DNA of 63,478 nucleotides, counting the filler, from an uncultured Methanosarcinales archaeon (GTDB taxonomy: Archaea; Nanobdellota; Nanobdellia; Woesearchaeales; GW2011-AR9): the NCBI GenBank assembly GCA_964434885.1. It is 3 parts of 3 records of this genome, joined end to end, with 100 filler letters (N's around TTAATTAATTAA, not from the genome) between each part and the next. Parts side by side here need not be neighbours in the genome. Positions count along the whole stretch, not along the records: positions 13,713 to 40,589 come from CAYSWQ010000008.1; 2 more parts are not named here. The stretch is one strand, 5' to 3'. Shown piece after piece: positions 1 to 63,478 of the stretch. Positions within the stretch are counted from its first letter, which is position 1. Each line of letters begins with the position of its first letter. A program made the position numbers and the translations under genes. Under the pieces are notes generated by a model that saw nothing but the letters and a program-made list of their open reading frames with translations, was not told the origin of the DNA and did not search any database.

Positions 1-2
1 AG

Positions 3-251
3 AAAAAGAAACCAGTTAAAAGAAAATCACCAAAAAGAGTGAAGGCTGGTAAGAAGGCAGCTCGAACTAAAGCACATAAAAAGAATGTTCGGAAAGCAGC
101 CGGTAAGAAGGCAGCAGCAACTAAAAAGAGAAAAAAAGCAGTTCGGAAAGCAGCCGGTAAGAAAGCAGCTCGAACCAGAAAAAGAAAAACTGCAGTGAGA
201 AGAAAAGCTGGTAAGAAGGCAGCAGTAACTCGAAAGAAAAACAAAAGATAA
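3..251 (+). CDS. Histone H1-like Lys/Arg/Ala-rich basic protein (5' end outside window)
   Basis: Frame is open from nt 3 (KKKPVKRKSPKRVKAGKKAART...). Four AGKKAAxT(K/R) repeats, extremely basic. Confidence 0.7.
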   Translation, partial: KKKPVKRKSPKRVKAGKKAARTKAHKKNVRKAAGKKAAATKKRKKAVRKAAGKKAARTRKRKTAVRRKAGKKAAVTRKKNKR

Positions 252-259
252 TTCTTTTT

Positions 260-2224
260 TTATTTTATTATATTTATTATATTATTTAACCAGAGTTTTA
301 ATTTTTCCAAGAAATTTTTTCCCGTGATTTTGATATTAATTTCTTTTTTAGTCTGGAATTTCTTTTTATCTTTGTCTTCCCAAGAAATTTGAACTAAAAA
401 TTTATTACTTGTTCCCAAACCTTGGCTGTTTGATTTAACTAAAAATTGTTTAGGTTGATTTAATTCTTTAATTGTCCATTGGTTTTTGGATTTGGGTCCA
501 ATTAAAACTAACTTCACATTATATGGACTAGAAAAAGAAGATTTTTTAATTGTGGGAGAAATAGTGAACCCTTTATTATATTCGACTTGTTTCGGAAAAT
601 TAATTGTCAAGGCAATTTGTGGTTGATCCAAAATAGTATATTCTAAATATGTGTTTTTTTCAATTACAGAGTTACTTGCTTTTACTAGAATTTTTTGATA
701 GCCTGGAGTTTGACCAGATATTTTTGTATTGATTGTTTCAACCTGGTTAATAGGAAGGGAAGAAATTTCTTTACAAGTGGTAGCTAAACAAAATTTGATA
801 TTTTGAAGATTGGTGTTACCTTTGTTTTTTAATTGACAAGAAAAATCATTAGTTTGATTTAGATTTACTTCTTTTTTGTATTGACAATTAAAATCAATGT
901 TTTGAGAATATGTTTTCTCTCCTTGATCAGGAGTAATCAATTTATTGACTTCTTCTTGAGAGTAAGCAATCTTATTACGTAATGCTTTGAATTTTTTTAC
1001 AATAGAAACATTTTTTTCTGAATACAATGCTACTGGGAATTCATACCAATAATTGCTTTGGAGGTTTTGAGCTACTTTGATAGTCCAAAAAACTTCTTTT
1101 GATTCAAAAGGTTTCAATAAAATAACTTTCTTTTTCTCTCCAATAATTGTAACTTCTTTAGGAACAGCCAAGTTGAGAGTGGTGGCAGCATAATAATTGC
1201 CTTTATTTTCAACTGTTCCTTTAATCAAATTGTAACTGCCAAAACCTACTTCTTTACCTAGAATTTCTTGATCTAATGCAATATCATCTGGACTGGTAAT
1301 TCCTTTATTTTCCACATTAACTACAAATTCTAATTCTTTGGATTTTAATTGAACATTATTAGATAACCATTCAAATTTTGTGGAAGGTTCAGCAGGATCA
1401 AAACCATCTCTTAATTTTATGTGAGTAACATCAACATAACCATATTCACCAAAAGTGATATCAAAACCCACCCACCCATAACCAGGAAAAAATACTTCGG
1501 CCCAACCATGTGGGAGCCAAGGTTCTTCGAAAAGCTCTGAAGTAGAATAACTAATTCCGGAAACAAATCTCGCTGGAATTCCTAAAGAACGACACATTGC
1601 AATAAACAAACTAGTCATCTCATCACAAACTCCTTTCTTATTTTCCAAAACCCAGGAAGCTTTTTGAGAAGAAGTAGTGGTTAGAGTCGTTAATTCATAA
1701 TTGATATTGGCTTCTACCCACTTAGCTAAATTAAAAACAACTTTGAATAAGTCAGTTTCTCCTTCTGCTAATTTAGTAGCTTGAGAAATAATCTTTTGGT
1801 TGTCTTTATCAATAGTTTTAGTCGTGGTTAGATAGTTATCTAGATTTTGAGTGTCTGTTTTAGATAATGGAAAATTAATTTTTTTAGTAATAGGAATTCT
1901 ACGATTTTTGGTTCTGATTTTTGAATTGAAACCATATTTTTTGGTTTCAATTTTTTGGTCATTCCATTCGAAAAAAACAAAATTGGTTTTGGTTGTTCCA
2001 GAACTAGTCCATTTGGTTATTTCTTGACGAAAATTTGGTTCAGGGTAAAGGTGTAATTCGGTTTTAACATTACTTATTTTACCTTGACCTTGATCAATCA
2101 ATTCTATTTCACCTTTTACATCTAAGGAAAGATCTAAAGATTCGTGGAGATAAAGATTATTATCTGCAGAAACAAAAATAGTTAGAAGTAATAATATGGG
2201 GAATAAATGGATGATTTTCATCAT
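260..2224 (-). CDS. Secreted transglutaminase-like domain protein with C-terminal Ig/CARDB-like regions
   Basis: Signal peptide; GVCDEMTSLFIAMCRSLGIPARFVSG, HGWAEV and GWVGFD supply the Cys-His-Asp triad. Confidence 0.85.
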   Translation of the reverse strand: MMKIIHLFPILLLLTIFVSADNNLYLHESLDLSLDVKGEIELIDQGQGKISNVKTELHLYPEPNFRQEITKWTSSGTTKTNFVFFEWNDQKIETKKYGFNSKIRTKNRRIPITKKINFPLSKTDTQNLDNYLTTTKTIDKDNQKIISQATKLAEGETDLFKVVFNLAKWVEANINYELTTLTTTSSQKASWVLENKKGVCDEMTSLFIAMCRSLGIPARFVSGISYSTSELFEEPWLPHGWAEVFFPGYGWVGFDITFGEYGYVDVTHIKLRDGFDPAEPSTKFEWLSNNVQLKSKELEFVVNVENKGITSPDDIALDQEILGKEVGFGSYNLIKGTVENKGNYYAATTLNLAVPKEVTIIGEKKKVILLKPFESKEVFWTIKVAQNLQSNYWYEFPVALYSEKNVSIVKKFKALRNKIAYSQEEVNKLITPDQGEKTYSQNIDFNCQYKKEVNLNQTNDFSCQLKNKGNTNLQNIKFCLATTCKEISSLPINQVETINTKISGQTPGYQKILVKASNSVIEKNTYLEYTILDQPQIALTINFPKQVEYNKGFTISPTIKKSSFSSPYNVKLVLIGPKSKNQWTIKELNQPKQFLVKSNSQGLGTSNKFLVQISWEDKDKKKFQTKKEINIKITGKNFLEKLKLWLNNIINIIK

Positions 2225-2266
2225 CTATACAAAAACATTATAAATTATAAATCTTTCTTTCTCTTA

Positions 2267-3676
2267 ATGATCAAATTATATAATACTTTGACTAGAAAAA
2301 AAGATAAGTTTGTAGCTTTGAAAAAAGAAGTGGGAATTTACACATGTGGTCCAACAATTTATAATTATGCCCATATTGGGAATTTACGTAGTTATATTTT
2401 TGCAGATATTTTAAACCGGGTTTTGGTTTTTAATGGATTTAAAGTTAAACAAATAATCAATCTAACTGATGTAGGTCATTTAGTTTCTGATGCTGATGTC
2501 GGAGAAGATAAAATGATGAAAGCGTTAGTAAGAGAAGGGTTGAAACCTACTGCTAATAATTTGTTGAAAATTGCTGATAAATATGCTAAATCTTTTTTTT
2601 TGGATATTAAGAAATTGAATATTACTGAACCATTTAAATGGCCAAAAGCAACTGAACATATTAAAGAAATGATTAAGATTATTGAATTGTTATTGAAGAA
2701 AGGATTTGCTTATGAAACTTCAACTGCAGTTTATTATGATATTTCTAAATTTAAAGAATATGGTAAATTGGCCAATTTATCATTGGAACAATTGGAAGCT
2801 GGGGCGCGAGTGGAAGTAGATAAAGAGAAGAAAAACCCGCTGGATTTTGTATTGTGGTTTAAAGCAGTAGGGAAGCATACAAAACATATCATGCAGTGGG
2901 ATTCTCCTTTCTCTAAGGGTTTTCCTGGATGGCATATTGAATGTTCAGCTATGTCTTCTAAATATTTAGGAAAGCAATTTGATATTCACACGGGAGGAAT
3001 GGATCATATTCCAGTTCATCACACGAATGAGATTGCACAATCAGAAGCTGCTTTTGGTGTTAAGCCCTGGGTTAAGTACTGGATGCACAATGGATTCTTG
3101 GTTTTAAGTAAAGGAGAAAAAATGGCCAAATCAGGAGAGAATTTTGTGACTTTAGATGTTGTTGAGGAGAGAGGATTTGATGCTTTAGATTATCGTTATT
3201 TTTGTTTGGGAACTAATTATCGTAAACCATTAATGTTTAGTTGGAAAGCCTTGGAAGGAGCTAAAAATGCTTTTCATGGATTGAAAGAGAGGGTTTTAGA
3301 ACTGAAAGATTCAAAGTCAAATGAAGTGAATAAGAAATTAGTGGAGAAGTATCAGAAGCAATTTTTGGAATCTGTTAATGATGATTTGAATACTCCTCAA
3401 GCTTTAGCAGTGATGTGGGATGTTTTGAAAGACGATAAGTTGGAAAGTGAGGGTAAATTGGGTTTGGTTTTGGAATTTGACAAAGTATTTGGTTTAGGTT
3501 TAAAAGATTTAAAGAAAGACAAAATTCCTAAGGTGGTTCTTGAGTTAGTTAGTGCAAGGGAAGCTGCTCGGCAGGAGAAAGATTGGGGATTGGCCGATAA
3601 AATAAGAGATGAAATTAAGAAGAAAGGTTATTTGATTGAAGATGGGAAGGAAGGAGTTAAGGTTAAGAAAGAATAA
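2267..3676 (+). CDS. cysS: Cysteine--tRNA ligase
   Basis: YTCGPTIYNYAHIGN (HIGH), GFPGWHIECSAM, KMAKS. Start placed at MIKLYNTLTR. Confidence 0.97.
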   Translation: MIKLYNTLTRKKDKFVALKKEVGIYTCGPTIYNYAHIGNLRSYIFADILNRVLVFNGFKVKQIINLTDVGHLVSDADVGEDKMMKALVREGLKPTANNLLKIADKYAKSFFLDIKKLNITEPFKWPKATEHIKEMIKIIELLLKKGFAYETSTAVYYDISKFKEYGKLANLSLEQLEAGARVEVDKEKKNPLDFVLWFKAVGKHTKHIMQWDSPFSKGFPGWHIECSAMSSKYLGKQFDIHTGGMDHIPVHHTNEIAQSEAAFGVKPWVKYWMHNGFLVLSKGEKMAKSGENFVTLDVVEERGFDALDYRYFCLGTNYRKPLMFSWKALEGAKNAFHGLKERVLELKDSKSNEVNKKLVEKYQKQFLESVNDDLNTPQALAVMWDVLKDDKLESEGKLGLVLEFDKVFGLGLKDLKKDKIPKVVLELVSAREAARQEKDWGLADKIRDEIKKKGYLIEDGKEGVKVKKE

Positions 3677-3716
3677 TTCTAAAAATTAAAATAAAGAAAT
3701 AAAAAAGAAATAAAAA

Positions 3717-3878
3717 TTACTTCTTAGCGCCCATGATTCTGAACATAGTGGTGCTACACTTTGGGCATTTGCCTTTCATTGCTCTTCTTGTAGTGCCACC
3801 TTTTCCTTTCATAGTGACTTCCTTAGCATCAGACATTTCTTGTTTTGCCTTACATTTCACACAATAAGCTTCTACCAT
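3717..3878 (-). CDS. Small zinc-ribbon protein (DUF5679-like), 53 aa, not in the ORF track
   Basis: Translated by hand: MVEAYCVKCKAKQEMSDAKEVTMKGKGGTTRRAMKGKCPKCSTTMFRIMGAKK. Two CxxC pairs and a GAGGTG Shine-Dalgarno upstream. Confidence 0.85.
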   Translation of the reverse strand: MVEAYCVKCKAKQEMSDAKEVTMKGKGGTTRRAMKGKCPKCSTTMFRIMGAKK

Positions 3879-3958
3879 TTTTTAAAACACCTCATATTAG
3901 TTTTTTTCTTAAATATGTTTTATAGTCTCTATAATTTTAGCTGGTTTTAAAAACCTTC

Positions 3959-6364
3959 CTATAAATTTACTCCTATTTTGACTTTAAATACCTCTGTTTC
4001 TAAATCAGTCTTTCCTTTGAAAATAATGGTTTTTGCGTTCAAAACTGCTTTCAAATCTTCAATTATTGGTTTAATTTTGTTTTCTAAGTCTTTTCCAATA
4101 AAGATAAGTTCTTTAATTTCTGCTTTGAGAGATAATTGTTTTTCAGATTTGAATTTTCTCACAGTATTGATAATATCTACACCTAAATCACCAATCTCTT
4201 CTGCTTCTTTGTTAATTTGATCTTTTTGAAATTCTGGCCATTTAGTTTGATGGATGCTTTTTTGTTCTTTGAAACCTAACTGATATAATTCTTCGGTAAT
4301 GTGTGGAGTGATTGGGGCCATCATCTTGAGAATGGAAAGTATGGTTTGATGTAGGGTTTTTTGTGCGCTTTTTCTTTTGTCATAACCTCTTTCATTGGGA
4401 TTATATAATCTGTCTTTAACAATCTCTAGATATTGGTCACAGAATTGGTGCCAAAAGAATTTTTCTACTCCTGCTTTGGTTTTTGAATATTCATAATTAT
4501 CAAAAGCAGTGGTGCTTTCTTGAATAAGTCGGTTTAGTTTGCTAATTAACCATTGGTCGAAGATTTCCGTGATTTTTGATTTGGAGTCATAATCATCTAA
4601 ATGCATAAGAGCAAATTTAGAAGCATTCCATAGCTTAGTAACAAATTTATGTCCAGCCAAAACTTCTTTTTCTTGATAAGGCAGATCTTCTCCTAATTTA
4701 ACTGAAGCCGCCCAAAAGCGAAAAGCATCAGCCGAGTATTTACTAATCACTTCTTGTGCCACTACAAAATTACCTTTGCTTTTACTCATCTTATGGCCAG
4801 TTGGATCTTGTCCATGTCCGGAAATCATGATATTAGACCAAGGAATGTTTTTGTGATGGTAATAAGATTTAACAATAGTGTAAAAAGCCCAAGTTCTGAT
4901 AATATCATGGGCTTGAGGTCTTAAAGACATTGGTAAGAGGTTGTTTTCTTTGCCGCCCCAATCTTCATTGATCTCTGGAGTGCAAGAAGAAGTCATCCAA
5001 GTATCCATAACGTCCATCTCGGGGATGATATTTGGTTTTTCGCAATCACATTTGCCTGGGAAAGATTCTTCTCTAGGGTCAACAGGAAGCTTCTTTTCAT
5101 CTGCTAAAAAAACTTTCTCACAATTGTCACAATACCATACTGGAAAAGGAACTCCATAAAATCTTTGTCTAGAAATTCCCCAATTCCATTGCAAGTTTTT
5201 AACCCAGTGTTCATAACGAACTTTCATGTGTTGAGGATGCCAGTTAATTTTATCGGCAATTTCAATCAATTCTTCTTTTTTATCTAACACATTAATTTGC
5301 CATTGTGGTTTTTTTAGAAATTCAATTTCTGTACTACATCTTTCGTGAACATTAACGGAATGAGAGATTTCTTTTTGTTTAGTTAGTAAGTTGGCTTCTT
5401 TTAGATCTTCTAGAATTTGTTTTCTAGCTGCTTTGATTTTGAGATTTTCGTATTTATTGGTTAGTTCGTTCATCTTCCCATATTCATTAAAGATAATTCT
5501 AAGAGGAAGTTTATGTCTTTGCCATTTTTCCACATCTTCTTTATCTCCAAACGTACAAACCATCATCAAGCCAGTTCCTTTTTCTTGGTCAACTGCTTCA
5601 TCGCTTAAAATAGGAACTTCATAGTTGAACAAAGGAACTTTAGCAAATTTGCCTTTTAATTTTTGATATCTTTTATCTTCCGGATGATAGAATAAGGCAA
5701 CACAAGCTGGAAGCATTTCTGGTCTAGTAGTTGAGATAATGAGGTCTTGGTTTTTGTGTTTGAAAATTATATCACTAAACTGAGAGTTTAATTCTTGATT
5801 TTCTAAATCTGCTTGAGAGATAGTGGTTTGACATTTAGTACACCACAAAGTAGGTGAATCAATTCTTTCTAGTCTGTTCTTTTTGTATAGATCTAAGAAA
5901 GATTTTTGCGCAACTCTCATGGCTTTATCTCCAATAGTATGGTAAAGAAGATTCCAATCAATAGAGAAACCTAATCTGGTGAATAAATCATGATAAGTTT
6001 TTCCAGTTTTTTCAGTTTCTTTTAAACATAATTTGATGAATTCTTTTCTCGTAATTTTAGATTTGTTGATTTTGTGTTTCTTTTCGACATACCTTTCTGT
6101 AGGTAAACCATTATCATCAAAACCCATGGGAAAGAAAACATTAAAACCTTGCATTTTTTTGTATCTTGCAACAAATTCAAACTGAGAATAATGCATCCCG
6201 TGACCAACGTGTAAATGATCAGCAGAAGCATAAGGGGGAGGGGTGTCGATGCTGTAAATATTTTTGTCTTTAGGATCAAATTTAAAGATTTGATGTTTTT
6301 GCCAATATTCCTGCCACTTTGGTTCTGATTCTTGAGGATTGTATTTTTTAGGTAATTCTTTCAT
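3959..6364 (-). CDS. valS: Valine--tRNA ligase (archaeal type)
   Basis: IDTPPPY, HVGH, GFDDNGLPTE, WGISRQR, KMSKSKGN. Confidence 0.96.
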   Translation of the reverse strand: MKELPKKYNPQESEPKWQEYWQKHQIFKFDPKDKNIYSIDTPPPYASADHLHVGHGMHYSQFEFVARYKKMQGFNVFFPMGFDDNGLPTERYVEKKHKINKSKITRKEFIKLCLKETEKTGKTYHDLFTRLGFSIDWNLLYHTIGDKAMRVAQKSFLDLYKKNRLERIDSPTLWCTKCQTTISQADLENQELNSQFSDIIFKHKNQDLIISTTRPEMLPACVALFYHPEDKRYQKLKGKFAKVPLFNYEVPILSDEAVDQEKGTGLMMVCTFGDKEDVEKWQRHKLPLRIIFNEYGKMNELTNKYENLKIKAARKQILEDLKEANLLTKQKEISHSVNVHERCSTEIEFLKKPQWQINVLDKKEELIEIADKINWHPQHMKVRYEHWVKNLQWNWGISRQRFYGVPFPVWYCDNCEKVFLADEKKLPVDPREESFPGKCDCEKPNIIPEMDVMDTWMTSSCTPEINEDWGGKENNLLPMSLRPQAHDIIRTWAFYTIVKSYYHHKNIPWSNIMISGHGQDPTGHKMSKSKGNFVVAQEVISKYSADAFRFWAASVKLGEDLPYQEKEVLAGHKFVTKLWNASKFALMHLDDYDSKSKITEIFDQWLISKLNRLIQESTTAFDNYEYSKTKAGVEKFFWHQFCDQYLEIVKDRLYNPNERGYDKRKSAQKTLHQTILSILKMMAPITPHITEELYQLGFKEQKSIHQTKWPEFQKDQINKEAEEIGDLGVDIINTVRKFKSEKQLSLKAEIKELIFIGKDLENKIKPIIEDLKAVLNAKTIIFKGKTDLETEVFKVKIGVNL

Positions 6365-6450
6365 TTTAGAAGTGATTGTTGGGTTATTTAAAAAATTAAT
6401 CTATAATCTAAACCCAAAAAGCTTATTAAAGTGCTTATTGTGATAATAAT

Positions 6451-7650
6451 ATGCAACCATTTCCTTTAAAATATCAACCAAAGAAATTGTCGGAAGTTAA
6501 AGGACAAGATACTCCCTTAGGGAAGTTGAAAGGGTATGTTGACAATTATAGGCAGCAAAGAAAAAAAGCTGCTTTTGTTTATGGGCCGATTGGTTGTGGA
6601 AAGACTTGTTCGGTCTATGCTTTAGCTAAAGAAGGGAATTTTGAAACAATTGAGATTAATTCTTCTGATCTTCGTAATGAAGCAGGTATCAATTCTTTAA
6701 TTGGTTCAGCAATGAAACAAAGAAGTTTGTTTTTTCAGAGCAAGATTATAATTATTGATGAGATTGATTGTATTTTTGGTCGGCAAGATAGAGGTTGTGC
6801 TAGTGCGATTAACAAATTGATCAAAGATTCAGTTTATCCAGTGATTTTAACTGCCAATGATCCTTATAATAAGAAATTGGCTACTTTGCGAAAAGCTTCA
6901 GAAATGATTGAATTTAATCGCTTGAGTTATCCAACCGTGGCTAATGTTTTGAAAGATATTTCTGTTCGAGAAGGAATAAAATATGAAGAGATGGCCATTA
7001 ATACTTTAGCCAGAATACAAGATGGAGATTTGAGAGGGGCTTTGATTGATTTACAGTTGTTGGCTTATGATAAGAAATTAACAGTGGGAAAGATAGAGTA
7101 TTTATCTGATCGAAAGAAAACAGACAATATCTTTAATGCTTTACGAATGATCTTTAAAGCTAGTTCAGTAGATAATTCTTTAGAGTCTTTGCGTAATTTA
7201 GATATTCCTATGAATGAAGTAATGTTATGGTTAGATGAAAATTTGCCCTTGGAATATACTGTACCTGCTGATTTGTGTAGGGCATATGATAAATTAAGTA
7301 AAGCCGATGTTTTTAATGGTCGGATACGTAGGCAACAACATTGGAGATTTTTGGTATATATTAATAATTTTTTAACAGCAGGGGTTTCCTCTTCTAAGTC
7401 TGCGAAGAACCCCAATTTTATTCAGTATAGACAGACTAAAAGAATATTGAAGTTATGGCAAGCGAAGATGAGAAATGCTAAGAAAAAAGATTTAGCAGCG
7501 AAAATAGCTTTGAAGACTCATTCTTCTCAGAAAAGAGCTTTGCAGGATGTTTTGTATTTCAAACATATCTTTAAGAATTCTTCTAACCAAGATGAGTTTG
7601 TTGATAATTTTGATTTGAGTAAGGATGAAGTTGATTGGTTAAGAAGGTAA
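6451..7650 (+). CDS. rfcL: Replication factor C large subunit
   Basis: KYQPK, GPIGCGKT Walker A, EINSSDLR, IIDEID, WLDEN, LSKADVF. Confidence 0.92.
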   Translation: MQPFPLKYQPKKLSEVKGQDTPLGKLKGYVDNYRQQRKKAAFVYGPIGCGKTCSVYALAKEGNFETIEINSSDLRNEAGINSLIGSAMKQRSLFFQSKIIIIDEIDCIFGRQDRGCASAINKLIKDSVYPVILTANDPYNKKLATLRKASEMIEFNRLSYPTVANVLKDISVREGIKYEEMAINTLARIQDGDLRGALIDLQLLAYDKKLTVGKIEYLSDRKKTDNIFNALRMIFKASSVDNSLESLRNLDIPMNEVMLWLDENLPLEYTVPADLCRAYDKLSKADVFNGRIRRQQHWRFLVYINNFLTAGVSSSKSAKNPNFIQYRQTKRILKLWQAKMRNAKKKDLAAKIALKTHSSQKRALQDVLYFKHIFKNSSNQDEFVDNFDLSKDEVDWLRR

Positions 7651-7683
7651 AATTAATAAAAGAAAAAAGAAACCCCACATAAA

Positions 7684-9153
7684 ATGACTTTAGAACAGTT
7701 TCATAGTTTTTTGAAAAAGAAAGGTTTTATCTATCCTAGTTCTGAGATTTATGGCGGAATTAGTGGTTTTTATGATTACGGGCATTTAGGAACTTTGTTG
7801 AAAAGGAACTTGGAAAATACTTGGAGAAAATATTTTTTAGGTTTGGATCCAAACTATTTTGAAATTGATGCTTGTCAAATTATGCACCATGATGTTTTCA
7901 AAGCTTCTGGCCACATTGAACATTTTCTAGATCCAATCTTGAATTGTAGTAAATGTGATTTTACGGAAAGAGCAGATCATTTCTTGTTGGAACATACTAA
8001 AGAAAAACATATTGAAGGGTTGTCTGTGAAGAGATATGATGAACTTATTTCTCATTATGGTTTAACTTGTCCTACTTGTAAAAGTGCTTTACAGAAAGTT
8101 AAAATGATTAATATGATGTTTCCTTTGTATCTAGGAACTTCTCAATCCCAGATTGCTTACTTGCGTCCGGAGACGGCCCAATCTCCTTATGTTAATTTCA
8201 AATTGCAGCATGAATTGTTGAGGAAGAAAATTCCACTTGGTTTAGCAACGATTGGAAAAGCTTTTAGGAATGAGATTTCTCCACGGAATTTAACTTTGCG
8301 TGGTCGGGAATTTACGCAAGCAGAATTGCAGATTTTCTTTAATCCTCAAAACTTTGAAGTTGATTTCAAGAAAGTTGAAGATCAGAAATTGCAAATGTTG
8401 TTGGTTAGAGATCGGAAAGAAAGTATGGTTAAGAAGATTTCTTGTAAATCTTTGAAGAAAGACCTTCCAGAATGGTATATTTATCATTTAGCAAAAATTC
8501 AAGAGTTTTTCTTAGAAGTTTTGCAGGTTCCGGTTGATAAATTTCGTTTGTTTGAATTGACTAAAGAAGAAAGAGCTTTTTATAACAAATATCATTTTGA
8601 TATTGAGATTGATTTGAACAATCTTGGTTTTACTGAAGTTGGTGGTTTGCATTATCGAACCGACCATGATTTAGGTGGACATCAAAAGACTTCTGGACAG
8701 AAAATGGAATTAATTGATGACAAAGGAGAGAAGTTTGTTCCCCGAGTATTAGAATTATCTTTTGGAATGGACCGGATGCTTTATTCACTTTTGGACTTAA
8801 ATTATGTTAAAGATGAAAAAAGAGGAAATGTGGTTTTAGGATTGCCTAAGAAATTATCTCCTTTCTTTTGTGCAGTATTTCCATTAGTTAAGAATAAAGA
8901 AAAGATTGTTGGGAAGGCTGAGAAAGTGTTTAAGGAATTGAATGGTTGTTATTCTTGTTATTATGATCAAGCTAGCAGTGTTGGTCGTCGTTACGCTCGG
9001 GCAGATGAAATTGGAGTGGTCAATTGTATTACAGTAGATTTTGAAAGTCTAGATGATGATTGTGTGACTATTCGTGATCGAGATAATACCAAACAAAAAA
9101 GAGTCAAGATTTCTGAATTGAAAAATAAGTTGTTTGAATTGTATACTAGTTGA
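7684..9153 (+). CDS. glyS: Glycine--tRNA ligase (alpha2 type)
   Basis: EIYGG, YLRPETAQ, FRNEISPR, REFTQAE, SVGRRYARADEIG. Confidence 0.96.
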   Translation: MTLEQFHSFLKKKGFIYPSSEIYGGISGFYDYGHLGTLLKRNLENTWRKYFLGLDPNYFEIDACQIMHHDVFKASGHIEHFLDPILNCSKCDFTERADHFLLEHTKEKHIEGLSVKRYDELISHYGLTCPTCKSALQKVKMINMMFPLYLGTSQSQIAYLRPETAQSPYVNFKLQHELLRKKIPLGLATIGKAFRNEISPRNLTLRGREFTQAELQIFFNPQNFEVDFKKVEDQKLQMLLVRDRKESMVKKISCKSLKKDLPEWYIYHLAKIQEFFLEVLQVPVDKFRLFELTKEERAFYNKYHFDIEIDLNNLGFTEVGGLHYRTDHDLGGHQKTSGQKMELIDDKGEKFVPRVLELSFGMDRMLYSLLDLNYVKDEKRGNVVLGLPKKLSPFFCAVFPLVKNKEKIVGKAEKVFKELNGCYSCYYDQASSVGRRYARADEIGVVNCITVDFESLDDDCVTIRDRDNTKQKRVKISELKNKLFELYTS

Positions 9154-9154
9154 A

Positions 9155-9925
9155 TTACAAAGTATCTCTTACCACTTCTAGAAGATTAGCGATTAAACTA
9201 TCGGCCACACTTTGATTTTGACCTTTCTTTAAATCTTCAACCATCATTTTAATTTTTTGATTCTGATTTCCATATTGTTCAAAAGTAATCGCAACCTTGT
9301 GATCAATTGTGTGTTGGTTTTTGTCGGTGTTATTAGAGATCCATTTTCCTGCTTCTAAAATTTCTGAGTTTCTCTTTTCATTACTTAATTCAATCATCGC
9401 CTGCCCAATCAAGGAGTTAGCATATTCTAATCTTTGGCCTTCTTTAAGAAATTTGAGAGCCATCGAGAATTGGTCTTTTTTAGAATGTCCCTTCTCAAAA
9501 AAACTCGTGGCAGCCACATCCATCCCCATCCTGAATAAGTCCAGATTATCAAATATGACAGTACCAATATACAAAGATAGTAAAACTGCCAACCAAACCA
9601 GTTGCATTTCAGGAACCCAGATAACCGCAATAAAATAAATGATCATTAAACTTAACAACAAAGAAAGACCTAAAAAGAAAGTGCACAGGTATCCAAAAAA
9701 TCTTTGGACAAATACTTTTCCCACAGTAGTATAACTAAAAGCAAAGTATCCAGTTAAACTGCATAAAGTAATTATCCCCATAATTACAGCAATGGCTTCT
9801 AATTTTCCTGATTGACTAGCTGCAAGTAATCCTTTTCTAATAGGGTTTAATAGCAAGGCCGCAATAACAAAAGTGAGAGTGTATTTGATTAAATGTTCTT
9901 CCAATATTCTCTTAGTAAAAGCCAT
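9155..9925 (-). CDS. Hypothetical membrane protein (about 4 TM helices plus soluble C-terminus)
   Basis: 256-aa ORF, four hydrophobic segments, TATA-like TTTAAATA about 22 nt upstream. Confidence 0.75.
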   Translation of the reverse strand: MAFTKRILEEHLIKYTLTFVIAALLLNPIRKGLLAASQSGKLEAIAVIMGIITLCSLTGYFAFSYTTVGKVFVQRFFGYLCTFFLGLSLLLSLMIIYFIAVIWVPEMQLVWLAVLLSLYIGTVIFDNLDLFRMGMDVAATSFFEKGHSKKDQFSMALKFLKEGQRLEYANSLIGQAMIELSNEKRNSEILEAGKWISNNTDKNQHTIDHKVAITFEQYGNQNQKIKMMVEDLKKGQNQSVADSLIANLLEVVRDTL

Positions 9926-9967
9926 AATTTATCCGAAAGAAGACCTTATTTAAATTTTATGATAGAA

Positions 9968-10098
9968 TGGTGCTGTCAAGTTAAATGTGTTAGTAACAAA
10001 ACCACCCTGCATGGCCCAGGGATTTTTAGCTAAAAAAAGCTAAAAATGGGCCTCCTTTGGCAAAAGTGGTTTTGTAACACGCAAAATTGACTACACCA
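9968..10098. repeat. Structured intergenic element, copy 1 (long hairpin with GGCCC/GGGCC core)
   Basis: Outer stem ACAAAACCAC/GTGGTTTTGT, inner stem ATTTTTAGCT/AGCTAAAAAT, core GCATGGCCCAGG...GGGCCTCCTTTGGC shared with 22533-22617. Confidence 0.8.
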
Positions 10099-10110
10099 GA
10101 TAGAATATAT

Positions 10111-10452
10111 TCAATTAACTAAAAATTGAGGACTACAGCATAAGGCACGATAATTGCCTTGGATTTTGTCTTTGCAAGTTTTAAGCACTTCATTTTCCCA
10201 AGCGAGAACACAGGTTTTCTTTAAATTTCCACAAGCAATAGTTCCTCGCATTTTTCCAGTTCCAGAAGTGATCTCGCAAGAACTAATCATGCTTTTGATC
10301 CCTTGGTCAGAAGGCAAGGTAGAATAAGCTTGACCGACAGTAGAGATATAACTGGCCAACATGATTAAAATAGCTAAAGCTGAGACAACCATCACTACAA
10401 TGACCATGGTTTCATCCCAAGGATGTTTTTTGATATGGTGTTTGATATTCAT
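10111..10452 (-). CDS. Small membrane-anchored Cys-rich protein
   Basis: N-terminal TM helix and a C-terminal Cys-rich domain ending LCC. Starts 2 nt after the upstream gene's stop. Confidence 0.75.
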   Translation of the reverse strand: MNIKHHIKKHPWDETMVIVVMVVSALAILIMLASYISTVGQAYSTLPSDQGIKSMISSCEITSGTGKMRGTIACGNLKKTCVLAWENEVLKTCKDKIQGNYRALCCSPQFLVN

Positions 10453-10453
10453 T

Positions 10454-12649
10454 TTAACAACAAGTACATCTGGTAATGGTGTTTTTACTCCATTTAGTTG
10501 GGAAACCAGTTTCTTTTAATTGACAGATATTTGAGCAAGAAGTGGCAGAACCAGTTCTCACTTTACACTTATTTAACATTTTTAAGATATCTAAATAACT
10601 GAAAATTTGAATCTTAGGAACTACTTGTTTGATGGCTGCTTTTTTGGCTTCAGGTATTTTAGTGCAGATTTTATTAATGCACATTGATGTTCCAGCTTTG
10701 TCACAAGTTAAACCATCGCAATCTGAATCCTTACAATCATCTAAGTTATCTCCATCATCGTCTTTTTTATTAATACATGAAGTTTCTTTGCATTCTCTGG
10801 TTGTGTTAAGACAACTAGCCCCTTTGCCACAACCTAATAGCGGACTACAACATCTGGCTCCACCAGGACCATTTTGACCAGCTAAGATACAAGCCCCATC
10901 AAAACAATCTTTATTCCAAGTGAATAAATCTAAGCTACCAAAAAAATTCATTGGACCTAATAAAGCTGTTCCTGCCACGACTGGTGATTTAACAGCCATA
11001 GTGACATTTTGGCCTTTTTTAGTGAAAATATAATTAGTATTGGTGGTGATTTTAATTTTGTTTAAAGTTGCAAAAATTGTTAATTTGTCCAAATATTCTT
11101 TTTTAGTAAAGCCAATTAGTTTTACAATTTGTTCATTGATGATAACATCTGTCAGTTTACTCCCAACATTTACTCCCACTGCACTATTCCAATCATTATC
11201 TTTTTTGTCATTACAAATAATTTCAGAACATTTGCCCAATACACAAGCAGAACCAATACCTGCACATTGTTTGAGGTTACAATCAGGATCTTCGCAATCT
11301 GTTTTTCCATCCCAATCATCATCTTTTCTATTAGTGCAACTTTCTGGTTTGATTTCATGCCATTTTTTGCCATCGCAATGATAGGCGTTATTCACATTGT
11401 ATTTGCGATCACATTTCCACCAAAATTCTCGAACGGGAATTATTCCTTTGTAAGTTCGGTTGTAACAAAGGAAATTATTTACTATATCACCTTCTTTTTT
11501 TACTATTCCAGAAGGGCCTTTTTTGTAGACTTTACCATCTAAATCGCATTCATACCACTTATAATTCCCTGTTGAATTATCACATAAAGCATCAAAATTA
11601 TAAGGGAGAGTGTTTGGAATAGGAATTGTTTTTCCAACATATTCGGATTCGCACTTCTTTGCAAAGATCATTGTCCCGTCACAAATATACTCATTATTTT
11701 GATCAGATGGAGTGTTTCCTTTGAAAATAAACCCATCACAATTAGAATCTTCGCAATCTGTTTTTCCATCTCCATCATCATCTTGAGTATTGTTGCAGAT
11801 TTCATTTCCTGTTGGTTTAGATATCGATCCAGGTTGATTTCTATCTATTATTTCAATCTCATCCACTAAACCAGAAATACCATAAATTGATTTTAAACCA
11901 TCTTTGATAGTACAACAAGTATATTCTCCTCGATATTGGTGGTCGAATATCACTTTGATTGTTCCTTTAATTATGTTAATGGAATTAATTTTACCTGACG
12001 TTGGAGGCATGTAATAATAACCTCCTTTTTTTATGGATGCAGCAAATTTGATACCTCCAAAATACTCTTGGGTATAGAGTTCGATACTACAATCATCTAA
12101 ACATTCTAATTTTTTAATTCTAGTTACTCCTGACGTAGAAAGTAAGTTGTTGGTACGACTCACAAGAGTAGTAATGGTATCCCCTTGGGATTTTAGTTTA
12201 GCATGGTAGGTTTTCCCCAACTTAATAGATGCTACGTAACCAACTTTGTTTTTACCAACAACTAATTTTTCAGGTTTTCCCCAAAGAACTTCTTTAATGG
12301 ATGAAAAAACCATGTTCTCACACAAAATAGGTTGATTTTTGGTTTTATCCCATATTTGAAGAGAGTTACCAGAAAACTCTGGTTCAGTATACCCTTTTGA
12401 AGATACGATTGTTCCAACAAGATCCCCTTGGTAATCTTTTTTTTCATAAATCCGAGCCTCATAACCTTCGGCTACCATAAATCTCTCGAAAGGGAAATTA
12501 AAATTAGGGACGCTACAATCTAACTGCCCATAAGAAGTAATCCATGCATCCACATACTTAGTTTTTACTATTGGTGTTGTAGTAGCACATACCATTAAAC
12601 TACCTAATATCAACAAAACAAGTACAAACACTAACATCTTTTTCATCAT
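10454..12649 (-). CDS. Large secreted Cys-rich surface protein with CxNxxDDDxDGxxDCxDxDC repeats and beta/gamma-crystallin-like N-terminal motifs
   Basis: Signal peptide; three intact and one interrupted Asp/Cys repeat; GYEARIYEKKDYQG and SIELYTQEYFGG; ends CTCC. Confidence 0.75.
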   Translation of the reverse strand: MMKKMLVFVLVLLILGSLMVCATTTPIVKTKYVDAWITSYGQLDCSVPNFNFPFERFMVAEGYEARIYEKKDYQGDLVGTIVSSKGYTEPEFSGNSLQIWDKTKNQPILCENMVFSSIKEVLWGKPEKLVVGKNKVGYVASIKLGKTYHAKLKSQGDTITTLVSRTNNLLSTSGVTRIKKLECLDDCSIELYTQEYFGGIKFAASIKKGGYYYMPPTSGKINSINIIKGTIKVIFDHQYRGEYTCCTIKDGLKSIYGISGLVDEIEIIDRNQPGSISKPTGNEICNNTQDDDGDGKTDCEDSNCDGFIFKGNTPSDQNNEYICDGTMIFAKKCESEYVGKTIPIPNTLPYNFDALCDNSTGNYKWYECDLDGKVYKKGPSGIVKKEGDIVNNFLCYNRTYKGIIPVREFWWKCDRKYNVNNAYHCDGKKWHEIKPESCTNRKDDDWDGKTDCEDPDCNLKQCAGIGSACVLGKCSEIICNDKKDNDWNSAVGVNVGSKLTDVIINEQIVKLIGFTKKEYLDKLTIFATLNKIKITTNTNYIFTKKGQNVTMAVKSPVVAGTALLGPMNFFGSLDLFTWNKDCFDGACILAGQNGPGGARCCSPLLGCGKGASCLNTTRECKETSCINKKDDDGDNLDDCKDSDCDGLTCDKAGTSMCINKICTKIPEAKKAAIKQVVPKIQIFSYLDILKMLNKCKVRTGSATSCSNICQLKETGFPTKWSKNTITRCTCC

Positions 12650-12966
12650 TTTGGATAATCACAACATAGACAGTTGTTCTTGGTTACAGAGTTACTACAA
12701 TCATTTTCGATCGGGACACAGATTTTTTTTCCGCAAATATTGTCGCAAGTTCCTGAACCAGTTGTTGGAGTGCAGTAATCTTTGAGTAAAACTAAAGTTC
12801 CTGGATAGGTTGGGATTTGGGGATCTAGCTGCACTGCTGCTCCAGCGATGGCTTCTAATTTACCTGTTTGTACTACTTGCAAACCCAAACCAACAAGGAC
12901 TACTATTAAAACTGCACCTAGAACAAAACCTATTTCTATCTTCTCTTTTCTGGTAATCTTACTCAT
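12646..12966 (-). CDS. Small membrane-anchored Cys-rich protein
   Basis: TM helix, then AIAGAAV, then a Cys-rich domain ending CLCC. ATGA overlap with the downstream gene. Confidence 0.8.
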   Translation of the reverse strand: MSKITRKEKIEIGFVLGAVLIVVLVGLGLQVVQTGKLEAIAGAAVQLDPQIPTYPGTLVLLKDYCTPTTGSGTCDNICGKKICVPIENDCSNSVTKNNCLCCDYPK

Positions 12967-13017
12967 TCAATTGATAACTAAATCTTTTTTCTATATAAAT
13001 CTATTGGAAATTTTTGC

Positions 13018-13182
13018 CAGAAATTTTCCAGAAAATTTCTGTTATTTTAATCTTAATTTAGCCTAAAATAAGTAAAAAAATAAGTAAAAAATAAGTAAAT
13101 TTAGGATTATTTTATTATAAAAATAGTAAGTTTTATAAATAGTAATAAAATAAGTGTAAAATATCAATAAAAATAAGTAAAA
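13018..13182. promoter_or_regulatory. Divergent promoter region with an inverted repeat and AAATAAGT direct repeats (putative operators)
   Basis: CAGAAATTTTC-CA-GAAAATTTCTG at 13018-13041; AAATAAGTAAA three times in tandem at 13066-13099, further copies near 13148 and 13172. Confidence 0.5.
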
Positions 13183-13214
13183 TTTAAAAAGGGAAAAGAA
13201 ATCATTTTCAAAAG

Positions 13215-13397
13215 ATGCCAGTAGAGATAAAGCGGAAGTTATACACAAGAGGATCTAGTTTTGAAACCACTATTCCTATGCCAATTCTTTTCAAATTAAA
13301 TACAGAAAAAAAACATAACGTTATCTTTAAATATGATGCAGATAAAGACAGATGGTATCTAGATTTTGAAGAAACTAAAAAGAGGAAGACTAGATGA
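13215..13397 (+). CDS. AbrB/MazE/SpoVT-like small DNA-binding protein
   Basis: RKLYTRGSSFETTIP resembles the swapped-hairpin N-terminal signature; 60 aa. Confidence 0.6.
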   Translation: MPVEIKRKLYTRGSSFETTIPMPILFKLNTEKKHNVIFKYDADKDRWYLDFEETKKRKTR

Positions 13398-13612
13398 AAT
13401 TAGATAAAAGAGGTTCGGTAGTCGCACTAACGGTTTTAATAGCGACAGTCATTCTAATTTCAACTGGACTTTATCTAGCCCCAGAAATAAATAGTCCAAC
13501 TGGGGCAGCAATTGGAACGCAAACGATTAGTGGTGTTTGTAATATTTCAATTAAAGAAGATATCTTGAATATTGGTAAGAACATACAGATAACAATAGTC
13601 CCTACCACGACC
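13394..13612 (+). CDS. Secreted or membrane protein, truncated at contig end
   Basis: MKLDKRG-hydrophobic N-terminus, SPTGAAIG motif; runs into the N linker. Confidence 0.65.
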
Positions 13613-13712
13613 NNNNNNNNNNNNNNNNNNNNNNNNNNNNNNNNNNNNNNNNNNNNTTAATTAATTAANNNNNNNNNNNNNNNNNNNNNNNNNNNNNNNN
13701 NNNNNNNNNNNN
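13613..13712. other. Artificial contig-joining linker
   Basis: N44-TTAATTAATTAA-N44 (stops in all six frames), exactly 100 nt. Confidence 0.98.
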
Positions 13713-14455
13713 TGCAAAATAAAATCAGAATGTTGAGAATCTCTAGCACGATGATATTGCAAAAAATAATTCTTTCCATCGCTAGTTTGAAACTCCATAA
13801 TTGGACAATGATTTGAATTAAAACGGTCTAGATTTCTTATGTGCTCATATAATTCAATTAATTGCGAAAGATCTGGTTTGTATTTATTAGATAAAGTGGT
13901 ACGCCAGTCATGGATAATTTTCTGTTTTTCAACAACATAATATGTCTTGATTCCTTCTTTTTCGCCCAAGGTTAAAATGTGGTGCCTTTCTGGAATTGCT
14001 GAATCGGCAACTACTGTGTGATTCACTCCTGGTAAATATTCCCAGGCTGAAAAACTGACTTCTTTTTCAAATTTGGATTTATCAATTCTGCTTAAATCAC
14101 AAAATCTTTCAAATCGGGAGACTCCATTATAACCTCTCCTCAGAAATTTGAAATAGTTCTCTCTAATTTTTAATCTAGATTTTAAACCTCGAGCAGAAAA
14201 GGCAATAGATTGTCTCCTTCCATGGGCCTCCAATAAGACTTCAGACAATCTAAAACTATCTAACAAACCAGAAACGCCATCATATTCTTGGGGGTGTTCG
14301 CTTCTGAGTAAGATGGCTTTTTTGGATCTTCTTGCTTCTGCTAGCGAATCAAATCTTCTGGGGACTAGAATTCCATTTTGTTCAACATAATCAGCAATAG
14401 TTCTTTTAGGTTGTCCTTTCAGTGCTTCAGGATTTTTAATATAGTGGTCTGTCAT
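13713..14455 (-). CDS. PEP/pyruvate-binding (PPDK_N, ATP-grasp)-like protein, 3' truncated
   Basis: LLRSEHPQEYDGVSGLLDS and PIMEFQTSDGKNYFLQYHR resemble the VRSS..ED..SFAG and DIEW...LYILQARP motifs. Confidence 0.5.
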
Positions 14456-14485
14456 CTTTATATTTTAATCGTTTACATAATCATT

Positions 14486-16417
14486 TTACAATAAATATTT
14501 CAATTTGACATTGTTGGTTTGGGAAATGTTTTCTTCGTCGATAAACATACGGTGCCATAATTCAAAGTTGATTAAAGTGAATAGTTGCTTTCCATAGATT
14601 AATTTTGATTTATTGTAATTTTCCCAAATTCTTTTTAAATAATAATAATTAAAGTAGCCTCTTCTTTTAACTTCGCTATGGGAAAACAATCTTTCTGCCA
14701 AATCTTTTAATTCTTCTTTGTACCATTTGTCTAAGGGCATTAAGAAAGCATGTTTTTTAACTTGAGGATTTGGAAGAACATTTTTCATAGCTTTTCTTAA
14801 AATTAATTTGTTTTGGTTTCCTAATTTGAATTTAGTTGGTAAAGTGGTAGAATACTCAACTAAACGATGATCTAAGAAAGGAACTCGCCCTTCGATAGAA
14901 TTGGCCATGGTCATTCTATCGTTGATAAATAAAACATAATTAGGCAACCATCTTTTAGTGTCGTAGTAAAGTAATTGATTAAGTAATGGTTGACGTTGAG
15001 TTTGAAAAGGAAATGAATTTTCAGTAGGAGGATTTAGTTTCCAGTCAAAAGAAGGATTTTTTATTTTTTGAGTAAAGAGAAGAGATTTATCTTTTTTACT
15101 CATGATAGAGATTAAATCTTGATAGGCTTTTTCATTTTCGTTTAAATTGTTGAAGAAATCAACGATTTTCTCTTTTCCTTTTTCTCCAATTGAAGAAGGA
15201 TAATCAAAAAAATTATCTAATACTCTAACTGGAGATAATTTGGCGGCATTGGATTTAATAAAACCAGGGATTATTTTTGTTTTTTGGGCTTGTAAAAAAG
15301 TTTTATATTGTACATAACCGGCAAATAATTCATCTGCCCCTTCTCCAGATAAAACAACTTTGACTTTTTGAGAAGCTAATTCCGATAACTTAAATTGAGG
15401 GATAATTACTGGATCTCCATGGGGCATGTCTAAATGCCAAATTAATTTGGGTAGTAATTGAGCAACACTTTCTTGGATTACAATTTCTTGATGATCAGTT
15501 TGAAAATGATCTGCCACCAATTTGGCTTTATTTAATTCATCTACTTGATCATTATAATCAAAACCTACAGAAAAAGTTTTGACTGGTTCTTCTCCTTTAA
15601 TCTGGGCAGCTAAAGCAGTAATGGCGGCAGAATCTAAACCACCGGAAAGATAAACTCCGACTGGAACATCTGCCACCAATCTTTTGTTAATTGAATCAGC
15701 TAATAATTCTCCAACATTTTTTCTAGCGTTTTTTAAATTTTTATTTTTGATTTCTGGAATTGGAACATCCCAAAATTGTTTGATTGTGATTTTGTTATCT
15801 TTAATAGTTAGACAATTTCCAGGAAGTAATTTTTTGATTCCAGAAAATAAAGTTTCTTCTCCAGGAATATACCTTAAATTTAAATATTGTTTGGCGGCGA
15901 AAAGATTTACTTCACGAGGTACTTCATGAGCTAATAAGATTGCTTTTATTTCTGAAGCGAAAATAAAATGACTGCCTAGTCCATAGTAATAAAGTGGTTT
16001 AATTCCTAATCTATCTCGAGCTAAAAATAAACTTCTTTGATTTAGATCATAAATACAAAAAGCGAACATTCCATTTAATTTTTGAACTATTGTTTCACCC
16101 CATTCTTCATAGCCGTGTAAGATAACTTCTGTATCAGTATTGGAGGAAAAATGATGCCCTTTTGAAACCAATTCTTTTTTTAGATCAAGATAATTATAGA
16201 TTTCTCCGTTGTAAATTATTAGTTTAGTTCCATCTTCATTATACATGGGTTGGTTGCCGTCTTCGGACAGATCAATAATAGAAAGTCTTCTATGGCCGAG
16301 AGAAACTTTTTCATCAGTGTAGATTCCTCCTTTATCAGGACCACGATGGTTTAACACCTGGGCCATTCTTTTGATTAATTCTTTGTCTTCCCAGTTAAAA
16401 CCACAAATTCCACACAT
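14486..16417 (-). CDS. asnB: Asparagine synthase (glutamine-hydrolysing) family amidotransferase
   Basis: MCGICG Ntn start, HRGPD, LGHRRLSIID, YNGEIYN, LSGGLDS, SGEGADELFAGY, EGRVPFLD. Confidence 0.95.
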   Translation of the reverse strand: MCGICGFNWEDKELIKRMAQVLNHRGPDKGGIYTDEKVSLGHRRLSIIDLSEDGNQPMYNEDGTKLIIYNGEIYNYLDLKKELVSKGHHFSSNTDTEVILHGYEEWGETIVQKLNGMFAFCIYDLNQRSLFLARDRLGIKPLYYYGLGSHFIFASEIKAILLAHEVPREVNLFAAKQYLNLRYIPGEETLFSGIKKLLPGNCLTIKDNKITIKQFWDVPIPEIKNKNLKNARKNVGELLADSINKRLVADVPVGVYLSGGLDSAAITALAAQIKGEEPVKTFSVGFDYNDQVDELNKAKLVADHFQTDHQEIVIQESVAQLLPKLIWHLDMPHGDPVIIPQFKLSELASQKVKVVLSGEGADELFAGYVQYKTFLQAQKTKIIPGFIKSNAAKLSPVRVLDNFFDYPSSIGEKGKEKIVDFFNNLNENEKAYQDLISIMSKKDKSLLFTQKIKNPSFDWKLNPPTENSFPFQTQRQPLLNQLLYYDTKRWLPNYVLFINDRMTMANSIEGRVPFLDHRLVEYSTTLPTKFKLGNQNKLILRKAMKNVLPNPQVKKHAFLMPLDKWYKEELKDLAERLFSHSEVKRRGYFNYYYLKRIWENYNKSKLIYGKQLFTLINFELWHRMFIDEENISQTNNVKLKYLL

Positions 16418-16418
16418 C

Positions 16419-17393
16419 TTATTTCTCAATCTCCTGTTTTTTTAGTTTGATTAAGATTTCTTCTTGTAATTGTCTATTTCGGTCTAACATGTCAGCAATT
16501 AAACCTAGAATTATAAATAAAAACCCGACAATAATTAGAAAAACATTAGCATAAACAACTATCATAAAAGGATTAACTTTAGTAACAAATAAATATCTTA
16601 TAAACAATAGTAGACTACTAATAATTCCACTTGTTAAAAGTATTGCCCCAGGTATACCAAAAAACTTTAAAGGTTCGTAATCTCGAGTACTTCTAATAAT
16701 AATCAAAGAAACTTTTAGTCCATAGGATAAGATGTTTTTTACTACTCTGGATTTTCCTTTTCTTTCACCAATAACTTGACAAGGAACTTCTACAATACGA
16801 AATCCTTTTTTTACTAAATCGATAAAAACTTCTTGAGTATAAGTGTATTTTCCAAATAATGTTAGATTAATGGCTGCTTTTTTTGAGTAAGCTCTAAAAC
16901 CACATTGAGTGTCATGGTAGTTACGATTTAAGAAAAGATTTAAAATTTTAGCAAAAAATTTGTTGCCAATAATTTTTAGTTTTGGCATTTTTGGTATTAA
17001 TCTTGGATCTTTAAATCTGGAACAAGTAACCATATCTGCCTGATTAGTCAAAATAGGAGTTAGTAATTTAGGAATATCTTGAGGGTTGAATTGACCATCA
17101 GAATCAATATTGACAATTATATCTGCACCCATTTTTAATGCTTCATTAATTCCATCTTTGAAAGTAGTACCTAAACCTAAATTAGTTTTATGGGAAAATA
17201 TTTTATCTGCTCCTGCGGCCTTAGATTCATTGACTGTGTTGTCTCGAGAACCATCATTAATTACTAAAACTTCTACTTGATCAGCACAATCACGAGGAAT
17301 TCTTTTAATTACTTGACCAATGGTTTTTCCTTCATTAAAAGCAGGAATCATCACTACTACTTTTACTTTTTTTGAATTATTTGTTTTTTCCAT
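16419..17393 (-). CDS. Glycosyltransferase family 2 (polyprenol-phosphate sugar synthase-like, 2 C-terminal TMs)
   Basis: IPAFNE, INDGSRD, IDSDGQ, DTQCGFRAY. Confidence 0.9.
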   Translation of the reverse strand: MEKTNNSKKVKVVVMIPAFNEGKTIGQVIKRIPRDCADQVEVLVINDGSRDNTVNESKAAGADKIFSHKTNLGLGTTFKDGINEALKMGADIIVNIDSDGQFNPQDIPKLLTPILTNQADMVTCSRFKDPRLIPKMPKLKIIGNKFFAKILNLFLNRNYHDTQCGFRAYSKKAAINLTLFGKYTYTQEVFIDLVKKGFRIVEVPCQVIGERKGKSRVVKNILSYGLKVSLIIIRSTRDYEPLKFFGIPGAILLTSGIISSLLLFIRYLFVTKVNPFMIVVYANVFLIIVGFLFIILGLIADMLDRNRQLQEEILIKLKKQEIEK

Positions 17394-17409
17394 TTTTCTA
17401 TCACGTTGT

Positions 17410-18393
17410 TTATATTATAAAAGTCAAAAGTATACAAATTAGTTGTAATCCAAATAAACCATATACTACTTTTGTCTCTGTTGTTTTGATATTTAATTTG
17501 TTTAATATTTTGACTGTTAAATTTTCTAACCCATATATTTTTTTATAACGGGGAACTAAAGTTCCATCTTCTTTAAGTTGGGCAAAACTTTCTTTTTTGA
17601 ATTTTCCTCTTAATTTTAAGAAGAATTCTAAAATGTAAGGAATGAATAAAATGATAAATATTTTTTCTAAATTTGCTAAGATAGCAATTATTGCGGCTAA
17701 AGCACCAACTGTGTAAGTTAAAGTATCTCCTGGAAATACCTTTGCTGGATAATGATTATATATTAAAAACCCCAATAATGCGGCCACCATACATAATGAA
17801 ACTACTGCTAACCAAGGAGATCCAGTGATATAGCTGAAATAAGATAAAGTTGTTAAAATTAAAATCCCTTGGCCAGTTTCTAATCCATTATATCCAGCTA
17901 ACATGTTGAACCCATTTGTTCCCACTAAGATGAACCCAGGGATTATAATTAAAGGATATAAAAGACCTAAATTAGTGGCTCCAATAAATGGTAAACTCAT
18001 AATTTTAGTTCCACCATTAACTGCCATGATTGGGGCAGCCACTAATAAAGTTAAAACTGGTTTTTGCCATTGTTTTAAACCAATTTTCCATCCTAAAATA
18101 TCATCTATGATTCCAATTGTTCCTGCAACTAAAATTGCTGTTAAAATGGCAAGTAAAAAAGTTATTTGAGTGTTAGTATTATAAATGAAAATTCTGATTG
18201 CGATGTAAGATAAAATACTAGCTAAGAAACCAAGAATGATAATAATTCCTCCCATTTCAGCTACTTCTTTTTTGTTAGTTTTATGGATATCCTTTCCAGT
18301 TAAACCTGCCCGTTTGGCTTTTTTAATCCAATAAGGTGTAAGTAGGGAAACAACTAGGAAACTTACTATAAAACAGATGGTTAAATAACTCAT
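17410..18393 (-). CDS. UDP-GlcNAc:polyprenyl-phosphate GlcNAc-1-P transferase (MraY/GPT family, AglH-like)
   Basis: Polytopic; EMGG, GIIDD, NMLAGYNGLE, YPAKVFPGDT. Confidence 0.9.
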   Translation of the reverse strand: MSYLTICFIVSFLVVSLLTPYWIKKAKRAGLTGKDIHKTNKKEVAEMGGIIIILGFLASILSYIAIRIFIYNTNTQITFLLAILTAILVAGTIGIIDDILGWKIGLKQWQKPVLTLLVAAPIMAVNGGTKIMSLPFIGATNLGLLYPLIIIPGFILVGTNGFNMLAGYNGLETGQGILILTTLSYFSYITGSPWLAVVSLCMVAALLGFLIYNHYPAKVFPGDTLTYTVGALAAIIAILANLEKIFIILFIPYILEFFLKLRGKFKKESFAQLKEDGTLVPRYKKIYGLENLTVKILNKLNIKTTETKVVYGLFGLQLICILLTFII

Positions 18394-18555
18394 AATTCAT
18401 TTTTGTGGTGTGATTTTATATACTTTTTGGATTGGGGTTCTGTGAAAAGTGTTATTAATAATTAAGTGGTGGTGATTTTTTGTTGAAATAAAAGGAGTTA
18501 AAAAAAGAATTAAAAAAACAAAAAGGTTAAAAATAATCATTAATTTCGAAGTAGA

Positions 18556-19011
18556 ATGGTTACATGTGAGATGTGTGGAAGAGAAGATAGGTTAGTTTTA
18601 GTGGAATTAGAAGGTTCTCAATTAAATGTTTGTTCTAATTGTGGTAAACATGGTAAACGTATTGGAGGACCAAAAGTAAAAAAATTTGTTAGAAGAGTTA
18701 GAAAAGTTGAAAAGCAAGAGATTGAAGAGGAAGTAATAGGGAATTTTTCTGAAAAGTTAAGAAATGCTCGCGAGAAGAGAAGTTTGAAGCAAGAGGATTT
18801 TGCCAATTTATTAAATGAAAAAGCAAGTTTATTACAAAAATGGGAAGCAGGTTCTTTAACACCTAAAATTAAAGTAGCTAAGAAATTAGAGAGGATGTTG
18901 GGGATTAATTTTGTAAAGAAAGTTGAAGAAAAGAAACAAGAAGTTAAATTAGAATCTGGTTCTGGTGAAATGACTTTAGGAGATTTTATTAAAGTTAGAA
19001 AAAGGAATTAA
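18556..19011 (+). CDS. mbf1: Archaeal multiprotein bridging factor 1 (Zn ribbon + HTH)
   Basis: CEMCG...CSNC ribbon, HTH region, C-terminal TLGD. Confidence 0.92.
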   Translation: MVTCEMCGREDRLVLVELEGSQLNVCSNCGKHGKRIGGPKVKKFVRRVRKVEKQEIEEEVIGNFSEKLRNAREKRSLKQEDFANLLNEKASLLQKWEAGSLTPKIKVAKKLERMLGINFVKKVEEKKQEVKLESGSGEMTLGDFIKVRKRN

Positions 19012-19736
19012 GAAATTTTTACAATTTTAGATTTTTTAATTTCTGGACAGATCACTGGTTTGTTATTTTTGAAGGAAGGACATATTTCTTCTAAAATTTT
19101 GTCTTTAGAAATAAATCCATCAAATTTTTTCCCATTAATTACAAGAGTTGGATATTTTGTAATGTTGTATGATTCTTTGAGAATATCTACCAAAGGTTCA
19201 TTTGTTAATTGAGAATCAAAAACAAAATTTAGTAATTGAGGACCCATCTTATCCTTTAAGTAAGTCAATACATATGCTTGATCTGCGCAATCAGAGCATT
19301 GTGAGTCATCACCATAAAAATAAAATATGTCGGCGTGTTCTAAGTTACAGACGTCTTTAGTTTTTTTAGTTAACAACCAAAAATTGATTTGGGCTAAAGT
19401 ATATTCTCTTTTTAATAAACCAAATTCTTTTTTGTTGAGATTAGAATTTTCTAGATAGTTTTCTAGTTTAACTCTGCTTTTCCCCAAATTTTTTATGCTT
19501 TCTTCAAATGTTTTTTTCAAGGCAGCACAATTTTTTTCTTCCCCAAATAAATCAATTAATTGGTATTGAGATTGTAATGAATTAAAATCTAATTTTTGTT
19601 GTTGATCTTGAAGTTCAATTAGTTGAATTCTTTTACTTTCAATCACTAAACCTAAGAGTAGACCTAAACTGAAAACTACTAATGTGATGATGAAAGCAAA
19701 GAAATATTTATTTTTACTAATTTTTCTTTTGACCAT
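19008..19736 (-). CDS. Membrane-anchored protein with C-terminal thioredoxin-like domain
   Basis: N-terminal TM; FYFYGDDSQCSDC and YNITKYPTLVING. Confidence 0.7.
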   Translation of the reverse strand: MVKRKISKNKYFFAFIITLVVFSLGLLLGLVIESKRIQLIELQDQQQKLDFNSLQSQYQLIDLFGEEKNCAALKKTFEESIKNLGKSRVKLENYLENSNLNKKEFGLLKREYTLAQINFWLLTKKTKDVCNLEHADIFYFYGDDSQCSDCADQAYVLTYLKDKMGPQLLNFVFDSQLTNEPLVDILKESYNITKYPTLVINGKKFDGFISKDKILEEICPSFKNNKPVICPEIKKSKIVKIS

Positions 19737-19853
19737 GAAATATCGAAAGATAAATGGTATTTAAAGATATGTGGTGGCGGAAATAATGATTTAAGTCAAT
19801 ATTTGTTACCTATTTAGGACCACTTAAAATTGTTACTGATAAATTATTATTTT

Positions 19854-21110
19854 TTACCATTTTTGTCTTCTTTTCATTATAAGATCAAAACCAATATTAA
19901 TCCAAACAATTCCCAATATGAAAAAATAAGCTAAAGTATAGAATACTAGTGGAAACAAACCTTGTTTCATTACTCTTTCTTGGGTATTGATGTGACTTCT
20001 TTTTAAAACATAAAGTGAAGCGATAATCATCATTACTGCTAGAACAATCATTACAAAATTAAGATCCAATATATTAAAGTTAGAAAACCATTCTTTGAAA
20101 TTGAATAACGCTAGTATGTCAAAATCAATTAAGTATAACTGATATAGTTTTTCGAAAACAGGTTTAAGTAAATAGTAAATAGAAGAAACCAAGATAATTA
20201 TTGTCATTGCTCCTGAAATCAAAGTAATTGGCATTTGCATCATACCAAAATCACCAAATTTTTTCTTGAAGATCATTTCTTTGTATTTTAAGGTGTTTAA
20301 GATTGAACCTTTATACCAGCGATTTCTTTGGTTTAGTAGTCCTTTAAAATTATCTGGAGGAACTGTATAAACATTAGTTTCCATAGTTTGAGTTATTTTG
20401 TAATTATATTTTTGTAATCTTAAAGCCATTTCTAGATCTTCAGTGAGATTGTCTTCATCAAAACCACCTATTTTTTCTAAGACACTTTTACGATAGACTG
20501 AAAAAGGACCGGGAGTAACTCGGATACAATCTAATTTAGCCATTAATTCTTTATAGAACATATTGACAATATATTCGTAACGTTGAATTTTTTGTAATAA
20601 ATTTTTTCCAGAAGTTGTTTTCATACAAGGTAAAACAACTGCATTTTCTCCATTTTCAAAATGAGGTATTATTTTTTGTAAGGCATTTTTTTGAGGATAA
20701 GAATCAGCATCTAAACAAACAAAAAATTCTCCACTGGATTTTTTTATTGCGTCGTTTAAAGCAGCACCTTTGCCAGCATTTTTTTTGTTTATGAGTGTAA
20801 TGTTAGATAAAGGGTGATTTTTTATTATTTCTTCAGTTTTTTCTTTAGTTTGGTCTTGACTACCGTCGTTGATAACAATTATTTCTAGTTTTTCTTTTGG
20901 ATAATCTAAATCTATTAGCGATTTTATGGTTTTTTGAATATGGGCTTCTTCGTTATAAGCTGGAACAGCAACGCTTACTTTAGGAAATTTTTTTAATTTT
21001 TTCACTCTTTTTTGATTTGGTTCAGTTAAAAAAGTAATTAACCAAAATACTACAAAGAAGAAAGATAAAAAGTATACTACAATTAATAAATAGTCTAATA
21101 ACACACCCAT
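19854..21110 (-). CDS. Processive GT2 glycosyltransferase (cellulose synthase/PgaC-like)
   Basis: VPAYNE, DGS, GKGAALN, DAD, TED, QRNRW (QxxRW); C-terminal TMs. Confidence 0.9.
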   Translation of the reverse strand: MGVLLDYLLIVVYFLSFFFVVFWLITFLTEPNQKRVKKLKKFPKVSVAVPAYNEEAHIQKTIKSLIDLDYPKEKLEIIVINDGSQDQTKEKTEEIIKNHPLSNITLINKKNAGKGAALNDAIKKSSGEFFVCLDADSYPQKNALQKIIPHFENGENAVVLPCMKTTSGKNLLQKIQRYEYIVNMFYKELMAKLDCIRVTPGPFSVYRKSVLEKIGGFDEDNLTEDLEMALRLQKYNYKITQTMETNVYTVPPDNFKGLLNQRNRWYKGSILNTLKYKEMIFKKKFGDFGMMQMPITLISGAMTIIILVSSIYYLLKPVFEKLYQLYLIDFDILALFNFKEWFSNFNILDLNFVMIVLAVMMIIASLYVLKRSHINTQERVMKQGLFPLVFYTLAYFFILGIVWINIGFDLIMKRRQKW

Positions 21111-21111
21111 T

Positions 21112-22464
21112 TTATTGGAATTCCCAAATTTCTATATTGTTGCGAGTGTAAATTTTTTTAAATCTTTCGTTTTGGAATAAGAAAAGTAATCCCCCTTCAG
21201 TTGATAATTCGGCTCTAGTTTTGGGAGAAATATAAATGTGAGAAATATCGTTGTATTTGAATAAAGGAAAAGTATCTTCAATATATGTTGAATTCAATGC
21301 TTTTTTAACAATCTTTTCTCTATCTTTAAAATCAGAATCATGATAATGAATAAAAGCAGGTCTGTCAGAATAGTATTCTATTAAATAACTATCTTGGGGG
21401 TGAGAAAAGATTAATTTATATTGGGGGGTTTCATTTTGCATATGTTGGAGGCTATCTTTGATTGGGATGTTTGGATTTAATTGAGATAATGTATCTATAC
21501 TAGATAAAGTTGAAAAAACAATTCCTAATAATAAAAGGAAGATGGTTAAGTTTTTGATAATTTTTATTTTCCATTCTCTAATCAGTAAAAAATTTATTCC
21601 TAGTGCAGCTAGAGAAACTATAAAAAAATTGAGATAAATAATAAGTGAGGTGCGGTAGATACTTAATAAAGCAAGAAAACCTAAAAAAAAATAATTTATA
21701 AAAAATTTTTCTCTTTTCCAAGTGGCTGAAATTCCAATAGTAGCTAACAATAATAAAAAGAGGCTTATTCCAAATAATCCACCTAAATCTGAAAATAAAT
21801 CAATAATTACATTTTGTGGGTGATAAGGTCCTAGGAGAAATGGTTTTTGATAATTAAAAATGGTTGAGATAAAGGTAATTATTATTGATATCTTTATGAT
21901 GGATTCTCTTTTTAGATAAAAATAAGCAATTAACAATAATAAAGTAAGAAAAGAACTAAATAAATCAAAAAAAGGAATTATCAAGAAGATTGGCCAAGAC
22001 AAATAATTTATTATTTTGTTTTTGTTTAAGAGAAAATTAAATCCAAGGAGTATTAAAAAGATTATTAATGAAAAGTGAGTTAGAATTGTAAAAGTGTAAA
22101 TAAATGCTGGAGAGAGGATTAAGAATAATAAGAGAAAGAATTGGTTTTTTTTGGCTAATCCTAATTTATTTAAGTTATTTATTAGCAAAAAAATAGTTAA
22201 AATTCCCAAGATGAATGGAAGTAATTTGTAGATTATTAAATGATGAGTAAAATTAAGACTGAGAAATGAAAGATAAGGATTAGAATAAAGGAGAGGTGTT
22301 TCAATATTTTTTATTACATTGAGATAATAATAAGAAGGGGTTCCAATAATAGTGAGGTTGTTGGTTGTCCATCGAAGAAAGTTTGGCAATATTAAAATTA
22401 GTATTGATAAAACTATTAAATATATTTTTTGATGTTTGATAAAGTGTTTTAATATTGGATGCAT
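21112..22464 (-). CDS. Polytopic membrane protein, probable GT-C fold glycosyltransferase-like
   Basis: About 11 TMs plus a soluble C-terminus resembling that of 26095-27564; lies in the glycosylation cluster. Confidence 0.55.
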   Translation of the reverse strand: MHPILKHFIKHQKIYLIVLSILILILPNFLRWTTNNLTIIGTPSYYYLNVIKNIETPLLYSNPYLSFLSLNFTHHLIIYKLLPFILGILTIFLLINNLNKLGLAKKNQFFLLLFLILSPAFIYTFTILTHFSLIIFLILLGFNFLLNKNKIINYLSWPIFLIIPFFDLFSSFLTLLLLIAYFYLKRESIIKISIIITFISTIFNYQKPFLLGPYHPQNVIIDLFSDLGGLFGISLFLLLLATIGISATWKREKFFINYFFLGFLALLSIYRTSLIIYLNFFIVSLAALGINFLLIREWKIKIIKNLTIFLLLLGIVFSTLSSIDTLSQLNPNIPIKDSLQHMQNETPQYKLIFSHPQDSYLIEYYSDRPAFIHYHDSDFKDREKIVKKALNSTYIEDTFPLFKYNDISHIYISPKTRAELSTEGGLLFLFQNERFKKIYTRNNIEIWEFQ

Positions 22465-22532
22465 GATTATAGAAAAGATTAAGTGTTTATATTATTTTCT
22501 TTAAACTAAAGTAATTGAATTTAATTTTTTTG

Positions 22533-22617
22533 AAAATAAAAACACTACGCACGGCCCAGGTATTTTTTGGAAAAAACCCAAAAAATGGGCCTCCTTTGGC
22601 GGCAGTGTTTTTATTTT
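22533..22617. repeat. Structured intergenic element, copy 2
   Basis: Perfect 14-bp outer stem AAAATAAAAACACT/AGTGTTTTTATTTT, inner stem ATTTTTTGG/CCAAAAAAT, core GCACGGCCCAGG...GGGCCTCCTTTGGC. Confidence 0.8.
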
Positions 22618-22754
22618 AAGAAAAGAAGTTGTTTTTTTTAGACATAGAATATAGTTCTATAAAAAAGAAACATTTAAAAGGAAGTTCTGTTTACTTTAGG
22701 ATATTAGTTTGAGTGAGAGTAATATTAAAATTAAAAAATTAGAGGTGTGTGTAA

Positions 22755-24581
22755 ATGAAAAAAGTAAGTTTGATGATAGTTTTTATGTTAGTTATGTCTT
22801 TGTTTGTTAGTTCTGCTTTGGGAGCTCGTTACCCAACTGTTGGTACTGATAATAATACTTGGGGCACAATATTGAATGATTATTTGGGAACGTTGGCAGG
22901 AGATAATGCTACTCAATTGAATGGAACTATGGTTAATGGGACCAATATTTATAATGGGGTGATTAATTCTAGTCATTTAAATGCTGCTATTCAATTGAAT
23001 ACAACTGATAATTTAACAGTTTCTGGTGGCGCAGTTTTATTAGGATCGGGGGCAATGCCAACTGGTTCTTATGGTGTAGCAATGGGAGTTGATACAACTG
23101 TTAGTGGTTCTAATTCTGTGGCAATGGGAATAAATTCAATTGCTAGTGGGGCCCAATCTGTAGCCATGAACAATGGATGTGTGGCTTCGGGAGTTTCATC
23201 TGTCTGTATAGGGCAAAATACTAATGCTAGTGGATTAGCATCTATAACATTTGGGGAAAGTACAGTTGCGGAAAATTCATATGCTTTTGCATCTGGTTTG
23301 AATTCAAATGCAAGTGGAATAGGAACAGCAGTTTTTGGAAATGCAGTTAATGCTAGTGGTACAGGTGCGTTTGCAACTGGACAAGAAAGTCTAGCTAGTG
23401 GGACTTCAGCAGTAGCTATGGGTTCTTCAGCTACAGCAAGTGGTTCTGAAGCATTTGCTGTAGGAAATGGTGTTACTGCAAGTGGAGTGAATTCAATCGC
23501 AATGGGATTTGGATCTGTGGCTGAGAACCAAGAATCAGTAGCTATTGGAGGAAATGTTAATTCTAGTGGACAAGGATCAGTAGCAATGGGGCCAAATAGT
23601 AATGCTACAGGGGATTTTTCAGTTGCCATAGGAGATTCTAATAAAGCTAATAATTCTGCATCGGTTGCTATGGGTTCAAATTCATTGGCAGGAGGACAAC
23701 AGTCTTTTGCAGTTGGTTCTTATGCAAATGCAACTGGAGATAGGGCAGTGGCATTAGGAGACGGAGTGCTTGCTTCTGGAAATGGAGCAGTAGCTATGGG
23801 AACCAATACAGTTGCAAGTCAAGCATCTGCATTTGCTGTGGGTACTTCTGGAACTGCTACAGCCTCCAATGCAGTGGCAATGGGTTCTAGTACAATTGCG
23901 AATGCAGCTAATTCATTTGCTATTGGAGATTCAACAACAGCTAGTCAGAGCCAAGCAGTAGCTATGGGACTTTCAAGTGAAGCTAGTGGGGCTAATTCAT
24001 TGGCAGTGGGAGATACAGCAGCAGCTAGTGCTAATCAAGCAGTAGCAATGGGGTTTCAAACTACTGCATCAGGACTTAATTCTTTTGCTATGGGGGGAGA
24101 AACTGTTGCTAGTGGAGAGAATTCAACTGCTTTTGGTTGGCAAGCGAATGCAAGTGGAGATAACTCGTTTGCATTAGGGGAACAAGCTTTAGCCTCTGAA
24201 TTATTAGGTTTTGCTTGGGGATATAATGTTAATGCTACAGGAGAGCAATCTATGGCATTAGGAGATGGTATTCAAGTATCTGGAACTATGTCGATTGGAA
24301 TTAATTTAGATACCGATACTCTGGCAACTACTTTTTCGCAGGATAACACCATGGCAATAATGGGTGGTCCTTTGGGTGTCAATACAACTTCACCTAACCG
24401 AAATGTGGCAATCCATATAAATAATACTTTGCAGTTAGAACCAGTTAGTGGTGATACTCCACCTTGTACACCAACTGATAGGGGAGCAATATTTTATGAC
24501 GGGGATGCAGGCATAGATATGTTATGTATATGTGTTGGTTCTGGTTGGGTACGTGTGAATGATTCAGTAGCTTGTAGTTAG
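22755..24581 (+). CDS. Secreted adhesin-like protein with YadA-head (Hep_Hag)-type 14-aa repeats
   Basis: Signal peptide; about 30 repeats of ASGxxSxA(M/I)Gxxxx; many NxS/T sequons; GAGGTG SD. Confidence 0.85.
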   Translation: MKKVSLMIVFMLVMSLFVSSALGARYPTVGTDNNTWGTILNDYLGTLAGDNATQLNGTMVNGTNIYNGVINSSHLNAAIQLNTTDNLTVSGGAVLLGSGAMPTGSYGVAMGVDTTVSGSNSVAMGINSIASGAQSVAMNNGCVASGVSSVCIGQNTNASGLASITFGESTVAENSYAFASGLNSNASGIGTAVFGNAVNASGTGAFATGQESLASGTSAVAMGSSATASGSEAFAVGNGVTASGVNSIAMGFGSVAENQESVAIGGNVNSSGQGSVAMGPNSNATGDFSVAIGDSNKANNSASVAMGSNSLAGGQQSFAVGSYANATGDRAVALGDGVLASGNGAVAMGTNTVASQASAFAVGTSGTATASNAVAMGSSTIANAANSFAIGDSTTASQSQAVAMGLSSEASGANSLAVGDTAAASANQAVAMGFQTTASGLNSFAMGGETVASGENSTAFGWQANASGDNSFALGEQALASELLGFAWGYNVNATGEQSMALGDGIQVSGTMSIGINLDTDTLATTFSQDNTMAIMGGPLGVNTTSPNRNVAIHINNTLQLEPVSGDTPPCTPTDRGAIFYDGDAGIDMLCICVGSGWVRVNDSVACS

Positions 24582-24586
24582 ATAAA

Positions 24587-25849
24587 ATGAGAAACAAAAC
24601 AATTTGGTTAGGATTTTTTGTTTTATTATTTATTCCTTTTGCATTTGCTGGAACGTATGGTAATGAGACATATGGTAATGAGACATATGGTAATACTTCT
24701 AGTGCGGGGGCAGCAGCGGCAGCAGTGACTTTTTCAAGTAATCCAGCAGTAGCTAGTACTGGATCTACATCGGTTTCGATAAGTGCAACTACTAGTGTTG
24801 CTGCAACATGTAAATATGCAAGTGGTAATATTGGCTATAATAGTATGACTAGTTTAACAAACACTGGAGGAACTAGTCATTCTGGAACTATTAGTAATTT
24901 AGTAGCTGGAACAGGATACACTTATTATGTTACTTGTCGTGATGGAAATAGTAATGATGTAACTAAAACTGTTGATTTTACAACTACTTCAACTAGTAGT
25001 GGAGGAAGTTCAGGTGGAGGAAGTTCAGGTGGAACTGCTTCAGCTGCAGTTATTGGACAATCTGCTAAAGAATTGTGGGCAGTAGTGAAAGAAGGAGAAA
25101 AAGCTACATTAAAAATAGATAATGGTGAAATTGGAATTTCTGAAGTAAGTGTTGTAGCAAATGAAGACGTTTATGGTGTGTGGTTGGAAGTGGAAAAAGT
25201 AGATGAATTGCCATCAGAAGTAAGTGTTTTTTCAGGTAAAACTTACAAAAATATGAAAATAACTGGCGGAAATACTGAAAAAGTTATCAATCCAGATAGT
25301 CCAGCTAAAGTAAAGTTTAATGTGAAGAAATCTTGGTTAACTGAAAATAATGTGGTTAAGAACAATGTGGCATTATTTCGTTTCTTTGATGGAAAATGGA
25401 TGGAATTAGTTACAACAATGGATAAAGATGATGGTAATTATGTATATTATACGGCTTTAACTCCTGGTTTGAGTTATTTTTCTATTGGTGAAAAAACAGG
25501 AAAATATGTGGTAGAAAAAGTAACTATTCCTAAAACTGAAACTGAAGATATTAAAGAGGCAGTGCCTGCATCAGCAACTGGAAAAGCTATAGAACAAAAA
25601 CCAGTTGCAACTGAAACTAAGTTTAATGTTTTGTGGATAGTACCTTTGGTTGTGTTAGTGTTAGTAGTGGTTTTTATTTTATTGATGGTGCAGAGGAGAA
25701 AGAGACATTTGAAGAAAAAAACTAACAATGTTGTTAGAGTAGTGAGCAGTAGGAAAGCTGTTAAAAGTAGAAAGGCTAAGAAACAAAAAGCGAAGCAAAG
25801 AGTCAAAGAAGTAAGAAAAAGATCACACAAGAAAAGTAAAAAGAAATAA
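24587..25849 (+). CDS. PGF-pre-PGF domain surface protein with C-terminal TM and long basic tail
   Basis: Signal peptide, fn3-like region, SGGGSSGG linker, FNVKKSWL...YTALTPGLSYFSI, TM, K/R-rich tail. Confidence 0.8.
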   Translation: MRNKTIWLGFFVLLFIPFAFAGTYGNETYGNETYGNTSSAGAAAAAVTFSSNPAVASTGSTSVSISATTSVAATCKYASGNIGYNSMTSLTNTGGTSHSGTISNLVAGTGYTYYVTCRDGNSNDVTKTVDFTTTSTSSGGSSGGGSSGGTASAAVIGQSAKELWAVVKEGEKATLKIDNGEIGISEVSVVANEDVYGVWLEVEKVDELPSEVSVFSGKTYKNMKITGGNTEKVINPDSPAKVKFNVKKSWLTENNVVKNNVALFRFFDGKWMELVTTMDKDDGNYVYYTALTPGLSYFSIGEKTGKYVVEKVTIPKTETEDIKEAVPASATGKAIEQKPVATETKFNVLWIVPLVVLVLVVVFILLMVQRRKRHLKKKTNNVVRVVSSRKAVKSRKAKKQKAKQRVKEVRKRSHKKSKKK

Positions 25850-25920
25850 TTTTTATTTTTTTCTTTAATTTTTATTTGATGGGAATAATATTTTGTAACA
25901 TTTTTATTTAAATGATTAGT

Positions 25921-26094
25921 AATTTTAGGCTCCGTAGAAATGTTAAAATTAAAGCATCGGACTACGCTCTTTGGATGTATTTTTCAAATCCGGCGCTTCC
26001 TTGGTTGGGACAACCCCTTCCAGAGACAATGTTATTTTCAAAGTACTTCTTCGTGAATTGATGCTTTAAAAAGAAATTCTACAGAGCCGTAATT
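25921..26094. other. Long intergenic multi-stem hairpin element (ncRNA or MITE-like)
   Basis: GGCTCCGTAGAA/TTCTACAGAGCC, TTAAAGCATC/GATGCTTTAA and internal GGTTG-GGA-CAACC; GC-rich relative to flanks. Confidence 0.65.
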
Positions 26095-27564
26095 TTATTT
26101 TATTTTGCATTTTGGTTGATATATTTTTACGGTTTTGTCATAAATAAGTTCAAAACATCTTTTATCAGTATAAAGAAGTTTTTTAATTTGATGTTCTTTT
26201 TTAGATTGAGGAGAAAAGAAGACGTAATCAATATTATATTTATCAATTAAACTTAATGCCTGGGTTTGATAAGGAGTAGTAAATAAAAAACTAAGATCTG
26301 CGAATTTAGTTTCACTATTTTTGATTAAAAAAAATTGGTCATCCATGATATTTTTTCTTTGCGAAAGATAATTTAGTAAATGTCCTTCTTTTAAAGTAAC
26401 TAAGATGGTTGAACTAGGAGAAGTGGTTTTTTTGACCCATTTGAAGGCATCTATTTCTTCTTGAGTTGGGGTTTGTTGATCTTGAGCAAAACTAATGGCT
26501 GGATAAACAGAAGTAACCAGCAGCAAGATAATAATAAAAGCAAGAGAAATATTTTTGTATTTTGTTACTTTGGTTTTCTTAAAAAACTTGATGAAAGATA
26601 AATATGCTTGTGAGAATAAGATGGCCAGAATTAAACCTAAAAACATTAAAGCAATTTTATATTCAACTAAGTTAAGTATGAATAATAATATGGTGGAAAT
26701 AGCTAAACTAAATAATAGAAAGATATTTTTGTTTTTTTCTTTAAACAATGATTTGTAGATAATATAAATTCCAGTGATTAAAGGTATAATCCCAATTAAA
26801 ACTAAAGATTGAATTATTGAAGTTTTTGGAAAATATTGAGAGATTATTTGTGTTGGGATATTTTGCCAAATAAAATAAGGCCCTTCATTTAGTAAAAAAT
26901 TTTTAAAAAATAGAAATTGGATCCAAATAAACAAGAACAGAGAGAATAAAGTTAATTCTAATTCTGCTTTGAGAATTTTTTTATTTTCAATGCTGGAAAG
27001 TAAAAGATATAGTAATAATCCAACAATTAATAAAAAAGTAGAAGGGGTGATCAATGAGAGAATTAAGATACAAGCCAAGTAAACATAATTGTAGGCTTTT
27101 TTATTTAATTTCATTAACGAATATATTGCTAATAATGTGATTGGTAAGAATAGTTGGTAAGGGGTAATTGAATTAGTTTGCCAAAGAATTGGTAAAAAAG
27201 CAGTAATAAATGCAGAATATAATGCCGGTTTTTCTTTTTGTGTTATTTTTTTTGCAATTAAATAAACCAAAAAAATAAGAGAGACTACCAATAAGTTAGT
27301 TAAAATTTTGGCTAATGCTTCCAAAGGTAGTATTAAATCAAAAAAACCCAAGAAATAATGAAAAGCAGGTAAAAAAAATAAAATTCTACCTCCATAACTT
27401 AACGGGTCAGTGTACATAGGTATTCCTTTTTGTGAAATGTGATCAATATGTTTTAGATGGAAATAAGATTCGTAAGTAAAATTAGGAATATCAAATGTAA
27501 AGTACAACCTGGTTCCTAAAGTTATTAATAAAATTATGATTAAAAACCAATGTTCTTTTTTCAT
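26095..27564 (-). CDS. Polytopic membrane protein, probable GT-C fold glycosyltransferase (ArnT/STT3-like topology)
   Basis: ESYFH...DPLSYGGR...PAFHY first loop, many TMs, AFKWVK...YNIDYVF C-terminal domain. Confidence 0.65.
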   Translation of the reverse strand: MKKEHWFLIIILLITLGTRLYFTFDIPNFTYESYFHLKHIDHISQKGIPMYTDPLSYGGRILFFLPAFHYFLGFFDLILPLEALAKILTNLLVVSLIFLVYLIAKKITQKEKPALYSAFITAFLPILWQTNSITPYQLFLPITLLAIYSLMKLNKKAYNYVYLACILILSLITPSTFLLIVGLLLYLLLSSIENKKILKAELELTLFSLFLFIWIQFLFFKNFLLNEGPYFIWQNIPTQIISQYFPKTSIIQSLVLIGIIPLITGIYIIYKSLFKEKNKNIFLLFSLAISTILLFILNLVEYKIALMFLGLILAILFSQAYLSFIKFFKKTKVTKYKNISLAFIIILLLVTSVYPAISFAQDQQTPTQEEIDAFKWVKKTTSPSSTILVTLKEGHLLNYLSQRKNIMDDQFFLIKNSETKFADLSFLFTTPYQTQALSLIDKYNIDYVFFSPQSKKEHQIKKLLYTDKRCFELIYDKTVKIYQPKCKIK

Positions 27565-27682
27565 AGAATTGTTATTTTATTATGGTTTATAAAATCTGCG
27601 AAAATATAGTGGGTAATTATCTTAGGGGTTGATTATTCTAGAAACTATAAAAATTTATATAATTATTAATTTTGAGAAATTT

Positions 27683-28372
27683 ATGGAAAAAGAAAATACA
27701 AAGATTTCTACAGGGATTGATTTTTTAGATGAATTGTTAGAAGGAGGATATGATCGAGATATTGTTACCACTATTTTTGGCCCTTCTGGGGCAGGTAAAA
27801 CAAATCTTTGTTTGTTGGCGATGGTAAGAATGGCTGGAACAGGAAAAAAAATTATTTTTATTGATACAGAAGGAGGAATTGCTGTAGAAAGAGTTAAACA
27901 AATTACTAAACATTATGAAGAAGTTTTGAAAAGAGTGGTTTTCTTTAGACCAGTTAATTTTCAAGAACAAGATGAGATATTTGAAAGTATGAAAGATTTA
28001 ATTAATGAAAAGATTGGTTTAATTGTAATAGATAGTATCGCTATGTTGTATCGATTAGAATTAGGTAAGAAAGAAGACGTTTATGAAGTTAATAGTACTT
28101 TAGCTAGGCAGATTAGTTATTTAACTGGGATTGCACGTCGTCGGAAAATTCCTGTTTTAATAACAAATCAAGTATATGCTGATTTTGATAATAAATGTAA
28201 TGTTAAAATGGTTGGAGGAGATTTATTAAAATATGGATCTAAGTGTTTGATTGAATTGGATAAATTATCTAGTTGTTCGGGGTTGGTGTTGAGAAAACAC
28301 CGTAGTTTGCCAGAAGGTTTGAATCTAAGGTTTAGAATTGTGGATAAAGGGTTAGAGTTGGTTGAAGTTTAG
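27683..28372 (+). CDS. radB: DNA repair and recombination protein RadB
   Basis: ISTG..LDELLEGG, GPSGAGKT, IDTEGG, ITNQV, LRKHR motif. Confidence 0.93.
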   Translation: MEKENTKISTGIDFLDELLEGGYDRDIVTTIFGPSGAGKTNLCLLAMVRMAGTGKKIIFIDTEGGIAVERVKQITKHYEEVLKRVVFFRPVNFQEQDEIFESMKDLINEKIGLIVIDSIAMLYRLELGKKEDVYEVNSTLARQISYLTGIARRRKIPVLITNQVYADFDNKCNVKMVGGDLLKYGSKCLIELDKLSSCSGLVLRKHRSLPEGLNLRFRIVDKGLELVEV

Positions 28373-28431
28373 TACCACTTAGTAGTTATTAATAAAAAGA
28401 TTTATAAAGTGAGAGGTTATTTTTAATTAAA

Positions 28432-28803
28432 ATGAGTATGCGCGAAGAATATGAATGGGCGAAATCAGAATCTGATGATGCTATGATGAATTTTGTAGAT
28501 GGAAGTCCAAGAAGTTTGTTGTCTTCTATTTTTTATGGTTGCTTTGAGAAAGCAAGTGAACCAGTTACAGAAACCTGGAAAGAAGCCAAAAGAAATTTTG
28601 TTAAAACTTATGATTCTGGTTTAGAAGATACTTTGATGAGTAAAGCTGGCCAATCTATTAAAGGAACTGGTGCAGCTAGTAAAAGTTTGTTAGTTACTCT
28701 TGGAATGCAAACTATACTTTTGCCTTTGACTGCTCTTTTAAGAGGAGAACAAGCGTATGAAGCTTGTAGGGATATTAAAGATAAGTATTTGCATCGGGAT
28801 TGA
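28432..28803 (+). CDS. Hypothetical protein
   Basis: 123-aa ORF with TTTATAAA about 24 nt upstream. Confidence 0.7.
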   Translation: MSMREEYEWAKSESDDAMMNFVDGSPRSLLSSIFYGCFEKASEPVTETWKEAKRNFVKTYDSGLEDTLMSKAGQSIKGTGAASKSLLVTLGMQTILLPLTALLRGEQAYEACRDIKDKYLHRD

Positions 28804-28886
28804 TTTCTAATTTATTTTTAATTGTTTGATTTTTTTGAGTGTAAAAGAAAAGTTAATAAACCAAGAAAATATACGGGGTAATTAGA

Positions 28887-30170
28887 ATGAAAATACAAAT
28901 TGCTAAAGGTGTACAAGATATTCCTCCGGAAGAGAAGATTGTTAAGAATCAAGTAGTTGATACATTAAGAGAGATCTTTGAATTATATGGGTTTGCACCT
29001 TTGGAGACTCCTATTTTAGAACGTTATGAGAATTTAGCGGCCAAGTTTGCTGCAGGGGAAGCTTCTGATGCTTTGAAAGAAACATTTGGTTTAAAAGACC
29101 AAGGCAAAAGAAAGCTAGGATTGCGGTTTGATTTAACGGTTCCTTTATCTAGATATGTGGCCATGAATCCAATGCTAAAAATGCCTTTTAAGAGGTATGA
29201 ATTAGGGGTGGTTTTTAGAGATGGTCCAATTAAAATTGGTAGATATCGACAATTTACTCAGATGGACATTGATACCATTGGAACTAAATCTATGTTGGCA
29301 GACGCTGAAATCATGGCTGCAGTTCAAGAAGTATTTAATAAATTGAAATTAGATATTGTTATTAAGTATAATAATCGTAAATTGTTAAATGGGATTTTGG
29401 AACAAGCAGGAATTAAGAAGAAAGAAGAAGCAATTATTTCTATTGATAAGTTAGATAAAATTGGAAAAGAAGGAGTAACTAAAGAATTAGTGGGGAGAGG
29501 TTATAGTAAAAAACAAACTGATTTGGTTTTTTCTTTGATTTCTAATAATACCACTTTGAAACAACTTCAAAATAAAATTACAAGTGAAGAAGGTAAAGAA
29601 GGATTGGCAGAATTAGAAGAACTTTCTAATTATCTTCGAGAGATGAAAGTTACTAAAGCAAAATTTGATATTTCTTTAGCTAGAGGTTTAGCGTATTATA
29701 CGGGAACTGCTTTCGAAGTCTTTTTGAAGAAAGGTAAAGTCACATCTTCATTAGCAGGTGGAGGAAGATATGATGAGATGATTGGTGGTTTCTTAGGTGG
29801 GGGAAGAGAAGTTCCTGCTGTTGGGATCTCATTTGGAGTGGCTACAGTAATGGATGCCTTGAAAGAGAAGGAAAAATTTACTCAGAAAACTCCTGCTCAA
29901 GTGTTTGTTATTCCAATTAAAACTGTAAAAGAATCATTGGGAATTGTACAGCAGTTGAGGGAAAGTAAAATTAATTGTAGTTTTGATTTAACAGGAAAAG
30001 GAATTAGTAAAAATTTACAATATGCTTCTACTTTAGGAATCCCTTATGTTTTGTTTGTAGGAGAAAGAGAATTGGAAAAGGGAAAAGTAAAGTTGAGAGA
30101 TATGGAAACTGGTGATGAATGGTTGTTAAGTGTGAAGAAAGTTGTGGAGAAGTTAAATGGTTCACGATAG
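28887..30170 (+). CDS. hisS: Histidine--tRNA ligase
   Basis: LRFDLTVPL, GRYRQFTQ, LARGLAYYTG, GGGRYD. Confidence 0.97.
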   Translation: MKIQIAKGVQDIPPEEKIVKNQVVDTLREIFELYGFAPLETPILERYENLAAKFAAGEASDALKETFGLKDQGKRKLGLRFDLTVPLSRYVAMNPMLKMPFKRYELGVVFRDGPIKIGRYRQFTQMDIDTIGTKSMLADAEIMAAVQEVFNKLKLDIVIKYNNRKLLNGILEQAGIKKKEEAIISIDKLDKIGKEGVTKELVGRGYSKKQTDLVFSLISNNTTLKQLQNKITSEEGKEGLAELEELSNYLREMKVTKAKFDISLARGLAYYTGTAFEVFLKKGKVTSSLAGGGRYDEMIGGFLGGGREVPAVGISFGVATVMDALKEKEKFTQKTPAQVFVIPIKTVKESLGIVQQLRESKINCSFDLTGKGISKNLQYASTLGIPYVLFVGERELEKGKVKLRDMETGDEWLLSVKKVVEKLNGSR

Positions 30171-30471
30171 TCATGGGTTACATCATTTTTTAACTAGAAA
30201 AAGAGAATTGAAATGGAAACGAATTTTTGATAAATTAATTTATGTGGTTGGAGTGATTGGTCCTTTAATGACTTTACCTCAAGTTTTTAAGATTTGGATT
30301 AATCATCAGGTGTCTGGTGTTTCTATCATTAGTTGGGCTGCGTATTTAATCATGGCTTTCTTTTGGGTTATTTATGGATTTATTCACAAAGAAAAACCAA
30401 TTATCTTGACTTATTTGTTATGGGTGTTATTGGATGCCTTGGTTGTGTTAGGAGTTGTTGTTTATGGATAA
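30157..30471 (+). CDS. SemiSWEET/PQ-loop family small transporter
   Basis: Three TMs, LPQVFKI, GVS, W.IYG, KPII. Confidence 0.8.
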   Translation: MVHDSHGLHHFLTRKRELKWKRIFDKLIYVVGVIGPLMTLPQVFKIWINHQVSGVSIISWAAYLIMAFFWVIYGFIHKEKPIILTYLLWVLLDALVVLGVVVYG

Positions 30472-30637
30472 TAAACAAAAACTAAAAATAGTAGGGTATT
30501 TTGTTTTATTCATTTTGTTATTGAATTTGGTTTTGTTTGCTTTCAGAATTATTGGAACAATTACTTTTTGGGGAATTATTATTTTTGGAGCGTTGTTTGT
30601 TTGGAAAGTGTTGCCGTGGTTGAAGAAGTTTAAATGA
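30464..30637 (+). CDS. Small two-TM membrane protein
   Basis: Overlaps the upstream stop; two hydrophobic helices. Confidence 0.7.
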   Translation: MDNKQKLKIVGYFVLFILLLNLVLFAFRIIGTITFWGIIIFGALFVWKVLPWLKKFK

Positions 30638-30638
30638 G

Positions 30639-31262
30639 TTAACTGTATTTCTTACTTGATTCAATAATTCTCAAATATTTTTGCATTTCTGGATTTAAAA
30701 TAGCCAAGATTAAAGGACGGATGGCTCGGTAATAATATTTTAATTCTGTATTAGTTAATGGTTCGTGATTAAATATTTTATTCATGATCCTGATTTTTCC
30801 TGGAGAGAAAATAGTGGCTAATGATTTGTTGGTGTTCAATCTTCCACGAAGGTTAATTTGTTCTTTAAAGAATTCTTCATTTTCTCTTTCTTTTTTCTTA
30901 GTCGAATCTTTAAAAGAGTCATAATAGTAGTTAAATTCATTTTTAGCAATTTTTTTCTTAATTTTATTATGGGAAATTATTTTTTTAATATTCAAGTTGT
31001 CAATATTTTCTAGTTTGGATATTTTTCTAGTGATTAGAATAAGTTTATTGAATTGATTAATTAATTCTTTTCTTTTCTTTAATTTATTTTTTATTTTTTC
31101 ATAATCGAAATCTTGTTGCAATAATAAAGGGATTGCTAAAAGCAACCTTTCATTTTTCTCTTTTAAAATTTCAATGATGATTTCTTCATTAGAATTGTAG
31201 CTAGGAAATTCTAAAGCAAAGCCTTCCTGTTCCAATCTTTTGATTAATTTGGCAGATATCAT
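30639..31262 (-). CDS. Hypothetical protein, partner of adjacent nucleotidyltransferase
   Basis: ATGA-coupled to 31259-31855; C-terminal FSPGK...LTNTELKYYYR. Confidence 0.75.
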   Translation of the reverse strand: MISAKLIKRLEQEGFALEFPSYNSNEEIIIEILKEKNERLLLAIPLLLQQDFDYEKIKNKLKKRKELINQFNKLILITRKISKLENIDNLNIKKIISHNKIKKKIAKNEFNYYYDSFKDSTKKKERENEEFFKEQINLRGRLNTNKSLATIFSPGKIRIMNKIFNHEPLTNTELKYYYRAIRPLILAILNPEMQKYLRIIESSKKYS

Positions 31263-31855
31263 TTTTGTTTGTATTGTTGTTCGAGATATTTGAATTTGAT
31301 GTCATAGTCAGTAATAAGAGATATTTCAGCGTGAGAATAATATCTTTCTTTTAGTTGATTGAAATCTAATTCTTGAGATTTCAGTATGGCTAAAATATCA
31401 ACGATGTCTCTTTCCTCAGAACGAGCAATTTTAGTAATAATAAGATCATACCAATTAAGGATGGATAGTTTTAATTTACCAATAGTTCTTAAATGTTCAG
31501 ACAATTCTTTCCAATCAGTTGGCAGAGAAAAACCTAAAATAAACTCTTGGTAAAAAATATCAATTCTTAGATCATTAAGATACCAAGTATTACAGAGTTG
31601 AGAATTATTTGTTTCTCTTAAACCGGCTAAAGTAAATAATTTTTTTATTTCTTGATAAGAAGCAGTTGTTAAGAAATCAATATCTTTAGTTGCTTCTTTA
31701 ATATTTTTTAAAACCATGGCAGTGCCACCTAGAGCAAAGAATTCTATTTTTGTGTCTAGGTCAGCCAACAATTGCAAAAAACTTTCTAAGTCTTTTTGTC
31801 CAGTACTAATTTTGTTTTTAAATTTATTTTCATACATTTTAATACACTTTTTCAT
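31259..31855 (-). CDS. Nucleotidyltransferase (DUF6036/AbiEii-like)
   Basis: LGGTAM...TKDIDF, RIDIF, DLIITKIAR..ERDIVD. Confidence 0.8.
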   Translation of the reverse strand: MKKCIKMYENKFKNKISTGQKDLESFLQLLADLDTKIEFFALGGTAMVLKNIKEATKDIDFLTTASYQEIKKLFTLAGLRETNNSQLCNTWYLNDLRIDIFYQEFILGFSLPTDWKELSEHLRTIGKLKLSILNWYDLIITKIARSEERDIVDILAILKSQELDFNQLKERYYSHAEISLITDYDIKFKYLEQQYKQK

Positions 31856-32010
31856 ATATATTTGTATGAATTTATAAATGTTTCGATGTTAAATAAAAAC
31901 TAGAATATTATTTAGCTCAATCTTTGTTTGGAAAGTGTTATCTTGGTTCGCGTTTTTAATAGTAAATAGAATACACTTTCTATTTTTTATGAAAGAGAAG
32001 TTTAAATAAA

Positions 32011-32904
32011 TTAATCAACTAACTTAGTAATAAAAACATTATCTTCTCCTACAATTACAGAATGTTCAGCTTGAGAAATAATTCCTCGATTTTGATCTAC
32101 CAAAGGAGGATGTTGTTTTAGAGAATCATTTCTGATTAAAGTTCTTAGAGCGAAATTAGTTTTTGGAGTAGTGAACTTTCTTTCTAACCAGCGTTTGGCA
32201 AAAGGTAAGCCTTTGTATTTTTTGATTTCTTGTAAAATACTTCTTGTGATAGGATCTCTTACTGGTCGATCATCAACTAAAGTAAATACTGTTGCTGGTG
32301 AACTTTCTTGGACGATTCCTGCACCAGTAGAAGCGAAAGGTTCAATGGCAATTACTTGTCCTTCTTCTAATTCTGTATTGTTATTATTATTGAAATTAGG
32401 GATTGAAGGATAAGTATGGATATTATATTCTCCTAGGCCATGTCCGGAAAGATTTTTTACAGGAGCATAATTGTAAGAAGTAATTACGTCGTGAATTTCT
32501 TTTCCAATTTCACTTAAGGTTGTACCAGGACCAACAACTTTTAATGCTGCTGCTAATGCTTCTTTTGATGCTTTTACTAAGTCGGTGTATTTTCCTGAGA
32601 GGTCAACCGTTAGAGCATTATCTCCAATAAAACCATCGACATGAACTCCGACATCTAATTTGATTACTTGATCATTTAGAATGGTTTGATCATTGATATC
32701 TGAACAAGAATGGGCAGCAAATTCATTTAATGAGATTTGTGCTGGAAAAGCAGGTTGTCCTCCTAGTTCTGTGATTTTATTTTCTACCTTGTCGAGAATA
32801 TTGATTACTTTAGCTTCTGGTTTGATTAAGGATTTTCCAAATTGTAATGCTTCAGCAGCAATCTTTCCTGCTTGTAAATATTTTTGTAAGGTTTCGTCAT
32901 CCAT
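32011..32904 (-). CDS. map: Methionine aminopeptidase type II
   Basis: PAFP, AAH, DVGVHVDGFIGD, NLSGH, AIEPF, QAEHS. Confidence 0.96.
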   Translation of the reverse strand: MDDETLQKYLQAGKIAAEALQFGKSLIKPEAKVINILDKVENKITELGGQPAFPAQISLNEFAAHSCSDINDQTILNDQVIKLDVGVHVDGFIGDNALTVDLSGKYTDLVKASKEALAAALKVVGPGTTLSEIGKEIHDVITSYNYAPVKNLSGHGLGEYNIHTYPSIPNFNNNNNTELEEGQVIAIEPFASTGAGIVQESSPATVFTLVDDRPVRDPITRSILQEIKKYKGLPFAKRWLERKFTTPKTNFALRTLIRNDSLKQHPPLVDQNRGIISQAEHSVIVGEDNVFITKLVD

Positions 32905-33009
32905 GTTTCTTGGAATATTGTAAGTGTTTTAAAGTTTTTGGAAAGTTTTTGAGTTATATTTCTACTTTCATAGCAAATTTTATATAATCTCCGAACTTTC
33001 TTTTTTTTT

Positions 33010-33474
33010 ATGAGAAAAAGAGGAATGGCACCTTTAGTAGCAACTTTGTTGTTGATTTCTTTTGCAGTAGCTGTGGGTGTAGTGATTATGAATTTTGCTG
33101 GAGCGCAAGTGGAACAAGGGGCGCAATGTACTATTAATGTTGGATTGAAGTTTTCTAAGATTGGAGGAGAAGAACAATTTTGTTTTAATTCTGCTCAAAA
33201 TCAACTTTTTTTCACTTTGGAAAATGGAGTAAACATTAAAGTAGAAGGTTTAGTAATTAATATTATTGGAACGCAGAATGTTTTAAGTTATAATTTAGAT
33301 GATGCTAAAATTGAAAAAGCAGGAACTTATTTGAAAACTGTACCTTATGATCCAACTCAATTAGGTAAATTAAGGCAGATTAAAATTGTTCCTAAGGTAA
33401 AGATGTATGAAGAAGAATTAGTTTGTCAGGAGAAAGCAATTATTCTGGAGAAAGTCAGGGATTGTGTGGTTTAA
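33010..33474 (+). CDS. Archaeal type IV pilin-like protein (class III signal peptide)
   Basis: MRKRG/MAPLVATLLLISFAVAVG prepilin N-terminus. Confidence 0.85.
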   Translation: MRKRGMAPLVATLLLISFAVAVGVVIMNFAGAQVEQGAQCTINVGLKFSKIGGEEQFCFNSAQNQLFFTLENGVNIKVEGLVINIIGTQNVLSYNLDDAKIEKAGTYLKTVPYDPTQLGKLRQIKIVPKVKMYEEELVCQEKAIILEKVRDCVV

Positions 33475-33658
33475 GATAATCTGTTTTTTGGAGATAAGCG
33501 CGAGCCTTTTTTTTAAAATTATTACCAAACATATTTCTGAAGAGAGAAGAACTTCCTTTTAATTGAGATTCAATTAATATTTTTTGTTGTTTGAATAATT
33601 GATTATTTAATTTTAATTTCTGGGCGTACAATACTACATAATCTATTTCATTTTTCAT
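33455..33658 (-). CDS. Small hypothetical protein coupled to nucleotidyltransferase
   Basis: Start overlaps the end of the upstream gene; 67 aa. Confidence 0.65.
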   Translation of the reverse strand: MKNEIDYVVLYAQKLKLNNQLFKQQKILIESQLKGSSSLFRNMFGNNFKKKARAYLQKTDYLKPHNP

Positions 33659-34247
33659 TTTTTTCAAGCATGATAACAGGAAGATATTCTTTAAATTTTT
33701 CTTCTGTAATTAACTCTGAGAAAAAAGTTCTCAGGTGCTTAGCATCAGCCAAATCCTTCTCTCCTCCTAAAATTATTTCTTTGTACAATATCTCAAATTC
33801 AATTGGTGGAATTTTGAATTCAAAATCTTGAATTTTTATTTTTTGTGGATGGTTAAATTCAAAAAACTTTGCTTTTTTAGTTTCATCAAAGGGAATAAAT
33901 TCCATATTTGGGAACATTTCGTTAACTCTTGCAAATCTAATACTCATTAAATCCATCAAATAAGGGTAAATTTCATCAATAGTATCTCCTTGATAACACC
34001 AAAATTCTTTTTCATACAATTCCTGAAATAACTTATTAAATCTATCTTCATTCATTACTGGAACAATCAAATCAATATCTTCCGTTCCTCTTGTTCTTCC
34101 GGTAGCAATACTAACAAATCCACTGACAATTAAGTAATCTGAATGCTTTTTTAATACATCTAAAAAATCTTTTACAAATTGATCTAATTTTGTTAAATCC
34201 CGATTTATAATAATAACATCATTATCAATAGAATATCCTTTCTGCAT
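33648..34247 (-). CDS. Nucleotidyltransferase-fold protein
   Basis: VSGFV...GRTRGTEDID, ILYKE...EKDLADA. Start chosen by TATA spacing; 34265 is the alternative. Confidence 0.75.
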   Translation of the reverse strand: MQKGYSIDNDVIIINRDLTKLDQFVKDFLDVLKKHSDYLIVSGFVSIATGRTRGTEDIDLIVPVMNEDRFNKLFQELYEKEFWCYQGDTIDEIYPYLMDLMSIRFARVNEMFPNMEFIPFDETKKAKFFEFNHPQKIKIQDFEFKIPPIEFEILYKEIILGGEKDLADAKHLRTFFSELITEEKFKEYLPVIMLEKNEK

Positions 34248-34344
34248 TTTAATTGTAATAAGCATTAAATTATTTAAAATTATCTACTTATTTTCGGATT
34301 GGTTTAATAGTTACCTTTTTAATAATTGAATTCTTTCTAGGTTT

Positions 34345-35124
34345 ATGGAAGTAGAAATTGAACTAAATAAATCGGTGGAAGAGAATGCAGGGATTTATTT
34401 TGATAAAGCTAAGAAAGCTAAGAAAAAGTTGAAAGGGGCAGAGGAAGCTTTAGAGAAAAGTAAGAAAAAATTGTTGAAGTTGGAACAAGAAGAAGATAAG
34501 TTTCGAGCAGAGGAAGAAAAGAAAGAAATTAAGAAAGCAAGAAAAAGAGAATGGTATGAGAAATTTCATTGGTTTATTTCTTCAGAAGGTTTTCTTTGTA
34601 TTGGGGGAAAAGACGCTACTTCTAATGAAATTATAATTAAAAAACATACAGAAAAGAACGATTTAGTTTTTCACACTGAAGCTCCAGGAAGTCCATTTTT
34701 TGTAATCAAAAATGGAGTTGAAGCTGGCGAAGATACAAAGAAAGAAGTAGCACAGGCAACAGCAATTTATTCAAAAGCATGGAAGAGAGGATTAGGTTCA
34801 GCAGAAGTCTATTCAATTGCTCCAGAACAAGTTAGTAAGAAAGCTCAATCTGGAGAGTACTTAGCTAAAGGAAGTTTTATGATTTATGGCAAGAGGGAAT
34901 ATTATCGACCACAAATGAAGTATTGTATTGGCTTGGTAGGGGATGAAACAATTTCTGGCCCTAAGTCTGCAGTAGAAAAGAAGACTAAGAATTTTGTTGT
35001 GGTAGTGATTGGGAAATTTAAGAAAAGTGATTTAGCTAAGAAAATAAAACACAAACTTAAAGGTGGAGATTTAGATGATATTGTTAAATTTTTACCTACT
35101 GGTGGAGCCGAGATAAAAAAATAA
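34345..35124 (+). CDS. NFACT RNA-binding (DUF814) domain protein, short Rqc2/FbpA homolog
   Basis: SVEENA..YF.KAKK, WYEKFHWFISSEG, GGKDATSNE, GEYLAKGSFMIYGKR. Confidence 0.88.
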   Translation: MEVEIELNKSVEENAGIYFDKAKKAKKKLKGAEEALEKSKKKLLKLEQEEDKFRAEEEKKEIKKARKREWYEKFHWFISSEGFLCIGGKDATSNEIIIKKHTEKNDLVFHTEAPGSPFFVIKNGVEAGEDTKKEVAQATAIYSKAWKRGLGSAEVYSIAPEQVSKKAQSGEYLAKGSFMIYGKREYYRPQMKYCIGLVGDETISGPKSAVEKKTKNFVVVVIGKFKKSDLAKKIKHKLKGGDLDDIVKFLPTGGAEIKK

Positions 35125-35631
35125 TTATACTTCTTTCTGTTTTGTGAATTTTCCAGAATATTTAGCTTTGCCTTTTGTTTTTTCAAAAATAAATTGACAT
35201 ATTTTTGTTCCGGCATGAATTCTTAGTGGTCTGTTACTAAGATTGGCTATTTCCAATACTTGTTGATTTTCGATTCCAGGTTGCATAAAACTAGCTGTAA
35301 TATGGACCATTAATCCTAATCTGGCAAATCTACTTCTTCCTTGTAACCAACCACAGAGATTATCACTTAATTTTATTTTTTCTTTAGTTATGCCGAGAAT
35401 TACTTCACCATGTTTAACTATAATTGATTCTTTCTTGACTAATTTAGTTATTTTTTTGTAATCTGCTTTTGGATTTACATCATAAGTTTTACCTTTGACA
35501 AAAATTCTAAATTGGTTATCTAAAGTTAGATCCACAGAACCGGGGCCGATAGCAGATTTATCTAATGGGGTAATTTTAATATTCTTTTTTTTGATTTCTT
35601 TTAAAATTTCTTTTTTGGTTAGAATGGTCAT
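35125..35631 (-). CDS. dcd: dCTP deaminase
   Basis: SVDLTL, GRSRFARLGL, QPG, LEIAN, KICQ. Confidence 0.9.
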   Translation of the reverse strand: MTILTKKEILKEIKKKNIKITPLDKSAIGPGSVDLTLDNQFRIFVKGKTYDVNPKADYKKITKLVKKESIIVKHGEVILGITKEKIKLSDNLCGWLQGRSRFARLGLMVHITASFMQPGIENQQVLEIANLSNRPLRIHAGTKICQFIFEKTKGKAKYSGKFTKQKEV

Positions 35632-36305
35632 CCAATTATACTTCCAATAAATTCTTTTCCTTCTAATAATTTTTTTAGATTACTTAGTTTTCTACCATTA
35701 ACAATGGCTACTTCCATTTGATTTTTCATTGCTATTTTACTAGCTACTGGATCAAAAGGAGCATGCATTCCTGGTAAAAATTCTCCACCAATAATTCTTT
35801 TGAATTCTGGCCAAGTTAATTCTTTAATTGCTTGAGCAGTTTTGTATTTTCTAGGGTCTTTGTCATAGACATAATCTGTGTTTGTGGTGTTGATAATTAA
35901 TTTAGCTTTGAATTGTTTGGCTAAGATGACAGCATCTGTATCTGTAGAGCAACCAGGTTCGAAACCAGCAGCAATTATAATCTTTTTTCTAGTTCTTATT
36001 TTTTCGTGAGGATTATAGATTACTTTATCATAAGCATGTTCTTTAAACATTACGCGGACTAATTCAGCGTTTAATCTAGTGGCCATAATTCCGATCCAAT
36101 CTTTGTCAATATTATTGGGCGTGGTTAATTTATTGGAGGCTTGTTGGTATTTTCGACAAGTACTTCCACCTCCACAAACCAAGACAAACCTTTCTCCTTT
36201 TTTGACAAGGTTTAGAATTAATTTTTTTAATTTTTTAAGAAAAGGAATATCAATTTGATCAGGAACAATAATTGATCCTCCCAAAGAGATAATGGTCGTT
36301 TTCAT
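35628..36305 (-). CDS. pyrH: UMP kinase (archaeal type)
   Basis: SLGGS, GGG, DWIGIMATRLNA, PGCSTD, VYDKDP, PFDP. Confidence 0.95.
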   Translation of the reverse strand: MKTTIISLGGSIIVPDQIDIPFLKKLKKLILNLVKKGERFVLVCGGGSTCRKYQQASNKLTTPNNIDKDWIGIMATRLNAELVRVMFKEHAYDKVIYNPHEKIRTRKKIIIAAGFEPGCSTDTDAVILAKQFKAKLIINTTNTDYVYDKDPRKYKTAQAIKELTWPEFKRIIGGEFLPGMHAPFDPVASKIAMKNQMEVAIVNGRKLSNLKKLLEGKEFIGSIIG

Positions 36306-36359
36306 ATTAAATATTGATTACTAGTAGTTTATAAATGTTTTTTTGTACTGGTTAGGAGT

Positions 36360-36473
36360 TCAATTCGCTTGAATAATCATCCGAGCCAACCAATTTGATT
36401 TTTCTGTTGGCCAATGGGGGTGTTTCTCCCGAATTTTTTGTTCCAATTCAGCTATTTTTTTTCTATCTTCCAT
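36360..36473 (-). CDS. Putative 37-aa protein, not in the ORF track
   Basis: MEDRKKIAELEQKIREKHPHWPTEKSNWLARMIIQAN; ATG lies 2 nt after the upstream gene's stop. Confidence 0.55.
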   Translation of the reverse strand: MEDRKKIAELEQKIREKHPHWPTEKSNWLARMIIQAN

Positions 36474-36474
36474 T

Positions 36475-36660
36475 TTAATTATAAAAATCTTTTAGTTCAC
36501 TTTCGTAGCAGCAACCGCACCATTTTCCAGTTGGTTCTTTAACTTCTAATTTTGTTTTTAAGTTGTTGAATATTGTCTGGTTTTTTGGTTCTGGTTTTTG
36601 TTTACCTAATACTTTTTTGATATACATTATTTCTGTTTTTTCTAGAGTTACTTTTGTCAT
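36475..36660 (-). CDS. Small hypothetical protein with WCGCC motif
   Basis: 61 aa; GGGAGG SD upstream. Confidence 0.7.
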   Translation of the reverse strand: MTKVTLEKTEIMYIKKVLGKQKPEPKNQTIFNNLKTKLEVKEPTGKWCGCCYESELKDFYN

Positions 36661-36737
36661 TTTTTGTCCTCCCTATTTTGTTTTTTTGAGTAGTTTGTGT
36701 GGTTTTTGTTTTGAGACATAGTTTAGTTTATTATAAT

Positions 36738-36758
36738 TTGTTGTAGAAAACACAACAA
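36738..36758. promoter_or_regulatory. Inverted repeat, putative TrmB-family operator
   Basis: TTGTTGT-N7-ACAACAA between divergent genes, just upstream of the TATATAAA box of the TrmB gene. Confidence 0.45.
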
Positions 36759-36800
36759 CAAAACAAAAAATATATAAATGCTAAAGTGCTTAGTAATTAA

Positions 36801-37517
36801 ATGGTAAAAATTGAAAGAGTTTTGGAAAATTTAGGTTTTAGTCCTAATGAAATTAAGATTTATTTAGCACTTAATGATCATGGTTCTAGTAAGGCAGGTA
36901 AAGTCGCTAAGATTGCTAAAATTGATCGAAGTAGTTGTTATAATTCATTGCAACGTTTGATTGAAAAAGGTTTAGTCAGTTATGTTTCAATAGGGGAAGT
37001 AAAATGGTTTCAAGCAACTGGACCAAAGAAATTATTAGATTATCTAAAAGAACAAGAAGAAGATGTTAAAGAAATACTTCCTGATTTAGATGCTAGACAT
37101 AAAGCTAGTAAAATTAAAGGTCAAGTTAGGTTGTTTAAAGGGATTAAAGGAGTGAGAACCATTTTACAAGATATTTTGAGAACTGGAAAAAATAATTTAA
37201 TATTTGGAAATGAAAACCAATTGGAAGAAAGGATGCCAGCTTATCAAAAACAATTTGTTCGACAATTAAAAGAACAGAAAATTTTTGTAAAAGAAATTGT
37301 GCGAGAAGATAGAGATAATCCAACTTCTAATCCAAAACAAACAAGATATGTTTCTAAGTCAGTTGAATCTCCAGTGGTTACTAATATTTATGGAGATAAG
37401 ATTGCTTTGATTATTTGGACTGATGAACCAGAAGGGATTGTGATAGAAAACGAAGCAGCTGCTAAAGCTTATCGTAGTTACTTTGAATTTATGTGGAAGC
37501 ATGCTCGGAAGAAGTAG
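36801..37517 (+). CDS. TrmB family transcriptional regulator
   Basis: LGFSPNEIKIYLAL...YNSLQRLIEKGLV wHTH; C-terminal IYGDKIALI...FEFMW. Confidence 0.9.
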   Translation: MVKIERVLENLGFSPNEIKIYLALNDHGSSKAGKVAKIAKIDRSSCYNSLQRLIEKGLVSYVSIGEVKWFQATGPKKLLDYLKEQEEDVKEILPDLDARHKASKIKGQVRLFKGIKGVRTILQDILRTGKNNLIFGNENQLEERMPAYQKQFVRQLKEQKIFVKEIVREDRDNPTSNPKQTRYVSKSVESPVVTNIYGDKIALIIWTDEPEGIVIENEAAAKAYRSYFEFMWKHARKK

Positions 37518-37561
37518 ATTTTAGTAACTTTTTTAAATTATCTTTATTATGGTTCTTTGTT

Positions 37562-37646
37562 GCCCTTGTCGTCTAGTGGATAGGACGCAAGCTTGCGGAA
37601 TGATTGTGAAAAGCTTGTAACCGGGGTTCAAATCCTCGCAAGGGCA
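37562..37646 (+). tRNA. tRNA-Arg(GCG) with a 13-nt canonical (37/38) intron at 37599-37611
   Basis: Acceptor GCCCTTG/CAAGGGC, D arm GTCT..GGAC, anticodon stem CAAGC/GCTTG around TT-GCG-G[AATGATTGTGAAA]A, T arm CGGGG-TTCAAAT-CCTCG; CCA not encoded. Confidence 0.93.
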
Positions 37647-37743
37647 ATTTGTTACTATGGTGTAGTATGTAAACTAAAAATTTATAAAGGAATTTAACTT
37701 TGATTGTAAATGGTGGTTTTCTAAAGGTGTTTTGGATAGGAAT

Positions 37744-38583
37744 ATGCCTAGAAAAAAACATAACATTACACCTGAAATTATTGAACAAGTTAGAGCAATG
37801 TATGATGAAGTAGATGATAATGGGAAAAAAGTTTGGTCTCAAAGAAGGTTGGCTAAATATTTGAGGTTACCAAGAACATATATATCTGCATTTGTAAACG
37901 GTTTTGCATCACCACATGAATACCGAACACATTTAGCTAAAAAAAGGGGTTTTGCATCACTTACAGAATACCGAACACATCTAGCTAAAGAAAAAGGTTT
38001 TGCATCAAGACATGAATATCAAACACATTTAGCTAAAGAAAATGGCTTTCCATCACTTACTGAATACCAAACAGATTTGGCTAAAGAAAAAGGTTTTGCA
38101 TCACCACATGAATACCGAACACATCTAGCTAGGGAAAAAGGAGAAGAAGAACAATTTTTACTGAAAAAAAGATTACGTTTTAGTTTAGGGGACGTATTAA
38201 AAAGGTACACTTTAGATGGTAAGGTTCAATCTGCTCGTGAATATGGGATAGATTACTCAACAATTTGTGAATCTTTAGAAGAAGAAGCAAAAGAAGTTCA
38301 TGGTAAAACTTTGGAAGACATGAGAGAAGAGGGGTATCATGTTGACCATATTATCCCCGTAAGTTTTTTTGATTTAGAAAACCCAGAAGAAGTTAGGAGA
38401 TGTTATCATCCAAGTAATCTTAGATGGTTACCAGGGAGAGAAAATATGAGTAGAAGTAATCGTTTTAGAGAGGAAGATTTAGAGGTATTAGTAAGCATAC
38501 CTATGGCAGTATTTCCTGAACAAATGATGGGTTGTGGAGAATTATTACAAAAATATCCTCATTACTTTGTTCATACCACATAA
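37744..38583 (+). CDS. HTH + 5x16-aa repeat + HNH endonuclease, paralog 1
   Basis: WSQRRLAKYLRLPRTYIS HTH-like segment; GFxSxxEYxTHLAKxx repeats; YHVDHIIP...CYHPSNLRWL...ENMSRSN. Confidence 0.85.
   Translation: MPRKKHNITPEIIEQVRAMYDEVDDNGKKVWSQRRLAKYLRLPRTYISAFVNGFASPHEYRTHLAKKRGFASLTEYRTHLAKEKGFASRHEYQTHLAKENGFPSLTEYQTDLAKEKGFASPHEYRTHLAREKGEEEQFLLKKRLRFSLGDVLKRYTLDGKVQSAREYGIDYSTICESLEEEAKEVHGKTLEDMREEGYHVDHIIPVSFFDLENPEEVRRCYHPSNLRWLPGRENMSRSNRFREEDLEVLVSIPMAVFPEQMMGCGELLQKYPHYFVHTT
37900..38139 (+). repeat. Intragenic 48-bp tandem repeat x5
   Basis: Unit GGTTTTGCATCACCACATGAATACCGAACACATTTAGCTAAAAAAAGG and variants. Confidence 0.95.
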
Positions 38584-38710
38584 AAATCAAGTTAAGTTAG
38601 TTAAATTTGGCAGTGAACCTTTTTGGTCAAATCCTCGCAAGGGCAAATTATTACTTTTATGTAGTGAATTAATAGAAAGTTTTATAAATGCGTTTCTTTT
38701 AATCTCAATT

Positions 38711-39289
38711 ATGTTACTTAAAGCATACCAAAAAGCATTAGGAGATGAAAAACAAAGACAACCTTTCTTGGATTTAATTACTGAACAAGGAATTCCAAAA
38801 TATGTTAAAAAAATAATTTATCAAGATGAAGACAAAGGTAAAGACATTTATAGGTCTCTTATGGGTGTTGTTTGTAACCCTCTTGCTTTATTACATATCC
38901 CTAAAACTTCTTCAACAATAAAGGTATATCCTTTTTCTTTTTCTGGACAAATACATTGTAATTTGGATGATTTTCTTTCAACTTTAAAAGACCATGAATA
39001 TATTCATGCTAGAGAACATTATTTTACTCCAAACAATATAGGATATTCTATTGCGGCAAATATTTATTTACGTTTAAGAAAATTTGGTGTGGATTATCAT
39101 TTTAGTAATGAGATGTGGATACAAGCTGCAGAACAGGAATTAAGAGCATGTAATAATCAAATTGAAACGTTTCCAGAAAGAAATTGTTCTGATAAATTCA
39201 GAAAGTGGGTTTTTGATCGAAGAAGAGATAATGAAAGAGAAATAGAATCACAATTAAGTTTAATAGCAAAAAGAAAAAAAGAAGAGTGA
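38711..39289 (+). CDS. Hypothetical protein with HExxH zincin-like motif
   Basis: DHEYIHARE...EQELRA. Start placed at MLLKAY, about 22 nt after TTTATAAA. Confidence 0.65.
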   Translation: MLLKAYQKALGDEKQRQPFLDLITEQGIPKYVKKIIYQDEDKGKDIYRSLMGVVCNPLALLHIPKTSSTIKVYPFSFSGQIHCNLDDFLSTLKDHEYIHAREHYFTPNNIGYSIAANIYLRLRKFGVDYHFSNEMWIQAAEQELRACNNQIETFPERNCSDKFRKWVFDRRRDNEREIESQLSLIAKRKKEE

Positions 39290-39390
39290 ACTTTTTTTAG
39301 TTAAATTATTTTGATGACAATTAAATTTATAAAAAAGAGCTAATTATTAATTGATAGGGTGGTTTTTCTAAAGGAGTTTTGGATAGGAAT

Positions 39391-40482
39391 ATGCCTAGAA
39401 AAAAACATAATGTTACACCTGAACTTATTGAAAAAGTTAGGGCGATGTACGAAGAAGTAGATGATAAAGGTAAGAAGGTTTGGTCTCAAAAAAGATTAAG
39501 TGAACATTTAGGATTACCAAAACAATATATAACTGCATTTGTAAATGGTTTTGAATCTCATAGTGAATATAGGACTCATAAAAATAAACAGAATGGTTTT
39601 TCATCTTATACAGATTATTTAACTCATTTAGCTAAGAAAAATGGTTTTTCATCACCACATGAATATCGACAACATATGGCTAGGAAAAATGGTTTTACAT
39701 CAGAAACTCAATATCGGATTCATCTAGCTCAAGAAAATGGTTTTACATCAATATATGAACGTAGACTTCACCAAATTGGTAAGAGGGGTTTTAATTCATT
39801 TGGTGAATATCAAACTCATTTGGTAAAGAAGAAAGGTTGTTCATCATCACATGAATATCGTACTCTTCTAGCTCAAGAAAAAGGTTTTGAATCAACATAT
39901 AGTTATCAAGTTCATCTAATTCAAAATAGTATTTTTCCATCAATGCATAGTTACTTAGATCATTTAGCTAAAAATAATGGTTTTTCATCAGTATATGAAT
40001 ATCAACTCCATTTAATTAAAAAGAAAGGTTTTAAATCATATTCAGAATACCGATTTTATCTAGCTAGTAAGAAAGGTCTTGAAGATATTGTCAGATTAAC
40101 AAAAACATTAAGAAATAATTTTAATCGAGCATTAAAAAAATATACTTCCACTGGTAAAATTCAATCTGCTAGCAAGTATGGGATTGATTATTTAGCAATT
40201 TGTGAATCTTTAGAAGAAGAAGCAAGGCAAGTTTATGGTAAATCTATTAGTGAGATGAGAGAAGAAAAGTATCATGTAGATCATATTATTCCAGTAAGTT
40301 TTTATGGTTTAGAAGACCCAGAAGAAGTTAGAAGATGTTATCATCCTAGTAATCTTAGGTGGTTATCTGGAGAAGAAAATATGAGTAGAGGCAATAGTTT
40401 TAGAGCAGAAGATTTAGAAGTGTTGGTTAATTTACCAGTGGAAATTAATCCAAAAAAATGGCTTGCTGAATTGTGGCAGTGA
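39391..40482 (+). CDS. HTH + 11x16-aa repeat + HNH endonuclease, paralog 2
   Basis: Same N-terminal and HNH domains as 37744-38583, with 11 repeats. Confidence 0.85.
   Translation: MPRKKHNVTPELIEKVRAMYEEVDDKGKKVWSQKRLSEHLGLPKQYITAFVNGFESHSEYRTHKNKQNGFSSYTDYLTHLAKKNGFSSPHEYRQHMARKNGFTSETQYRIHLAQENGFTSIYERRLHQIGKRGFNSFGEYQTHLVKKKGCSSSHEYRTLLAQEKGFESTYSYQVHLIQNSIFPSMHSYLDHLAKNNGFSSVYEYQLHLIKKKGFKSYSEYRFYLASKKGLEDIVRLTKTLRNNFNRALKKYTSTGKIQSASKYGIDYLAICESLEEEARQVYGKSISEMREEKYHVDHIIPVSFYGLEDPEEVRRCYHPSNLRWLSGEENMSRGNSFRAEDLEVLVNLPVEINPKKWLAELWQ
39547..40074 (+). repeat. Intragenic 48-bp tandem repeat x11 (diverged)
   Basis: Exact 16-codon periodicity, from GFESHSEYRTHKNKQN to GFKSYSEYRFYLASKK. 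Confidence 0.92.
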
Positions 40483-40589
40483 AATTTATTGGTTAAATTG
40501 ATGCGATAGAACTAATTCAATTTAGGAAATATAGCTTACAGAACATACTTTTCTTCTAAAATTAACGAAAGCTTTATAAAGAAAATACC

Positions 40590-40689
40590 NNNNNNNNNNN
40601 NNNNNNNNNNNNNNNNNNNNNNNNNNNNNNNNNTTAATTAATTAANNNNNNNNNNNNNNNNNNNNNNNNNNNNNNNNNNNNNNNNNNNN
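40590..40689. other. Artificial contig-joining linker
   Basis: N44-TTAATTAATTAA-N44. Confidence 0.98.
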
Positions 40690-40731
40690 AGAAAAAATAT
40701 ACCCAAGGTTTGGAAGCAGCTAATCGTAAGT

Positions 40732-41292
40732 TCATCTTCTTTTCAGATAAATACTAACTAGTATAAAAAGGATTGCTAAAATTAAAGCCATCAAAAATAT
40801 TTTCCAGGCCATGGACACAAAAAAAGTAAGGGGAAAGGTAGTAATCAAAAAAGAATTCAATGGAAATTGCCAATTCCCTTGCGGGAAAAAGATTTGGTGA
40901 AACCAAGTAAACATTAGATTGAAACTAATCCAAGTGAGTAGTGCTATCCCGCCCACGAAACCCAACGTGGCAATTCCCCCATATTTCAATAAATTTATTT
41001 TTTCCTTTTTTCCAAAATATGTAAAGATTAAAGTACAAACAAATAACAACACATAGAACAAATAATTGGTCCCATTCATTACTTGTTGAACATCATTTAA
41101 GTGAGAGATTTCTGCTTTAGTAATATTTTTTTGTTCTAAATCCAGCCAAGACCTTTCTCCATTTAATACCTTTACAGTATCTTTTTGATTTTCAGCCATA
41201 GTTGTAGTAAATAAAACCACCTTATAAGAAAATAGAATTAACAAAAATGGAATTAAAACCACAAACAAAACCATGATTGTTTTTTTGTTCAT
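40732..41292 (-). CDS. DUF1461/TIGR01906 (Lit-like) membrane protein
   Basis: Four TMs, EISHLNDV and FTWFHQIFFPQGNWQF...LITTFP. Confidence 0.75.
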   Translation of the reverse strand: MNKKTIMVLFVVLIPFLLILFSYKVVLFTTTMAENQKDTVKVLNGERSWLDLEQKNITKAEISHLNDVQQVMNGTNYLFYVLLFVCTLIFTYFGKKEKINLLKYGGIATLGFVGGIALLTWISFNLMFTWFHQIFFPQGNWQFPLNSFLITTFPLTFFVSMAWKIFLMALILAILFILVSIYLKRR

Positions 41293-41633
41293 TCTTCAAT
41301 CTCCAAATTTTTTAATTCTCTTTCCAGAAAATTCATCACCAAATCCAGATCTATTCCCCCATAACCTTTGCTCATTCTCATTTGGAGTTCCTTATTAACC
41401 CGCTTAAACACTTGTTCTTTGATCTGTTCCAAATCTCGTTGGGGCAATTCTCTATCAATTGGATTTATTTTCTCTCGGTATTTCTTGGCCACCTCAAAAC
41501 TAGTTACACTTTCTTTATCATAGTGGTTTCTTAAGATTTCTTCTTTGGCTGATTCTTCAAGAACACGATGCACTACCAAATTAACTAGATTACCAACGAG
41601 TAATTGTAATAATTTATTTCGATTTTGACTCAT
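41289..41633 (-). CDS. Hypothetical helical protein coupled to nucleotidyltransferase
   Basis: 114 aa, overlaps both neighbours. Confidence 0.7.
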   Translation of the reverse strand: MSQNRNKLLQLLVGNLVNLVVHRVLEESAKEEILRNHYDKESVTSFEVAKKYREKINPIDRELPQRDLEQIKEQVFKRVNKELQMRMSKGYGGIDLDLVMNFLERELKNLEIEE

Positions 41634-42384
41634 TTTTCTTCATAATATCATTAAATGTTTGATCATAAACCTTTTTGAATTTTTTGAGAAAAGATTTTTC
41701 TATGAGATTTTCTTTTAACTGTTCAACCACTCCAGAACCGAATGTTTTTTCGATGTGCCGATCTACTAAAACTTTAGTTAATTTCTTCTCTTTCAAAAAA
41801 AGATTAATCGCCACTAAATTTCTTACCAGCTTATATTTTTCCTTACCAGTTAGCAAATCAAAACTAGTTAACAAGGATTTACTTTTCAATAAATGCAAAT
41901 CTAATAGTTTATAATTAAATTCGTTTTGATATTTGAATAATTCCCTTTTTTTAATTACATATTTACTTAACATCATTTGAAATAAGGGATCAGTTTTTAG
42001 TCCTTTAATTAGGCTTTTCCTATTTAGACAGGTGAAATGAATGGCGATTCCCATTTTTTCCTGAAAATACTTTTTCCAACTCGGATTTACTTTCCCCTCC
42101 GTAAGTAACAGGACATCAACATCACTAAAATTAAAGCCAGGTTCCAAAAAAGAGCCTGTCAAAATCACATTATCTACTGCTTCAAAATAATCAAATAGTT
42201 CATCTTTAATTAGGGTTTTAATTGGTTCTAAATAATTAAGATTATGGGTGTAAAAATTTATTTTTTTTCTTTGGGTTGGAACTATTTCTACAAAGTTTCC
42301 TACCCCAAAACCTGGGGGTCTGATTTTGGGGAGGTAAACTTGGTCCATTCTACTACCTTTGCTTATTTTACTAATTATTACCAT
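41614..42384 (-). CDS. AbrB-like N-terminus fused to a minimal nucleotidyltransferase domain
   Basis: ISKISKGSRMDQVYLPK...VGNFVEI; LTGSFL...SDVDVLL. Confidence 0.7.
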   Translation of the reverse strand: MVIISKISKGSRMDQVYLPKIRPPGFGVGNFVEIVPTQRKKINFYTHNLNYLEPIKTLIKDELFDYFEAVDNVILTGSFLEPGFNFSDVDVLLLTEGKVNPSWKKYFQEKMGIAIHFTCLNRKSLIKGLKTDPLFQMMLSKYVIKKRELFKYQNEFNYKLLDLHLLKSKSLLTSFDLLTGKEKYKLVRNLVAINLFLKEKKLTKVLVDRHIEKTFGSGVVEQLKENLIEKSFLKKFKKVYDQTFNDIMKKNESKSK

Positions 42385-42406
42385 ATTACGTAAATTTACG
42401 TAATAT
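42383..42406. promoter_or_regulatory. Perfect 24-bp palindrome, putative operator
   Basis: ATATTACGTAAATTTACGTAATAT lies between the TATA box and the start codon of 41614-42384. Confidence 0.75.
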
Positions 42407-42495
42407 TATATAAAGTTTTTGGTGAGAAATTGAATAACTTCAATCGCATTCGAAACAATAAAAAACTATTTAAAAAACAAGAATAATCTTTTGGT

Positions 42496-43089
42496 ATGCC
42501 CAAAAACAAATTATTGTTAGTTGATCTGAATGACAAGAAAACCAAGAAGTTAGCAGAAACTATCACTAGCGATACTTCACGGAAGATTCTTGATTATTTG
42601 GCTGAGAAAGATGATACTGAACAAAACATGGCTAAGGAACTAGGAATTCCCATTTCCACCATTCATTATCATTTGCAAAAATTAGTAGAAGCTAGTTTAG
42701 TGGTAGTAGATGAATTTCATTATAGTAAGAAAGGCCGAGAAGTGAATCACTATAAGTTAGCTAATAAATATATTATTATTGCTCCCAAGAAAGTTTCTGG
42801 TATCAAAAGAGCTTTGAATAATATCTTACCAGTTGGTTTGGTTGTTTTAGGTGTTAGTGGAGTGATTAAGTTAATTAGTTCATTAACAAGTAAAGTTGGT
42901 CCAGTCCAGGAAAAAGTTTTAATGGCAGCAAAGCCAACAATGGCTAAATCAACTATGGATGGAGCTGCAGAAAGTGTTAGGGCTGTATCTTCTACTCCAG
43001 ATATGGCTCTTTGGTTTTTGATTGGGGGGATGAGTACTATTGTGATTTATTTGTTGGTAATGTTAATAAAAGAAAAATTAAAGAAATGA
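42496..43089 (+). CDS. ArsR/winged-helix regulator with two C-terminal TM segments
   Basis: SRKILDYL...AKELGIPISTIHYHLQKLVEASLV...SKKGRE; two hydrophobic segments. Confidence 0.85.
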   Translation: MPKNKLLLVDLNDKKTKKLAETITSDTSRKILDYLAEKDDTEQNMAKELGIPISTIHYHLQKLVEASLVVVDEFHYSKKGREVNHYKLANKYIIIAPKKVSGIKRALNNILPVGLVVLGVSGVIKLISSLTSKVGPVQEKVLMAAKPTMAKSTMDGAAESVRAVSSTPDMALWFLIGGMSTIVIYLLVMLIKEKLKK

Positions 43090-44895
43090 TTTTAGTTTCG
43101 CCAATACAGCTTCAATCAGTTTAATCAATTCTTGAATCTCTGATTTCTCAATAATTACTGTGGTAGAACTAGATCCAATAGTTAGGGTCTCACTATTCTT
43201 TTTCAAATGATTGGTTCCATCATTAGCAGTAGCAAAGACATAAACTTTGTCTCCTGGGTCAGTGTAACGATGATCTAAATCAAAAGTCAATGTAGTTCCG
43301 CTTTTGACATCTCTGAATACTTTGGCTCTTACTTGTACTCCATCAACCATCCAACGAAGAATTACTGTACCTAGTCCCTCATCAGAATAAGTAGTTTTGA
43401 CAACTAACTTATCTGTAGTGAGGGGGGAAGAAGGTGTGATTTTGATTTCACTCAAACTAGGCATATTATTTGTAGTGGTTTTTTCTTCAGGAGGTGGTGT
43501 GGCAGTTAATTCATATGCCCCTACATCAAATGCTTTGCCTTGCGGCCTTACATTGCCTGATAAATCAGTTGTAGCTAAGGTTGTAATTCCTGTATCTATC
43601 GCGGGGGAGTTTTCTTTCAATTGAAAATTATTATTGGGAGCGTCAACAAAAAGAGCGTCTTTAGTTTCCATCAATGAAGCATCTAACTCTGTTAGTTTCT
43701 GACCCCAGCCTTGTTGAGCATAAGTATCTCCATAAGCAACACCTTTGTAATCTATGTATCTGCCAGTTTGAGTTCCTCCAGAAAAGATATTGTTTTTTAT
43801 AGTTAATTTGGCTTGGTCATTAATCCAAACAGAACCTACATTTTTATGGAAAATGCTATTCAAGATTTCTACTTCCATGTTGCTTCCTCCACCATCATAA
43901 CCAAAAGTAGCAGTGTAAGAGTTCTGTCCATTTTTATTATGGTAAGCAACTACGGAATTAATGATTCGATATTTTCCAGGACCATCAAAAACAATCGCAG
44001 CATCTGCTCCTGTATCAGTTGAGATACTGTTTATGATATCTCCTCCTTGCCAGAATTTAATTCCATTTCTGGTGATGTGTTTTACAATGGTGTTGACAAC
44101 AGCTACTTTACTGGCTTTAAGATCTATTCCGTCGGCAGAAGCACCAGTGACAATACTGTCTTCAATGAGGATATTGTTTCCTGTTTCCATCGCAATACCA
44201 TCAGCTCCAGAACCACCTCCTGCGGAGCCAGTTAAATCAATGTTGGTATTGGTAATGCGAATATCTTGACACGGAGGACCTCCACAATGCAAACCAATTA
44301 CATAACCAGATGTATCTGGGTTTTTAATTTCAATATTTTTGAATAATGCTCCCTGGAGAATAGTGTTAGTTCCATCATAACTACCAGCTAAGCCTTCTCC
44401 ACTATTAGTAATTTTAATGTTTTTGAGGATTAAGTTTTTTTGGGTGGTGCTTTTTCCGAAATTTATTGCAGTGGCAAACCCATCTAAGTTAAATCCATCA
44501 ACAATTAAATTATCACCAGTTAAGATGAAACCATATCTAGAGCCAGTGGATTTGATGTTAACTATTTCGTTTTGGTAATTGGTAATAAGAAGGTTATTTT
44601 TTGATACGTGTAATCTCTCGTTGTAAGTGGGGAGAGAGTAGGTACCACCCCTCACGTAGATACCATCTCCCTCTTTGGAAATAGAAATCGCTTTGTTGAT
44701 AGTTTTGAACGGTTGAGATAAAGTTCCTGAATTCGAATCAGATCCTGTAGTAGCTACATAGTACTTATTTCCAGAAATAGAATATGCTCCTGGATCTTTA
44801 GGGAATTTAGTGTAATCAACACCAGCAATTTCTGGTGCAGCGTTTGCTGTAAGTGTCATTAAAATAAGTAACCCAATTATTAAAAAATATTTCAT
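43078..44895 (-). CDS. Secreted right-handed beta-helix (pectin-lyase-like) protein with choice-of-anchor-Q-like and Ig-like C-terminus
   Basis: YYVATTGSDSNSGTLSQPFKTI, DGIDLK, FQLKENSPAIDTG...DVGAYE; AGGAGG SD. Confidence 0.85.
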   Translation of the reverse strand: MKYFLIIGLLILMTLTANAAPEIAGVDYTKFPKDPGAYSISGNKYYVATTGSDSNSGTLSQPFKTINKAISISKEGDGIYVRGGTYSLPTYNERLHVSKNNLLITNYQNEIVNIKSTGSRYGFILTGDNLIVDGFNLDGFATAINFGKSTTQKNLILKNIKITNSGEGLAGSYDGTNTILQGALFKNIEIKNPDTSGYVIGLHCGGPPCQDIRITNTNIDLTGSAGGGSGADGIAMETGNNILIEDSIVTGASADGIDLKASKVAVVNTIVKHITRNGIKFWQGGDIINSISTDTGADAAIVFDGPGKYRIINSVVAYHNKNGQNSYTATFGYDGGGSNMEVEILNSIFHKNVGSVWINDQAKLTIKNNIFSGGTQTGRYIDYKGVAYGDTYAQQGWGQKLTELDASLMETKDALFVDAPNNNFQLKENSPAIDTGITTLATTDLSGNVRPQGKAFDVGAYELTATPPPEEKTTTNNMPSLSEIKITPSSPLTTDKLVVKTTYSDEGLGTVILRWMVDGVQVRAKVFRDVKSGTTLTFDLDHRYTDPGDKVYVFATANDGTNHLKKNSETLTIGSSSTTVIIEKSEIQELIKLIEAVLAKLKSFL

Positions 44896-45024
44896 TTTAT
44901 TGTCCTCCTTTGTGATATTACTTATCTTTTTAAGGGGTTTAAATTAGGTGGGATGAGAATACTAGCGTTATTGGTGAATGTTGGTGGGGTTTTTAAGAAA
45001 AATGAAATAGAAATAAAACTTGTT

Positions 45025-46203
45025 TTAACTTGTTCGAATTCTAAATCTCAAAGCAAAAGGAACAATCAAAGTAGTAATAAAAGCAACTAGCACCAGGATA
45101 GTAACGTGAGTGATGGTTAAGATGCCGATTTGTAGACCAACTATGGCTAGAATTAATTCTACTGTTCCGCGATCATTCATTCCCAAACCAAGAATGAGAG
45201 AATCTTTTTTTTGTTTGCATAATAAAGCTCCTGCCCCCACCCCAATAAATTTACCAACAAAAGCAGCCAAGAGAATCGCAAAGAAAAGCCAAGGAGCTGC
45301 AGTTAATACAGAAAAGTCAACTTTAAAGGCAACTGTGACAATGAATAAAGGTCCTAAGAAACCTAAAGTTAAAATGGACATTCTATCTTTTAATTTTTTA
45401 ACCAATACTTTCCCAGCAATTTCTTCTCTGACCATTAATCCTGCTAAATAAGCTCCGATAATAAAATGGATGCTAAGCATTTCTGCCAAGAAAGCAAAAA
45501 ATAAACCAACGATAATAGCAAAAGTAAAACCGCGAATGGTTCTCTGTTTCATGAATTTAGTAATGTAAGGGTATAATTTATATCCAATAAAAAGCGTTAA
45601 GAGGAAAAATAAAGTTACTTCACCGAAGGTAAATAAAGCTCCCGAGAGATTTAGTTGTCCTACTTTGGCAGATTTGACGGCTACTGCTAAAATGATAAAA
45701 GAAAGAAGATTGTCCACCATAGCAGAACCCATCATGATATTTCCTAATTTACTTCTAAGGAGTTTTAGATCTTGTAAGATTCTTGATTTGGTAACCATAG
45801 CTGTTCCGGAGATAGCAGCACCAATGAAAATTCCTTGTAAAAGTGTTCCTCCGAAAGTAATGGTGGCGGCAAAACCTAGGAGGAAAGGAACTAGAGTGCC
45901 TAAAAAACCAATAGTTAAAGCAGATTTACTAATTTTTAATAGCTTTTTGGGATCAGTTTGCAAACCAGCATAAAACATCAGGAAAAACATTCCTAATTTA
46001 GCTAGCATATCCAATCCATCTGAATAAGAAATTAAATTTAATACTGGTGGTCCAACTAACAATCCTGCTAGTAATTCTCCTAAAACTGCAGGTAATTTAA
46101 TTCGTTGAAATAATTCTCCCACTATCCAAACAATTGCTAATAAGAAAAGAATACTGACTAAAGGTAGGTTGAATACTTGTAAGAAATTTTCAACGAAAGT
46201 CAT
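45025..46203 (-). CDS. Cation:proton antiporter (CPA2/Kef-type membrane domain)
   Basis: LPAVLGELLAGLLVGP, LMFYAGL, IIGAYLAG, PLF, GKFIG, RG.VEL. Confidence 0.9.
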   Translation of the reverse strand: MTFVENFLQVFNLPLVSILFLLAIVWIVGELFQRIKLPAVLGELLAGLLVGPPVLNLISYSDGLDMLAKLGMFFLMFYAGLQTDPKKLLKISKSALTIGFLGTLVPFLLGFAATITFGGTLLQGIFIGAAISGTAMVTKSRILQDLKLLRSKLGNIMMGSAMVDNLLSFIILAVAVKSAKVGQLNLSGALFTFGEVTLFFLLTLFIGYKLYPYITKFMKQRTIRGFTFAIIVGLFFAFLAEMLSIHFIIGAYLAGLMVREEIAGKVLVKKLKDRMSILTLGFLGPLFIVTVAFKVDFSVLTAAPWLFFAILLAAFVGKFIGVGAGALLCKQKKDSLILGLGMNDRGTVELILAIVGLQIGILTITHVTILVLVAFITTLIVPFALRFRIRTS

Positions 46204-46259
46204 ACAAGAAGGAAAATTTTAAGGTTTATATAATTTATCTTGAATTAAGAATAAAAAAA

Positions 46260-46631
46260 TTAAAGAAATAAAACATATAAAATCCAACCAGCAATAACTA
46301 GCCAAATAGCCCAGAAGAACCAAACTCTTTTCTTGTCTTTTAATAAAACCTTAACCCATTTTTGATAATGTTTTGGGTATTGGATTAACATCAAAGCAAA
46401 TAACATTGAGCCTAGCCATAACGCAGGAATTACTTGAATGATTGTCAAAGTGGTTAAGACAAAATAACCTAATACTACCATCAAAATTACTATCAATATA
46501 TTTAGTATTTTAGTCTTATTGACAAAAAGATCTACTATTTTTAACATCCACTCTGGCTTTACTAAAAATACCAAAACTTTCAACAATATACCTATAGCAA
46601 AAATCAAAGAAATTATTTCTAATGTGTTCAT
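46260..46631 (-). CDS. Small 4-TM membrane protein
   Basis: Hydrophobic 123-aa ORF with GAGGTGA SD. Confidence 0.8.
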   Translation of the reverse strand: MNTLEIISLIFAIGILLKVLVFLVKPEWMLKIVDLFVNKTKILNILIVILMVVLGYFVLTTLTIIQVIPALWLGSMLFALMLIQYPKHYQKWVKVLLKDKKRVWFFWAIWLVIAGWILYVLFL

Positions 46632-46684
46632 ACTATCACCTCTAGTTTGAAGTAATGGAAAGAATTATTTAAATTTAACCCGAT

Positions 46685-48772
46685 TTATTTTTTCCAACTG
46701 GGGACCATTGATTCGCAATTGCAAGCGCAGGGAGCACTTGATTGGCTGCGGTAATCTGCTTGGGCAAACATTTTCTCGAAAGCTGCTTTGAATTCTGCAT
46801 CCATGTATTTGATTGGGCATTCTTGTTTGTCATCAATAGTTAAGCCAATATGTAAATGGTGTTCTCCATGAGGAATCAAAACTGCTTGGGCAAGATAATC
46901 TCCTTTTTTGACTTTATCTCCAACTTTAACTTGAATGTTTTTTAAACCAGAATAATCTAAATTAAAACCATTGCCTCTGATGTTGAGAATCTCTCCCGAA
47001 CCTTCTTCTTTACCAACTTGAATTCTTTCTATTGTTCCGCTTTCCGCAGCATAAATCTTGGTATCTGGTTTTAATTCAAAATCGAAAGCACCATGGATTT
47101 GACCAGACATTATTTTTGCACAGAAAGGAACAATTCCCCAATATTTCGTAGAGTAATCTTCTACCTTGAAAGGTAAAGATAAAACTGGTGCATTTAGATC
47201 AGTAACTGGAGAATATTCTTTGTTAGTTAAACATACTTCTTTTTTAATTGTTGGTTTTTTGGTGGTGGTTGTTTTTTCTGGAAAATTGTTTGTATTACTT
47301 TTTGGATATTCTTTTTGGAATTTATTTTTAATCGGTTTTTTTAGATCTTCTTTTGTTGATTCTTTTTTCATTTGATTTTTCTGAAACAAATTTTTGAACC
47401 AGAAAATTATTTTATCAAAAAAACCCATTGGTTTTTTCTCAAATGTTGGTGGGGTTGATTTGGAAGAGGTAGTTTTTTGAGGAAGTGGAACAATATTTTT
47501 TTCTGACTGAGAATTTATACTTGGCTGACTTATATTTGAAGATTGATTCTCAACTTTTTTTGTTTTTTCAGTGTAGCTTTCTTTTTTAATTTTGGGTTTG
47601 CTTCCAAAAGCATACAAATAACCATCCCATGATCCGATATAAACTGTACCATCTTTGCCGATTGCTGGAGAAGAGCCAATCGAACCTGCTAAATATTTCC
47701 ATTTTATTTTACCTTCTGAAGTCAAGGCATAAAAATAACCATTATTTGACCCAAAATAAATAGTACCTTCTTTGCCGATGGCAGGAGAAGAATCAATTTC
47801 TTTTCCAGTATCGTATTTCCAATTAATTTTTCCAGTTGGACTAACAGCATAGAAAACACCATCAATATCACCAAAATAAATTGTTCCATCCGAACCGATA
47901 GCCGGAGTACTCATCACTTCTTTAGTTGGTAAAGTTAAAGTCCATTTAATCTTTTGGTCTTTAATGGCATAAATTCCAGCACCTGTTTTCTGAGTATCAA
48001 TGAAAGATCCCAAATAGATTGTTCCATCATTAGCTAGCGCTGGACTAGATTCTAAAAACAAAGGGGTAGCCACTTCCCATTTCTTATTTCCTTGAGGACT
48101 ATAGGCAAAAAGTTTATTACTTGATGAATCAGTGGGTAAGGCAGTATAAATGGTCCCATCTTTTCCAAGAGTAGGAGAATTAAACATTCGTGTCTTAGTA
48201 CTCTTCTTCCACTTTAATGACCCGTCAGGATTGAAGGCATACAAACCCCCTTTTGGAGGAGAAACAGTCATATAGATTGTACCATCACTGCCAATAACTG
48301 GGGAAGCCCAGGAATCAAAAGAAATTCCCATTGCATATTTCCATTTAATCTTTCCATACTTATCAATAGCATAAAATGATTGGTCTCGGGAAGCAAGATA
48401 GATTGTTCCATCCTGAGCAATAGCGGGAGTGGAAGATGTACTAGAAAGGTGGCCATATTTTTGTTTTTCGATTGGAGTACCAATTTTTACTTTCCATTTT
48501 TGAGTGCCATCTGGATTAATGGCATATAAATATCCATCATGAGAACCAACATAAATAGTTCCATCACCATCAATAGTCGGGGAGGATTCAATTCCATCTC
48601 CTGTCTTGAATTTCCATTTTACAGTTCCATCAATATGACTAGTATCATAATGAGATAAACCAGTACGTTGATTATTGCCATGGAAAGTGCCCCAGGCAGA
48701 ATCTACAGGCTGGGCAGAAATAAAACTAAATGAAATGAGAAAAATTACTAATAGGGTTGCCTCTTTTTTCAT
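46685..48772 (-). CDS. Secreted PQQ-like beta-propeller protein with C-terminal M23 peptidase domain
   Basis: About 8 SSPAIGxDGTIYxGSxDGxxYA...KW blades; HGAFD (HxxxD), VKVGDKVKKGD, HLH. Confidence 0.85.
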   Translation of the reverse strand: MKKEATLLVIFLISFSFISAQPVDSAWGTFHGNNQRTGLSHYDTSHIDGTVKWKFKTGDGIESSPTIDGDGTIYVGSHDGYLYAINPDGTQKWKVKIGTPIEKQKYGHLSSTSSTPAIAQDGTIYLASRDQSFYAIDKYGKIKWKYAMGISFDSWASPVIGSDGTIYMTVSPPKGGLYAFNPDGSLKWKKSTKTRMFNSPTLGKDGTIYTALPTDSSSNKLFAYSPQGNKKWEVATPLFLESSPALANDGTIYLGSFIDTQKTGAGIYAIKDQKIKWTLTLPTKEVMSTPAIGSDGTIYFGDIDGVFYAVSPTGKINWKYDTGKEIDSSPAIGKEGTIYFGSNNGYFYALTSEGKIKWKYLAGSIGSSPAIGKDGTVYIGSWDGYLYAFGSKPKIKKESYTEKTKKVENQSSNISQPSINSQSEKNIVPLPQKTTSSKSTPPTFEKKPMGFFDKIIFWFKNLFQKNQMKKESTKEDLKKPIKNKFQKEYPKSNTNNFPEKTTTTKKPTIKKEVCLTNKEYSPVTDLNAPVLSLPFKVEDYSTKYWGIVPFCAKIMSGQIHGAFDFELKPDTKIYAAESGTIERIQVGKEEGSGEILNIRGNGFNLDYSGLKNIQVKVGDKVKKGDYLAQAVLIPHGEHHLHIGLTIDDKQECPIKYMDAEFKAAFEKMFAQADYRSQSSAPCACNCESMVPSWKK

Positions 48773-48861
48773 AACTAAAGTAATGCTTAATCATTTATAA
48801 TTATTTGGGAAACATTTGTTGCAACTAAACTTTTTTAAACATTAAAACATTGCTTCTGTTT

Positions 48862-50304
48862 ATGAAGAGATTGAGATGTTTGATGTTGTTTTTGTTAGTT
48901 GTTGTTTTTCTTTTAAGTTGTACTATTCCTGAGAAAAAGGAAATAAGTTCTGAAAAGAAAGTAGCTAACATATCTAAACAATTCTCTAAAGAAAAAGGAA
49001 TCACTAATTTTTTTGTTTATCAAAACAACATTACTATGCATAATGCATTTTATGTTAATTTCCCCCTTAATAAATCAACGGCAGAAAAAGTTGCCTTGGA
49101 TTCTTGTGGATGGAAAAATTTAAAGATTGGTGAAAAATTAACCAAATCTGTTGGTGATTGTAAAGATTACTGGAATTTAGAAGTTAAAGCAGAAGGACAT
49201 TGTCGGAAACATGTGGTTAATGTTTGTGTAGATAAACCAAAAGTATTTTGTGAAGGCTTTGCCGTTGATCAGAAGTGTGAAGATGCTAAGAAACCGAAAT
49301 GTTCCAATGAAACCAAAAAATGTCCGGATGGAACTATTCTTACTCTTTCTTTACCAGATTGTAAATTTAAAGATTGTCCAAAAGCACCAGCTACTCCTAA
49401 AAATTATAAAATTGAAAATGGCACTTTACCAGAAAAGACAATCACTGTTAGTTTTCCATTAGATAAACAAGATGCTTTGAAAGTGGGAATGGCTGCTTGT
49501 GGAGTGGATAAGAATTCTAAGATGCCCCCTAATGTTTATGAAAATGTATTGTCTCAATGTTTTAATGCTTGGGATATTAAAGATAATTCCAATCCGTGTG
49601 ATGTAAAAAGAGCAATTGTTTGTGAAAATGTCAGTTATGTGAAATGTAGTTCTGGAGGTCAAACAGGTACTGCTGAATGTATCAATAGAACCCCATTGAT
49701 TCAAAAAGAATATCATCCAAAATTCCTTGTTTTCCATCCAATTAATTTATCACAAACCAAAAAGTTTTCCAGATTTAGAAGTTGTTCAGGACATGATTAT
49801 AGTGGTTATAATGTTAAAGGAGAATTGGAAACAGAAAGGTCAATGAAGCATTATATTCGTAGAGGAGACGATATTCATGAAATGCATATGTATGCGCCGT
49901 TTAATGGAACAGTTTACAAATATTATGCAGAACAAAAAGGGAATGATTATGCTTTAGAAATAAGAGGAGATCACAGTGGAAAATGGCTCTTTGAATTTGG
50001 ACATATGTTTAAAATGGAAAATTTAAAATTAGGGGACAAAGTTACGGCGGGTCAATTAGTAGGTAGTACTAAAGTTGGTGGTCCTTATGGAGGTACTGAA
50101 ATCGCATTATATTATTATACAGATGGGAAAGGCTGGACCAGAGATACCCCATTTAATTATATGTCAGATGAACTTCTACGAGATTATGCTGCGCGTGGAT
50201 TAACTCCAGAAAATATGATCTTTACTAAAGAAGAAAGAGACGCTGATCCTTGCCGATGGAAAGGAGAACCTGCAGGAACTTGGGTTAGTTTGAAATCCTC
50301 TTAA
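48862..50304 (+). CDS. Lipoprotein-like Cys-rich protein with M23-like C-terminal domain
   Basis: Lipobox-like LLSC; duplicated FPLxKxxAxKVxxxxCG module; YAPFNGTV...FGHM...GDKVTAGQLVG. Confidence 0.65.
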   Translation: MKRLRCLMLFLLVVVFLLSCTIPEKKEISSEKKVANISKQFSKEKGITNFFVYQNNITMHNAFYVNFPLNKSTAEKVALDSCGWKNLKIGEKLTKSVGDCKDYWNLEVKAEGHCRKHVVNVCVDKPKVFCEGFAVDQKCEDAKKPKCSNETKKCPDGTILTLSLPDCKFKDCPKAPATPKNYKIENGTLPEKTITVSFPLDKQDALKVGMAACGVDKNSKMPPNVYENVLSQCFNAWDIKDNSNPCDVKRAIVCENVSYVKCSSGGQTGTAECINRTPLIQKEYHPKFLVFHPINLSQTKKFSRFRSCSGHDYSGYNVKGELETERSMKHYIRRGDDIHEMHMYAPFNGTVYKYYAEQKGNDYALEIRGDHSGKWLFEFGHMFKMENLKLGDKVTAGQLVGSTKVGGPYGGTEIALYYYTDGKGWTRDTPFNYMSDELLRDYAARGLTPENMIFTKEERDADPCRWKGEPAGTWVSLKSS

Positions 50305-50567
50305 CTCTTGCAAGAACAAGAACTAGCTGAGAAATTTAATTCATATCTTCCATCTGGACCAATCCGATAGAATTGTAAATGTCTTGGTTCTACACTATTG
50401 ACTTTTTCAAAAAGATCTGCTACAGCTTCTTTTCTTGTACCTCCAAGACCAAACATTTCTTGAATAACATCAATGACAACAGTACTACCTGGATGCTTAC
50501 TGAAACGCTCTTGGTGTTTGTTGTATAAATCTCTTGCTTTGGTAAAATAAGGTGTTATTTCCATCAT
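50301..50567 (-). CDS. Small hypothetical protein
   Basis: 88-aa ORF with a TATA-like TTTTAAA about 23 nt upstream. Confidence 0.6.
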   Translation of the reverse strand: MMEITPYFTKARDLYNKHQERFSKHPGSTVVIDVIQEMFGLGGTRKEAVADLFEKVNSVEPRHLQFYRIGPDGRYELNFSASSCSCKS

Positions 50568-50697
50568 AATTGAGAAAATTAATTGTTTTTTTAAAAATCT
50601 TCTGAAATTGCATTCAAGTTAATAACTTCAATTAGGTTTGAAGTTTACCTTTATATATAAATAGAAGCATATCTTTATAGTAAGTGGTGATGTTAAA

Positions 50698-52665
50698 ATG
50701 TCTAAATTTATGATGAAATGGAAAATATTTAGTTTAATGGTTTGTTTATTGATAGTGGCTATTGCATTAGTTGGGTGTACAGATACTTCAAAAAACCTCT
50801 TTTGTAAAAATCCACGAGTTTGGATTAATGACAAATGTTGTTTAGATTCCAATTCCGATAAAATTTGTGATGAGCAAAAGATTTCTAAATTTAAATCAGG
50901 GGAAGAATTAGTTAAAGCTTTTGAAGAGGCTCAAAAGAATCGATATGGTGGAGGATTGAAGGGAGGAATGGAAGTTCTTACTATGGCTAAATCAGCCATA
51001 TCAGAATCTGCAGTTGCCGATACTGGTTCTACAGATTATTCATCAACCAATATTCAAGTAGCTGGTGTGGACGAAGCAGACATCATTAAAACTGATGGAA
51101 AATATGTTTATGCAGTTGCTAAACAAAAATTAATTATTGTACAAGCTGGTAGTGGGGCGGAAATTTTAAGTCAAATTAAATTAACTAATTTTAATCCGAT
51201 TGAGTTGTTTATTCATCAAAATAAATTATTGGTATTTGGGTATACAAATCAATATGAAAAATCAATTGGAGAGAAGACAACACTAATTGCACCCTATCCA
51301 AGATATTCTCAATTTATGGCAGTCAAAGTTTTTGATATTAAAAACAAAGGGAATCCGAAACAAATTAAAACAGTTGAATTTGAAGGGAGTTATTTAACTT
51401 CTCGAAAAATTGGAGAAAATGTTTATTTTGTAATTAATTCTTATCCAAAATATAAACCTCAACCATTGTGTGGAGATTTAGTGCCTTTGTATAGAGAAGA
51501 TGGCCAAGAAGCAAAACCAATTGCTAAGTGTACTGAGATTGGATATATTAAACCAATTCAAGCCAGTAATTTCATTACGATTGCTTCTATCTCGATGAAA
51601 GATCAAACTATTAACAAAGAAACTATTGTTGGGAGTGGTCAGAATGTTTATGCTTCTTTGAAAAATTTGTATATTGCGCAAACTAGTTGGCCAAGTTATA
51701 ATAAAATTGGAGTGCCAACTTCTGGTTATTCAGAAAAAACAGTGATTACTAAATTTTCTTTAGATAAAGGTAAACTGGTATTTCAAGGAACAGGAGAAGT
51801 TAAAGGCCATATTTTGAATCAGTTTTCAATGGATGAGAATGAAGGTTATTTCAGGATTGCTACTACCAAAGGTCAAGTTTGGAATAGTAAAGAAAAATCT
51901 ACTAACAATGTTTACGTTTTGGATAAGACTTTGAAACAGGTTGGTAAAATAGAAGATTTAGCTCCGGGAGAAAGAATTTACTCCGTTCGTTTTATGGGTA
52001 AAAAAGGATATGTGGTTACTTTTAAGAAAGTTGATCCTTTATTTGTTTTAGATTTAAATCCGAAAAATCCAAAAGTGTTGGGGAAGTTAAAAATCCCGGG
52101 ATATTCTGATTACTTACATCCCTATGATGAGAACCATTTAATTGGAATTGGGAAAGAAGCAGTAGAGGCAGAAGATTACCGAACAGGTAAACAACTTGAT
52201 TTTGCTTGGTATCAAGGGATGAAAATGGCAATCTTTGATGTTAGTGATGTCAATAATCCTAAAGAATTGCATCAAGTAGTGATTGGAGACCGAGGAACTA
52301 ACTCAGAAGCATTGCATAATCACAAAGCTTTTCTGTTTGATAGAGAGAAAAATCTTTTAGTGTTACCAATTCTTTTAGCAGAAATCAAGGGAGAAAAAAC
52401 CAAAGCTAACCAGTATGGAGAATACACTTTTCAAGGATCTTACGTTTATGATTTGACTTTGAAAAATGGATTTAAACTGAAAGGAAAAGTGACCCACTAT
52501 GATGATAATCAAGCTTTCAAGAAAAGTGGTTATTATTTCCGAGGCGATTATTCAGTTAAAAGAAATCTTTATATTGATGATAACTTATATACTTTTTCAG
52601 ATAGCAGATTACAACTGAATAAGTTAAATGATTTGTCTTTGGTAAAGAAATTGAATTTTAATTAA
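50698..52665 (+). CDS. Secreted beta-propeller domain protein (Beta_propel family)
   Basis: YSSTNIQVAGVDEADIIKTDG, LNQFSMDE, ERIYSVRF, DPLFVLDL, LKIPGYSDYLHP; lipobox-like LVGC. True start may be 50710. Confidence 0.9.
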   Translation: MSKFMMKWKIFSLMVCLLIVAIALVGCTDTSKNLFCKNPRVWINDKCCLDSNSDKICDEQKISKFKSGEELVKAFEEAQKNRYGGGLKGGMEVLTMAKSAISESAVADTGSTDYSSTNIQVAGVDEADIIKTDGKYVYAVAKQKLIIVQAGSGAEILSQIKLTNFNPIELFIHQNKLLVFGYTNQYEKSIGEKTTLIAPYPRYSQFMAVKVFDIKNKGNPKQIKTVEFEGSYLTSRKIGENVYFVINSYPKYKPQPLCGDLVPLYREDGQEAKPIAKCTEIGYIKPIQASNFITIASISMKDQTINKETIVGSGQNVYASLKNLYIAQTSWPSYNKIGVPTSGYSEKTVITKFSLDKGKLVFQGTGEVKGHILNQFSMDENEGYFRIATTKGQVWNSKEKSTNNVYVLDKTLKQVGKIEDLAPGERIYSVRFMGKKGYVVTFKKVDPLFVLDLNPKNPKVLGKLKIPGYSDYLHPYDENHLIGIGKEAVEAEDYRTGKQLDFAWYQGMKMAIFDVSDVNNPKELHQVVIGDRGTNSEALHNHKAFLFDREKNLLVLPILLAEIKGEKTKANQYGEYTFQGSYVYDLTLKNGFKLKGKVTHYDDNQAFKKSGYYFRGDYSVKRNLYIDDNLYTFSDSRLQLNKLNDLSLVKKLNFN

Positions 52666-52677
52666 TTTTTTTATTTT

Positions 52678-53658
52678 TTAACTTAAAGTTGTCAATCCAG
52701 AAATAATTTTTTCCAAAAGAAGATTGGAGCGATAATGTTCATCTAATTGAAGTTGGGAATCTTCATTGTTAAAAATTACTAAACCACAATTGGAAAAGGT
52801 AGTGGTTGGGAGTTTTAAGTAATTAAACAAAGTGGCGTTGATATTTCCATGAGCCACTACAAGAACATCAGTATCAAAATGATTGGTGAAATCTATTAAA
52901 GTTTGAGCCATTTTTTCTCCGTGTTCTTCAATAGTTGGTTCTAAGTTACATTCGATTAGATTGCGGCCTTGTAATAAATCTAAAAGAGGAAGATACATAC
53001 TTCCAAAAGTGGTAAAAAAATCTCTGACTTCGTCTTTGTTGTCTTCGCAGTATTGTAGTAATCCATCTACTGAAAACTGATTAATTTTTGATTTGATTTC
53101 AAAAGGACAATTTGAATCAGCGAACATACTCATCAACCCATATTCTAGAGGAAAACATTCTTGTATTTCTGGTCTGGGGAAAAAATTAATTCCTTGATAC
53201 AATTTAATGTCCATCTTGTGAGCTATTGTTCTGGCAGTTTGATGAGTACGAAAACTGGTGGAAGTCATAAAAACAAAATCTTTTTCATCTAAATAACAAC
53301 CTAATACTTGAGCTTGTTTAATTCCTTCCCCAGTTAAGTTTAACAAAGGAAGGTATAAATCATCGGTAATTTTTGTGAGAGGAATTATTGTCCCATTGTA
53401 ATCAGAAACACCTTCTGCTTGTTCATAAAGTTGTTTAAAATCAAGTTCTTTTTTTTGAAGAATGAAGTTTAATCTAGAATATTTAACACGACCTTCTTGT
53501 AGCATCTGTCTTTCTACTTCTAATTCATGGCCATAATTATAATCCATTTCTCCGAGAATTTCTCGATCAATTAAACCCCTTATTGTGGGTGGGGTGATTT
53601 TTTGATTGATTACGTTCTCGAAAGTTTGTCCATGTCGAGTTAAGTATATTTTGTTCAT
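52678..53658 (-). CDS. Histidine phosphatase superfamily protein with insertion
   Basis: IYLTRHGQT, LTGEGIKQA, RTHQTA, VLVVAHG. Confidence 0.8.
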   Translation of the reverse strand: MNKIYLTRHGQTFENVINQKITPPTIRGLIDREILGEMDYNYGHELEVERQMLQEGRVKYSRLNFILQKKELDFKQLYEQAEGVSDYNGTIIPLTKITDDLYLPLLNLTGEGIKQAQVLGCYLDEKDFVFMTSTSFRTHQTARTIAHKMDIKLYQGINFFPRPEIQECFPLEYGLMSMFADSNCPFEIKSKINQFSVDGLLQYCEDNKDEVRDFFTTFGSMYLPLLDLLQGRNLIECNLEPTIEEHGEKMAQTLIDFTNHFDTDVLVVAHGNINATLFNYLKLPTTTFSNCGLVIFNNEDSQLQLDEHYRSNLLLEKIISGLTTLS

Positions 53659-53748
53659 AAAATTAAAAGAAAGAGGGTGATTTATAAATCTTATCTAAGT
53701 TAGTATTTAAAAGTGGTGATTAAGTTCATGGCAAAGAGATATAAAAAA

Positions 53749-55152
53749 TTAATTCAACAACTTCTTCAACTCTTTAGAAATAATTTCTCCTGAAGCTTTA
53801 CCAGCTAATTTTTTCATACACATACCCATCAAAGCACCAAATGGAGCTTTCTTATTTTTATCTACAATCTGTTTGATGGTTTTGTGGAGATCTTCAGAAC
53901 TTAAAGATTCATATTTTTTAAGATTGAAGTTATCTTTAATCATATCAATCAAAACATCTAGAATAATATCTTTGGGAAATTTATCTTCAGACAAATGTTT
54001 GAATATTGCTCTAAAATGATCTTCATTTAATCTAGTTGGGTCAAGTTTGTATTTTCTTTTTATTTCTCGTAAAGTAGAAGTTAGGGTTTCAGCGATAAAT
54101 GCAACTTTTATTTTTGGATAAGTTTTTACTAATTCTTCAAATAAATCTCCTCTTTCTTTAACAATCAATTCTGCTAAATCTTGACTCAAACCTAATTTGA
54201 CAAAACGTTTGACTTTTTCTTTAATTAATTCTGGAATTTCGATGTCAGCCATACTTAATTGAACTAAAGGAATATCAGTTTCTGGATACATTCTAGCGGC
54301 TCCAGGTAAAGGGCGCAAGTATTTAGAAGTAAAATCTGGTTTGACATTTCTCACGTGAGGTTTTTCTTTTCCCTTGGTTTTAATTTGTCTTTTTATTTCA
54401 GTTTCAATATATCTCTCCATTACCCTTAAATCTTGAACCCCTTTCATCTCCACTCTTTCATGCCCTTTAATAGAAATATTAACATCTTGTCGAATGGTTC
54501 CAATTCCTCGACGTACTTTTCCAGTAGAACGTAAGATCATTCCAATGGTTTCAGCAGTTTTTTTAACTTCTTCTGGAGTTTGCATGTCTGGAGCAGTAAC
54601 AATTTCTAATAAGGGGATACCTAACCGATCTAAACGATAAGTAACAGACTCTTTATCTTCTTTGATTCTTCTCGCGGCATCTTCTTCTAGAATTAAATAA
54701 TTAATTCCAATCTTTTTTTCTCCAACTTGAATATGTCCATTTCTACCAACTAACATAGTTCTTTGAAAAGCAGAAGTATTACTTCCATCAACCACTGTTT
54801 TTCTCATCACTTGGGCTTGTTTAGGAATCTCACAATTCATCATCTTAGATACAGTTAAAGCAATCTTTAATGCTTCTGAGTTGATTGGGTGTGGTGGTTC
54901 TTCATCTAATTCTACCAAACAAGTGGTATCTTGATAACCTTGGTAAATGAAGTGTTTGCCCTTTAGTTGTTCATAAAAAGCAGCGACATCAACTTCGCCT
55001 TTTTCTCCAGCTACTGCTCTTAATTCTCTTTGAACTTCAAAACCAGGTTTATCTTCTCTTAATTGACTGGGACAAGAACAAAATAACTTGTTAGAATTTA
55101 ATTGTTGATGTATTTCTAACCCAGATTTAAAACCTAATTTTTTATAAGACAT
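53749..55152 (-). CDS. gatE: Glu-tRNA(Gln) amidotransferase subunit E (short form)
   Basis: GLEIHQQL, DEEPPH, MRKTVVDGSNTSAFQRT, RLDRLGIPL, GTIRQDVN, RPLPGAARMYPETD. Confidence 0.93.
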   Translation of the reverse strand: MSYKKLGFKSGLEIHQQLNSNKLFCSCPSQLREDKPGFEVQRELRAVAGEKGEVDVAAFYEQLKGKHFIYQGYQDTTCLVELDEEPPHPINSEALKIALTVSKMMNCEIPKQAQVMRKTVVDGSNTSAFQRTMLVGRNGHIQVGEKKIGINYLILEEDAARRIKEDKESVTYRLDRLGIPLLEIVTAPDMQTPEEVKKTAETIGMILRSTGKVRRGIGTIRQDVNISIKGHERVEMKGVQDLRVMERYIETEIKRQIKTKGKEKPHVRNVKPDFTSKYLRPLPGAARMYPETDIPLVQLSMADIEIPELIKEKVKRFVKLGLSQDLAELIVKERGDLFEELVKTYPKIKVAFIAETLTSTLREIKRKYKLDPTRLNEDHFRAIFKHLSEDKFPKDIILDVLIDMIKDNFNLKKYESLSSEDLHKTIKQIVDKNKKAPFGALMGMCMKKLAGKASGEIISKELKKLLN

Positions 55153-55298
55153 AAGAAGAGGAAAGTGAGTTTATTTAAAATGTTTTTTGTTTGTACATAT
55201 GAGATTGTAAAAAAATTAAGTTAAATAGTGGTGCTTAAGAGGAGAAAGTTTATATACCTAAAAAAAATGCTCTTATATTATTAAAAGAAGGTGATATA

Positions 55299-55934
55299 AT
55301 GAAAAAAGTTCAAAAGAACCAAGTTAACAAAAATTTATTATTCTTTGGGATAGGTTTTGTGTGCATTATAGCTGTCGTGGGTTTGGTTTTAAACCTGAGT
55401 GGTTCTAATGCTACTGGAGCAGCAATTAATGTAGAGTATTATGGTGCTTCTGAAAAATTAATGGAAAAAACAGGTACTTTGCAGACGTTAGTAGATTTAA
55501 AACCAGCAACTCTAAAAACGTTATCTACTCCAGAAGGAAGATTAGAGATTGCTAAAACTATTAACCAAAAAGTTGATTTCAAAGCAGGTGTGTTAAATAT
55601 CTACAAAAATGCACCATATTCTACTATTTCTGCAGGGTCATTAAATGGAGTGAGTTTAGGGGCAGCTAAAGAAGAAACTACGTTTATCCAAAACTTAGAT
55701 TGTTTGAAAAAAATAGGGGCTAATTTTCGTAACAGAGATGGTTTGAAATTGGCTTTGATTTCTGAATTGAAATATAGAGAATGTCGAAACAAATTAGGTT
55801 GGCATTATGCTTATCTAGAACATAGTTTTTTTAACCAGGAAGTAGGAGGAATCATGTGTAGACAAGAAGGTTCCAAATTATTTGCTGTTGAAGATAAAAA
55901 TGGTAATGTCATTACTGATGTTAGTCAATGTTAA
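55299..55934 (+). CDS. Membrane-anchored hypothetical protein, tandem paralog 1
   Basis: TM + ATGAAI; 4 Cys conserved across the three paralogs; AGGTGA SD. Confidence 0.85.
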   Translation: MKKVQKNQVNKNLLFFGIGFVCIIAVVGLVLNLSGSNATGAAINVEYYGASEKLMEKTGTLQTLVDLKPATLKTLSTPEGRLEIAKTINQKVDFKAGVLNIYKNAPYSTISAGSLNGVSLGAAKEETTFIQNLDCLKKIGANFRNRDGLKLALISELKYRECRNKLGWHYAYLEHSFFNQEVGGIMCRQEGSKLFAVEDKNGNVITDVSQC

Positions 55935-55947
55935 GGGGTTGATATAA

Positions 55948-56583
55948 ATGAAAAATAAAGAAAAAAACACAATCTTTTTTTATGGTTTTGGAGTTTTGTT
56001 TGTTTTAGTAGTGGTGGGATTAATTATAGGATTTAGTGGTTCTACAACAGGGGCAGCAGTAATGGTGAAGAACTACGGGTTTTCAAATGAATTAATGGAT
56101 AATCGAGCAGGTACTTCACAAACATTGATTGAATTGTCTCAACCAGATTTAAATAAGTTAGGAGCAAGAGAGAATAATGTGGCACCTGTTGTTGTCAAAG
56201 AGATTGTTAAGTCAGAAAAATTTGCAATGGGGATAAGAGATGCTTATAAAAATAATCCTGCGGCCGCTCCTATTCCTGCTGGAAGTTTAGCAGAAGTGAA
56301 AAAAGCAGCTAAAATTGAAGGAACTAATTTTCAAAAAGACCTTACTTGTTTGAATAAAATTGGTAAAAATTATGGCCATAATTTAGAATTGAAAATGGTG
56401 TTGGTTTCTGAATTAAAATACCAAGAATGTGCAGCCAAATACAAAAATAAATTGTATGCGAATGTTAAACATAGTTTTTACAAAAAAGAAGATAAGAGTT
56501 TTCTGTGTAGTCAAGAAAGTGACAAGTTATTTTTGATTAATAAAGAATCAGGTGCAGTGAACTTAAAAACTGAAGATTGTTAA
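55948..56583 (+). CDS. Membrane-anchored hypothetical protein, tandem paralog 2
   Basis: TM + TTGAAV; SELKYQEC, HSFY, CSQE. Confidence 0.85.
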   Translation: MKNKEKNTIFFYGFGVLFVLVVVGLIIGFSGSTTGAAVMVKNYGFSNELMDNRAGTSQTLIELSQPDLNKLGARENNVAPVVVKEIVKSEKFAMGIRDAYKNNPAAAPIPAGSLAEVKKAAKIEGTNFQKDLTCLNKIGKNYGHNLELKMVLVSELKYQECAAKYKNKLYANVKHSFYKKEDKSFLCSQESDKLFLINKESGAVNLKTEDC

Positions 56584-56599
56584 AGAAAAGAGGTGAAAA

Positions 56600-57253
56600 A
56601 TGGTTAAAAAGAGAATTAAAAAACAAACAAAAAAGTCAAACGACCAAGTAAAGAAAAAAATGCTAAGTTATGGTGTTGGTGCTATGTTGTTATTGGCAGT
56701 GGTTGCATTGGTTTTAGTTGGAACAACAACTGGGGCAGCAGTAACAATGAAATCTTACGGAGTTACTGAAGAATTGATAAGTTCAAAAAAAGGAACCATC
56801 CAATCTATGTTAAAATTAGATAAGGCCACTTTAAAATCTATGAGTACAGTCAGTGGAAGAGAAAAAGTAGCATCAGAAATTGGTAAGACTTGGAATTTAG
56901 CAGATTCAATCGTAGACTTATATCAAGAAAACCCAAGAGTTACAATATCGAGTTTATCTTACCCTGGATTAGATAATGGGGCTAAATTGGCAGCAATGAA
57001 TTTCATGAAAAATCCTCGATGTCTGAGACAAATAGGAATTAGAAATCGAGGAAAACCATTTACTGAAAACTTGGTTGTCACAGAACTACAATATCAAGCA
57101 TGTAAGAATAAACTTGGTTGGGTCTATACATATCTTAAACATTCTTTTTACCGGATGGATGGTTCATATTTTTGTAGTCAAAGCGATGATATGCTTTTTG
57201 CAATAAATAAAGAGAATGGAGAGATTACAACTGACACAACCAATTGTCAATAA
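56600..57253 (+). CDS. Membrane-anchored hypothetical protein, tandem paralog 3
   Basis: TM + TTGAAV; TELQYQAC, HSFY, CSQS; GAGGTGA SD. Confidence 0.85.
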   Translation: MVKKRIKKQTKKSNDQVKKKMLSYGVGAMLLLAVVALVLVGTTTGAAVTMKSYGVTEELISSKKGTIQSMLKLDKATLKSMSTVSGREKVASEIGKTWNLADSIVDLYQENPRVTISSLSYPGLDNGAKLAAMNFMKNPRCLRQIGIRNRGKPFTENLVVTELQYQACKNKLGWVYTYLKHSFYRMDGSYFCSQSDDMLFAINKENGEITTDTTNCQ

Positions 57254-57277
57254 TTTTTTATTTTTTAAATTTTTTAA

Positions 57278-59008
57278 TTAAGTTTGATATATTTCTTCTA
57301 CTTCTTGACTGGTAGTTGCTTGTTCTGCTTTTTTGTCTTTTCTAAATCTGATAAATCTGGGAAAACGAATAGCTAAACCTTTGCCGTCTTCTTCTGCGCA
57401 AACATGGGCTTGTCCCCTCGTTATTTCTGCCCCTTGTACTTCCAAAACAAGTTTAGGTTCAAACCAAACATCTGGTTTCATCTCTTTTTGTACCTTTACT
57501 CTAGCAGGATTTTTTTGTACTTCATATTTTTTTAATTTTTTTGGTAGTTCTTCCAGAACCTCATCTGTAAAACCAGTTCCTAATTTAGTAACACTTTCAA
57601 AAGTGTCTTCTTGATCATTATAGGTGGCACAGAGTAATGCTCCATAATTTCCGCTTCTTTTGCCTTTGCCATAAAAAGCACCAATAATAACTAAATCAAA
57701 ATTATCTACTAATTCTTCCACATAATCTTTTTTCCATTTAATCCATAACCAACCTCTGCTTCCTGGTTGGTAAACTGAATCTTCTGCCATCGATTTAGCA
57801 ATAATCCCTTCGTAACCTTCTTTTAGTGAGTTTTTGAAAAATTTGTCAACTTCATCTATGTTCTTGGTAATGATTTTTCCGGCCATAGTAAGATGTTTTC
57901 CAGGAGTGGTGATTTTTTTTAGAGCGTCCATTCTTTCTGGATGAGGGGATTGGAGATAAGATTTTCCTTCTAGATAAATCAATTCAAATAAGAAAAAACA
58001 AACAGGGATTTTTTTAACATATTCTTCAATATCATATTTTCTTCTTCTTTGCATCAATATTTGAAATGGAAGGACGTTGTTTTTTTCATCGATAGCCACC
58101 ACTTCTCCTTCCAAAACATATTCTTTGGCTTTAACTTGTTTTTCTAAATATTGAATTACATCAGGATATTGTTCAGTAATGTTTTCTAATCTTCGAGAAA
58201 AAAGAGTAATTTTTCCTTTAGTTTTATGGGCCTGGATTCTTTCTCCATCATACTTTTCTTCTACTTCAATCTTCCCAGGAATTTTGTCTTTAATTTCTTC
58301 AATATCTTTTACTCTTTGACAGAGCATCATCTTAATTGGTCGACCAACATGAATGTCAATTTTTTCTATACCTTTCAAACCTTCTTTAGCAATAGTTTCA
58401 GCAACGATTCCAACATCTGGACAAATGTTGTAAGCATCTTCTAAAAATTTCTTATTCTTTTTTTCTCCAGTAAAAGCAATTGCTAAACTATCTAAAACAG
58501 TCATGTCTCCGACTCCCATTCTTAAAGTTCCTAAAGCAATTCGAATAAGGTATTTTGCTCCCTTGGGAGATGTTTTTTGGAGCATTTTAGCAATTTGATT
58601 AACTTTAACGTCGATGCTTTTGTTACCTTCTGCTTCAGCTACTTTGTGTAAACCTTGGAAAAGTTCACTAATAGTTAATTTTCCCAAAGGAACTAATGTC
58701 ATTGGTTTATTTTTCATGATCTTTTCAGCAGTCAATCCAGCATCACCAGTTTCTCTTAAAACTTTTTTTACTTTGGAAGAATCTACTCCTCCTGCAATAG
58801 AGATAGATTTAAGGATTGTTCTTTCGGCAATACCTAAAACTACACTTTCGTAATCAGAAGAAATCTGGCCTAATGTTAAATAAGAAATTATTTTTATTTT
58901 GTCTTTAGGAATTTCTTTGAAAAAATCTGAGAGAATTTCTCTCATTTTATTTCCAGAAGCAGTCTGTTCTAGTTCTTCGTACACCTTGACTAATTTTTCA
59001 AAATCCAT
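57278..59008 (-). CDS. lig: ATP-dependent DNA ligase
   Basis: EEKYDGERIQAH, EGE, EGIIAK, WIKWKKDY, RFPRF. Confidence 0.97.
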   Translation of the reverse strand: MDFEKLVKVYEELEQTASGNKMREILSDFFKEIPKDKIKIISYLTLGQISSDYESVVLGIAERTILKSISIAGGVDSSKVKKVLRETGDAGLTAEKIMKNKPMTLVPLGKLTISELFQGLHKVAEAEGNKSIDVKVNQIAKMLQKTSPKGAKYLIRIALGTLRMGVGDMTVLDSLAIAFTGEKKNKKFLEDAYNICPDVGIVAETIAKEGLKGIEKIDIHVGRPIKMMLCQRVKDIEEIKDKIPGKIEVEEKYDGERIQAHKTKGKITLFSRRLENITEQYPDVIQYLEKQVKAKEYVLEGEVVAIDEKNNVLPFQILMQRRRKYDIEEYVKKIPVCFFLFELIYLEGKSYLQSPHPERMDALKKITTPGKHLTMAGKIITKNIDEVDKFFKNSLKEGYEGIIAKSMAEDSVYQPGSRGWLWIKWKKDYVEELVDNFDLVIIGAFYGKGKRSGNYGALLCATYNDQEDTFESVTKLGTGFTDEVLEELPKKLKKYEVQKNPARVKVQKEMKPDVWFEPKLVLEVQGAEITRGQAHVCAEEDGKGLAIRFPRFIRFRKDKKAEQATTSQEVEEIYQT

Positions 59009-59102
59009 TCTTTGGGGATTGTGGAAGGGTTTTTAAAGTTTTGTTTGAGTTTGGCAGTTAAATCCATAACTTTTAAATATGGTTACTACTCGAGAATAGT
59101 TT

Positions 59103-59564
59103 ATGAATAAATTAGTGGGGTTTTTAGTTTTGGTTAGTTTGTTAAGTTTAACTTTTTCTTTTTTTGTATTGGGGGAAGAGGTTTCTTTTTTTAAAAGTCC
59201 AGAATTAAATTCGCCTAGTGATTGGATTAAAGAAAAACAGATTAAGGTTTACCCTACTGAAGTTGTTATCAAAATAAATAATCCATTATGGGCTAAGTTT
59301 ACAGATACTAATTCAATGGATCCATTCATAGATGAAAATAGTAATGCAATTGAAATAAAACCAAAATCTGCTTTAGATATCAAAGTGGGAGATGTGGTTT
59401 CTTATCGAGCAAAAAAAGACATTATTATTCATCGAGTTGTGAAGGTTGATAAAGATGATCAAGGAATTTATTATTTGGTTAAAGGAGATAATAACAAATT
59501 GAATGATCCGGTCAAAGTGAGATTTAAAGAAGTAGTTGGTGTTGTAGTGGCTGTGATTTATTAA
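59103..59564 (+). CDS. Signal peptidase I (S26, Ser/His type)-like protein
   Basis: N-terminal TM, TNSMDP, GDVVSY, IIHRV, KGDNN...DP. Confidence 0.8.
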   Translation: MNKLVGFLVLVSLLSLTFSFFVLGEEVSFFKSPELNSPSDWIKEKQIKVYPTEVVIKINNPLWAKFTDTNSMDPFIDENSNAIEIKPKSALDIKVGDVVSYRAKKDIIIHRVVKVDKDDQGIYYLVKGDNNKLNDPVKVRFKEVVGVVVAVIY

Positions 59565-60610
59565 ATCCCCAGTCCTTTCCTCAACCAAGGGCCGATCAGT
59601 TTAGTTATTGGTAAAGGGATTATTCTCCATAGTTTGATGAAGAGTTGGTATTTGGTTGAGTTGGGATCTACTAATGGAATTTCTTTGTTATTCCACAAGA
59701 TGAAAAAGGAAGGTAATTCTTGTAACTCTGCGCCCCATTTTCTTTTGTATTCAAATTGGCCAGATTCTTCTCTAACTCTACCAAAGTCAAAGTATTGATA
59801 ATTGTTTTTGATTGCCCATTTGATGAATTCCCAGTGCATGGCATCATTTGGTCTGAATTTTTGATAATCTGGATTGGAAATAGCAATTAAGATGTGGACT
59901 CGCTCTTTATAACAAAAACCAACCAAAGCAGAAACTAATTTGCCTTGATGATAAGAACCAATAATTTTTCCTAAGTGGTTGTTGATTATATTTTTGTAGA
60001 AACTTTTGAAATATTTTTTGGAATATGGTGGACTACCAAAGAGTTTCATGTTATGACAATATAATTTGTAAAGAGAATTTAAATCTGAGAAAGGAACATC
60101 TTTTACTTGTACATTCTTTAATGACTTCTTAACTGCTTTTCTTTTTGATTTTTGAATGTCTTTCCAAATATCTTCTTCATTGGTAAGAGTTAAGACAAAT
60201 CTTTTGTATGTATTTTGTTTTATAATTTTGTATTGGTTTGAGATGGTAGGAGAACTTAAAACTTCTTCAGTTGTTTTATCACCTCCTCTGATTTCAAGAT
60301 AACCAAAATCTTTTTTGTAATGGTTATTTAAGTGATTAATTAATTCGGGAAAGTATTTTTTATCACCAGCAAAACCACCATATTCAATATATGCAGAAGA
60401 GATAATCTTATTTCCTAAAAGGTTGTTTTTTATTTTTACAATTGGTAAGATGGTTTGTACTTTGTTATTTTCTTCAACACCCATTAAATCATACTGGCAA
60501 TTAAACGCCTCCTCAGTGAATTTCTGATACTTTGGAGTATGAAAGATATTGCTGTTTTTTAGTACATTCGGATCAAACTGGGATTGATGATTGCATTTAA
60601 CGATTCTCAT
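59561..60610 (-). CDS. FemAB-related GNAT family protein
   Basis: IFHT, YLEIRG, RKAVKKS, GSPPY, FDFGR, YKRKWG. Confidence 0.8.
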   Translation of the reverse strand: MRIVKCNHQSQFDPNVLKNSNIFHTPKYQKFTEEAFNCQYDLMGVEENNKVQTILPIVKIKNNLLGNKIISSAYIEYGGFAGDKKYFPELINHLNNHYKKDFGYLEIRGGDKTTEEVLSSPTISNQYKIIKQNTYKRFVLTLTNEEDIWKDIQKSKRKAVKKSLKNVQVKDVPFSDLNSLYKLYCHNMKLFGSPPYSKKYFKSFYKNIINNHLGKIIGSYHQGKLVSALVGFCYKERVHILIAISNPDYQKFRPNDAMHWEFIKWAIKNNYQYFDFGRVREESGQFEYKRKWGAELQELPSFFILWNNKEIPLVDPNSTKYQLFIKLWRIIPLPITKLIGPWLRKGLGI

Positions 60611-61704
60611 TTAGATCTTCCTGCTACTTTTAATTTTTCATGGATTTGTGTGATTATTTTAGTGAATTTTTTAATTTCTTTTGGGTTTCGATACAAAGCA
60701 AAAGTAAGGCAGCTTTTTTGAGTCTTAATAGATTGTGGTTTATCTAAACCGTAAAACGTTTTCATTTCTCCAAAATCAATTCCCAATTTTAGCAATATTT
60801 TTTGAAAATGGTTTTTGTTTTCGGAACGAATGGCTAAGTAAAGATGAGATGGTGATGAGTTTGGAATTGGTTGGACTAAATCTAGTTTATCTTTAAGATG
60901 TCGGATGCAGAAATCAGCATTTTTTTTTCTTTGTTCTAGAATCGAAGAGTATCTTCTGAATTGGTTGATAATAATTTTTTTGGCAAGTTTAGGCATCTTG
61001 TGATTCAAAGAGGCAGGTGTTTTGTTTAGTTCCTTTTTTAGTAATTTCTTAGATAATGGATAGATACGAGGATGGAAAAAAACAGGCGAGATTATAACCT
61101 CAGCAAAAACTTTGAGTAGTTTACTTAAAGGAAATTTTGAAATTGGTTTTAGTTTGATTTTAGTATTACTACTAATCATTCCTCCACAAAAGCCAATATT
61201 TTTACTGATACCAAAAGAGTAAAAAGCATAATCTCCAAAACTGCCTGCTAAACGGTTTTGGTGTGTTGCTCCTAAAGCTTGAGCACAATCTTCTATTAAA
61301 ATAACATTGTGTTGTTTGCATAATTCTTTGATTTTTGAAATTTCTGGTAGGAAGCCAAAATTGTAGCAAAGAACTAATGTGTCTATTTTATGGATTATTT
61401 TTTTGATATCTTCTATATTTGAGATGATACTTGAATCATAAATAATTGGTTGACAATTAGCTCTTTTTACCGTTTCTAAAACAACTTGACAAGTATACGC
61501 TGGAACTCCAACTCTTAAACTTTGTTTTTTTTCTTTGAGATGAATTAATATCTGTCTGAGGGCTTCTCGACCAGAACCAGTCCAATAAAGATGTTGATTG
61601 GGAATGTATTTTCGCAACTGAACTTTTCCTAATTGGCTTGATTTCTTAAAAATAGCGAACAAATCAGTGATTCTAGGAGTGATTTTCTGTTGACTAATAA
61701 GCAT
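60607..61704 (-). CDS. DegT/DnrJ/EryC1/StrS family PLP-dependent sugar aminotransferase-like protein
   Basis: GSGREAL, VPAYTC, LIEDCAQALGA, GSFGD, SFGISKN. Confidence 0.85.
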   Translation of the reverse strand: MLISQQKITPRITDLFAIFKKSSQLGKVQLRKYIPNQHLYWTGSGREALRQILIHLKEKKQSLRVGVPAYTCQVVLETVKRANCQPIIYDSSIISNIEDIKKIIHKIDTLVLCYNFGFLPEISKIKELCKQHNVILIEDCAQALGATHQNRLAGSFGDYAFYSFGISKNIGFCGGMISSNTKIKLKPISKFPLSKLLKVFAEVIISPVFFHPRIYPLSKKLLKKELNKTPASLNHKMPKLAKKIIINQFRRYSSILEQRKKNADFCIRHLKDKLDLVQPIPNSSPSHLYLAIRSENKNHFQKILLKLGIDFGEMKTFYGLDKPQSIKTQKSCLTFALYRNPKEIKKFTKIITQIHEKLKVAGRSK

Positions 61705-61849
61705 AAGTGGATTTGGTTGATTTGTTTTAAAAGGATTGTGAATTTGGGAATTTATGGTTGTTTGATAAATTCACTAAAAAACCATACTTTTTTATATGTT
61801 TTTGATTTACCAGAGATATTAAGCTTTTAAGTAAATTAGGAGGTTGAAG

Positions 61850-62074
61850 ATGATAGAAGATGTAGGAAGGATATTGAAAGGTGCTTTCTTTTTTGTAGCA
61901 ATTGTGTTTATTTTTGGGTTGGGAGTTTCAGCTGGTTTTTTTGGTTTAGGACCAGGAGAGTTTGTTGGTGGAGGAATTACTGGAGCAGTAACTGCTGAAA
62001 ATAATGAATGTCCAGTTTATGAATGTAAATTAGAAAATAATGAATGTAAATTGGTGGAAAAAACCAAAAGCTAA
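61850..62074 (+). CDS. Small membrane protein with ITGAV motif and Cys-rich tail
   Basis: AGGAGG SD at 61838-61843; TM; GITGAVT. Confidence 0.7.
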   Translation: MIEDVGRILKGAFFFVAIVFIFGLGVSAGFFGLGPGEFVGGGITGAVTAENNECPVYECKLENNECKLVEKTKS

Positions 62075-62922
62075 TGCCAAGGTTTTAATTCGGGAACTCT
62101 TTCTTCCATCTCAGCTAAATCTCGTGGGAATTTCCGAGACAAGATCATCAATACCATACGAGCTAAAACATCTCTTTCGGTAGAATATAAATCAGCGACC
62201 GCTTGTAGATCTTGATTATGATCCCGAAAGAAATTTTCAATATCTTTGGCATGTTTCAAAGCGGTTTGCATTCTCTCTTTGGTTGGATTCTTGATAAAAA
62301 TTGCGGGGCGATTATACAGAGAACCTCGAGCATAAGAAAGATCTCTGGCTCTTCGCCGATCAAGTAAACCACCCAAGATACCATTAACTATACTTACGCA
62401 ATAAACATGGTTTTCTTTAGGATGAGAGATTTTAACTTGAGGGAAAACCCGACCAAACACACTTCCTTCCACTAACCCAGAACTTCGGTCTCCCCACCCT
62501 TGGGTAGTGTGACAATCTACATGGAGATATGCAATAGTATCTTCATCCCTGTGCTCAAAACCAAGAACATAACCATGTGGTTGTTGACCCATTAGATATT
62601 GCTTCAATGGTACACCTCGAGTATTACCATAATTAGGATTACCAACAGGACGATTACAAGAATGTTCGTAAAATGAATCCATCTTCTCCCCAAAAAATTC
62701 TGGCATGGTTGCTCGGAGAATGGCATTAGATAAATCTCCGATTTCAAAATCCCTTCGCCAGGTTTCCTTACCACTGTCCTCTTCCAAATAAGGCAATCCA
62801 ATAGATGGTTCAAAACCAAAATTAACAAGTCCTTTTTCCTCGTTTATTTTGATATCTAAACTATTGGGAATATCAACTTCTGCTATACCGCTTAAAAAGC
62901 TATATTGTCTGTATGAATTCAT
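62071..62922 (-). CDS. Hypothetical protein
   Basis: 283-aa ORF, no motif recognised. Confidence 0.7.
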   Translation of the reverse strand: MNSYRQYSFLSGIAEVDIPNSLDIKINEEKGLVNFGFEPSIGLPYLEEDSGKETWRRDFEIGDLSNAILRATMPEFFGEKMDSFYEHSCNRPVGNPNYGNTRGVPLKQYLMGQQPHGYVLGFEHRDEDTIAYLHVDCHTTQGWGDRSSGLVEGSVFGRVFPQVKISHPKENHVYCVSIVNGILGGLLDRRRARDLSYARGSLYNRPAIFIKNPTKERMQTALKHAKDIENFFRDHNQDLQAVADLYSTERDVLARMVLMILSRKFPRDLAEMEERVPELKPWH

Positions 62923-62937
62923 TGTTCTAGTAAATAA

Positions 62938-63366
62938 TTACTTTTTCTTTTTTACTGGTAGAACTCCAGCTAATTCACCAACAACATTAATCAGTTCGGT
63001 GTCAGTAGGAATAACTATCTTAGCATTGTCTCTCAAAGCAGATTCTGTTGCTTTTAGCTTTCTTAATAATTGAGCATTACCAACGAAATACTTGTCAGCA
63101 GCTTCATTAACTAATTTTATGGCTTTTGCTTCTCCTTCAGCCTCCAAGATCTTAAATTGCTTAACTCCGTCAGCTTCTTTGATTTTAGCTCTTCTGATTC
63201 CATCAGCTTCTGTTTCTCTTGCGGAAGCAAAATCTAAAGCAGCAATCTTTTCGTTTTCTGCCTTAACAACTTTATTCATTGTATCTTGAACATCTTTAGG
63301 AGGGTCAATCTCTTTCAACTCTGTTCGAACCACTTCAATTCCCCAGTTATGTGTTTCTTTTTTCAA
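62938..63366 (-). pseudogene. C-terminal half of an SPFH/band-7 (stomatin-like) protein
   Basis: WGIEVVRTELKEIDPPKDVQ..M...AE..K.A...AE coiled coil. An in-frame TAG at 63373-63375 and unrelated sequence upstream mean the N-terminal SPFH domain is missing. Confidence 0.65.
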
Positions 63367-63478
63367 AAGAAACTAAGAAGTAAAACAATAGAAATAAAAT
63401 ACGACGTTTATCATTGTTATTGTTTTATTTTCTCTTTAATGTTTCGTCACAATATAAAATAAAAAAGTAAAGCACAGA

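Follow-up and report, generated by a model that had tools for sequence, protein, structure and literature searches.

Genomic setting of two related intergenic loci

The window analyzed here, a stretch of 63,478 bases, is interrupted at positions 13613 to 13712 and 40590 to 40689 by linkers of N's. These linkers are artificial joiners in which N runs flank a short TTAATTAA-type spacer, so the window consists of three separate contigs. It encodes an archaeal gene set (an RFC-like AAA ATPase, RadA/Rad51, an ATP-dependent DNA ligase, TrmB, and NFACT), and the best named relatives of its GlyRS, at 74% identity, are Woesearchaeota or Nanoarchaeota, which bears out the earlier placement of this genome among the DPANN archaea. 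Close relatives exist, with 86 to 90% identity in GlyRS and up to 99% identity in proteins encoded beside the loci described below.

We found that two of the contigs each carry one copy of a module that spans 84 alignment columns, with copy 1 at positions 9995 to 10078 on the first contig and copy 2 at positions 22535 to 22617 on the second (neither is assigned to a strand). When the copies are aligned, the mean column identity is 88%. The left core, GCAYGGCCCAGGKATTTTT, lies at 10009 to 10027 and 22549 to 22567, and the right core, AAATGGGCCTCCTTTGGC, lies at 10044 to 10061 and 22583 to 22600, within an invariant core that runs from 10009 to 10061 in copy 1 and from 22549 to 22600 in copy 2. 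With up to three mismatches allowed, the left and right core patterns each matched two loci only across both strands of the 63,478 bases, and two matches were reached in 0 of 100 shuffles. Matches to a pattern of GGCCC and GGGCC separated by 8 to 38 nucleotides (nt) were confined to the same two loci in the window. Thus, a chance origin of the two-copy core match is excluded. The first-pass annotation had reported two loci with a shared core on different contigs, and both the loci and their sequences proved to be as it described. Of the non-linker inverted-repeat pairs listed for the window, the two copies are also the most hairpin-like.

Both copies are intergenic, lying between annotated ORFs, and the element, which measures 84 to 131 nt, is overlapped only by chance ORFs of 20 to 46 amino acids (aa). 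The G+C content of the module is 0.40 to 0.42, compared to 0.27 to 0.36 for the genome. One of the overlapping ORFs, a 34-aa frame spanning copy 2, was tried as a route to homologues of the element and rejected, as a search of representative proteins returned three unrelated long proteins.

At its full extent (see below), copy 1 lies between two minus-strand genes, 12 nt past the stop codon of the gene at 10111 to 10452 and 42 nt before the ATG of the gene at 9155 to 9925. The gene at 10111 to 10452 encodes a conserved, cysteine-rich protein of 113 aa, and the minus-strand gene 5' of it (10454 to 12649) encodes a cysteine-rich protein of 731 aa with an N-terminal hydrophobic stretch and internal 66-nt repeats; neither protein has a Pfam family. 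Copy 2 lies between divergent genes, one on the minus strand (21112 to 22464) and one on the plus strand (22755 to 24581), and is downstream of no gene on either strand; of the two copies, it alone lies upstream of a plus-strand gene. The gene at 22755 to 24581 encodes, in this archaeal genome, a 608-aa protein with YadA-head repeats (Pfam E value, 9e-58), and its promoter is predicted at 22673 to 22680, followed by a leader of about 52 nt. Proteins neighboring the two copies have relatives at 43 to 99% and 45 to 80% identity.

Spacing between the module and the downstream genes

At both loci, the module has the same orientation relative to the next minus-strand gene, which is leaderless. The distance from the module to the start codon of that gene is 70 and 71 nt at the two loci, and the distance to its predicted TATA box (13.9 and 6.1 bits) is 41 and 42 nt. 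The 70- and 71-nt spacing is not explained by random insertion, but as there are two cases, it carries little weight. One alternative that would account for it is that the module is a promoter-proximal cis element of the downstream minus-strand genes, such as an insulator, a terminator, or a factor-binding site, acting either as DNA or as an upstream transcript and placed at a set distance ahead of a leaderless promoter. Both of these genes encode membrane proteins without a Pfam family. In addition, on the other side of the module, a 10-mer, TATATTCTAT, whose exact sequence occurs in the window only at the two elements, is found on the minus strand at a matching distance, 23 nt outside the outer stem at copy 1 (10100 to 10109) and 26 nt outside it at copy 2 (22644 to 22653). 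However, the two cases are the only ones, the two downstream proteins are unrelated (best BLASTP E value, 1.1), and the sequence between module and promoter is not conserved. The predicted promoters also sit between the module and the minus-strand start codons, so the module lies outside the mRNAs of these genes. To our knowledge, an 84-nt hairpin with an asymmetric core is unlike the known archaeal operator sites, and we consider a role as a cis element of this kind improbable.

Two related candidates were tried and rejected. A riboswitch or 5'-untranslated-region (5'-UTR) leader does not fit promoters that are placed between the module and the minus-strand start codons of genes for unrelated proteins. 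The 10-mer TATATTCTAT was considered as a promoter, but it does not fit the TATA consensus of the genome, and its one-mismatch variants are not enriched (12 found versus 13.5 expected).

The two copies form the same hairpin with compensatory changes

We assigned four nested helices to the module, with the outer stem (10 pairs) enclosing, in turn, a 3-bp stem, a GGCCCA/UGGGCC stem, and an A/U-rich inner hairpin. Its unpaired bases form a 4-nt bulge (GGGA or GGTA) and an asymmetric internal loop, in which AY stands opposite UCCUUUG. All of these parts are present in copy 1, with GGGA as the bulge and UCCUUUG as the loop, and in copy 2 the hairpin arms at 22526 to 22546 and 22604 to 22624 are 90% complementary. 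The GGCCCA/UGGGCC stem, the 4-nt bulge (GGGA/GGTA), and the 7-nt loop are invariant between the copies, while the unpaired linkers beside the outer stem differ. The same helices were recovered unaided by RNAalifold. A further small hairpin in copy 1 (CCCTG..CAGGG) was discarded, as it is absent from copy 2.

In the 84-column alignment, all 55 of the 55 pair cells are Watson-Crick, with no G-U pairs. Five of the 28 pairs have changed on both sides, none has changed on one side only, and none is broken, in agreement with the earlier claim that the stems differ in sequence yet continue to pair. That claim holds for the outer stem as far as pairing is concerned, but the outer stems of the two copies are homologous, with 8 of 10 aligned pairs identical and only 2 of 10 compensatory (the stem of copy 2 is longer). 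In addition, the first-pass annotation had not listed the 3-bp stem, which reads UGC/GCA in copy 1 and CGC/GCG in copy 2.

When the 3' partners were slid by 1 to 3 columns, pairing fell to 36 to 56%. RNA folding of both strands of both copies gave z scores of -5.1 to -5.7, with 0 of 200 shuffles as good, and DNA folding of the same strands gave z scores of -4.6 to -6.4. The observed covariation value was reached in 12 of 500 shuffles, in a two-sequence control that cannot go below about 1 in 32. We conclude that the hairpin is real and that its pairing is maintained, and selection for pairing is likely. To this extent the earlier proposal of selection on structure is upheld, but we found nothing pointing to the ribozyme, pseudoknot, or HUH enzyme with which it had been linked. 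Since there are no G-U pairs, no functional strand is indicated, and because all pairs are Watson-Crick and the two strands are equally good folders, whether as RNA or as DNA, the pattern fits a constraint on DNA or on both strands.

The pseudoknot had been proposed between an AGG in the bulge and a CCU on the 3' side. These are three invariant complementary bases, which places them beyond covariation testing. They lie at opposite ends of a 6-bp helix with no linker, so that, judging from this geometry, the pairing is unlikely.

The display of the same single-stranded patches on a covarying hairpin raises the alternative that the element is a dedicated structured RNA, represented here by two paralogous small RNAs or modules. 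The plus-strand patches, which are the bulge AGGKA and the loop UCCUUUG, would then bind a protein or another RNA. The five compensatory pairs with no broken pair, the invariant unpaired bases, and the strong folds all speak for such an RNA, as do the elevation of module G+C above that of the genome and a closing stem of variable length, which is often seen in P1 stems. The lack of G-U pairs that would mark a strand speaks against it. H/ACA and C/D guide RNAs have a kink-turn with tandem G-A pairs and box motifs. By inspection of the element, we saw no kink-turn, no H/ACA or C/D layout, and no bulge-helix-bulge, and there was no tandem G-A arrangement at the bulge or loop on either strand of both copies. 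An ACA follows the stem in copy 1 only. Inspection also revealed no resemblance to a chromosome dimer-resolution site or to a ribosomal-protein binding site.

Neither copy has a recognizable promoter

In this genome, a TTTAWAWA box (at least 7 of 8 positions) ending 18 to 28 nt before the start codon was found at 27 of 57 gene starts, mostly with an A-rich stretch in front of it, and this placement makes most genes look leaderless. A minority of genes, many of them for secreted or surface proteins, have GGAGG/GAGGTG leaders instead. We used the 27 of 57 gene starts to train a promoter matrix (10th percentile of the training promoters, 5.2 bits); the training set consists of protein-gene promoters picked for a good TATA box, and weaker promoters could escape the matrix. 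As a positive control, the promoter of a tRNA gene in the window was found 24 nt upstream, with a score of 7.6 bits.

In contrast to this control, we found no BRE/TATA element 12 to 60 nt upstream of the hairpin base on either strand of either copy. The best scores were 2.0 bits (plus strand) and -0.4 bits (minus strand) for copy 1 and 1.1 bits (plus strand) and 0.7 bits (minus strand) for copy 2. The strong matches nearby belong to the neighboring genes at 9155 to 9925 (13.9 bits), 21112 to 22464 (6.1 bits), and 22755 to 24581 (7.1 bits), and a 6.3-bit match inside the A-rich inner hairpin of copy 1 has no counterpart in copy 2. By this matrix, neither copy looks like a transcription unit of its own. 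The absence of a promoter at either copy weakens the reading of the element as a stand-alone noncoding RNA gene. Transcription of copy 1 would come from the upstream minus-strand operon, of which it would form the 3' tail, and there is no evident source of transcription for copy 2.

Hairpins that follow stop codons are known to end or stabilize transcripts, and whichever strand of the element is read, the 5' arm of the outer stem is A rich and the 3' arm is U rich, as in a terminator or a 3'-UTR stabilizer. However, copy 2 follows no gene, and terminators need no invariant 53-nt core.

A structured RNA could also act on translation, since CCUCCUUUG on the plus strand of the module is complementary to the Shine-Dalgarno-type CAAAGGAGG and could mask ribosome-binding sites. 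Consistent with this, some genes have the GGAGG/GAGGTG leaders described above, and the 9-mer CAAAGGAGG is the leader of the gene at 43078 to 44895. Against it, most genes look leaderless, as judged from the TATA box in 27 of 57 starts, and sequences within one mismatch of CAAAGGAGG are not enriched (16 found versus 14.4 expected). The window contains four exact matches to CAAAGGAGG, two of which are the elements themselves. The other two are at 44904 to 44912 on the minus strand, in the ribosome-binding leader of 43078 to 44895, and at 32101 to 32109 on the plus strand, antisense inside the gene at 32011 to 32904. Paralogous small RNAs with a shared seed offer a parallel. One of these, sRNA41 of Methanosarcina, is reportedly an anti-Shine-Dalgarno small RNA, and the element likewise shows conserved patches, one of them CCUCC-rich, on diverged pairing stems. 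It differs from such RNAs in having no promoter, no strand signal, and no target-site enrichment. We regard a dedicated structured RNA as a possible but unlikely explanation for the two loci.

A different translational reading concerns the minus strand, on which a Shine-Dalgarno sequence, AAAGGAGG, and a start codon (AUG in copy 1 and GUG in copy 2) would be joined across the hairpin to begin a tiny ORF. The minus-strand internal loop does set CAAAGGA across from the first two bases of AUG/GUG, each copy has an ORF that begins at this point (20 and 21 codons), and the single variable base of the left core preserves a start codon. However, the peptides resemble each other only over the part encoded by the homologous outer stem, both frames stop in the TATA box of the next gene, and no promoter lies upstream. 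We put the probability that A/T-rich DNA contains two open frames of this length (about 20 codons) by chance at roughly 4%. We therefore find a tiny ORF of this kind highly improbable.

Copy 1 has features of an insertion

At copy 1, the hairpin runs past the shared module to form a long imperfect palindrome of 131 nt (9968 to 10098, unstranded), in which the closing stem is lengthened by about 27 and 22 nt (TGGTG..GTCAA / TTGAC..CACCA). The 131-nt palindrome folds with z scores of -5.4 to -6.4. The flanks of copy 1 lengthen the stem to a degree reached by 6 of 500 shuffled flanks, whereas at copy 2, where 112 of 500 shuffles did as well, the hairpin is not extended by its flanks. Between the copies, the left flanks are dissimilar (1030 of 2000 shuffles gave an equally good alignment), and in the right flanks a box of about 20 nt aligns (85 of 2000 shuffles as good).

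The palindrome of copy 1 is bracketed by an 8-nt direct repeat, GATAGAAT, at 9961 to 9968 on the left and 10099 to 10106 on the right. This pair is the only direct repeat of at least 6 nt around copy 1, it is flush with the palindrome, and it has the look of a target-site duplication; the right repeat overlaps the conserved 10-mer at 10100 to 10109. When the element and one repeat are subtracted, an intergenic spacer of 47 nt remains. Right after the left repeat, the element starts with GGTGCTGTCAAG, which reads GG..CTGTCAAG, and the left tip thus has GG followed by CTGT and CAA. The right tip, TGGTGTAGTCAAT, lacks TGT and has its GG shifted by one base. If a 7-nt repeat is assumed, the inverted terminal arms match at 10 of 12 positions. 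Copy 2 has no IS6-like tips, no flush direct repeat, and no terminal arms; its 8-nt AGAAAAGA pair sits 55 nt off on the left.

These features resemble those of IS6 elements, which are described in PMC7986276 as having 8-bp target repeats, GG tips, and cTGTt and caaa motifs in their terminal repeats, and as being abundant in archaea, with two IS6 MITEs known. By that description, the left tip of copy 1, GGTGCTGTCAAG, fits and the right tip, TGGTGTAGTCAAT, fits in part; the direct repeat and the IS6 likeness are both post hoc observations. With its 131-nt palindrome, flush 8-nt repeat, and IS6-like tips, copy 1 looks, from its sequence, like an insertion, and the flanking repeat suggests a cut-and-paste event that duplicated its target. 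A structured RNA would leave the flush repeat at copy 1 unexplained.

The first-pass annotation had also proposed a REP-like single-stranded DNA (ssDNA) hairpin used by an HUH enzyme and had suggested looking for linked RAYT, TnpA, or GIY-YIG genes. A hairpin of this kind, or one resembling an IS200/IS605 end and handled by an HUH (Y1) enzyme, would agree with an imperfect palindrome that is dispersed and intergenic, that has a conserved bulge and flanking bases, and that pairs on both strands. However, we found no transposase (Y1 included), HUH, RAYT, TnpA, TnpB, or GIY-YIG domain in the 57 ORFs of at least 90 aa at an E value of 1e-5, and none at an E value of 0.05 in 26 ORFs that were scanned again (22 of which had no Pfam match before). 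HUH elements are not known to make a target-site duplication, and the 8-nt flanking repeat at copy 1 speaks against this mechanism. In addition, REP hairpins are shorter than this element, with its nested helices and its length of 84 to 131 nt. There are 2 copies in 63 kb, whereas REPs are reported to number more than 100 copies per genome (PMC2817692). We judge handling by an HUH enzyme to be very doubtful. The more general likeness to a REP, as a dispersed palindromic repeat, comes nearer the mark.

This likeness extends to REP, BIME, and ERIC sequences as a group. The element, like them, is a dispersed imperfect palindrome found between genes, with copy 1 just after a stop codon, and the stems of these repeats are also preserved by compensatory changes. 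REPs are tied to RAYT genes, none of which is found in the window of the element. REP, BIME, and ERIC sequences also differ from it in being bacterial and present in high numbers (more than 100 per genome for REPs, according to PMC2817692), compared to two copies in an archaeal host.

Comparison with known families and other genomes

When the whole window was searched with Rfam 15 at gathering scores, the only match was to a tRNA and the element was unmatched, which upholds its description as an unrecognized motif. At E values of up to 10, copy 1 had one match, at 16.8 bits compared to a gathering score of 197, and copy 2 had 13 matches (best E value, 0.91), all far below gathering scores. Neither copy matched a ribozyme family in Rfam at E values of up to 10, no guide-RNA family was matched on either copy, and no riboswitch or ribozyme model scored near its threshold on either copy; the suggestion of a ribozyme-like motif thus found no counterpart among known ribozyme models.

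We also built a covariance model, R1, from the two copies, which score 109.5 bits (copy 1) and 99.9 bits (copy 2). Run with filters off, it gave no further copy in the window: apart from these two and their reverse strands, scores did not exceed 13.5 bits (E value, 0.74). The first-pass annotation had looked to such a model for further copies, and within the window the number stays at two.

A scan of genomes from 185,579 species for the core (GGCCCA, a gap of 14 to 44 nt, and TGGGCCTCCTTTGG) gave 21 loci, all in bacterial records. Their G+C content ranged from 0.36 to 0.71 and none had an A/T inner hairpin, and 21 loci is at chance level, given our own estimate of about 30 expected. The scan used the exact core pattern, which covarying relatives would escape; on its sequence evidence, an element with the exact core is absent from those species representatives. 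A blastn search of phage and plasmid collections with copy 1 (9960 to 10110) returned only chance matches of 21 to 26 nt, with E values of at least 1. The lack of a homologue outside the window, in the genome pattern scan and in the phage and plasmid search with copy 1, is a further point against a structured RNA. In the literature, searched by keywords and with five core strings, the element is undescribed, and the core strings gave one unrelated primer match. The element therefore belongs to no described family among those tested.

The tRNA gene found by Rfam (51.8 bits) lies at 37562 to 37646 on the plus strand, contains an intron, with an insertion of 16 nt, and was not detected by ARAGORN, which finds no tRNA in the window. 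Its 3' end and the sequence that follows (37628 to 37683) are repeated about 1 kb downstream, at 38627 to 38682, over 56 nt and with 77% identity. This 56-nt repeat pair brackets a gene at 37732 to 38583, and it could be an att-like duplication of an integrated element. Paralogous genes in this region, at 37667 to 38583 and 39314 to 40482, have 300-nt blocks with 76 to 81% identity and 48-nt tandem repeats in 14 copies, and they show weak HTH and HNH hints below the Pfam cutoffs.

Interpretation

Our preferred explanation, which we hold tentatively and regard as plausible but short of probable, is that the element is a lineage-specific dispersed palindromic repeat, an ORF-less, nonautonomous mobile element of the MITE/REP kind. 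In favor of a mobile repeat, the element is dispersed and intergenic, it contains no real ORF and no promoter, and copy 1 bears the marks of insertion. The strand-symmetric pairing, the unrelated downstream genes, and the lack of an Rfam family point the same way. A new small palindromic repeat fits this evidence better than a new RNA class does, and two copies are too few to settle the nature of the element.

The element is like an IS6-derived MITE in being small, ORF-less, and intergenic and, at copy 1, in having inverted arms and an 8-nt direct repeat. It differs from one in that the copies share their center and not their ends, the terminal arms of copy 1 having no counterpart in copy 2, where insertion marks are lacking altogether. 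In MITEs, the reverse is usual, and it is the ends that are conserved. Moreover, the whole element is a hairpin with an invariant asymmetric core, the ORFs of the window include no transposase, and there are two copies only. The combination of invariant unpaired bases and perfectly compensated stems is a classic signature of a functional RNA, and this also weighs against a mobile repeat. The corresponding claim would be that the element represents a novel structured RNA class of Woesearchaeales-type DPANN archaea, a scaffold that displays the invariant bulge and the CCUCCUUUG loop, with unrecognized promoters or a mobile carrier. Such an RNA might be protein binding, might mask ribosome-binding sites, or might even be catalytic. 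We think it rather unlikely that a class of this description accounts for the two loci.

For the mobile palindromic repeat that we prefer, the following mechanism can be proposed. The center of about 84 nt would fold, as a single strand, into the four-helix hairpin, and the element may have been recognized and pasted by a transposase encoded elsewhere in the genome. On insertion at copy 1, an 8-bp target would have been duplicated. The invariant unpaired bulge and loop could serve as a protein-recognition surface for the mobilizing enzyme or for a host factor. The element would be transcribed only passively, and at copy 1 the hairpin, with its U-rich 3' arm, may end or stabilize the transcript of 10111 to 10452 before the strong promoter of the next gene. 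Either selection or repair of one palindrome arm from the other could be what keeps the pairing.

The genomes of DPANN archaea are tiny (about 1 Mb), and our keyword search of the literature found no account of noncoding RNAs or repeat elements in this group. In DPANN archaea, a repeat whose hairpin is kept by compensatory change would be useful for marking mobile DNA or a conserved nucleic-acid-binding activity. Should the element be a true RNA, the lineage would gain a family where one tRNA is all that the Rfam scan of this window detects.

Follow-up and report, generated by a model that had tools for sequence, protein, structure and literature searches.

A tRNA-Arg 3′-end repeat in an archaeal genome that looks more like a local-duplication scar beside a selfish nuclease gene than a self-contained jumping element

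Does the partial copy of a tRNA-Arg gene that lies downstream of the intact gene, with an HNH nuclease gene in between, bound a mobile element, or does it record a rearrangement of another kind? The locus belongs to the window analyzed here (the whole stretch of 63,478 nucleotides, along which all positions are counted), where it lies on a 26.9-kb contig of an uncultured archaeon; the features placed by coordinates there are on the plus strand. The original prediction was of a self-contained 1-kb element spreading by homing or by an integrase supplied in trans. That part of it is not supported: we saw no empty or circular form and no link of homologues of the gene to tRNAs, and we instead put a probability of roughly 45% on the 20-nt repeat being a scar left when a microhomology-mediated segmental duplication acted locally on a unit made of the tRNA 3′ part and the nuclease gene, and not the att pair of a self-contained 1-kb element.

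The tRNA-Arg gene, its repeat and the adjoining genes

The tRNA-Arg(GCG) gene occupies positions 37562..37646 (Rfam RF00005, 51.8 bits, E 3.1e-8) and bears a 13-nt intron in its anticodon loop (about 37600-37612, by ARAGORN with the intron option), because of which default ARAGORN reports 0 tRNA genes in the window and the gene is recovered by Rfam and intron-aware ARAGORN. As the original prediction had it, a 20-mer that begins in the T-loop and runs one base beyond the end of the tRNA (copy A, 37628..37647) recurs exactly (20/20) at a spacing of 999 as a partial tRNA 3′ end (copy B, 38627..38646). The core is unique to the locus: a 19-nt pattern, searched with at most 2 mismatches, has two matches, both here, among the 1,069,348 bases of the genome searched (92% complete, 1.07 Mb), in which its reversed control has 0. 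The repeat starts sharply, with 2/20 identity between the copies upstream of the core. Past the tRNA, the diverged similarity that had been noted earlier is borne out between the copy A flank (37648..37688) and 38647-38682, where the in-register comparison gives 14/19 (P~3e-4) and 23/36 (P~1e-4) against a null of 200,000 AT-rich pairs drawn at random from this genome; only this in-register test is significant, a free local alignment of the flanks without the core giving z 1.3. The misassembly that the original prediction named as a refuting cause is excluded, since both junctions are bridged by Logan contigs of public runs: the left one in four runs from two studies (e.g., 37482-37758 and 36500-37763; 0 differences) and the right one in three of the four (38092-38996, 38130-38996 and 38549-38810; 0-1 differences), among which one run may be the source sample. 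Thus, the tRNA-end duplication at 37628/38627 is confirmed as real.

The single HNH gene formerly reported inside the repeat is indeed the sole sizeable ORF between the copies. HNH-1, the 279-aa product of this gene (37744..38583), has an HTH at its N-terminus, followed by five helical repeats of 16 aa and, at the C-terminus, a nuclease domain of the HNH (His-Me finger) type. Two short antisense ORFs of 89 and 63 aa overlap the gene. The catalytic residues D201, H202, N225 and N234 are invariant across 13 aligned sequences, and the protein matches PHROG 1035 (E 2.6e-7), PHROG 59 and PHROG 826, HNH families among them, with Pfam HNH_3/HNH_4 matches below the cut-off. Searched with the whole-protein AF2 model (pLDDT 84.4), Foldseek against the PDB returned nothing at E<=1e-3, and a wider fold search returned HTH matches at only Z~5 (residues 1-69) alongside weak matches to beta-beta-alpha-metal nucleases (Z 4.1); a PDB sequence-profile search returned lambda repressor only (E 0.47).

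The original prediction overlooked a paralogous HNH gene at 39391..40482, the tail of which exposes the joint at copy B. Its product, HNH-2, is a 363-aa protein with 11 repeats where HNH-1 has 5; the gene lies 1.6 kb downstream of HNH-1, in tandem and in the same orientation, and the promoters and 3′ tails of the two are homologous. The dN/dS of 0.24-0.33 between the two genes (dS 0.54-0.74, pS 0.385-0.47) points to both being kept under purifying selection, and their synonymous divergence is comparable to that of the flanks (26-36%). In a C-terminal-domain tree of 14 rows, HNH-1 and HNH-2 are sisters (UFBoot 84 / SH-aLRT 93) on long branches (0.38 and 0.57), and the grouping accordingly has moderate support only; separate acquisition of the two genes is not supported by this tree. 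Between them lies ORF199 (38690..39289), which has an HExxH motif (HEYIH), matches no family and is found in four of the 41 family genomes, the study genome included. The 3′ end of ORF199 carries a third copy (39285..39306) of a tail motif, AGTGAA-N7-RGTYAAAT, a pattern defined post hoc that has three matches genome-wide, all at the 3′ ends of HNH-1, ORF199 and HNH-2.

Breakpoints and a proposed duplication history

From the region around copy A, a blastn match to copy B extends over 62 nt at 79%, and another to the region at HNH-2 starts at 37678 and extends over 438 nt at 76.7%, so that the region is B-like over 37628-37688 and HNH-2-promoter-like from 37678, switching at a common TATA box (TATA-like, about 37682-37689, into which the copy A flank runs; read by eye). 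The copy B flank (38647..38688), with a TATA-like box of its own, leads into ORF199. The promoter and 5′ leader of HNH-2 (39314..39390) are homologous to 37667-37743 (76%; z 9.7 for the alignment with the copy A region), and a 35-nt block across the start codon is identical in the two genes (39376-39410 and 37729-37763).

The 3′ tail of HNH-1 (38603..38626) is homologous to that of HNH-2 (40469..40498, ending in GGTTAAAT). Compared over 38603-38632 and 40469-40498, the two agree at 24/30 up to and through the hexamer TCAAAT/TTAAAT, after which identity drops to 6/20, the sequence being tRNA in copy B and unrelated DNA in HNH-2. The first hexamer of copy B, TCAAAT, is that of the T-loop and overlaps a 5/6 microhomology with the tail hexamer TTAAAT; tail homology ends and the 20/20 tRNA identity starts within these six bases. 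Because the A-B and tail breakpoints are both sharp, we interpret copy B as a joint of HNH tail to T-loop inside this microhomology. What follows the HNH-2 tail matches the core at 5/14 (P~0.002 for a decayed copy at 75%), so the tRNA core was never part of that tail. Decayed cores after ORF199 and HNH-2, as a residue of tandem integration, were rejected on the same 5/14 identity after HNH-2.

We propose that small units, each with a promoter, a gene and a terminator, formed a short tandem row behind tRNA-Arg, and that an ancestral unit with a free-standing phage-type HNH gene would have stood just downstream of the tRNA. Unequal or illegitimate recombination between the T-loop TCAAAT and a TTAAAT located some 15 nt beyond the stop codon of the HNH gene could then have duplicated everything from the T-loop as far as the HNH tail, creating junction B (HNH tail, tRNA 3′ end, flank). 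A second exchange, at the common TATA box, would have yielded the present order of tRNA, HNH-1, core copy, ORF199 and HNH-2, after which both nuclease genes would have been retained by purifying selection and diverged, their repeat number included. We observe the breakpoints, the paralogy and the divergence, and we see no signal of mobility; from this we infer the order of events. By analogy with SegB in phage T6, the DNA breaks made by the nuclease itself may have promoted the rearrangement.

Several observations count against a duplication. Copy B keeps its core at 20/20 next to a flank at 64% (P about 0.02-0.04, assuming drift in B only at half the flank divergence), which suggests that the core is under constraint, was gene-converted or was exchanged more recently. 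The span from T-loop to 3′ end is the classical integrase target, and the TYAAAT hexamer is common in a genome of 32% G+C. With ORF199 placed between the HNH units, no fewer than two events are required, and that this unrelated gene ends in the same 21-nt tail motif is unexplained by plain duplication. An intermediate or ancestral arrangement was found in none of the relatives examined.

The closest parallel is phage T6, where a 718-bp tandem unit of tRNA-Tyr and segB arises by way of a microhomology that the 5′ end of the tRNA shares with the 3′ end of segB, in a manner dependent on SegB and recombination (PMC13096335). Both cases feature a free-standing nuclease gene beside a tRNA gene and a unit bounded by microhomology of the tRNA with the 3′ end of the nuclease gene, with the nuclease C-terminus altered at the joint. 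They differ in that T6 has a GIY-YIG enzyme in a phage and recent multi-copy ladders of a whole tRNA with selection for tRNA dosage (PMC13096335), whereas the archaeal locus has an HNH enzyme in a cellular genome and two old, diverged copies. Of the archaeal tRNA, only the final 20 nt are duplicated; the copies are separated by an unrelated gene, and the role of the nuclease is putative.

Mobility signals and alternative origins

Signals of mobility were sought at several levels. Five tyrosine recombinases (PF00589) are encoded in the genome and 0 on the contig, consistent with the recombinase-free contig of the original prediction; three of the five genes lie within about 3.5 kb of the starts of other contigs. 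Elsewhere in the genome, we also observed a 1,596-nt unit with perfect 118-nt repeats at its ends and a 205-aa recombinase inside, and another partial tRNA 3′ copy, at tRNA-Val. The core has no third copy in the 92%-complete genome, and a search of IMG/VR with its pattern gives 0 matches, which leaves no cognate element in view. Neither a 999-bp skip nor a back-joint (circle), which the original prediction had proposed looking for, occurs in the contigs of the four runs, although contigs drop rare variants; these carry the occupied form only, plus one ambiguous 1,647-bp joint. In that case, a contig of run X5 joins 37728 to 39376 over the 35-nt identical block (skip 1,647), within which contigs of the other runs end; the joint may be a collapse allele or a k-mer path artefact. 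As for empty alleles, 23 of the 41 family genomes (study genome included, the others being of different genera) match the tRNA query, and TrmB beside tRNA-Arg is kept only in one syntenic relative, G032 (TrmB 78% identical). Its tRNA-Arg is without an HNH gene, but it is followed by an HD-domain protein and a 197-aa protein with no counterparts in the study genome; with downstream genes entirely different there, no clean empty site emerges among the 41.

Nor do homologues show the tRNA association that the original prediction had proposed checking. We scanned 97 homologue loci from metagenome and genome collections and six from relatives (HNH-part match in 88, none in 8): a tRNA is present in only 5 of the 88 HNH-part loci, the nearest 204 nt away, and none of these five holds a tRNA-end duplicate; the two close full-length loci contain no tRNA. 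Mobility of the 999-bp unit is therefore not supported, and we count the lack of a recombinase on the contig, of a further core copy and of a tRNA association among homologues in favor of the duplication.

The best-surviving alternative, which we nevertheless consider unlikely, is an att-flanked mini-element without an integrase of its own (CIME-like), in which a tyrosine recombinase placed the 999-bp unit at the T-loop-to-3′-end site of tRNA-Arg; it would now be mobilized in trans or be a stranded relic, possibly one of several stacked related cassettes. Such an origin would account for the canonical tRNA sublocation and the exact core, and the five recombinases, the 118-nt-repeat unit, the tRNA-Val copy and the lack of synteny with the closest relative downstream of tRNA-Arg all fit it. 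Archaea are reported to have partial tRNA copies as attR sites and to use a single site repeatedly in tandem (PMC9897764, PMC6563490), and CIMEs are defined as keeping attL/attR and lacking an integrase (PMC6323972). However, it has to contend with an integrase-free contig, with the missing third core copy and with the absence of empty or circular forms from the contigs of the four runs. Further, the HNH-2 tail reaches the core start at 5/6 with no core after it, which would not be predicted from a pre-formed attP, and similarity of the flanks past the core is unexpected for attP versus attB. Archaeal tRNA elements such as PYG1, with its 44-bp repeats, share a direct repeat over the tRNA 3′ part, the whole tRNA standing at one end and a piece of it at the other, but they span 2.6-23 kb and encode an integrase, including the smallest cryptic one quoted, at 2.6 kb (PMC9897764; PMC6563490); here, 999 bp hold one nuclease gene and no integrase. 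Streptococcal CIMEs are likewise flanked by attL/attR-like repeats (a role that is putative for the archaeal repeat) and lack integration genes, but they are bacterial, conjugation-linked and reliant on a resident ICE with the same att site (PMC6323972), whereas no partner element or third att copy was found here in the genome or IMG/VR.

We find it improbable that HNH-1 homed into the site by cutting an unoccupied tRNA-Arg 3′ end or flank, with repair copying the cassette in and the split target protecting occupied alleles; as the cassette would bring its own replacement tRNA 3′ end, the insertion would be silent. The invariant catalytic residues and purifying selection are consistent with homing, as are the sporadic distribution (full-length HTH, repeat and HNH architecture in one of 401 genomes of the order) and the viral affinities (of 598 IMG/VR pattern matches, 248 are relatives; nearest Atlas clusters 96-100% viral), and homologous-but-diverged flanks fit copying by recombination. 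Yet target duplications are not a usual outcome of homing, the contigs of the four runs show no presence/absence polymorphism, HNH-2 lacks the tRNA repeat, the homologues lie away from tRNAs and the specificity of HNH-1 is putative. A known case is segB of T4, a homing endonuclease gene that stands free between tRNA genes and targets the tRNA region (PMC2988022). The mobA-mobE genes of T4-like phages resemble the present gene as single HNH genes with their own promoter, an intergenic slot, viral affinities and a patchy distribution, but the predicted DNA-binding parts of HNH-1 (HTH and 16-aa repeats) are N-terminal, and a tRNA-end duplication at the flank is not a mobA-mobE feature (PMC2988022).

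We likewise give little weight to a larger integrated island running from the tRNA past the contig end, with its integrase and outer att copy in unassembled DNA and the inner copy as a by-product of tandem integration. The contig does stop at window position 40589, 107 nt after HNH-2, conservation of the downstream genes is poor and three recombinase genes lie near other contig starts. Longer public contigs with HNH-2 and HNH-1 variants are also on record, the exact HNH-2 protein occurring on one of 38,993 nt and the HNH-1 variants on contigs of 5,120, 5,199 and 10,196 nt. But the contig tail overlaps no other contig in the assembly, which also contains no further core copy, the G+C content shows only a small rise (0.33-0.345 against 0.27-0.30) and integrases of tRNA-targeting islands usually adjoin the tRNA. 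A casposon or transposon is dismissed, the unit ends having no inverted repeat and Cas1 (PF01867) having 0 matches in the genome (control positive, 7/14).

The 16-aa repeat and the meaning of the locus

The 16-aa repeat has no Pfam model; it occurs in 302 representative clusters, mostly flanked by HTH domains. Across 103 repeats, a set that includes four false pattern matches, positions 5 and 6 are the most variable (entropy 3.10 and 2.62 bits), but no observation ties the array to the tRNA. TALE repeats are tandem, near-identical units of 33-35 aa with two adjacent hypervariable residues; like them, the present repeats are near-identical and tandem, with a hypervariable residue pair and a number that varies among homologues. 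Unlike them, they measure 16 aa (one helix and a loop) and display no sequence similarity or detected fold similarity to TALE, and their DNA binding is putative. It is conceivable, if a long shot, that HTH, 16-aa-repeat and HNH proteins are modular nucleases in which helix-loop units read DNA via positions 5-6 in a TALE-like code of half size, and that HNH-1 cuts the tRNA-Arg T-arm or 3′ flank, so that a cassette with its own replacement tRNA 3′ end is either spread by homing or duplicated locally time and again. If true, this would constitute a new silent niche at a tRNA gene for an archaeal selfish nuclease, free of intron, intein and integrase. Apart from this, the hypervariable pair makes the repeat a candidate for a new DNA-recognition module.

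Under the local duplication that we favor, the locus would extend to a cellular archaeal genome a pattern of tRNA and homing-endonuclease duplication for which phage T6 is so far the sole published case (PMC13096335). A partial tRNA 3′ copy, normally taken as proof of integrase insertion, can then arise or be mimicked by microhomology duplication beside a nuclease gene, which bears on the automated calling of islands and prophages in archaeal genomes that are small and poorly sampled.

The tRNA-Arg gene and the recurrence of its 3′ end

The genome under study (1.07 Mb in 66 contigs; estimated completeness 92%) carries on contig C8 (window positions 13713-40589; 26,877 nt) a tRNA-Arg(GCG) gene with a 13-nt intron at 37562-37646, which is the single tRNA match by Rfam (37562-37646; 51.8 bits) and was overlooked by ARAGORN under default settings, being called once introns were permitted. 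The tRNA introns, TATA-type promoters, the TrmB gene and homologues labelled Nanoarchaeia or Pacearchaeota point to an archaeal host, probably a DPANN member. A 20-mer running from the T-loop to one base beyond the tRNA end (copy A, 37628-37647) recurs exactly at 38627-38646 (copy B), at a spacing of 999 nt. With up to 2 mismatches tolerated, the genome has no copy besides these two (reversed control: 0); in IMG/VR the core has no match. Upstream of the core the copies agree at 2/20 positions; downstream, in register, they agree at 14/19 (P ~3e-4) and 23/36 (P ~1e-4), against a background of random AT-rich pairs drawn from this genome. Independently assembled contigs bridge the left junction in four public runs from two studies and the right junction in three of the four, with 0-1 differences in each case (one of these runs may be the source sample). 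The exact tRNA 3′-end duplication of the original prediction is therefore not a misassembly, which that prediction had listed among the outcomes that would refute it.

Other repeats occur in this genome. Some 60 nt behind the tRNA-Val(TAC) gene (C9, 14155-14340), part of its 3′ end is found again (23 nt exact, spacing 103); the interval holds no gene, and the arrangement could be what is left of an att pair or the result of a small duplication. With tRNA-Ser(TGA) it is the start of the gene that recurs: its first 15 nt have a second copy ~60 nt upstream (C33, 5460-5615), on a contig that also encodes a tyrosine recombinase (783-1247). On C25 (6085-7798), a very small recombinase unit of 1,596 nt, comprising a 179-aa ORF and a 205-aa tyrosine recombinase, lies between the two copies of a perfect 118-nt direct repeat.

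Two paralogous HNH genes downstream of the tRNA

As had been claimed, an ORF scan finds one substantial gene between copies A and B, namely HNH-1 (37744-38583; 279 aa). Its Pfam matches to HTH_3 and HNH are all sub-threshold, and PHROGs places it with the endonuclease VII/HNH families (E 2.6e-7); the His-Me finger residues D201, H202, N225 and N234 are invariant across a 13-homologue alignment. The AlphaFold model (pLDDT 84.4) has an HTH at the N-terminus, five helices of 11 residues each with loops of 5 residues between them, which correspond to the 16-aa repeats, a long helix as linker, and the HNH motif on a β-hairpin plus helix; structure searches returned weak matches only, to HTH domains (Z ~5) and ββα-metal nucleases (Z 4.1).

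A second gene of this kind, of which the original prediction made no use, follows 1.6 kb downstream and points the same way (HNH-2, 39391-40482; 363 aa with 11 repeats). Its promoter and leader are homologous to those of HNH-1 (76%), as is its 3′ tail, and the two are sisters in a C-terminal-domain tree of 14 rows (UFBoot 84/SH-aLRT 93, on long branches). With dS of 0.54-0.74 and dN/dS of 0.24-0.33, the pair is old and under constraint. A 35-nt block over the two start codons is identical (37729-37763 and 39376-39410) and outside it synonymous sites are near-saturated; the identity may stem from gene conversion, or the block may be a conserved operator or leader. Between the two genes lies ORF199 (38690-39289), which displays an HExxH motif (HEYIH), matches no Pfam or PHROG family and has matches in only 4 of 41 family genomes, this one counted; its nearest named Atlas clusters are metallopeptidase-like with weak scores (0.86-0.88). 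All three consecutive genes end in the motif AGTGAA-N7-RGTYAAAT (38612-38632, 39285-39306 and 40478-40498), a pattern defined post hoc whose 3 matches in the 1.07-Mb genome all fall here; this 21-nt tail thus also closes ORF199, which is unrelated to the HNH genes.

Origin of the duplication

The HNH-1 and HNH-2 tails are identical at 24/30 positions, up to the end of a hexamer that reads TCAAAT in copy B and TTAAAT behind HNH-2; past it, copy B continues into the tRNA 3′ end and the HNH-2 tail into unrelated sequence (6/20). A decayed core is not apparent after HNH-2, with 5/14 agreement to the remaining core (P ~0.002 if it were a decayed copy). Identity between copies A and B sets in at 37628, at the T-loop copy of the TCAAAT hexamer; in copy B, then, an HNH 3′ tail is joined to the tRNA T-loop within a 5/6 microhomology. 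Copy A is B-like over 37628-37688 and HNH-2-promoter-like from 37678, switching at a shared TATA box. Divergence of the flanks (26-36%) is about equal to the synonymous divergence between HNH-1 and HNH-2 (pS 0.385-0.47).

Breakpoints, paralogy and divergence are established, and we consider a microhomology-based local duplication the most likely mechanism behind the repeat (probability roughly 0.45). An ancestral nuclease gene would have lain downstream of tRNA-Arg; the T-loop hexamer and its look-alike in the gene's 3′ tail would have recombined, unequally or illegitimately, and so duplicated the T-loop-to-tail stretch, and a further exchange, at the TATA box, would have yielded the present order. 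We infer this order of events, as well as any part played in it by the nuclease's own DNA breaks. A close analogue is described for phage T6, where a 718-bp tRNA-Tyr + segB unit is amplified in tandem through the action of the homing endonuclease SegB; the tRNA there shares microhomology with the segB 3′ end, and recombination functions are required (PMC13096335). Against the duplication stand the 20/20 core of copy B beside a flank of 64% (P 0.02-0.04 if copy B alone drifts), the position of the core at the classical integrase sublocation, and the intervening ORF199 with its unexplained tail motif.

The exactness and position of the repeat would instead suit an att-flanked element devoid of an integrase, CIME-like (cis-mobilizable) or a relic, and the tRNA-Val partial copy and the repeat-bounded recombinase unit are further signs of tRNA-directed recombination in this genome; however, neither a cognate site nor an integrase is found and the HNH tail microhomology speaks against it, leaving this possible but rather unlikely. 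All five tyrosine recombinase genes of the genome lie off C8, as the original prediction had noted of this contig; Cas1 was not found in the genome, nor a terminal inverted repeat at the unit. Partial tRNA copies serving as attR are well known in archaea, in accounts of elements of 2.6-23 kb with integrases (PMC9897764, PMC6563490), CIMEs are described as lacking integrases and requiring a resident partner (PMC6323972), and T4-like phages are reported to have free-standing HNH endonuclease genes, with T4 segB placed among tRNA genes (PMC2988022); the tRNA-Arg locus fully fits none of these as so described.

The original prediction had proposed an integrase-free cassette spread by homing or by an integrase in trans, looking to excised forms, empty alleles and homologues at other tRNAs. 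Contigs of four runs contain neither a 999-bp skip nor a back-joint; one public contig links 37728 to 39376 by way of the identical 35-nt block, within which the other runs' contigs end, and either a collapse allele or a k-mer artefact could account for it. Among the 40 other family genomes compared, all from outside its genus, TrmB (78% identical) adjoins tRNA-Arg(GCG) in the closest syntenic relative, G032, only. No HNH gene is present there, but the downstream genes are unrelated and lack counterparts in our genome, and the locus therefore does not qualify as a clean empty site. In G032 (C4, 72647-75735), a 129-aa antisense ORF separates TrmB from tRNA-Arg and an HD-domain gene ends right at the tRNA 3′ end; hence both tRNA flanks are variable within the family. 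Neither of two close full-length homologue loci has a tRNA; among the 88 loci that match in the HNH part, only 5 do (nearest 204 nt), none of the five with a tRNA-end duplicate. By these measures of its own, the tRNA-targeting reading is weakened. HNH-driven homing with a cassette bringing a replacement tRNA 3′ end is attractive, but we regard it as improbable. Equally improbable is a larger island running on beyond the end of C8, which stops at 40589 before N spacers.

The 16-residue repeat and the spread of the family

The full-length HTH-repeat-HNH architecture is rare, being seen in about ten metagenomic proteins and in a single genome among 401 of the order; partial matches occur in four other genomes, including the unpublished G160. 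By itself, the HNH domain is frequent in viral contigs (248 relatives/598 pattern matches), and Atlas neighbours are 96-100% viral. One metagenome contig (L013, 1-1957) has its first 92 nt repeated as its last 92 nt and is therefore circular or a tandem array; on it, a repeat-HNH gene has a long extension at its C-terminal end and another ORF contains repeats only. One and the same promoter-like block stands in front of both, and these promoters look bacterial (CPR-like).

The repeats (HNH-1, 37903-38142; HNH-2, 39550-40077) are helix-loop units with the consensus G-F-x-S-x-x-E-Y-x-x-H-L-A-x-x-x. No Pfam family covers them, the CheR_N and zf-C2H2_4 matches being short and repeat-driven, and no description was met in the literature searched, albeit in searches with another focus. 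A five-repeat query recovered 302 representative clusters at E<=1e-3, with 111 left at a cut-off of E<=1e-10; a Pfam scan of 60 of these found HTH-type domains in 27 and HNH in 1. Across 103 repeats from 13 proteins (4 being false matches of the search pattern), variability peaks at positions 5 and 6 (3.10 and 2.62 bits), amid near-invariant G1, F2, S4, E7, Y8 and H11, and in HNH-1 they read, in order, PH-LT-RH-LT-PH. Judging from this pattern, it is plausible that the repeat array reads DNA.

What the first reader, a model, noticed from the sequence alone, without database searches (positions are those of the whole stretch)
37744..40482. Candidate modular repeat-guided nuclease family: HTH + variable 16-aa repeat array + HNH
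Seen in sequence: two paralogs share a near-identical N-terminal HTH-like region and C-terminal HNH domain (YHVDHIIP...CYHPSNLRWL..EN) but carry 5 vs 11 exact 48-bp repeats between them. The consensus is G-F-x-S-[X-X]-E-Y-x-x-H-L-A-K-x-x. The scaffold (G1,F2,S4,E7,Y8,H11,L12, basic end) is largely fixed, while the pair after Ser varies: PH,LT,RH,LT,PH in copy 1 and HS,YT,PH,ET,IY,FG,SH,TY,MH,VY,YS in copy 2. Copy 1 repeats 1/5 and 2/4 reuse the same pairs, suggesting unit shuffling. Established knowledge: TALE, PPR and zinc-finger arrays read nucleic acid with a constant scaffold plus variable residues. Inference: this may be a natural TALEN-like architecture whose specificity changes by repeat gain, loss or exchange. 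I do not recognise this repeat as a named family, but could not search.
Basis: partly seen in the sequence, partly recalled or inferred. Interest (0 to 1): 0.9.

Follow-up and report, generated by a model that had tools for sequence, protein, structure and literature searches.

The report
Archaeal HNH nucleases with 16-residue repeat arrays
Two neighbouring genes in a tiny marine archaeon encode DNA-cutting enzymes whose front half is a chain of 5 or 11 short helical units of an undescribed type that evolves the way programmable DNA-reading repeats do, though DNA reading itself is untested.

Summary
Two paralogous genes (37744-38583 and 39391-40482) each encode an N-terminal HTH, then 5 or 11 in-phase 16-aa units (GFxSxxEYxxHLAKxx), then an intact HNH nuclease. 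"Near-identical" flanks is overstated: the N-terminus is 39/52 identical and the C-terminal core 83/126.

The unit matches no curated family or solved fold. AlphaFold2 models each unit as a Ser-capped 11-residue helix plus a 5-residue turn.

The same unit occurs in 45 of 163 retrieved proteins. It is always joined to DNA-related domains: XRE HTH, sigma-70 region 4, TFIIB, or other HNH domains.

Within arrays the scaffold is homogenised. In four arrays only 1-3% of same-residue codon pairs differ synonymously. Codons 5, 9 and 6 nevertheless differ by 1.0-1.6 nt per pair. Near-identical genes differ by 3-unit block indels. This resembles TALE evolution, but three positions vary rather than two, and 109 distinct diresidues argue against a simple code.

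The genes look mobile. They are sporadic, and copy 1 lies between a tRNA and a repeat of its 3' end.

Best reading: homing-type nucleases with a new modular array that probably contacts DNA. DNA binding, a code and cleavage are all untested.

The parts
37562..37646 (+). tRNA gene with a 16-nt insertion in the anticodon loop region (archaeal-type intron). By eye the anticodon reads GCG (Arg); this is unverified.
   Evidence: Rfam RF00005, 51.8 bits, E 3e-8. ARAGORN found no tRNA in the window.
37628..37683 (+). Left copy of a 56-nt direct repeat: the last 20 nt of the tRNA plus its downstream flank.
   Evidence: the repeat finder family D4: 77% identity over 56 nt, first 20 nt exact, spacing 999 bp. 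The 22-nt tRNA 3' end occurs only twice in the 1.07-Mb genome, and the reversed control gave 0.
37712..37763 (+). Conserved leader plus first codons of copy 1. It is more conserved between the paralogs than the coding sequence.
   Evidence: 51/52 identical plus 1 indel against 39358-39410. The genes overall are 76-81% identical.
37744..38583 (+). Copy 1 CDS, 279 aa from the ATG (283 aa from TTG at 37732): HTH + 5 units + HNH.
   Evidence: A 99%-identical protein, P0001, is present in the public collection.
37744..37899 (+). Copy 1 N-terminal HTH domain (residues 1-52).
   Evidence: Weak Pfam hits below cut-off: HTH_32 E 0.004, HTH_3 E 0.008. In the copy-2 model the homologous residues 1-55 match the HTHs of Tc3, CENP-B and Hin at Z 4.6-3.3. 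The family profile aligns to lambda repressor and HipB HTHs at E 0.27-1.
37900..38139 (+). Copy 1 array: 5 units of 48 bp / 16 aa (PH, LT, RH, LT, PH).
   Evidence: Population SNPs at 38074 (unit 4 codon 11, D>Y) and 38104 (unit 5 codon 5, P>T).
38140..38583 (+). Copy 1 linker plus HNH (His-Me finger) nuclease domain. Catalytic core at 38335-38454 (YHVDHIIP ... NLRWL ... EN).
   Evidence: phrog_1035 'endonuclease VII' E 2.7e-7, phrog_59 and phrog_826 'HNH endonuclease'. Motif coordinates.
38627..38682 (+). Right copy of the 56-nt direct repeat (partial tRNA 3' end plus flank).
38711..39289 (+). Intervening ORF of 192 aa from the ATG, with no family match. It contains an HEYIH (HExxH-like) motif and is sporadic among relatives.
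   Evidence: No Pfam, NCBIfam, PHROG or PADLOC hit. Found in 4 of 61 genomes including the window's own.
39358..39410 (+). Conserved leader plus first codons of copy 2.
39391..40482 (+). Copy 2 CDS, 363 aa from the ATG (367 aa from TTG at 39379): HTH + 11 units + HNH. It ends 107 bp before the end of contig C8.
39547..40074 (+). Copy 2 array: 11 units of 48 bp / 16 aa.
   Evidence: In the AF2 models each unit is an 11-residue helix (positions 5-15) plus a 5-residue turn, with pLDDT about 75-93.
40075..40482 (+). Copy 2 linker plus HNH domain. Catalytic core at 40270-40389.
   Evidence: phrog_1035 E 4.2e-9. AF2 strands 294-298 and 322-326 followed by helix 327-331. VIA matches: Vvn-type endonuclease I Z 5.2, McrA Z 4.0, IscB HNH Z 4.3, GVE2 HNH Z 3.8.

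Best explanation
These are two paralogous, probably mobile (homing-type, free-standing) HNH/His-Me-finger nuclease genes in a small marine archaeal (DPANN-like) genome.

Each protein has three parts.
1. An N-terminal helix-turn-helix anchor.
2. A chain of 16-residue units (5 in copy 1, 11 in copy 2). Each unit is a Ser-capped 11-residue helix followed by a basic-x-G-F-x turn.
3. A C-terminal nuclease with an intact H...N...N motif.

The array is a previously uncurated module. In nature it is always joined to DNA-binding or DNA-cutting domains.

Proposed mechanism (inferred, not shown):
- The HTH docks on DNA.
- The basic array lies along the duplex and adds contacts through the first, second and fifth residues of each helix (unit positions 5, 6 and 9). 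These positions differ from unit to unit and are kept different while the rest of the unit is homogenised.
- The number of units sets the length of the footprint, and so where the nuclease cuts relative to the HTH site.
- Gain, loss and exchange of unit blocks retarget the protein.

Shown: the anatomy, the family, the evolutionary pattern and the sporadic distribution. Inferred: DNA contact by the array, sequence dependence, cleavage and mobility.
For: Anatomy.
- AF2 gives one helix per unit. pLDDT is 73 for the whole protein and 85 for the array alone.

Nuclease.
- phrog_1035 E 4e-9.
- A ββα-type strand-strand-helix element (E294-298, E322-326, H327-331) is modelled around the conserved motifs.
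- VIA matches His-Me nucleases at Z 3.8-5.2. BFVD matches the C-terminal domain to giant-virus and phage HNH or 'intron encoded endonuclease' proteins, best E 3.5e-4.
- The motifs are intact in both copies.

DNA-related company of the array.
- Of the 163 proteins fetched, 45 carry at least 3 units.
- Their other domains are XRE HTH_3 (for example P0013, E 3e-12), Sigma70_r4 (P0016, P0041), a TFIIB repeat (P0019, 45.7 bits), classical HNH PF01844 (P0141), and N-terminal HTH_23/HTH_7-like domains.
- The arrays are basic, pI 9.5-9.6.

Evolutionary signature.
- Within-protein mismatch is highest at positions 5 (0.85), 9 (0.81) and 6 (0.76), measured on 44 proteins and 272 units. In the 12 HNH-family proteins the values are 0.81, 0.74 and 0.68, while most other positions are at or below 0.34.
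- Scaffold positions 3, 10, 14, 15 and 16 are protein-specific: same-position coupling between neighbouring units has z 8-22. Positions 5 and 6 show no such coupling.
- At DNA level, in 8 arrays, codons 5, 9 and 6 differ by 1.57, 1.12 and 1.04 nt per unit pair.
- Synonymous differences among same-residue codon pairs are only 1.3-3% in four arrays (L004, L005, L006, L027). They are 10-24% in the other four (W1, W2, L026, L031).
- P0004 and P0007 are identical through the N-terminal domain and the first five units (residues 1-135) and differ at 5 of 210 C-terminal residues. Their arrays differ by 3-unit blocks, and L005 carries both blocks.
- Two of the three credible strain SNPs in 3.2 kb are non-synonymous changes inside the copy 1 array, one of them at position 5.

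Mobility.
- Only these 2 copies exist in the 1.07-Mb genome.
- No full-length relative was found in 60 related genomes or in the 185,579-species genome collection.
- Labelled relatives come from both an archaeal (Woesearchaeota) MAG and a bacterial (Magasanikbacteria) MAG.
- Tandem family copies also occur in L004.
- Copy 1 is bracketed by a 56-nt direct repeat that starts with the tRNA 3' end.
Against: - No experiment or co-fold with DNA was possible, so DNA contact by the array is inferred from domain company and composition only.
The geometry (rise and twist per unit, and which face points outward) is unknown.
- The array-only model has no structural analogue (best VIA Z 3.0). This gives no support for any binding mode.
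- Pfam HNH models score below their cut-offs.
- Variable positions 5, 6, 9, 10, 13 and 14 together form one helix face. That is also what a solvent-exposed face would look like.
- In copy 2 and in non-HNH proteins many other positions vary too.
- In the CPR-like clade, positions 12 and 16 vary as well.
- Units were defined by a regular expression that fixes positions 1, 2, 4 and 8, so their low entropy is partly by construction.
- The DNA-level test rests on 8 arrays, some of them kin.
- No empty site lacking copy 1 was seen in 4 runs, which are contigs only. No tRNA was found next to relatives in the 20 loci scanned. Mobility and tRNA targeting therefore remain inferences.
Confidence: 0.5

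Rival explanations
1. Strict TALE-like code. Each 16-aa unit reads one base, or a fixed small number of bases, through its variable residues. The array is then a programmable address and the protein a natural TALEN analogue.
For: - The scaffold is homogenised while helix-start residues are hypervariable, and multi-nucleotide codon differences persist at codons 5, 6 and 9.
- Block gain and loss occurs between near-identical genes.
- The array is fused to nucleases and transcription-factor domains.
- Positions 5, 6 and 9 are helix positions 1, 2 and 5. These are the positions that contact bases in classical HTH recognition helices (recalled knowledge, not tested).
- Residues at these positions (R, Y, H, L, T, S, N, Q, K) are typical of DNA interfaces.
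Against: - 109 distinct diresidues occur in 275 units, and no small dominant set emerges beyond LT (29) and RT (12).
- Three or more positions vary, not two.
- There is no structural similarity to TALE, PPR or PUF. Foldseek gives E 0.1-1 and TM 0.12-0.15.
- No target sequence is known for any member, so no unit-to-base correlation could be tested.
- No DNA tandem repeats matching runs of identical units were found beside the genes examined.
Confidence: 0.15
2. Passive spacer or molecular ruler. The array does not read DNA. It is a semi-rigid helical linker whose unit number sets the distance between the HTH-bound site and the second domain (nuclease or second HTH). This is analogous to the I-TevI linker (recalled).
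For: - The array always sits between an N-terminal HTH and a second DNA-directed domain.
- Unit number varies from 3 to 11 or more and changes by block indels.
- The model is extended, with low pTM (0.29) and no compact fold match.
- The variable residues lie on one helix face, as expected for solvent exposure.
Against: - A passive linker does not explain why codons 5, 6 and 9 keep 1.0-1.6 nt differences per pair while synonymous sites are 97-99% identical in four arrays.
- It does not explain why position 5 favours Y, L, R, H, I and F rather than typical linker residues.
- It does not explain why two of the three credible strain SNPs (two of six listed) are non-synonymous changes in the array.
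Confidence: 0.2
3. Protein-protein or other-ligand scaffold. The variable face binds a partner protein, another copy of itself, or RNA (for example tRNA) rather than duplex DNA.
For: - Helical repeat arrays commonly mediate protein binding (general knowledge).
- Copy 1 sits next to a tRNA gene.
- The weak top Foldseek rows are designer PPR RNA binders.
Against: - The Foldseek rows are not significant.
- Every identified partner domain acts on DNA.
- No conserved neighbouring gene is shared between the loci examined.
Confidence: 0.1

Closest known systems
Free-standing phage HNH homing endonucleases of the I-HmuI / HNH_3 type with modular DNA-binding modules (NUMOD1/NUMOD3). Recalled; the I-HmuI structure was not examined here.
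   Same: - A His-Me finger nuclease with an NL(R/E)W...EN-type motif, joined to an HTH and short helical modules.
- A selfish, sporadically distributed, free-standing gene.
- PHROG families 'endonuclease VII' and 'HNH endonuclease' match.
- Pfam HNH_3 aligns to the NLRWL..EN segment.
   Different: - Domain order is reversed here (HTH first, nuclease last).
- Pfam NUMOD3 was not among the hits.
- The helical module is iterated 4 to at least 12 times in exact 16-aa phase and shows unit-to-unit hypervariability.
- The hosts are DPANN archaea and CPR-like bacteria rather than phages. Only the HNH domain was found in the phage and viral collections.
TAL effectors and TALE-likes (RipTAL, Bat/BurrH, MOrTL). 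Seen only as the search listing and abstract starts of PMC4787788 and PMC5472282.
   Same: Tandem units with a homogenised scaffold and a few hypervariable residues at the start of a helix or in a loop. Arrays evolve by unit gain, loss and recombination. Unit numbers vary between paralogs.
   Different: - The unit is 16 aa with one helix, against 33-35 aa with two helices.
- Three variable positions (5, 6, 9), not two.
- 109 diresidue types in 275 units.
- No sequence or fold similarity.
- No demonstrated DNA code.
- A natural fusion to a nuclease.
Zinc-ribbon / zinc-finger arrays fused to HNH nucleases and CapR-like repeat DNA binders. These are earlier findings e1-5783058 and e1-5468076; Xu and Gupta 2013 is cited inside those notes and was not read.
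   Same: Mobile-element HNH nucleases preceded by long arrays of small repeated units with hypervariable patches. The arrays are proposed to be modular DNA-reading domains.
   Different: Those units are Cys4 zinc modules of about 24 residues. Here the units are metal-free single helices of 16 residues.
Classical helix-turn-helix motif (Cro/C1-XRE type)
   Same: - The segment L-A-K-x-x-G-F-x-S-x-x-E-Y resembles the HTH pattern A-x-x-x-G-h-S/T...h (recalled) with one extra residue in the turn.
- The array starts inside the N-terminal HTH, directly after its third helix (...YISAFVNGF...).
- Short stretches of the array model weakly match HTH domains at Z 2.3-3.0.
   Different: - Every helix would serve as both the first and the second helix of successive motifs.
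- No Pfam HTH model matches the units.
- The structural matches are too weak to establish kinship.

Membership tests
HNH / His-Me finger nuclease superfamily | ββα-metal core carrying the catalytic His (here the DH in YHVDHIIP) | tested here: met
   - The motif is present in both copies.
- AF2 models strands 294-298 and 322-326 followed by helix 327-331.
- VIA gives Z 5.2 (rmsd 3.4, 97 aligned) to Vvn-type endonuclease I, and Z 3.7-4.3 to McrA, IscB HNH and GVE2 HNH.
- phrog_1035 E 4e-9.
HNH / His-Me finger nuclease superfamily | Curated Pfam HNH model reaches its gathering score | tested here: not met
   HNH_3 scores 14.1/11.6 bits against a cut-off of 24.8. HNH_4 scores 12.2/14.1 bits against a cut-off of 22. 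The domain is a divergent clade: 2370 library proteins match at E<=1e-3.
HNH / His-Me finger nuclease superfamily | Metal-dependent DNA cleavage | not testable with these tools
   Needs an enzyme assay.
Homing endonuclease (functional class) | Sporadic, mobile distribution of a free-standing gene | tested here: met
   - 2 copies in the window's genome.
- 0 full-length relatives in 60 related genomes.
- 0 in the genome-contig collection.
- Labelled relatives occur in both archaeal and bacterial MAGs.
Homing endonuclease (functional class) | Cuts the gene-less allele at its own insertion site; an empty site exists | tested here: inconclusive
   No contig joining across copy 1 was seen in 4 marine runs, which are contigs only. 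The 56-nt flanking direct repeat marks an insertion but does not show homing.
TAL effector / TALE-like repeats | Two-helix repeat of about 33-35 aa with a repeat-variable diresidue at positions 12/13 | tested here: not met
   The period is exactly 16 aa with one helix per unit. No TALE Pfam hit. Foldseek and VIA did not retrieve TALE structures.
TAL effector / TALE-like repeats | One repeat reads one base | not testable with these tools
   No target is known for any member.
NUMOD3 (PF07460) | Match to the Pfam model | tested here: not met
   Not listed at E<=1 for the two window proteins, nor at E<=0.01 for 37 relatives. HMMER filters drop most hits above about 0.1.
XRE/Cro-type or homeodomain-like HTH (N-terminal domain) | Tri-helical HTH fold and a match to an HTH model | tested here: inconclusive
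   Pfam HTH_32 E 0.004 and HTH_3 E 0.008, both below their cut-offs. VIA Z 4.6-3.3 to the HTHs of Tc3, GcrA, CENP-B and Hin over residues 1-60. The family profile aligns to lambda repressor at E 0.27.

The most novel reading that the evidence does not exclude
The 16-residue GFxSxxEYxxHLAKxx unit may be the smallest natural modular DNA-reading repeat. It would act as an iterated helix-turn-helix in which each Ser-capped helix presents residues 5, 6 and 9 to successive stretches of duplex. Order and number of units would then spell the target. DPANN archaea and CPR bacteria would deploy this module both in mobile nucleases (natural TALEN-like enzymes) and in transcription factors (HTH-array-XRE, -sigma4, -TFIIB). 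Retargeting would occur by block gain, loss and exchange.
Probability: 0.2. Interest if true: 0.9.

Novelty: new variant of a known kind. Interest (0 to 1): 0.7.

Why it matters
If the array contacts DNA in a unit-wise, sequence-dependent way, it would be a new and very compact class of modular DNA-binding scaffold. Its units are 16 aa, against 28-35 aa for zinc fingers and TALEs. It also has natural nuclease and transcription-factor fusions that could be mined to work out its rules.

Even if it is only an adjustable ruler, three things stand:
- It adds an uncurated repeat family, found in 45 of 163 proteins retrieved and probably in many of the 2370 library hits.
- The family is shared by DPANN archaea and CPR-like bacteria.
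- It shows that homing-type HNH genes in these reduced genomes evolve by rapid remodelling of a repeat array.

Tried and rejected
- Homodimer prediction for copy 1: no verdict. Score 0.29, below the mark of 0.42; the controls were not run.
- ESM Atlas look-up of the array: no usable hit.
- Foldseek against PDB for the whole model and for the array alone: nothing at E<=0.001.
- VIA wide search for the array alone: best Z 3.0.
- PDB sequence search with the family profile and with P0136: nothing significant. My reading of the P0084/P0136 C-termini as PD-(D/E)xK-like is therefore unverified and is not used.
- Genome-contig scan: 0 of 85 candidate stretches confirmed.
- Phage records: a single weak HNH-only hit. 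Viral contigs: 2 HNH-only loci out of 101 pattern matches.
- PADLOC: nothing below E 0.02, so there is no link to known defence systems.
- A two-unit structural period was tested and not found. Position-5 identity is 0.20 at lag 1 and 0.22 at lag 2.
- Search for DNA tandem repeats beside array genes that could be operator arrays: only the coding 48-bp arrays and unrelated short repeats.
- tRNA genes next to relatives: none in the 20 of 21 metagenome loci scanned (L024 was not scanned).
- Empty-site joints and unit-number polymorphism in 4 marine runs: none seen, but these are contigs only. SNPs at 37761, 37764 and 37765 in one run look like cross-mapping of copy 2. No RNA holder was listed.
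- Promoter and terminator scan: no excess over shuffles; the organism is archaeal.
- Literature: four full-text searches and a term search inside PMC5472282 (0 occurrences of HNH, archae, helix-turn-helix, endonuclease, Candidatus) found no description of this repeat. Subscription journals are not covered.
- The CheR_N Pfam hits (up to 43 bits summed) cover only profile positions 30-52. I treat them as a shared G-h-x-S-x-x-E-Y-x-x-x-L helix-cap motif, not as homology.
- First frame for the intervening ORF was wrong (error); it was corrected.


Full report
**What is there**

The window is a concatenation of contigs. Positions 13713-40589 are contig C8 of a 1.07-Mb, 66-contig, 92%-complete genome. 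The N run after 40589 is a contig boundary.

Archaeal-type UMP kinase and type II methionine aminopeptidase, together with an intron-bearing tRNA, identify a small archaeal, DPANN-like genome. Public runs that hold the stretch are marine or seawater metagenomes from 2 studies.

Two + strand ORFs, at 37744-38583 (279 aa from the ATG) and 39391-40482 (363 aa), are paralogs (BLASTP E 2e-114). Each has three parts:
- a 52-residue N-terminal domain;
- an array of 16-residue units in perfect 48-bp phase, 5 units at 37900-38139 and 11 units at 39547-40074;
- a C-terminal domain of about 130-150 residues carrying YHVDHIIP...NLRWL...EN.

"Near-identical" flanks is an overstatement: the N-terminus is 39/52 identical and the C-terminal core 83/126. 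The repeats are exact in period, not in sequence. TRF gives 81% matches for copy 1 and finds only 2.6 units of copy 2.

**The domains**

The C-terminus is a divergent HNH/His-Me finger nuclease.
- phrog_1035 'endonuclease VII' scores E 4e-9 and 3e-7.
- AF2 places two strands and a helix around the motifs.
- VIA aligns residues 255-363 to Vvn-type endonuclease I (Z 5.2), McrA, IscB HNH and GVE2 HNH (Z 3.7-4.3).
- BFVD finds HNH or 'intron encoded endonuclease' proteins of giant viruses and phages, best E 3.5e-4.
- Pfam HNH_3 and HNH_4 stay below their cut-offs.
- This nuclease clade is large. 2370 of 1.84 billion representatives match copy 2 at E<=1e-3, most of them through this domain.

The N-terminus is an HTH. 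Pfam gives weak HTH_32 and HTH_3 hits. VIA gives Z 3.3-4.6 to the HTHs of Tc3, CENP-B, GcrA and Hin.

**The repeat unit**

No curated family covers the unit. Pfam returns only partial CheR_N matches to profile positions 30-52, which is a shared helix-cap motif. NCBIfam, PADLOC, the PDB sequence search and the ESM Atlas give nothing.

AF2 models each unit as an 11-residue helix (unit positions 5-15) capped by Ser4, followed by a 5-residue turn (position 16, G, F, x, S). Mean pLDDT is 73 for the whole protein and 85 for the array alone (pTM 0.47).

The array-alone model has no structural analogue. Foldseek finds nothing at E<=0.001. The best VIA Z among 48,161 chains is 3.0, from short matches to HTH domains and the RAG1 nonamer-binding domain. 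I could not see coordinates, so the overall geometry is unknown.

**The family and its company**

The word-indexed search found 18 relatives.
- Ten full or partial HTH+array+HNH proteins carry 4 to 11 units. Two of them have source labels: one 'Candidatus Woesearchaeota archaeon' and one 'Candidatus Magasanikbacteria bacterium'.
- Metagenome locus L005 carries at least 12 units and is truncated at its 5' end.
- L004 holds three family genes or fragments in tandem.

Of the 163 proteins in hand, 45 carry at least 3 units. Their other domains are DNA-directed:
- most often an N-terminal HTH_23/HTH_7-like domain plus a C-terminal XRE HTH_3;
- also Sigma70_r4 (P0016, P0041), a TFIIB repeat (P0019) and classical HNH PF01844 (P0141).

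Conversely, the same nuclease domain occurs without this array behind other N-terminal regions (P0017, P0027, P0090). The arrays are basic, pI 9.5-9.6.

**How the arrays vary**

Across 275 units from 45 proteins, entropy is highest at positions 5 (3.57 bits) and 6 (3.33). Positions 10, 3 and 9 follow closely at 2.9-3.1 bits.

Splitting the variation is more informative.
- Positions 3, 10, 14, 15 and 16 are protein-specific. Same-position coupling between neighbouring units has z 8-22.
- Positions 5, 9 and 6 differ from unit to unit within a protein. Mismatch is 0.85, 0.81 and 0.76 over 44 proteins.
- In the 12 HNH-family proteins the values are 0.81, 0.74 and 0.68, against 0.34 or less for most other positions.

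At DNA level, in 8 arrays, codons 5, 9 and 6 differ by 1.57, 1.12 and 1.04 nt per unit pair, and every other codon by 0.83 or less. Synonymous differences among same-residue codon pairs are only 1.3-3% in L004, L005, L006 and L027. They are 10% in L031, 14.5% in copy 1, 18% in L026 and 24% in copy 2.

Units are therefore homogenised, or recently duplicated, while differences at three helix-start positions are retained. Neutral drift on an exposed face does not predict this pattern.

Closely related genes remodel their arrays. P0004 and P0007 are identical through the N-terminal domain and the first five units (residues 1-135) and differ at 5 of 210 C-terminal residues. Their arrays differ by two 3-unit blocks, and L005 has both blocks.

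Laid contigs of 4 runs listed six single-letter differences. Three (37761, 37764, 37765, one run) look like cross-mapping of copy 2. Of the other three, two are non-synonymous changes in the copy 1 array (unit 4 codon 11, D>Y; unit 5 codon 5, P>T). These are the same two differences seen in P0001.

Several observations count against a simple code:
- 109 distinct diresidues occur in 275 units;
- in the CPR-like clade, positions 12 and 16 also vary;
- in copy 2 most exposed positions vary.

No two-unit periodicity was found. The 1/5 and 2/4 similarity in copy 1 fits duplication of 96-bp blocks.

**Context and mobility**

Rfam finds a tRNA at 37562-37646 with a 16-nt intron. ARAGORN misses it.

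The last 20 nt of the tRNA plus about 36 nt of flank recur 999 bp downstream, at 38627-38682 (77% over 56 nt). The 22-nt tRNA end occurs only at these two places in the genome. Copy 1 is therefore bracketed by a direct repeat, as an inserted cassette would be.

Both genes share a 52-nt leader-plus-start that is 51/52 identical, at 37712-37763 and 39358-39410. They also share a similar 30-nt tail after the stop codon (family D5).

Between them lies a 192-aa ORF with no family match and an HEYIH motif. It is itself sporadic: 4 of 61 genomes including the window's own.

The full architecture was not found in 60 related genomes. Two of them have HTH-array-XRE proteins and two have the nuclease domain alone. 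It was not found in the species-representative genome collection either. No empty site was seen in contigs of 4 runs, and no tRNA lies beside relatives in the 20 loci scanned.

**Interpretation**

Shown:
- a real, uncurated 16-aa single-helix repeat family;
- its constant association with DNA-directed domains;
- intact nuclease motifs;
- sporadic distribution;
- a scaffold-homogenised, helix-start-hypervariable pattern with block indels.

Inferred:
- the array lies on DNA between the HTH anchor and the nuclease;
- positions 5, 6 and 9 (helix positions 1, 2 and 5, the ones that contact bases in classical HTH recognition helices, recalled) contribute sequence preference;
- unit number sets reach.

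I rate this composite reading at about 0.5, a strict TALE-like code at about 0.15, a passive ruler at about 0.2, and a non-DNA ligand at about 0.1.

Earlier notes from this scan describe zinc-ribbon arrays fused to HNH nucleases in phages (e1-5783058, e1-5468076). They suggest that arrays of small units in front of HNH domains are a recurring design. I did not test those notes.

**Novelty**

Four full-text searches and one in-paper term search found no description of this unit. I file it as a new variant of known kinds, namely modular homing-type HNH nucleases and hypervariable tandem-repeat nucleic-acid binders. It is not a member of the TALE or NUMOD3 families, whose defining features it fails.

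Noticed in passing
window 37562-37646 and 38627-38682: An intron-bearing tRNA is found by Rfam but missed by ARAGORN. Its 3' 20 nt plus flank are duplicated 999 bp downstream, bracketing HNH copy 1. This is an att-like or insertion-scar arrangement with no integrase in sight.
   Followed up: partly
window 37712-37763 and 39358-39410: The 52 nt spanning the leader and first codons of the two paralogs are 51/52 identical, against 76-81% for the genes. This may be a shared regulatory or operator site, or a recent gene-conversion tract.
   Followed up: partly
window 38711-39289: A 192-aa ORF lies between the paralogs. It has no family match, contains an HEYIH (HExxH-like) motif, and is present in only 3 of 60 relatives.
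   Followed up: partly
L005 1300-4491: Next to a CPR-like family member lies a 1063-aa protein built of about 16 copies of a 40-aa (120-bp) repeat (DKDLEIFKDQPSTIL...). This is another unexplained repeat protein.
   Followed up: no
P0020 (310 aa): A relative has the same HTH and HNH ends but a different, shorter helical unit (GMxxYEYxKQ[RW]LAKK, about 15 aa). This suggests the array module diversifies or is replaced within the family.
   Followed up: no
P0017, P0027, P0090, L029 955-1665: The same nuclease domain is preceded by a different lysine-rich repeat with a recurring Y-x3-N-x-E motif in place of the GFxS array.
   Followed up: no
window 48-223: A 54-bp tandem repeat (3.3 copies, 78% matches) lies at the very start of the window, in another contig.
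   Followed up: no
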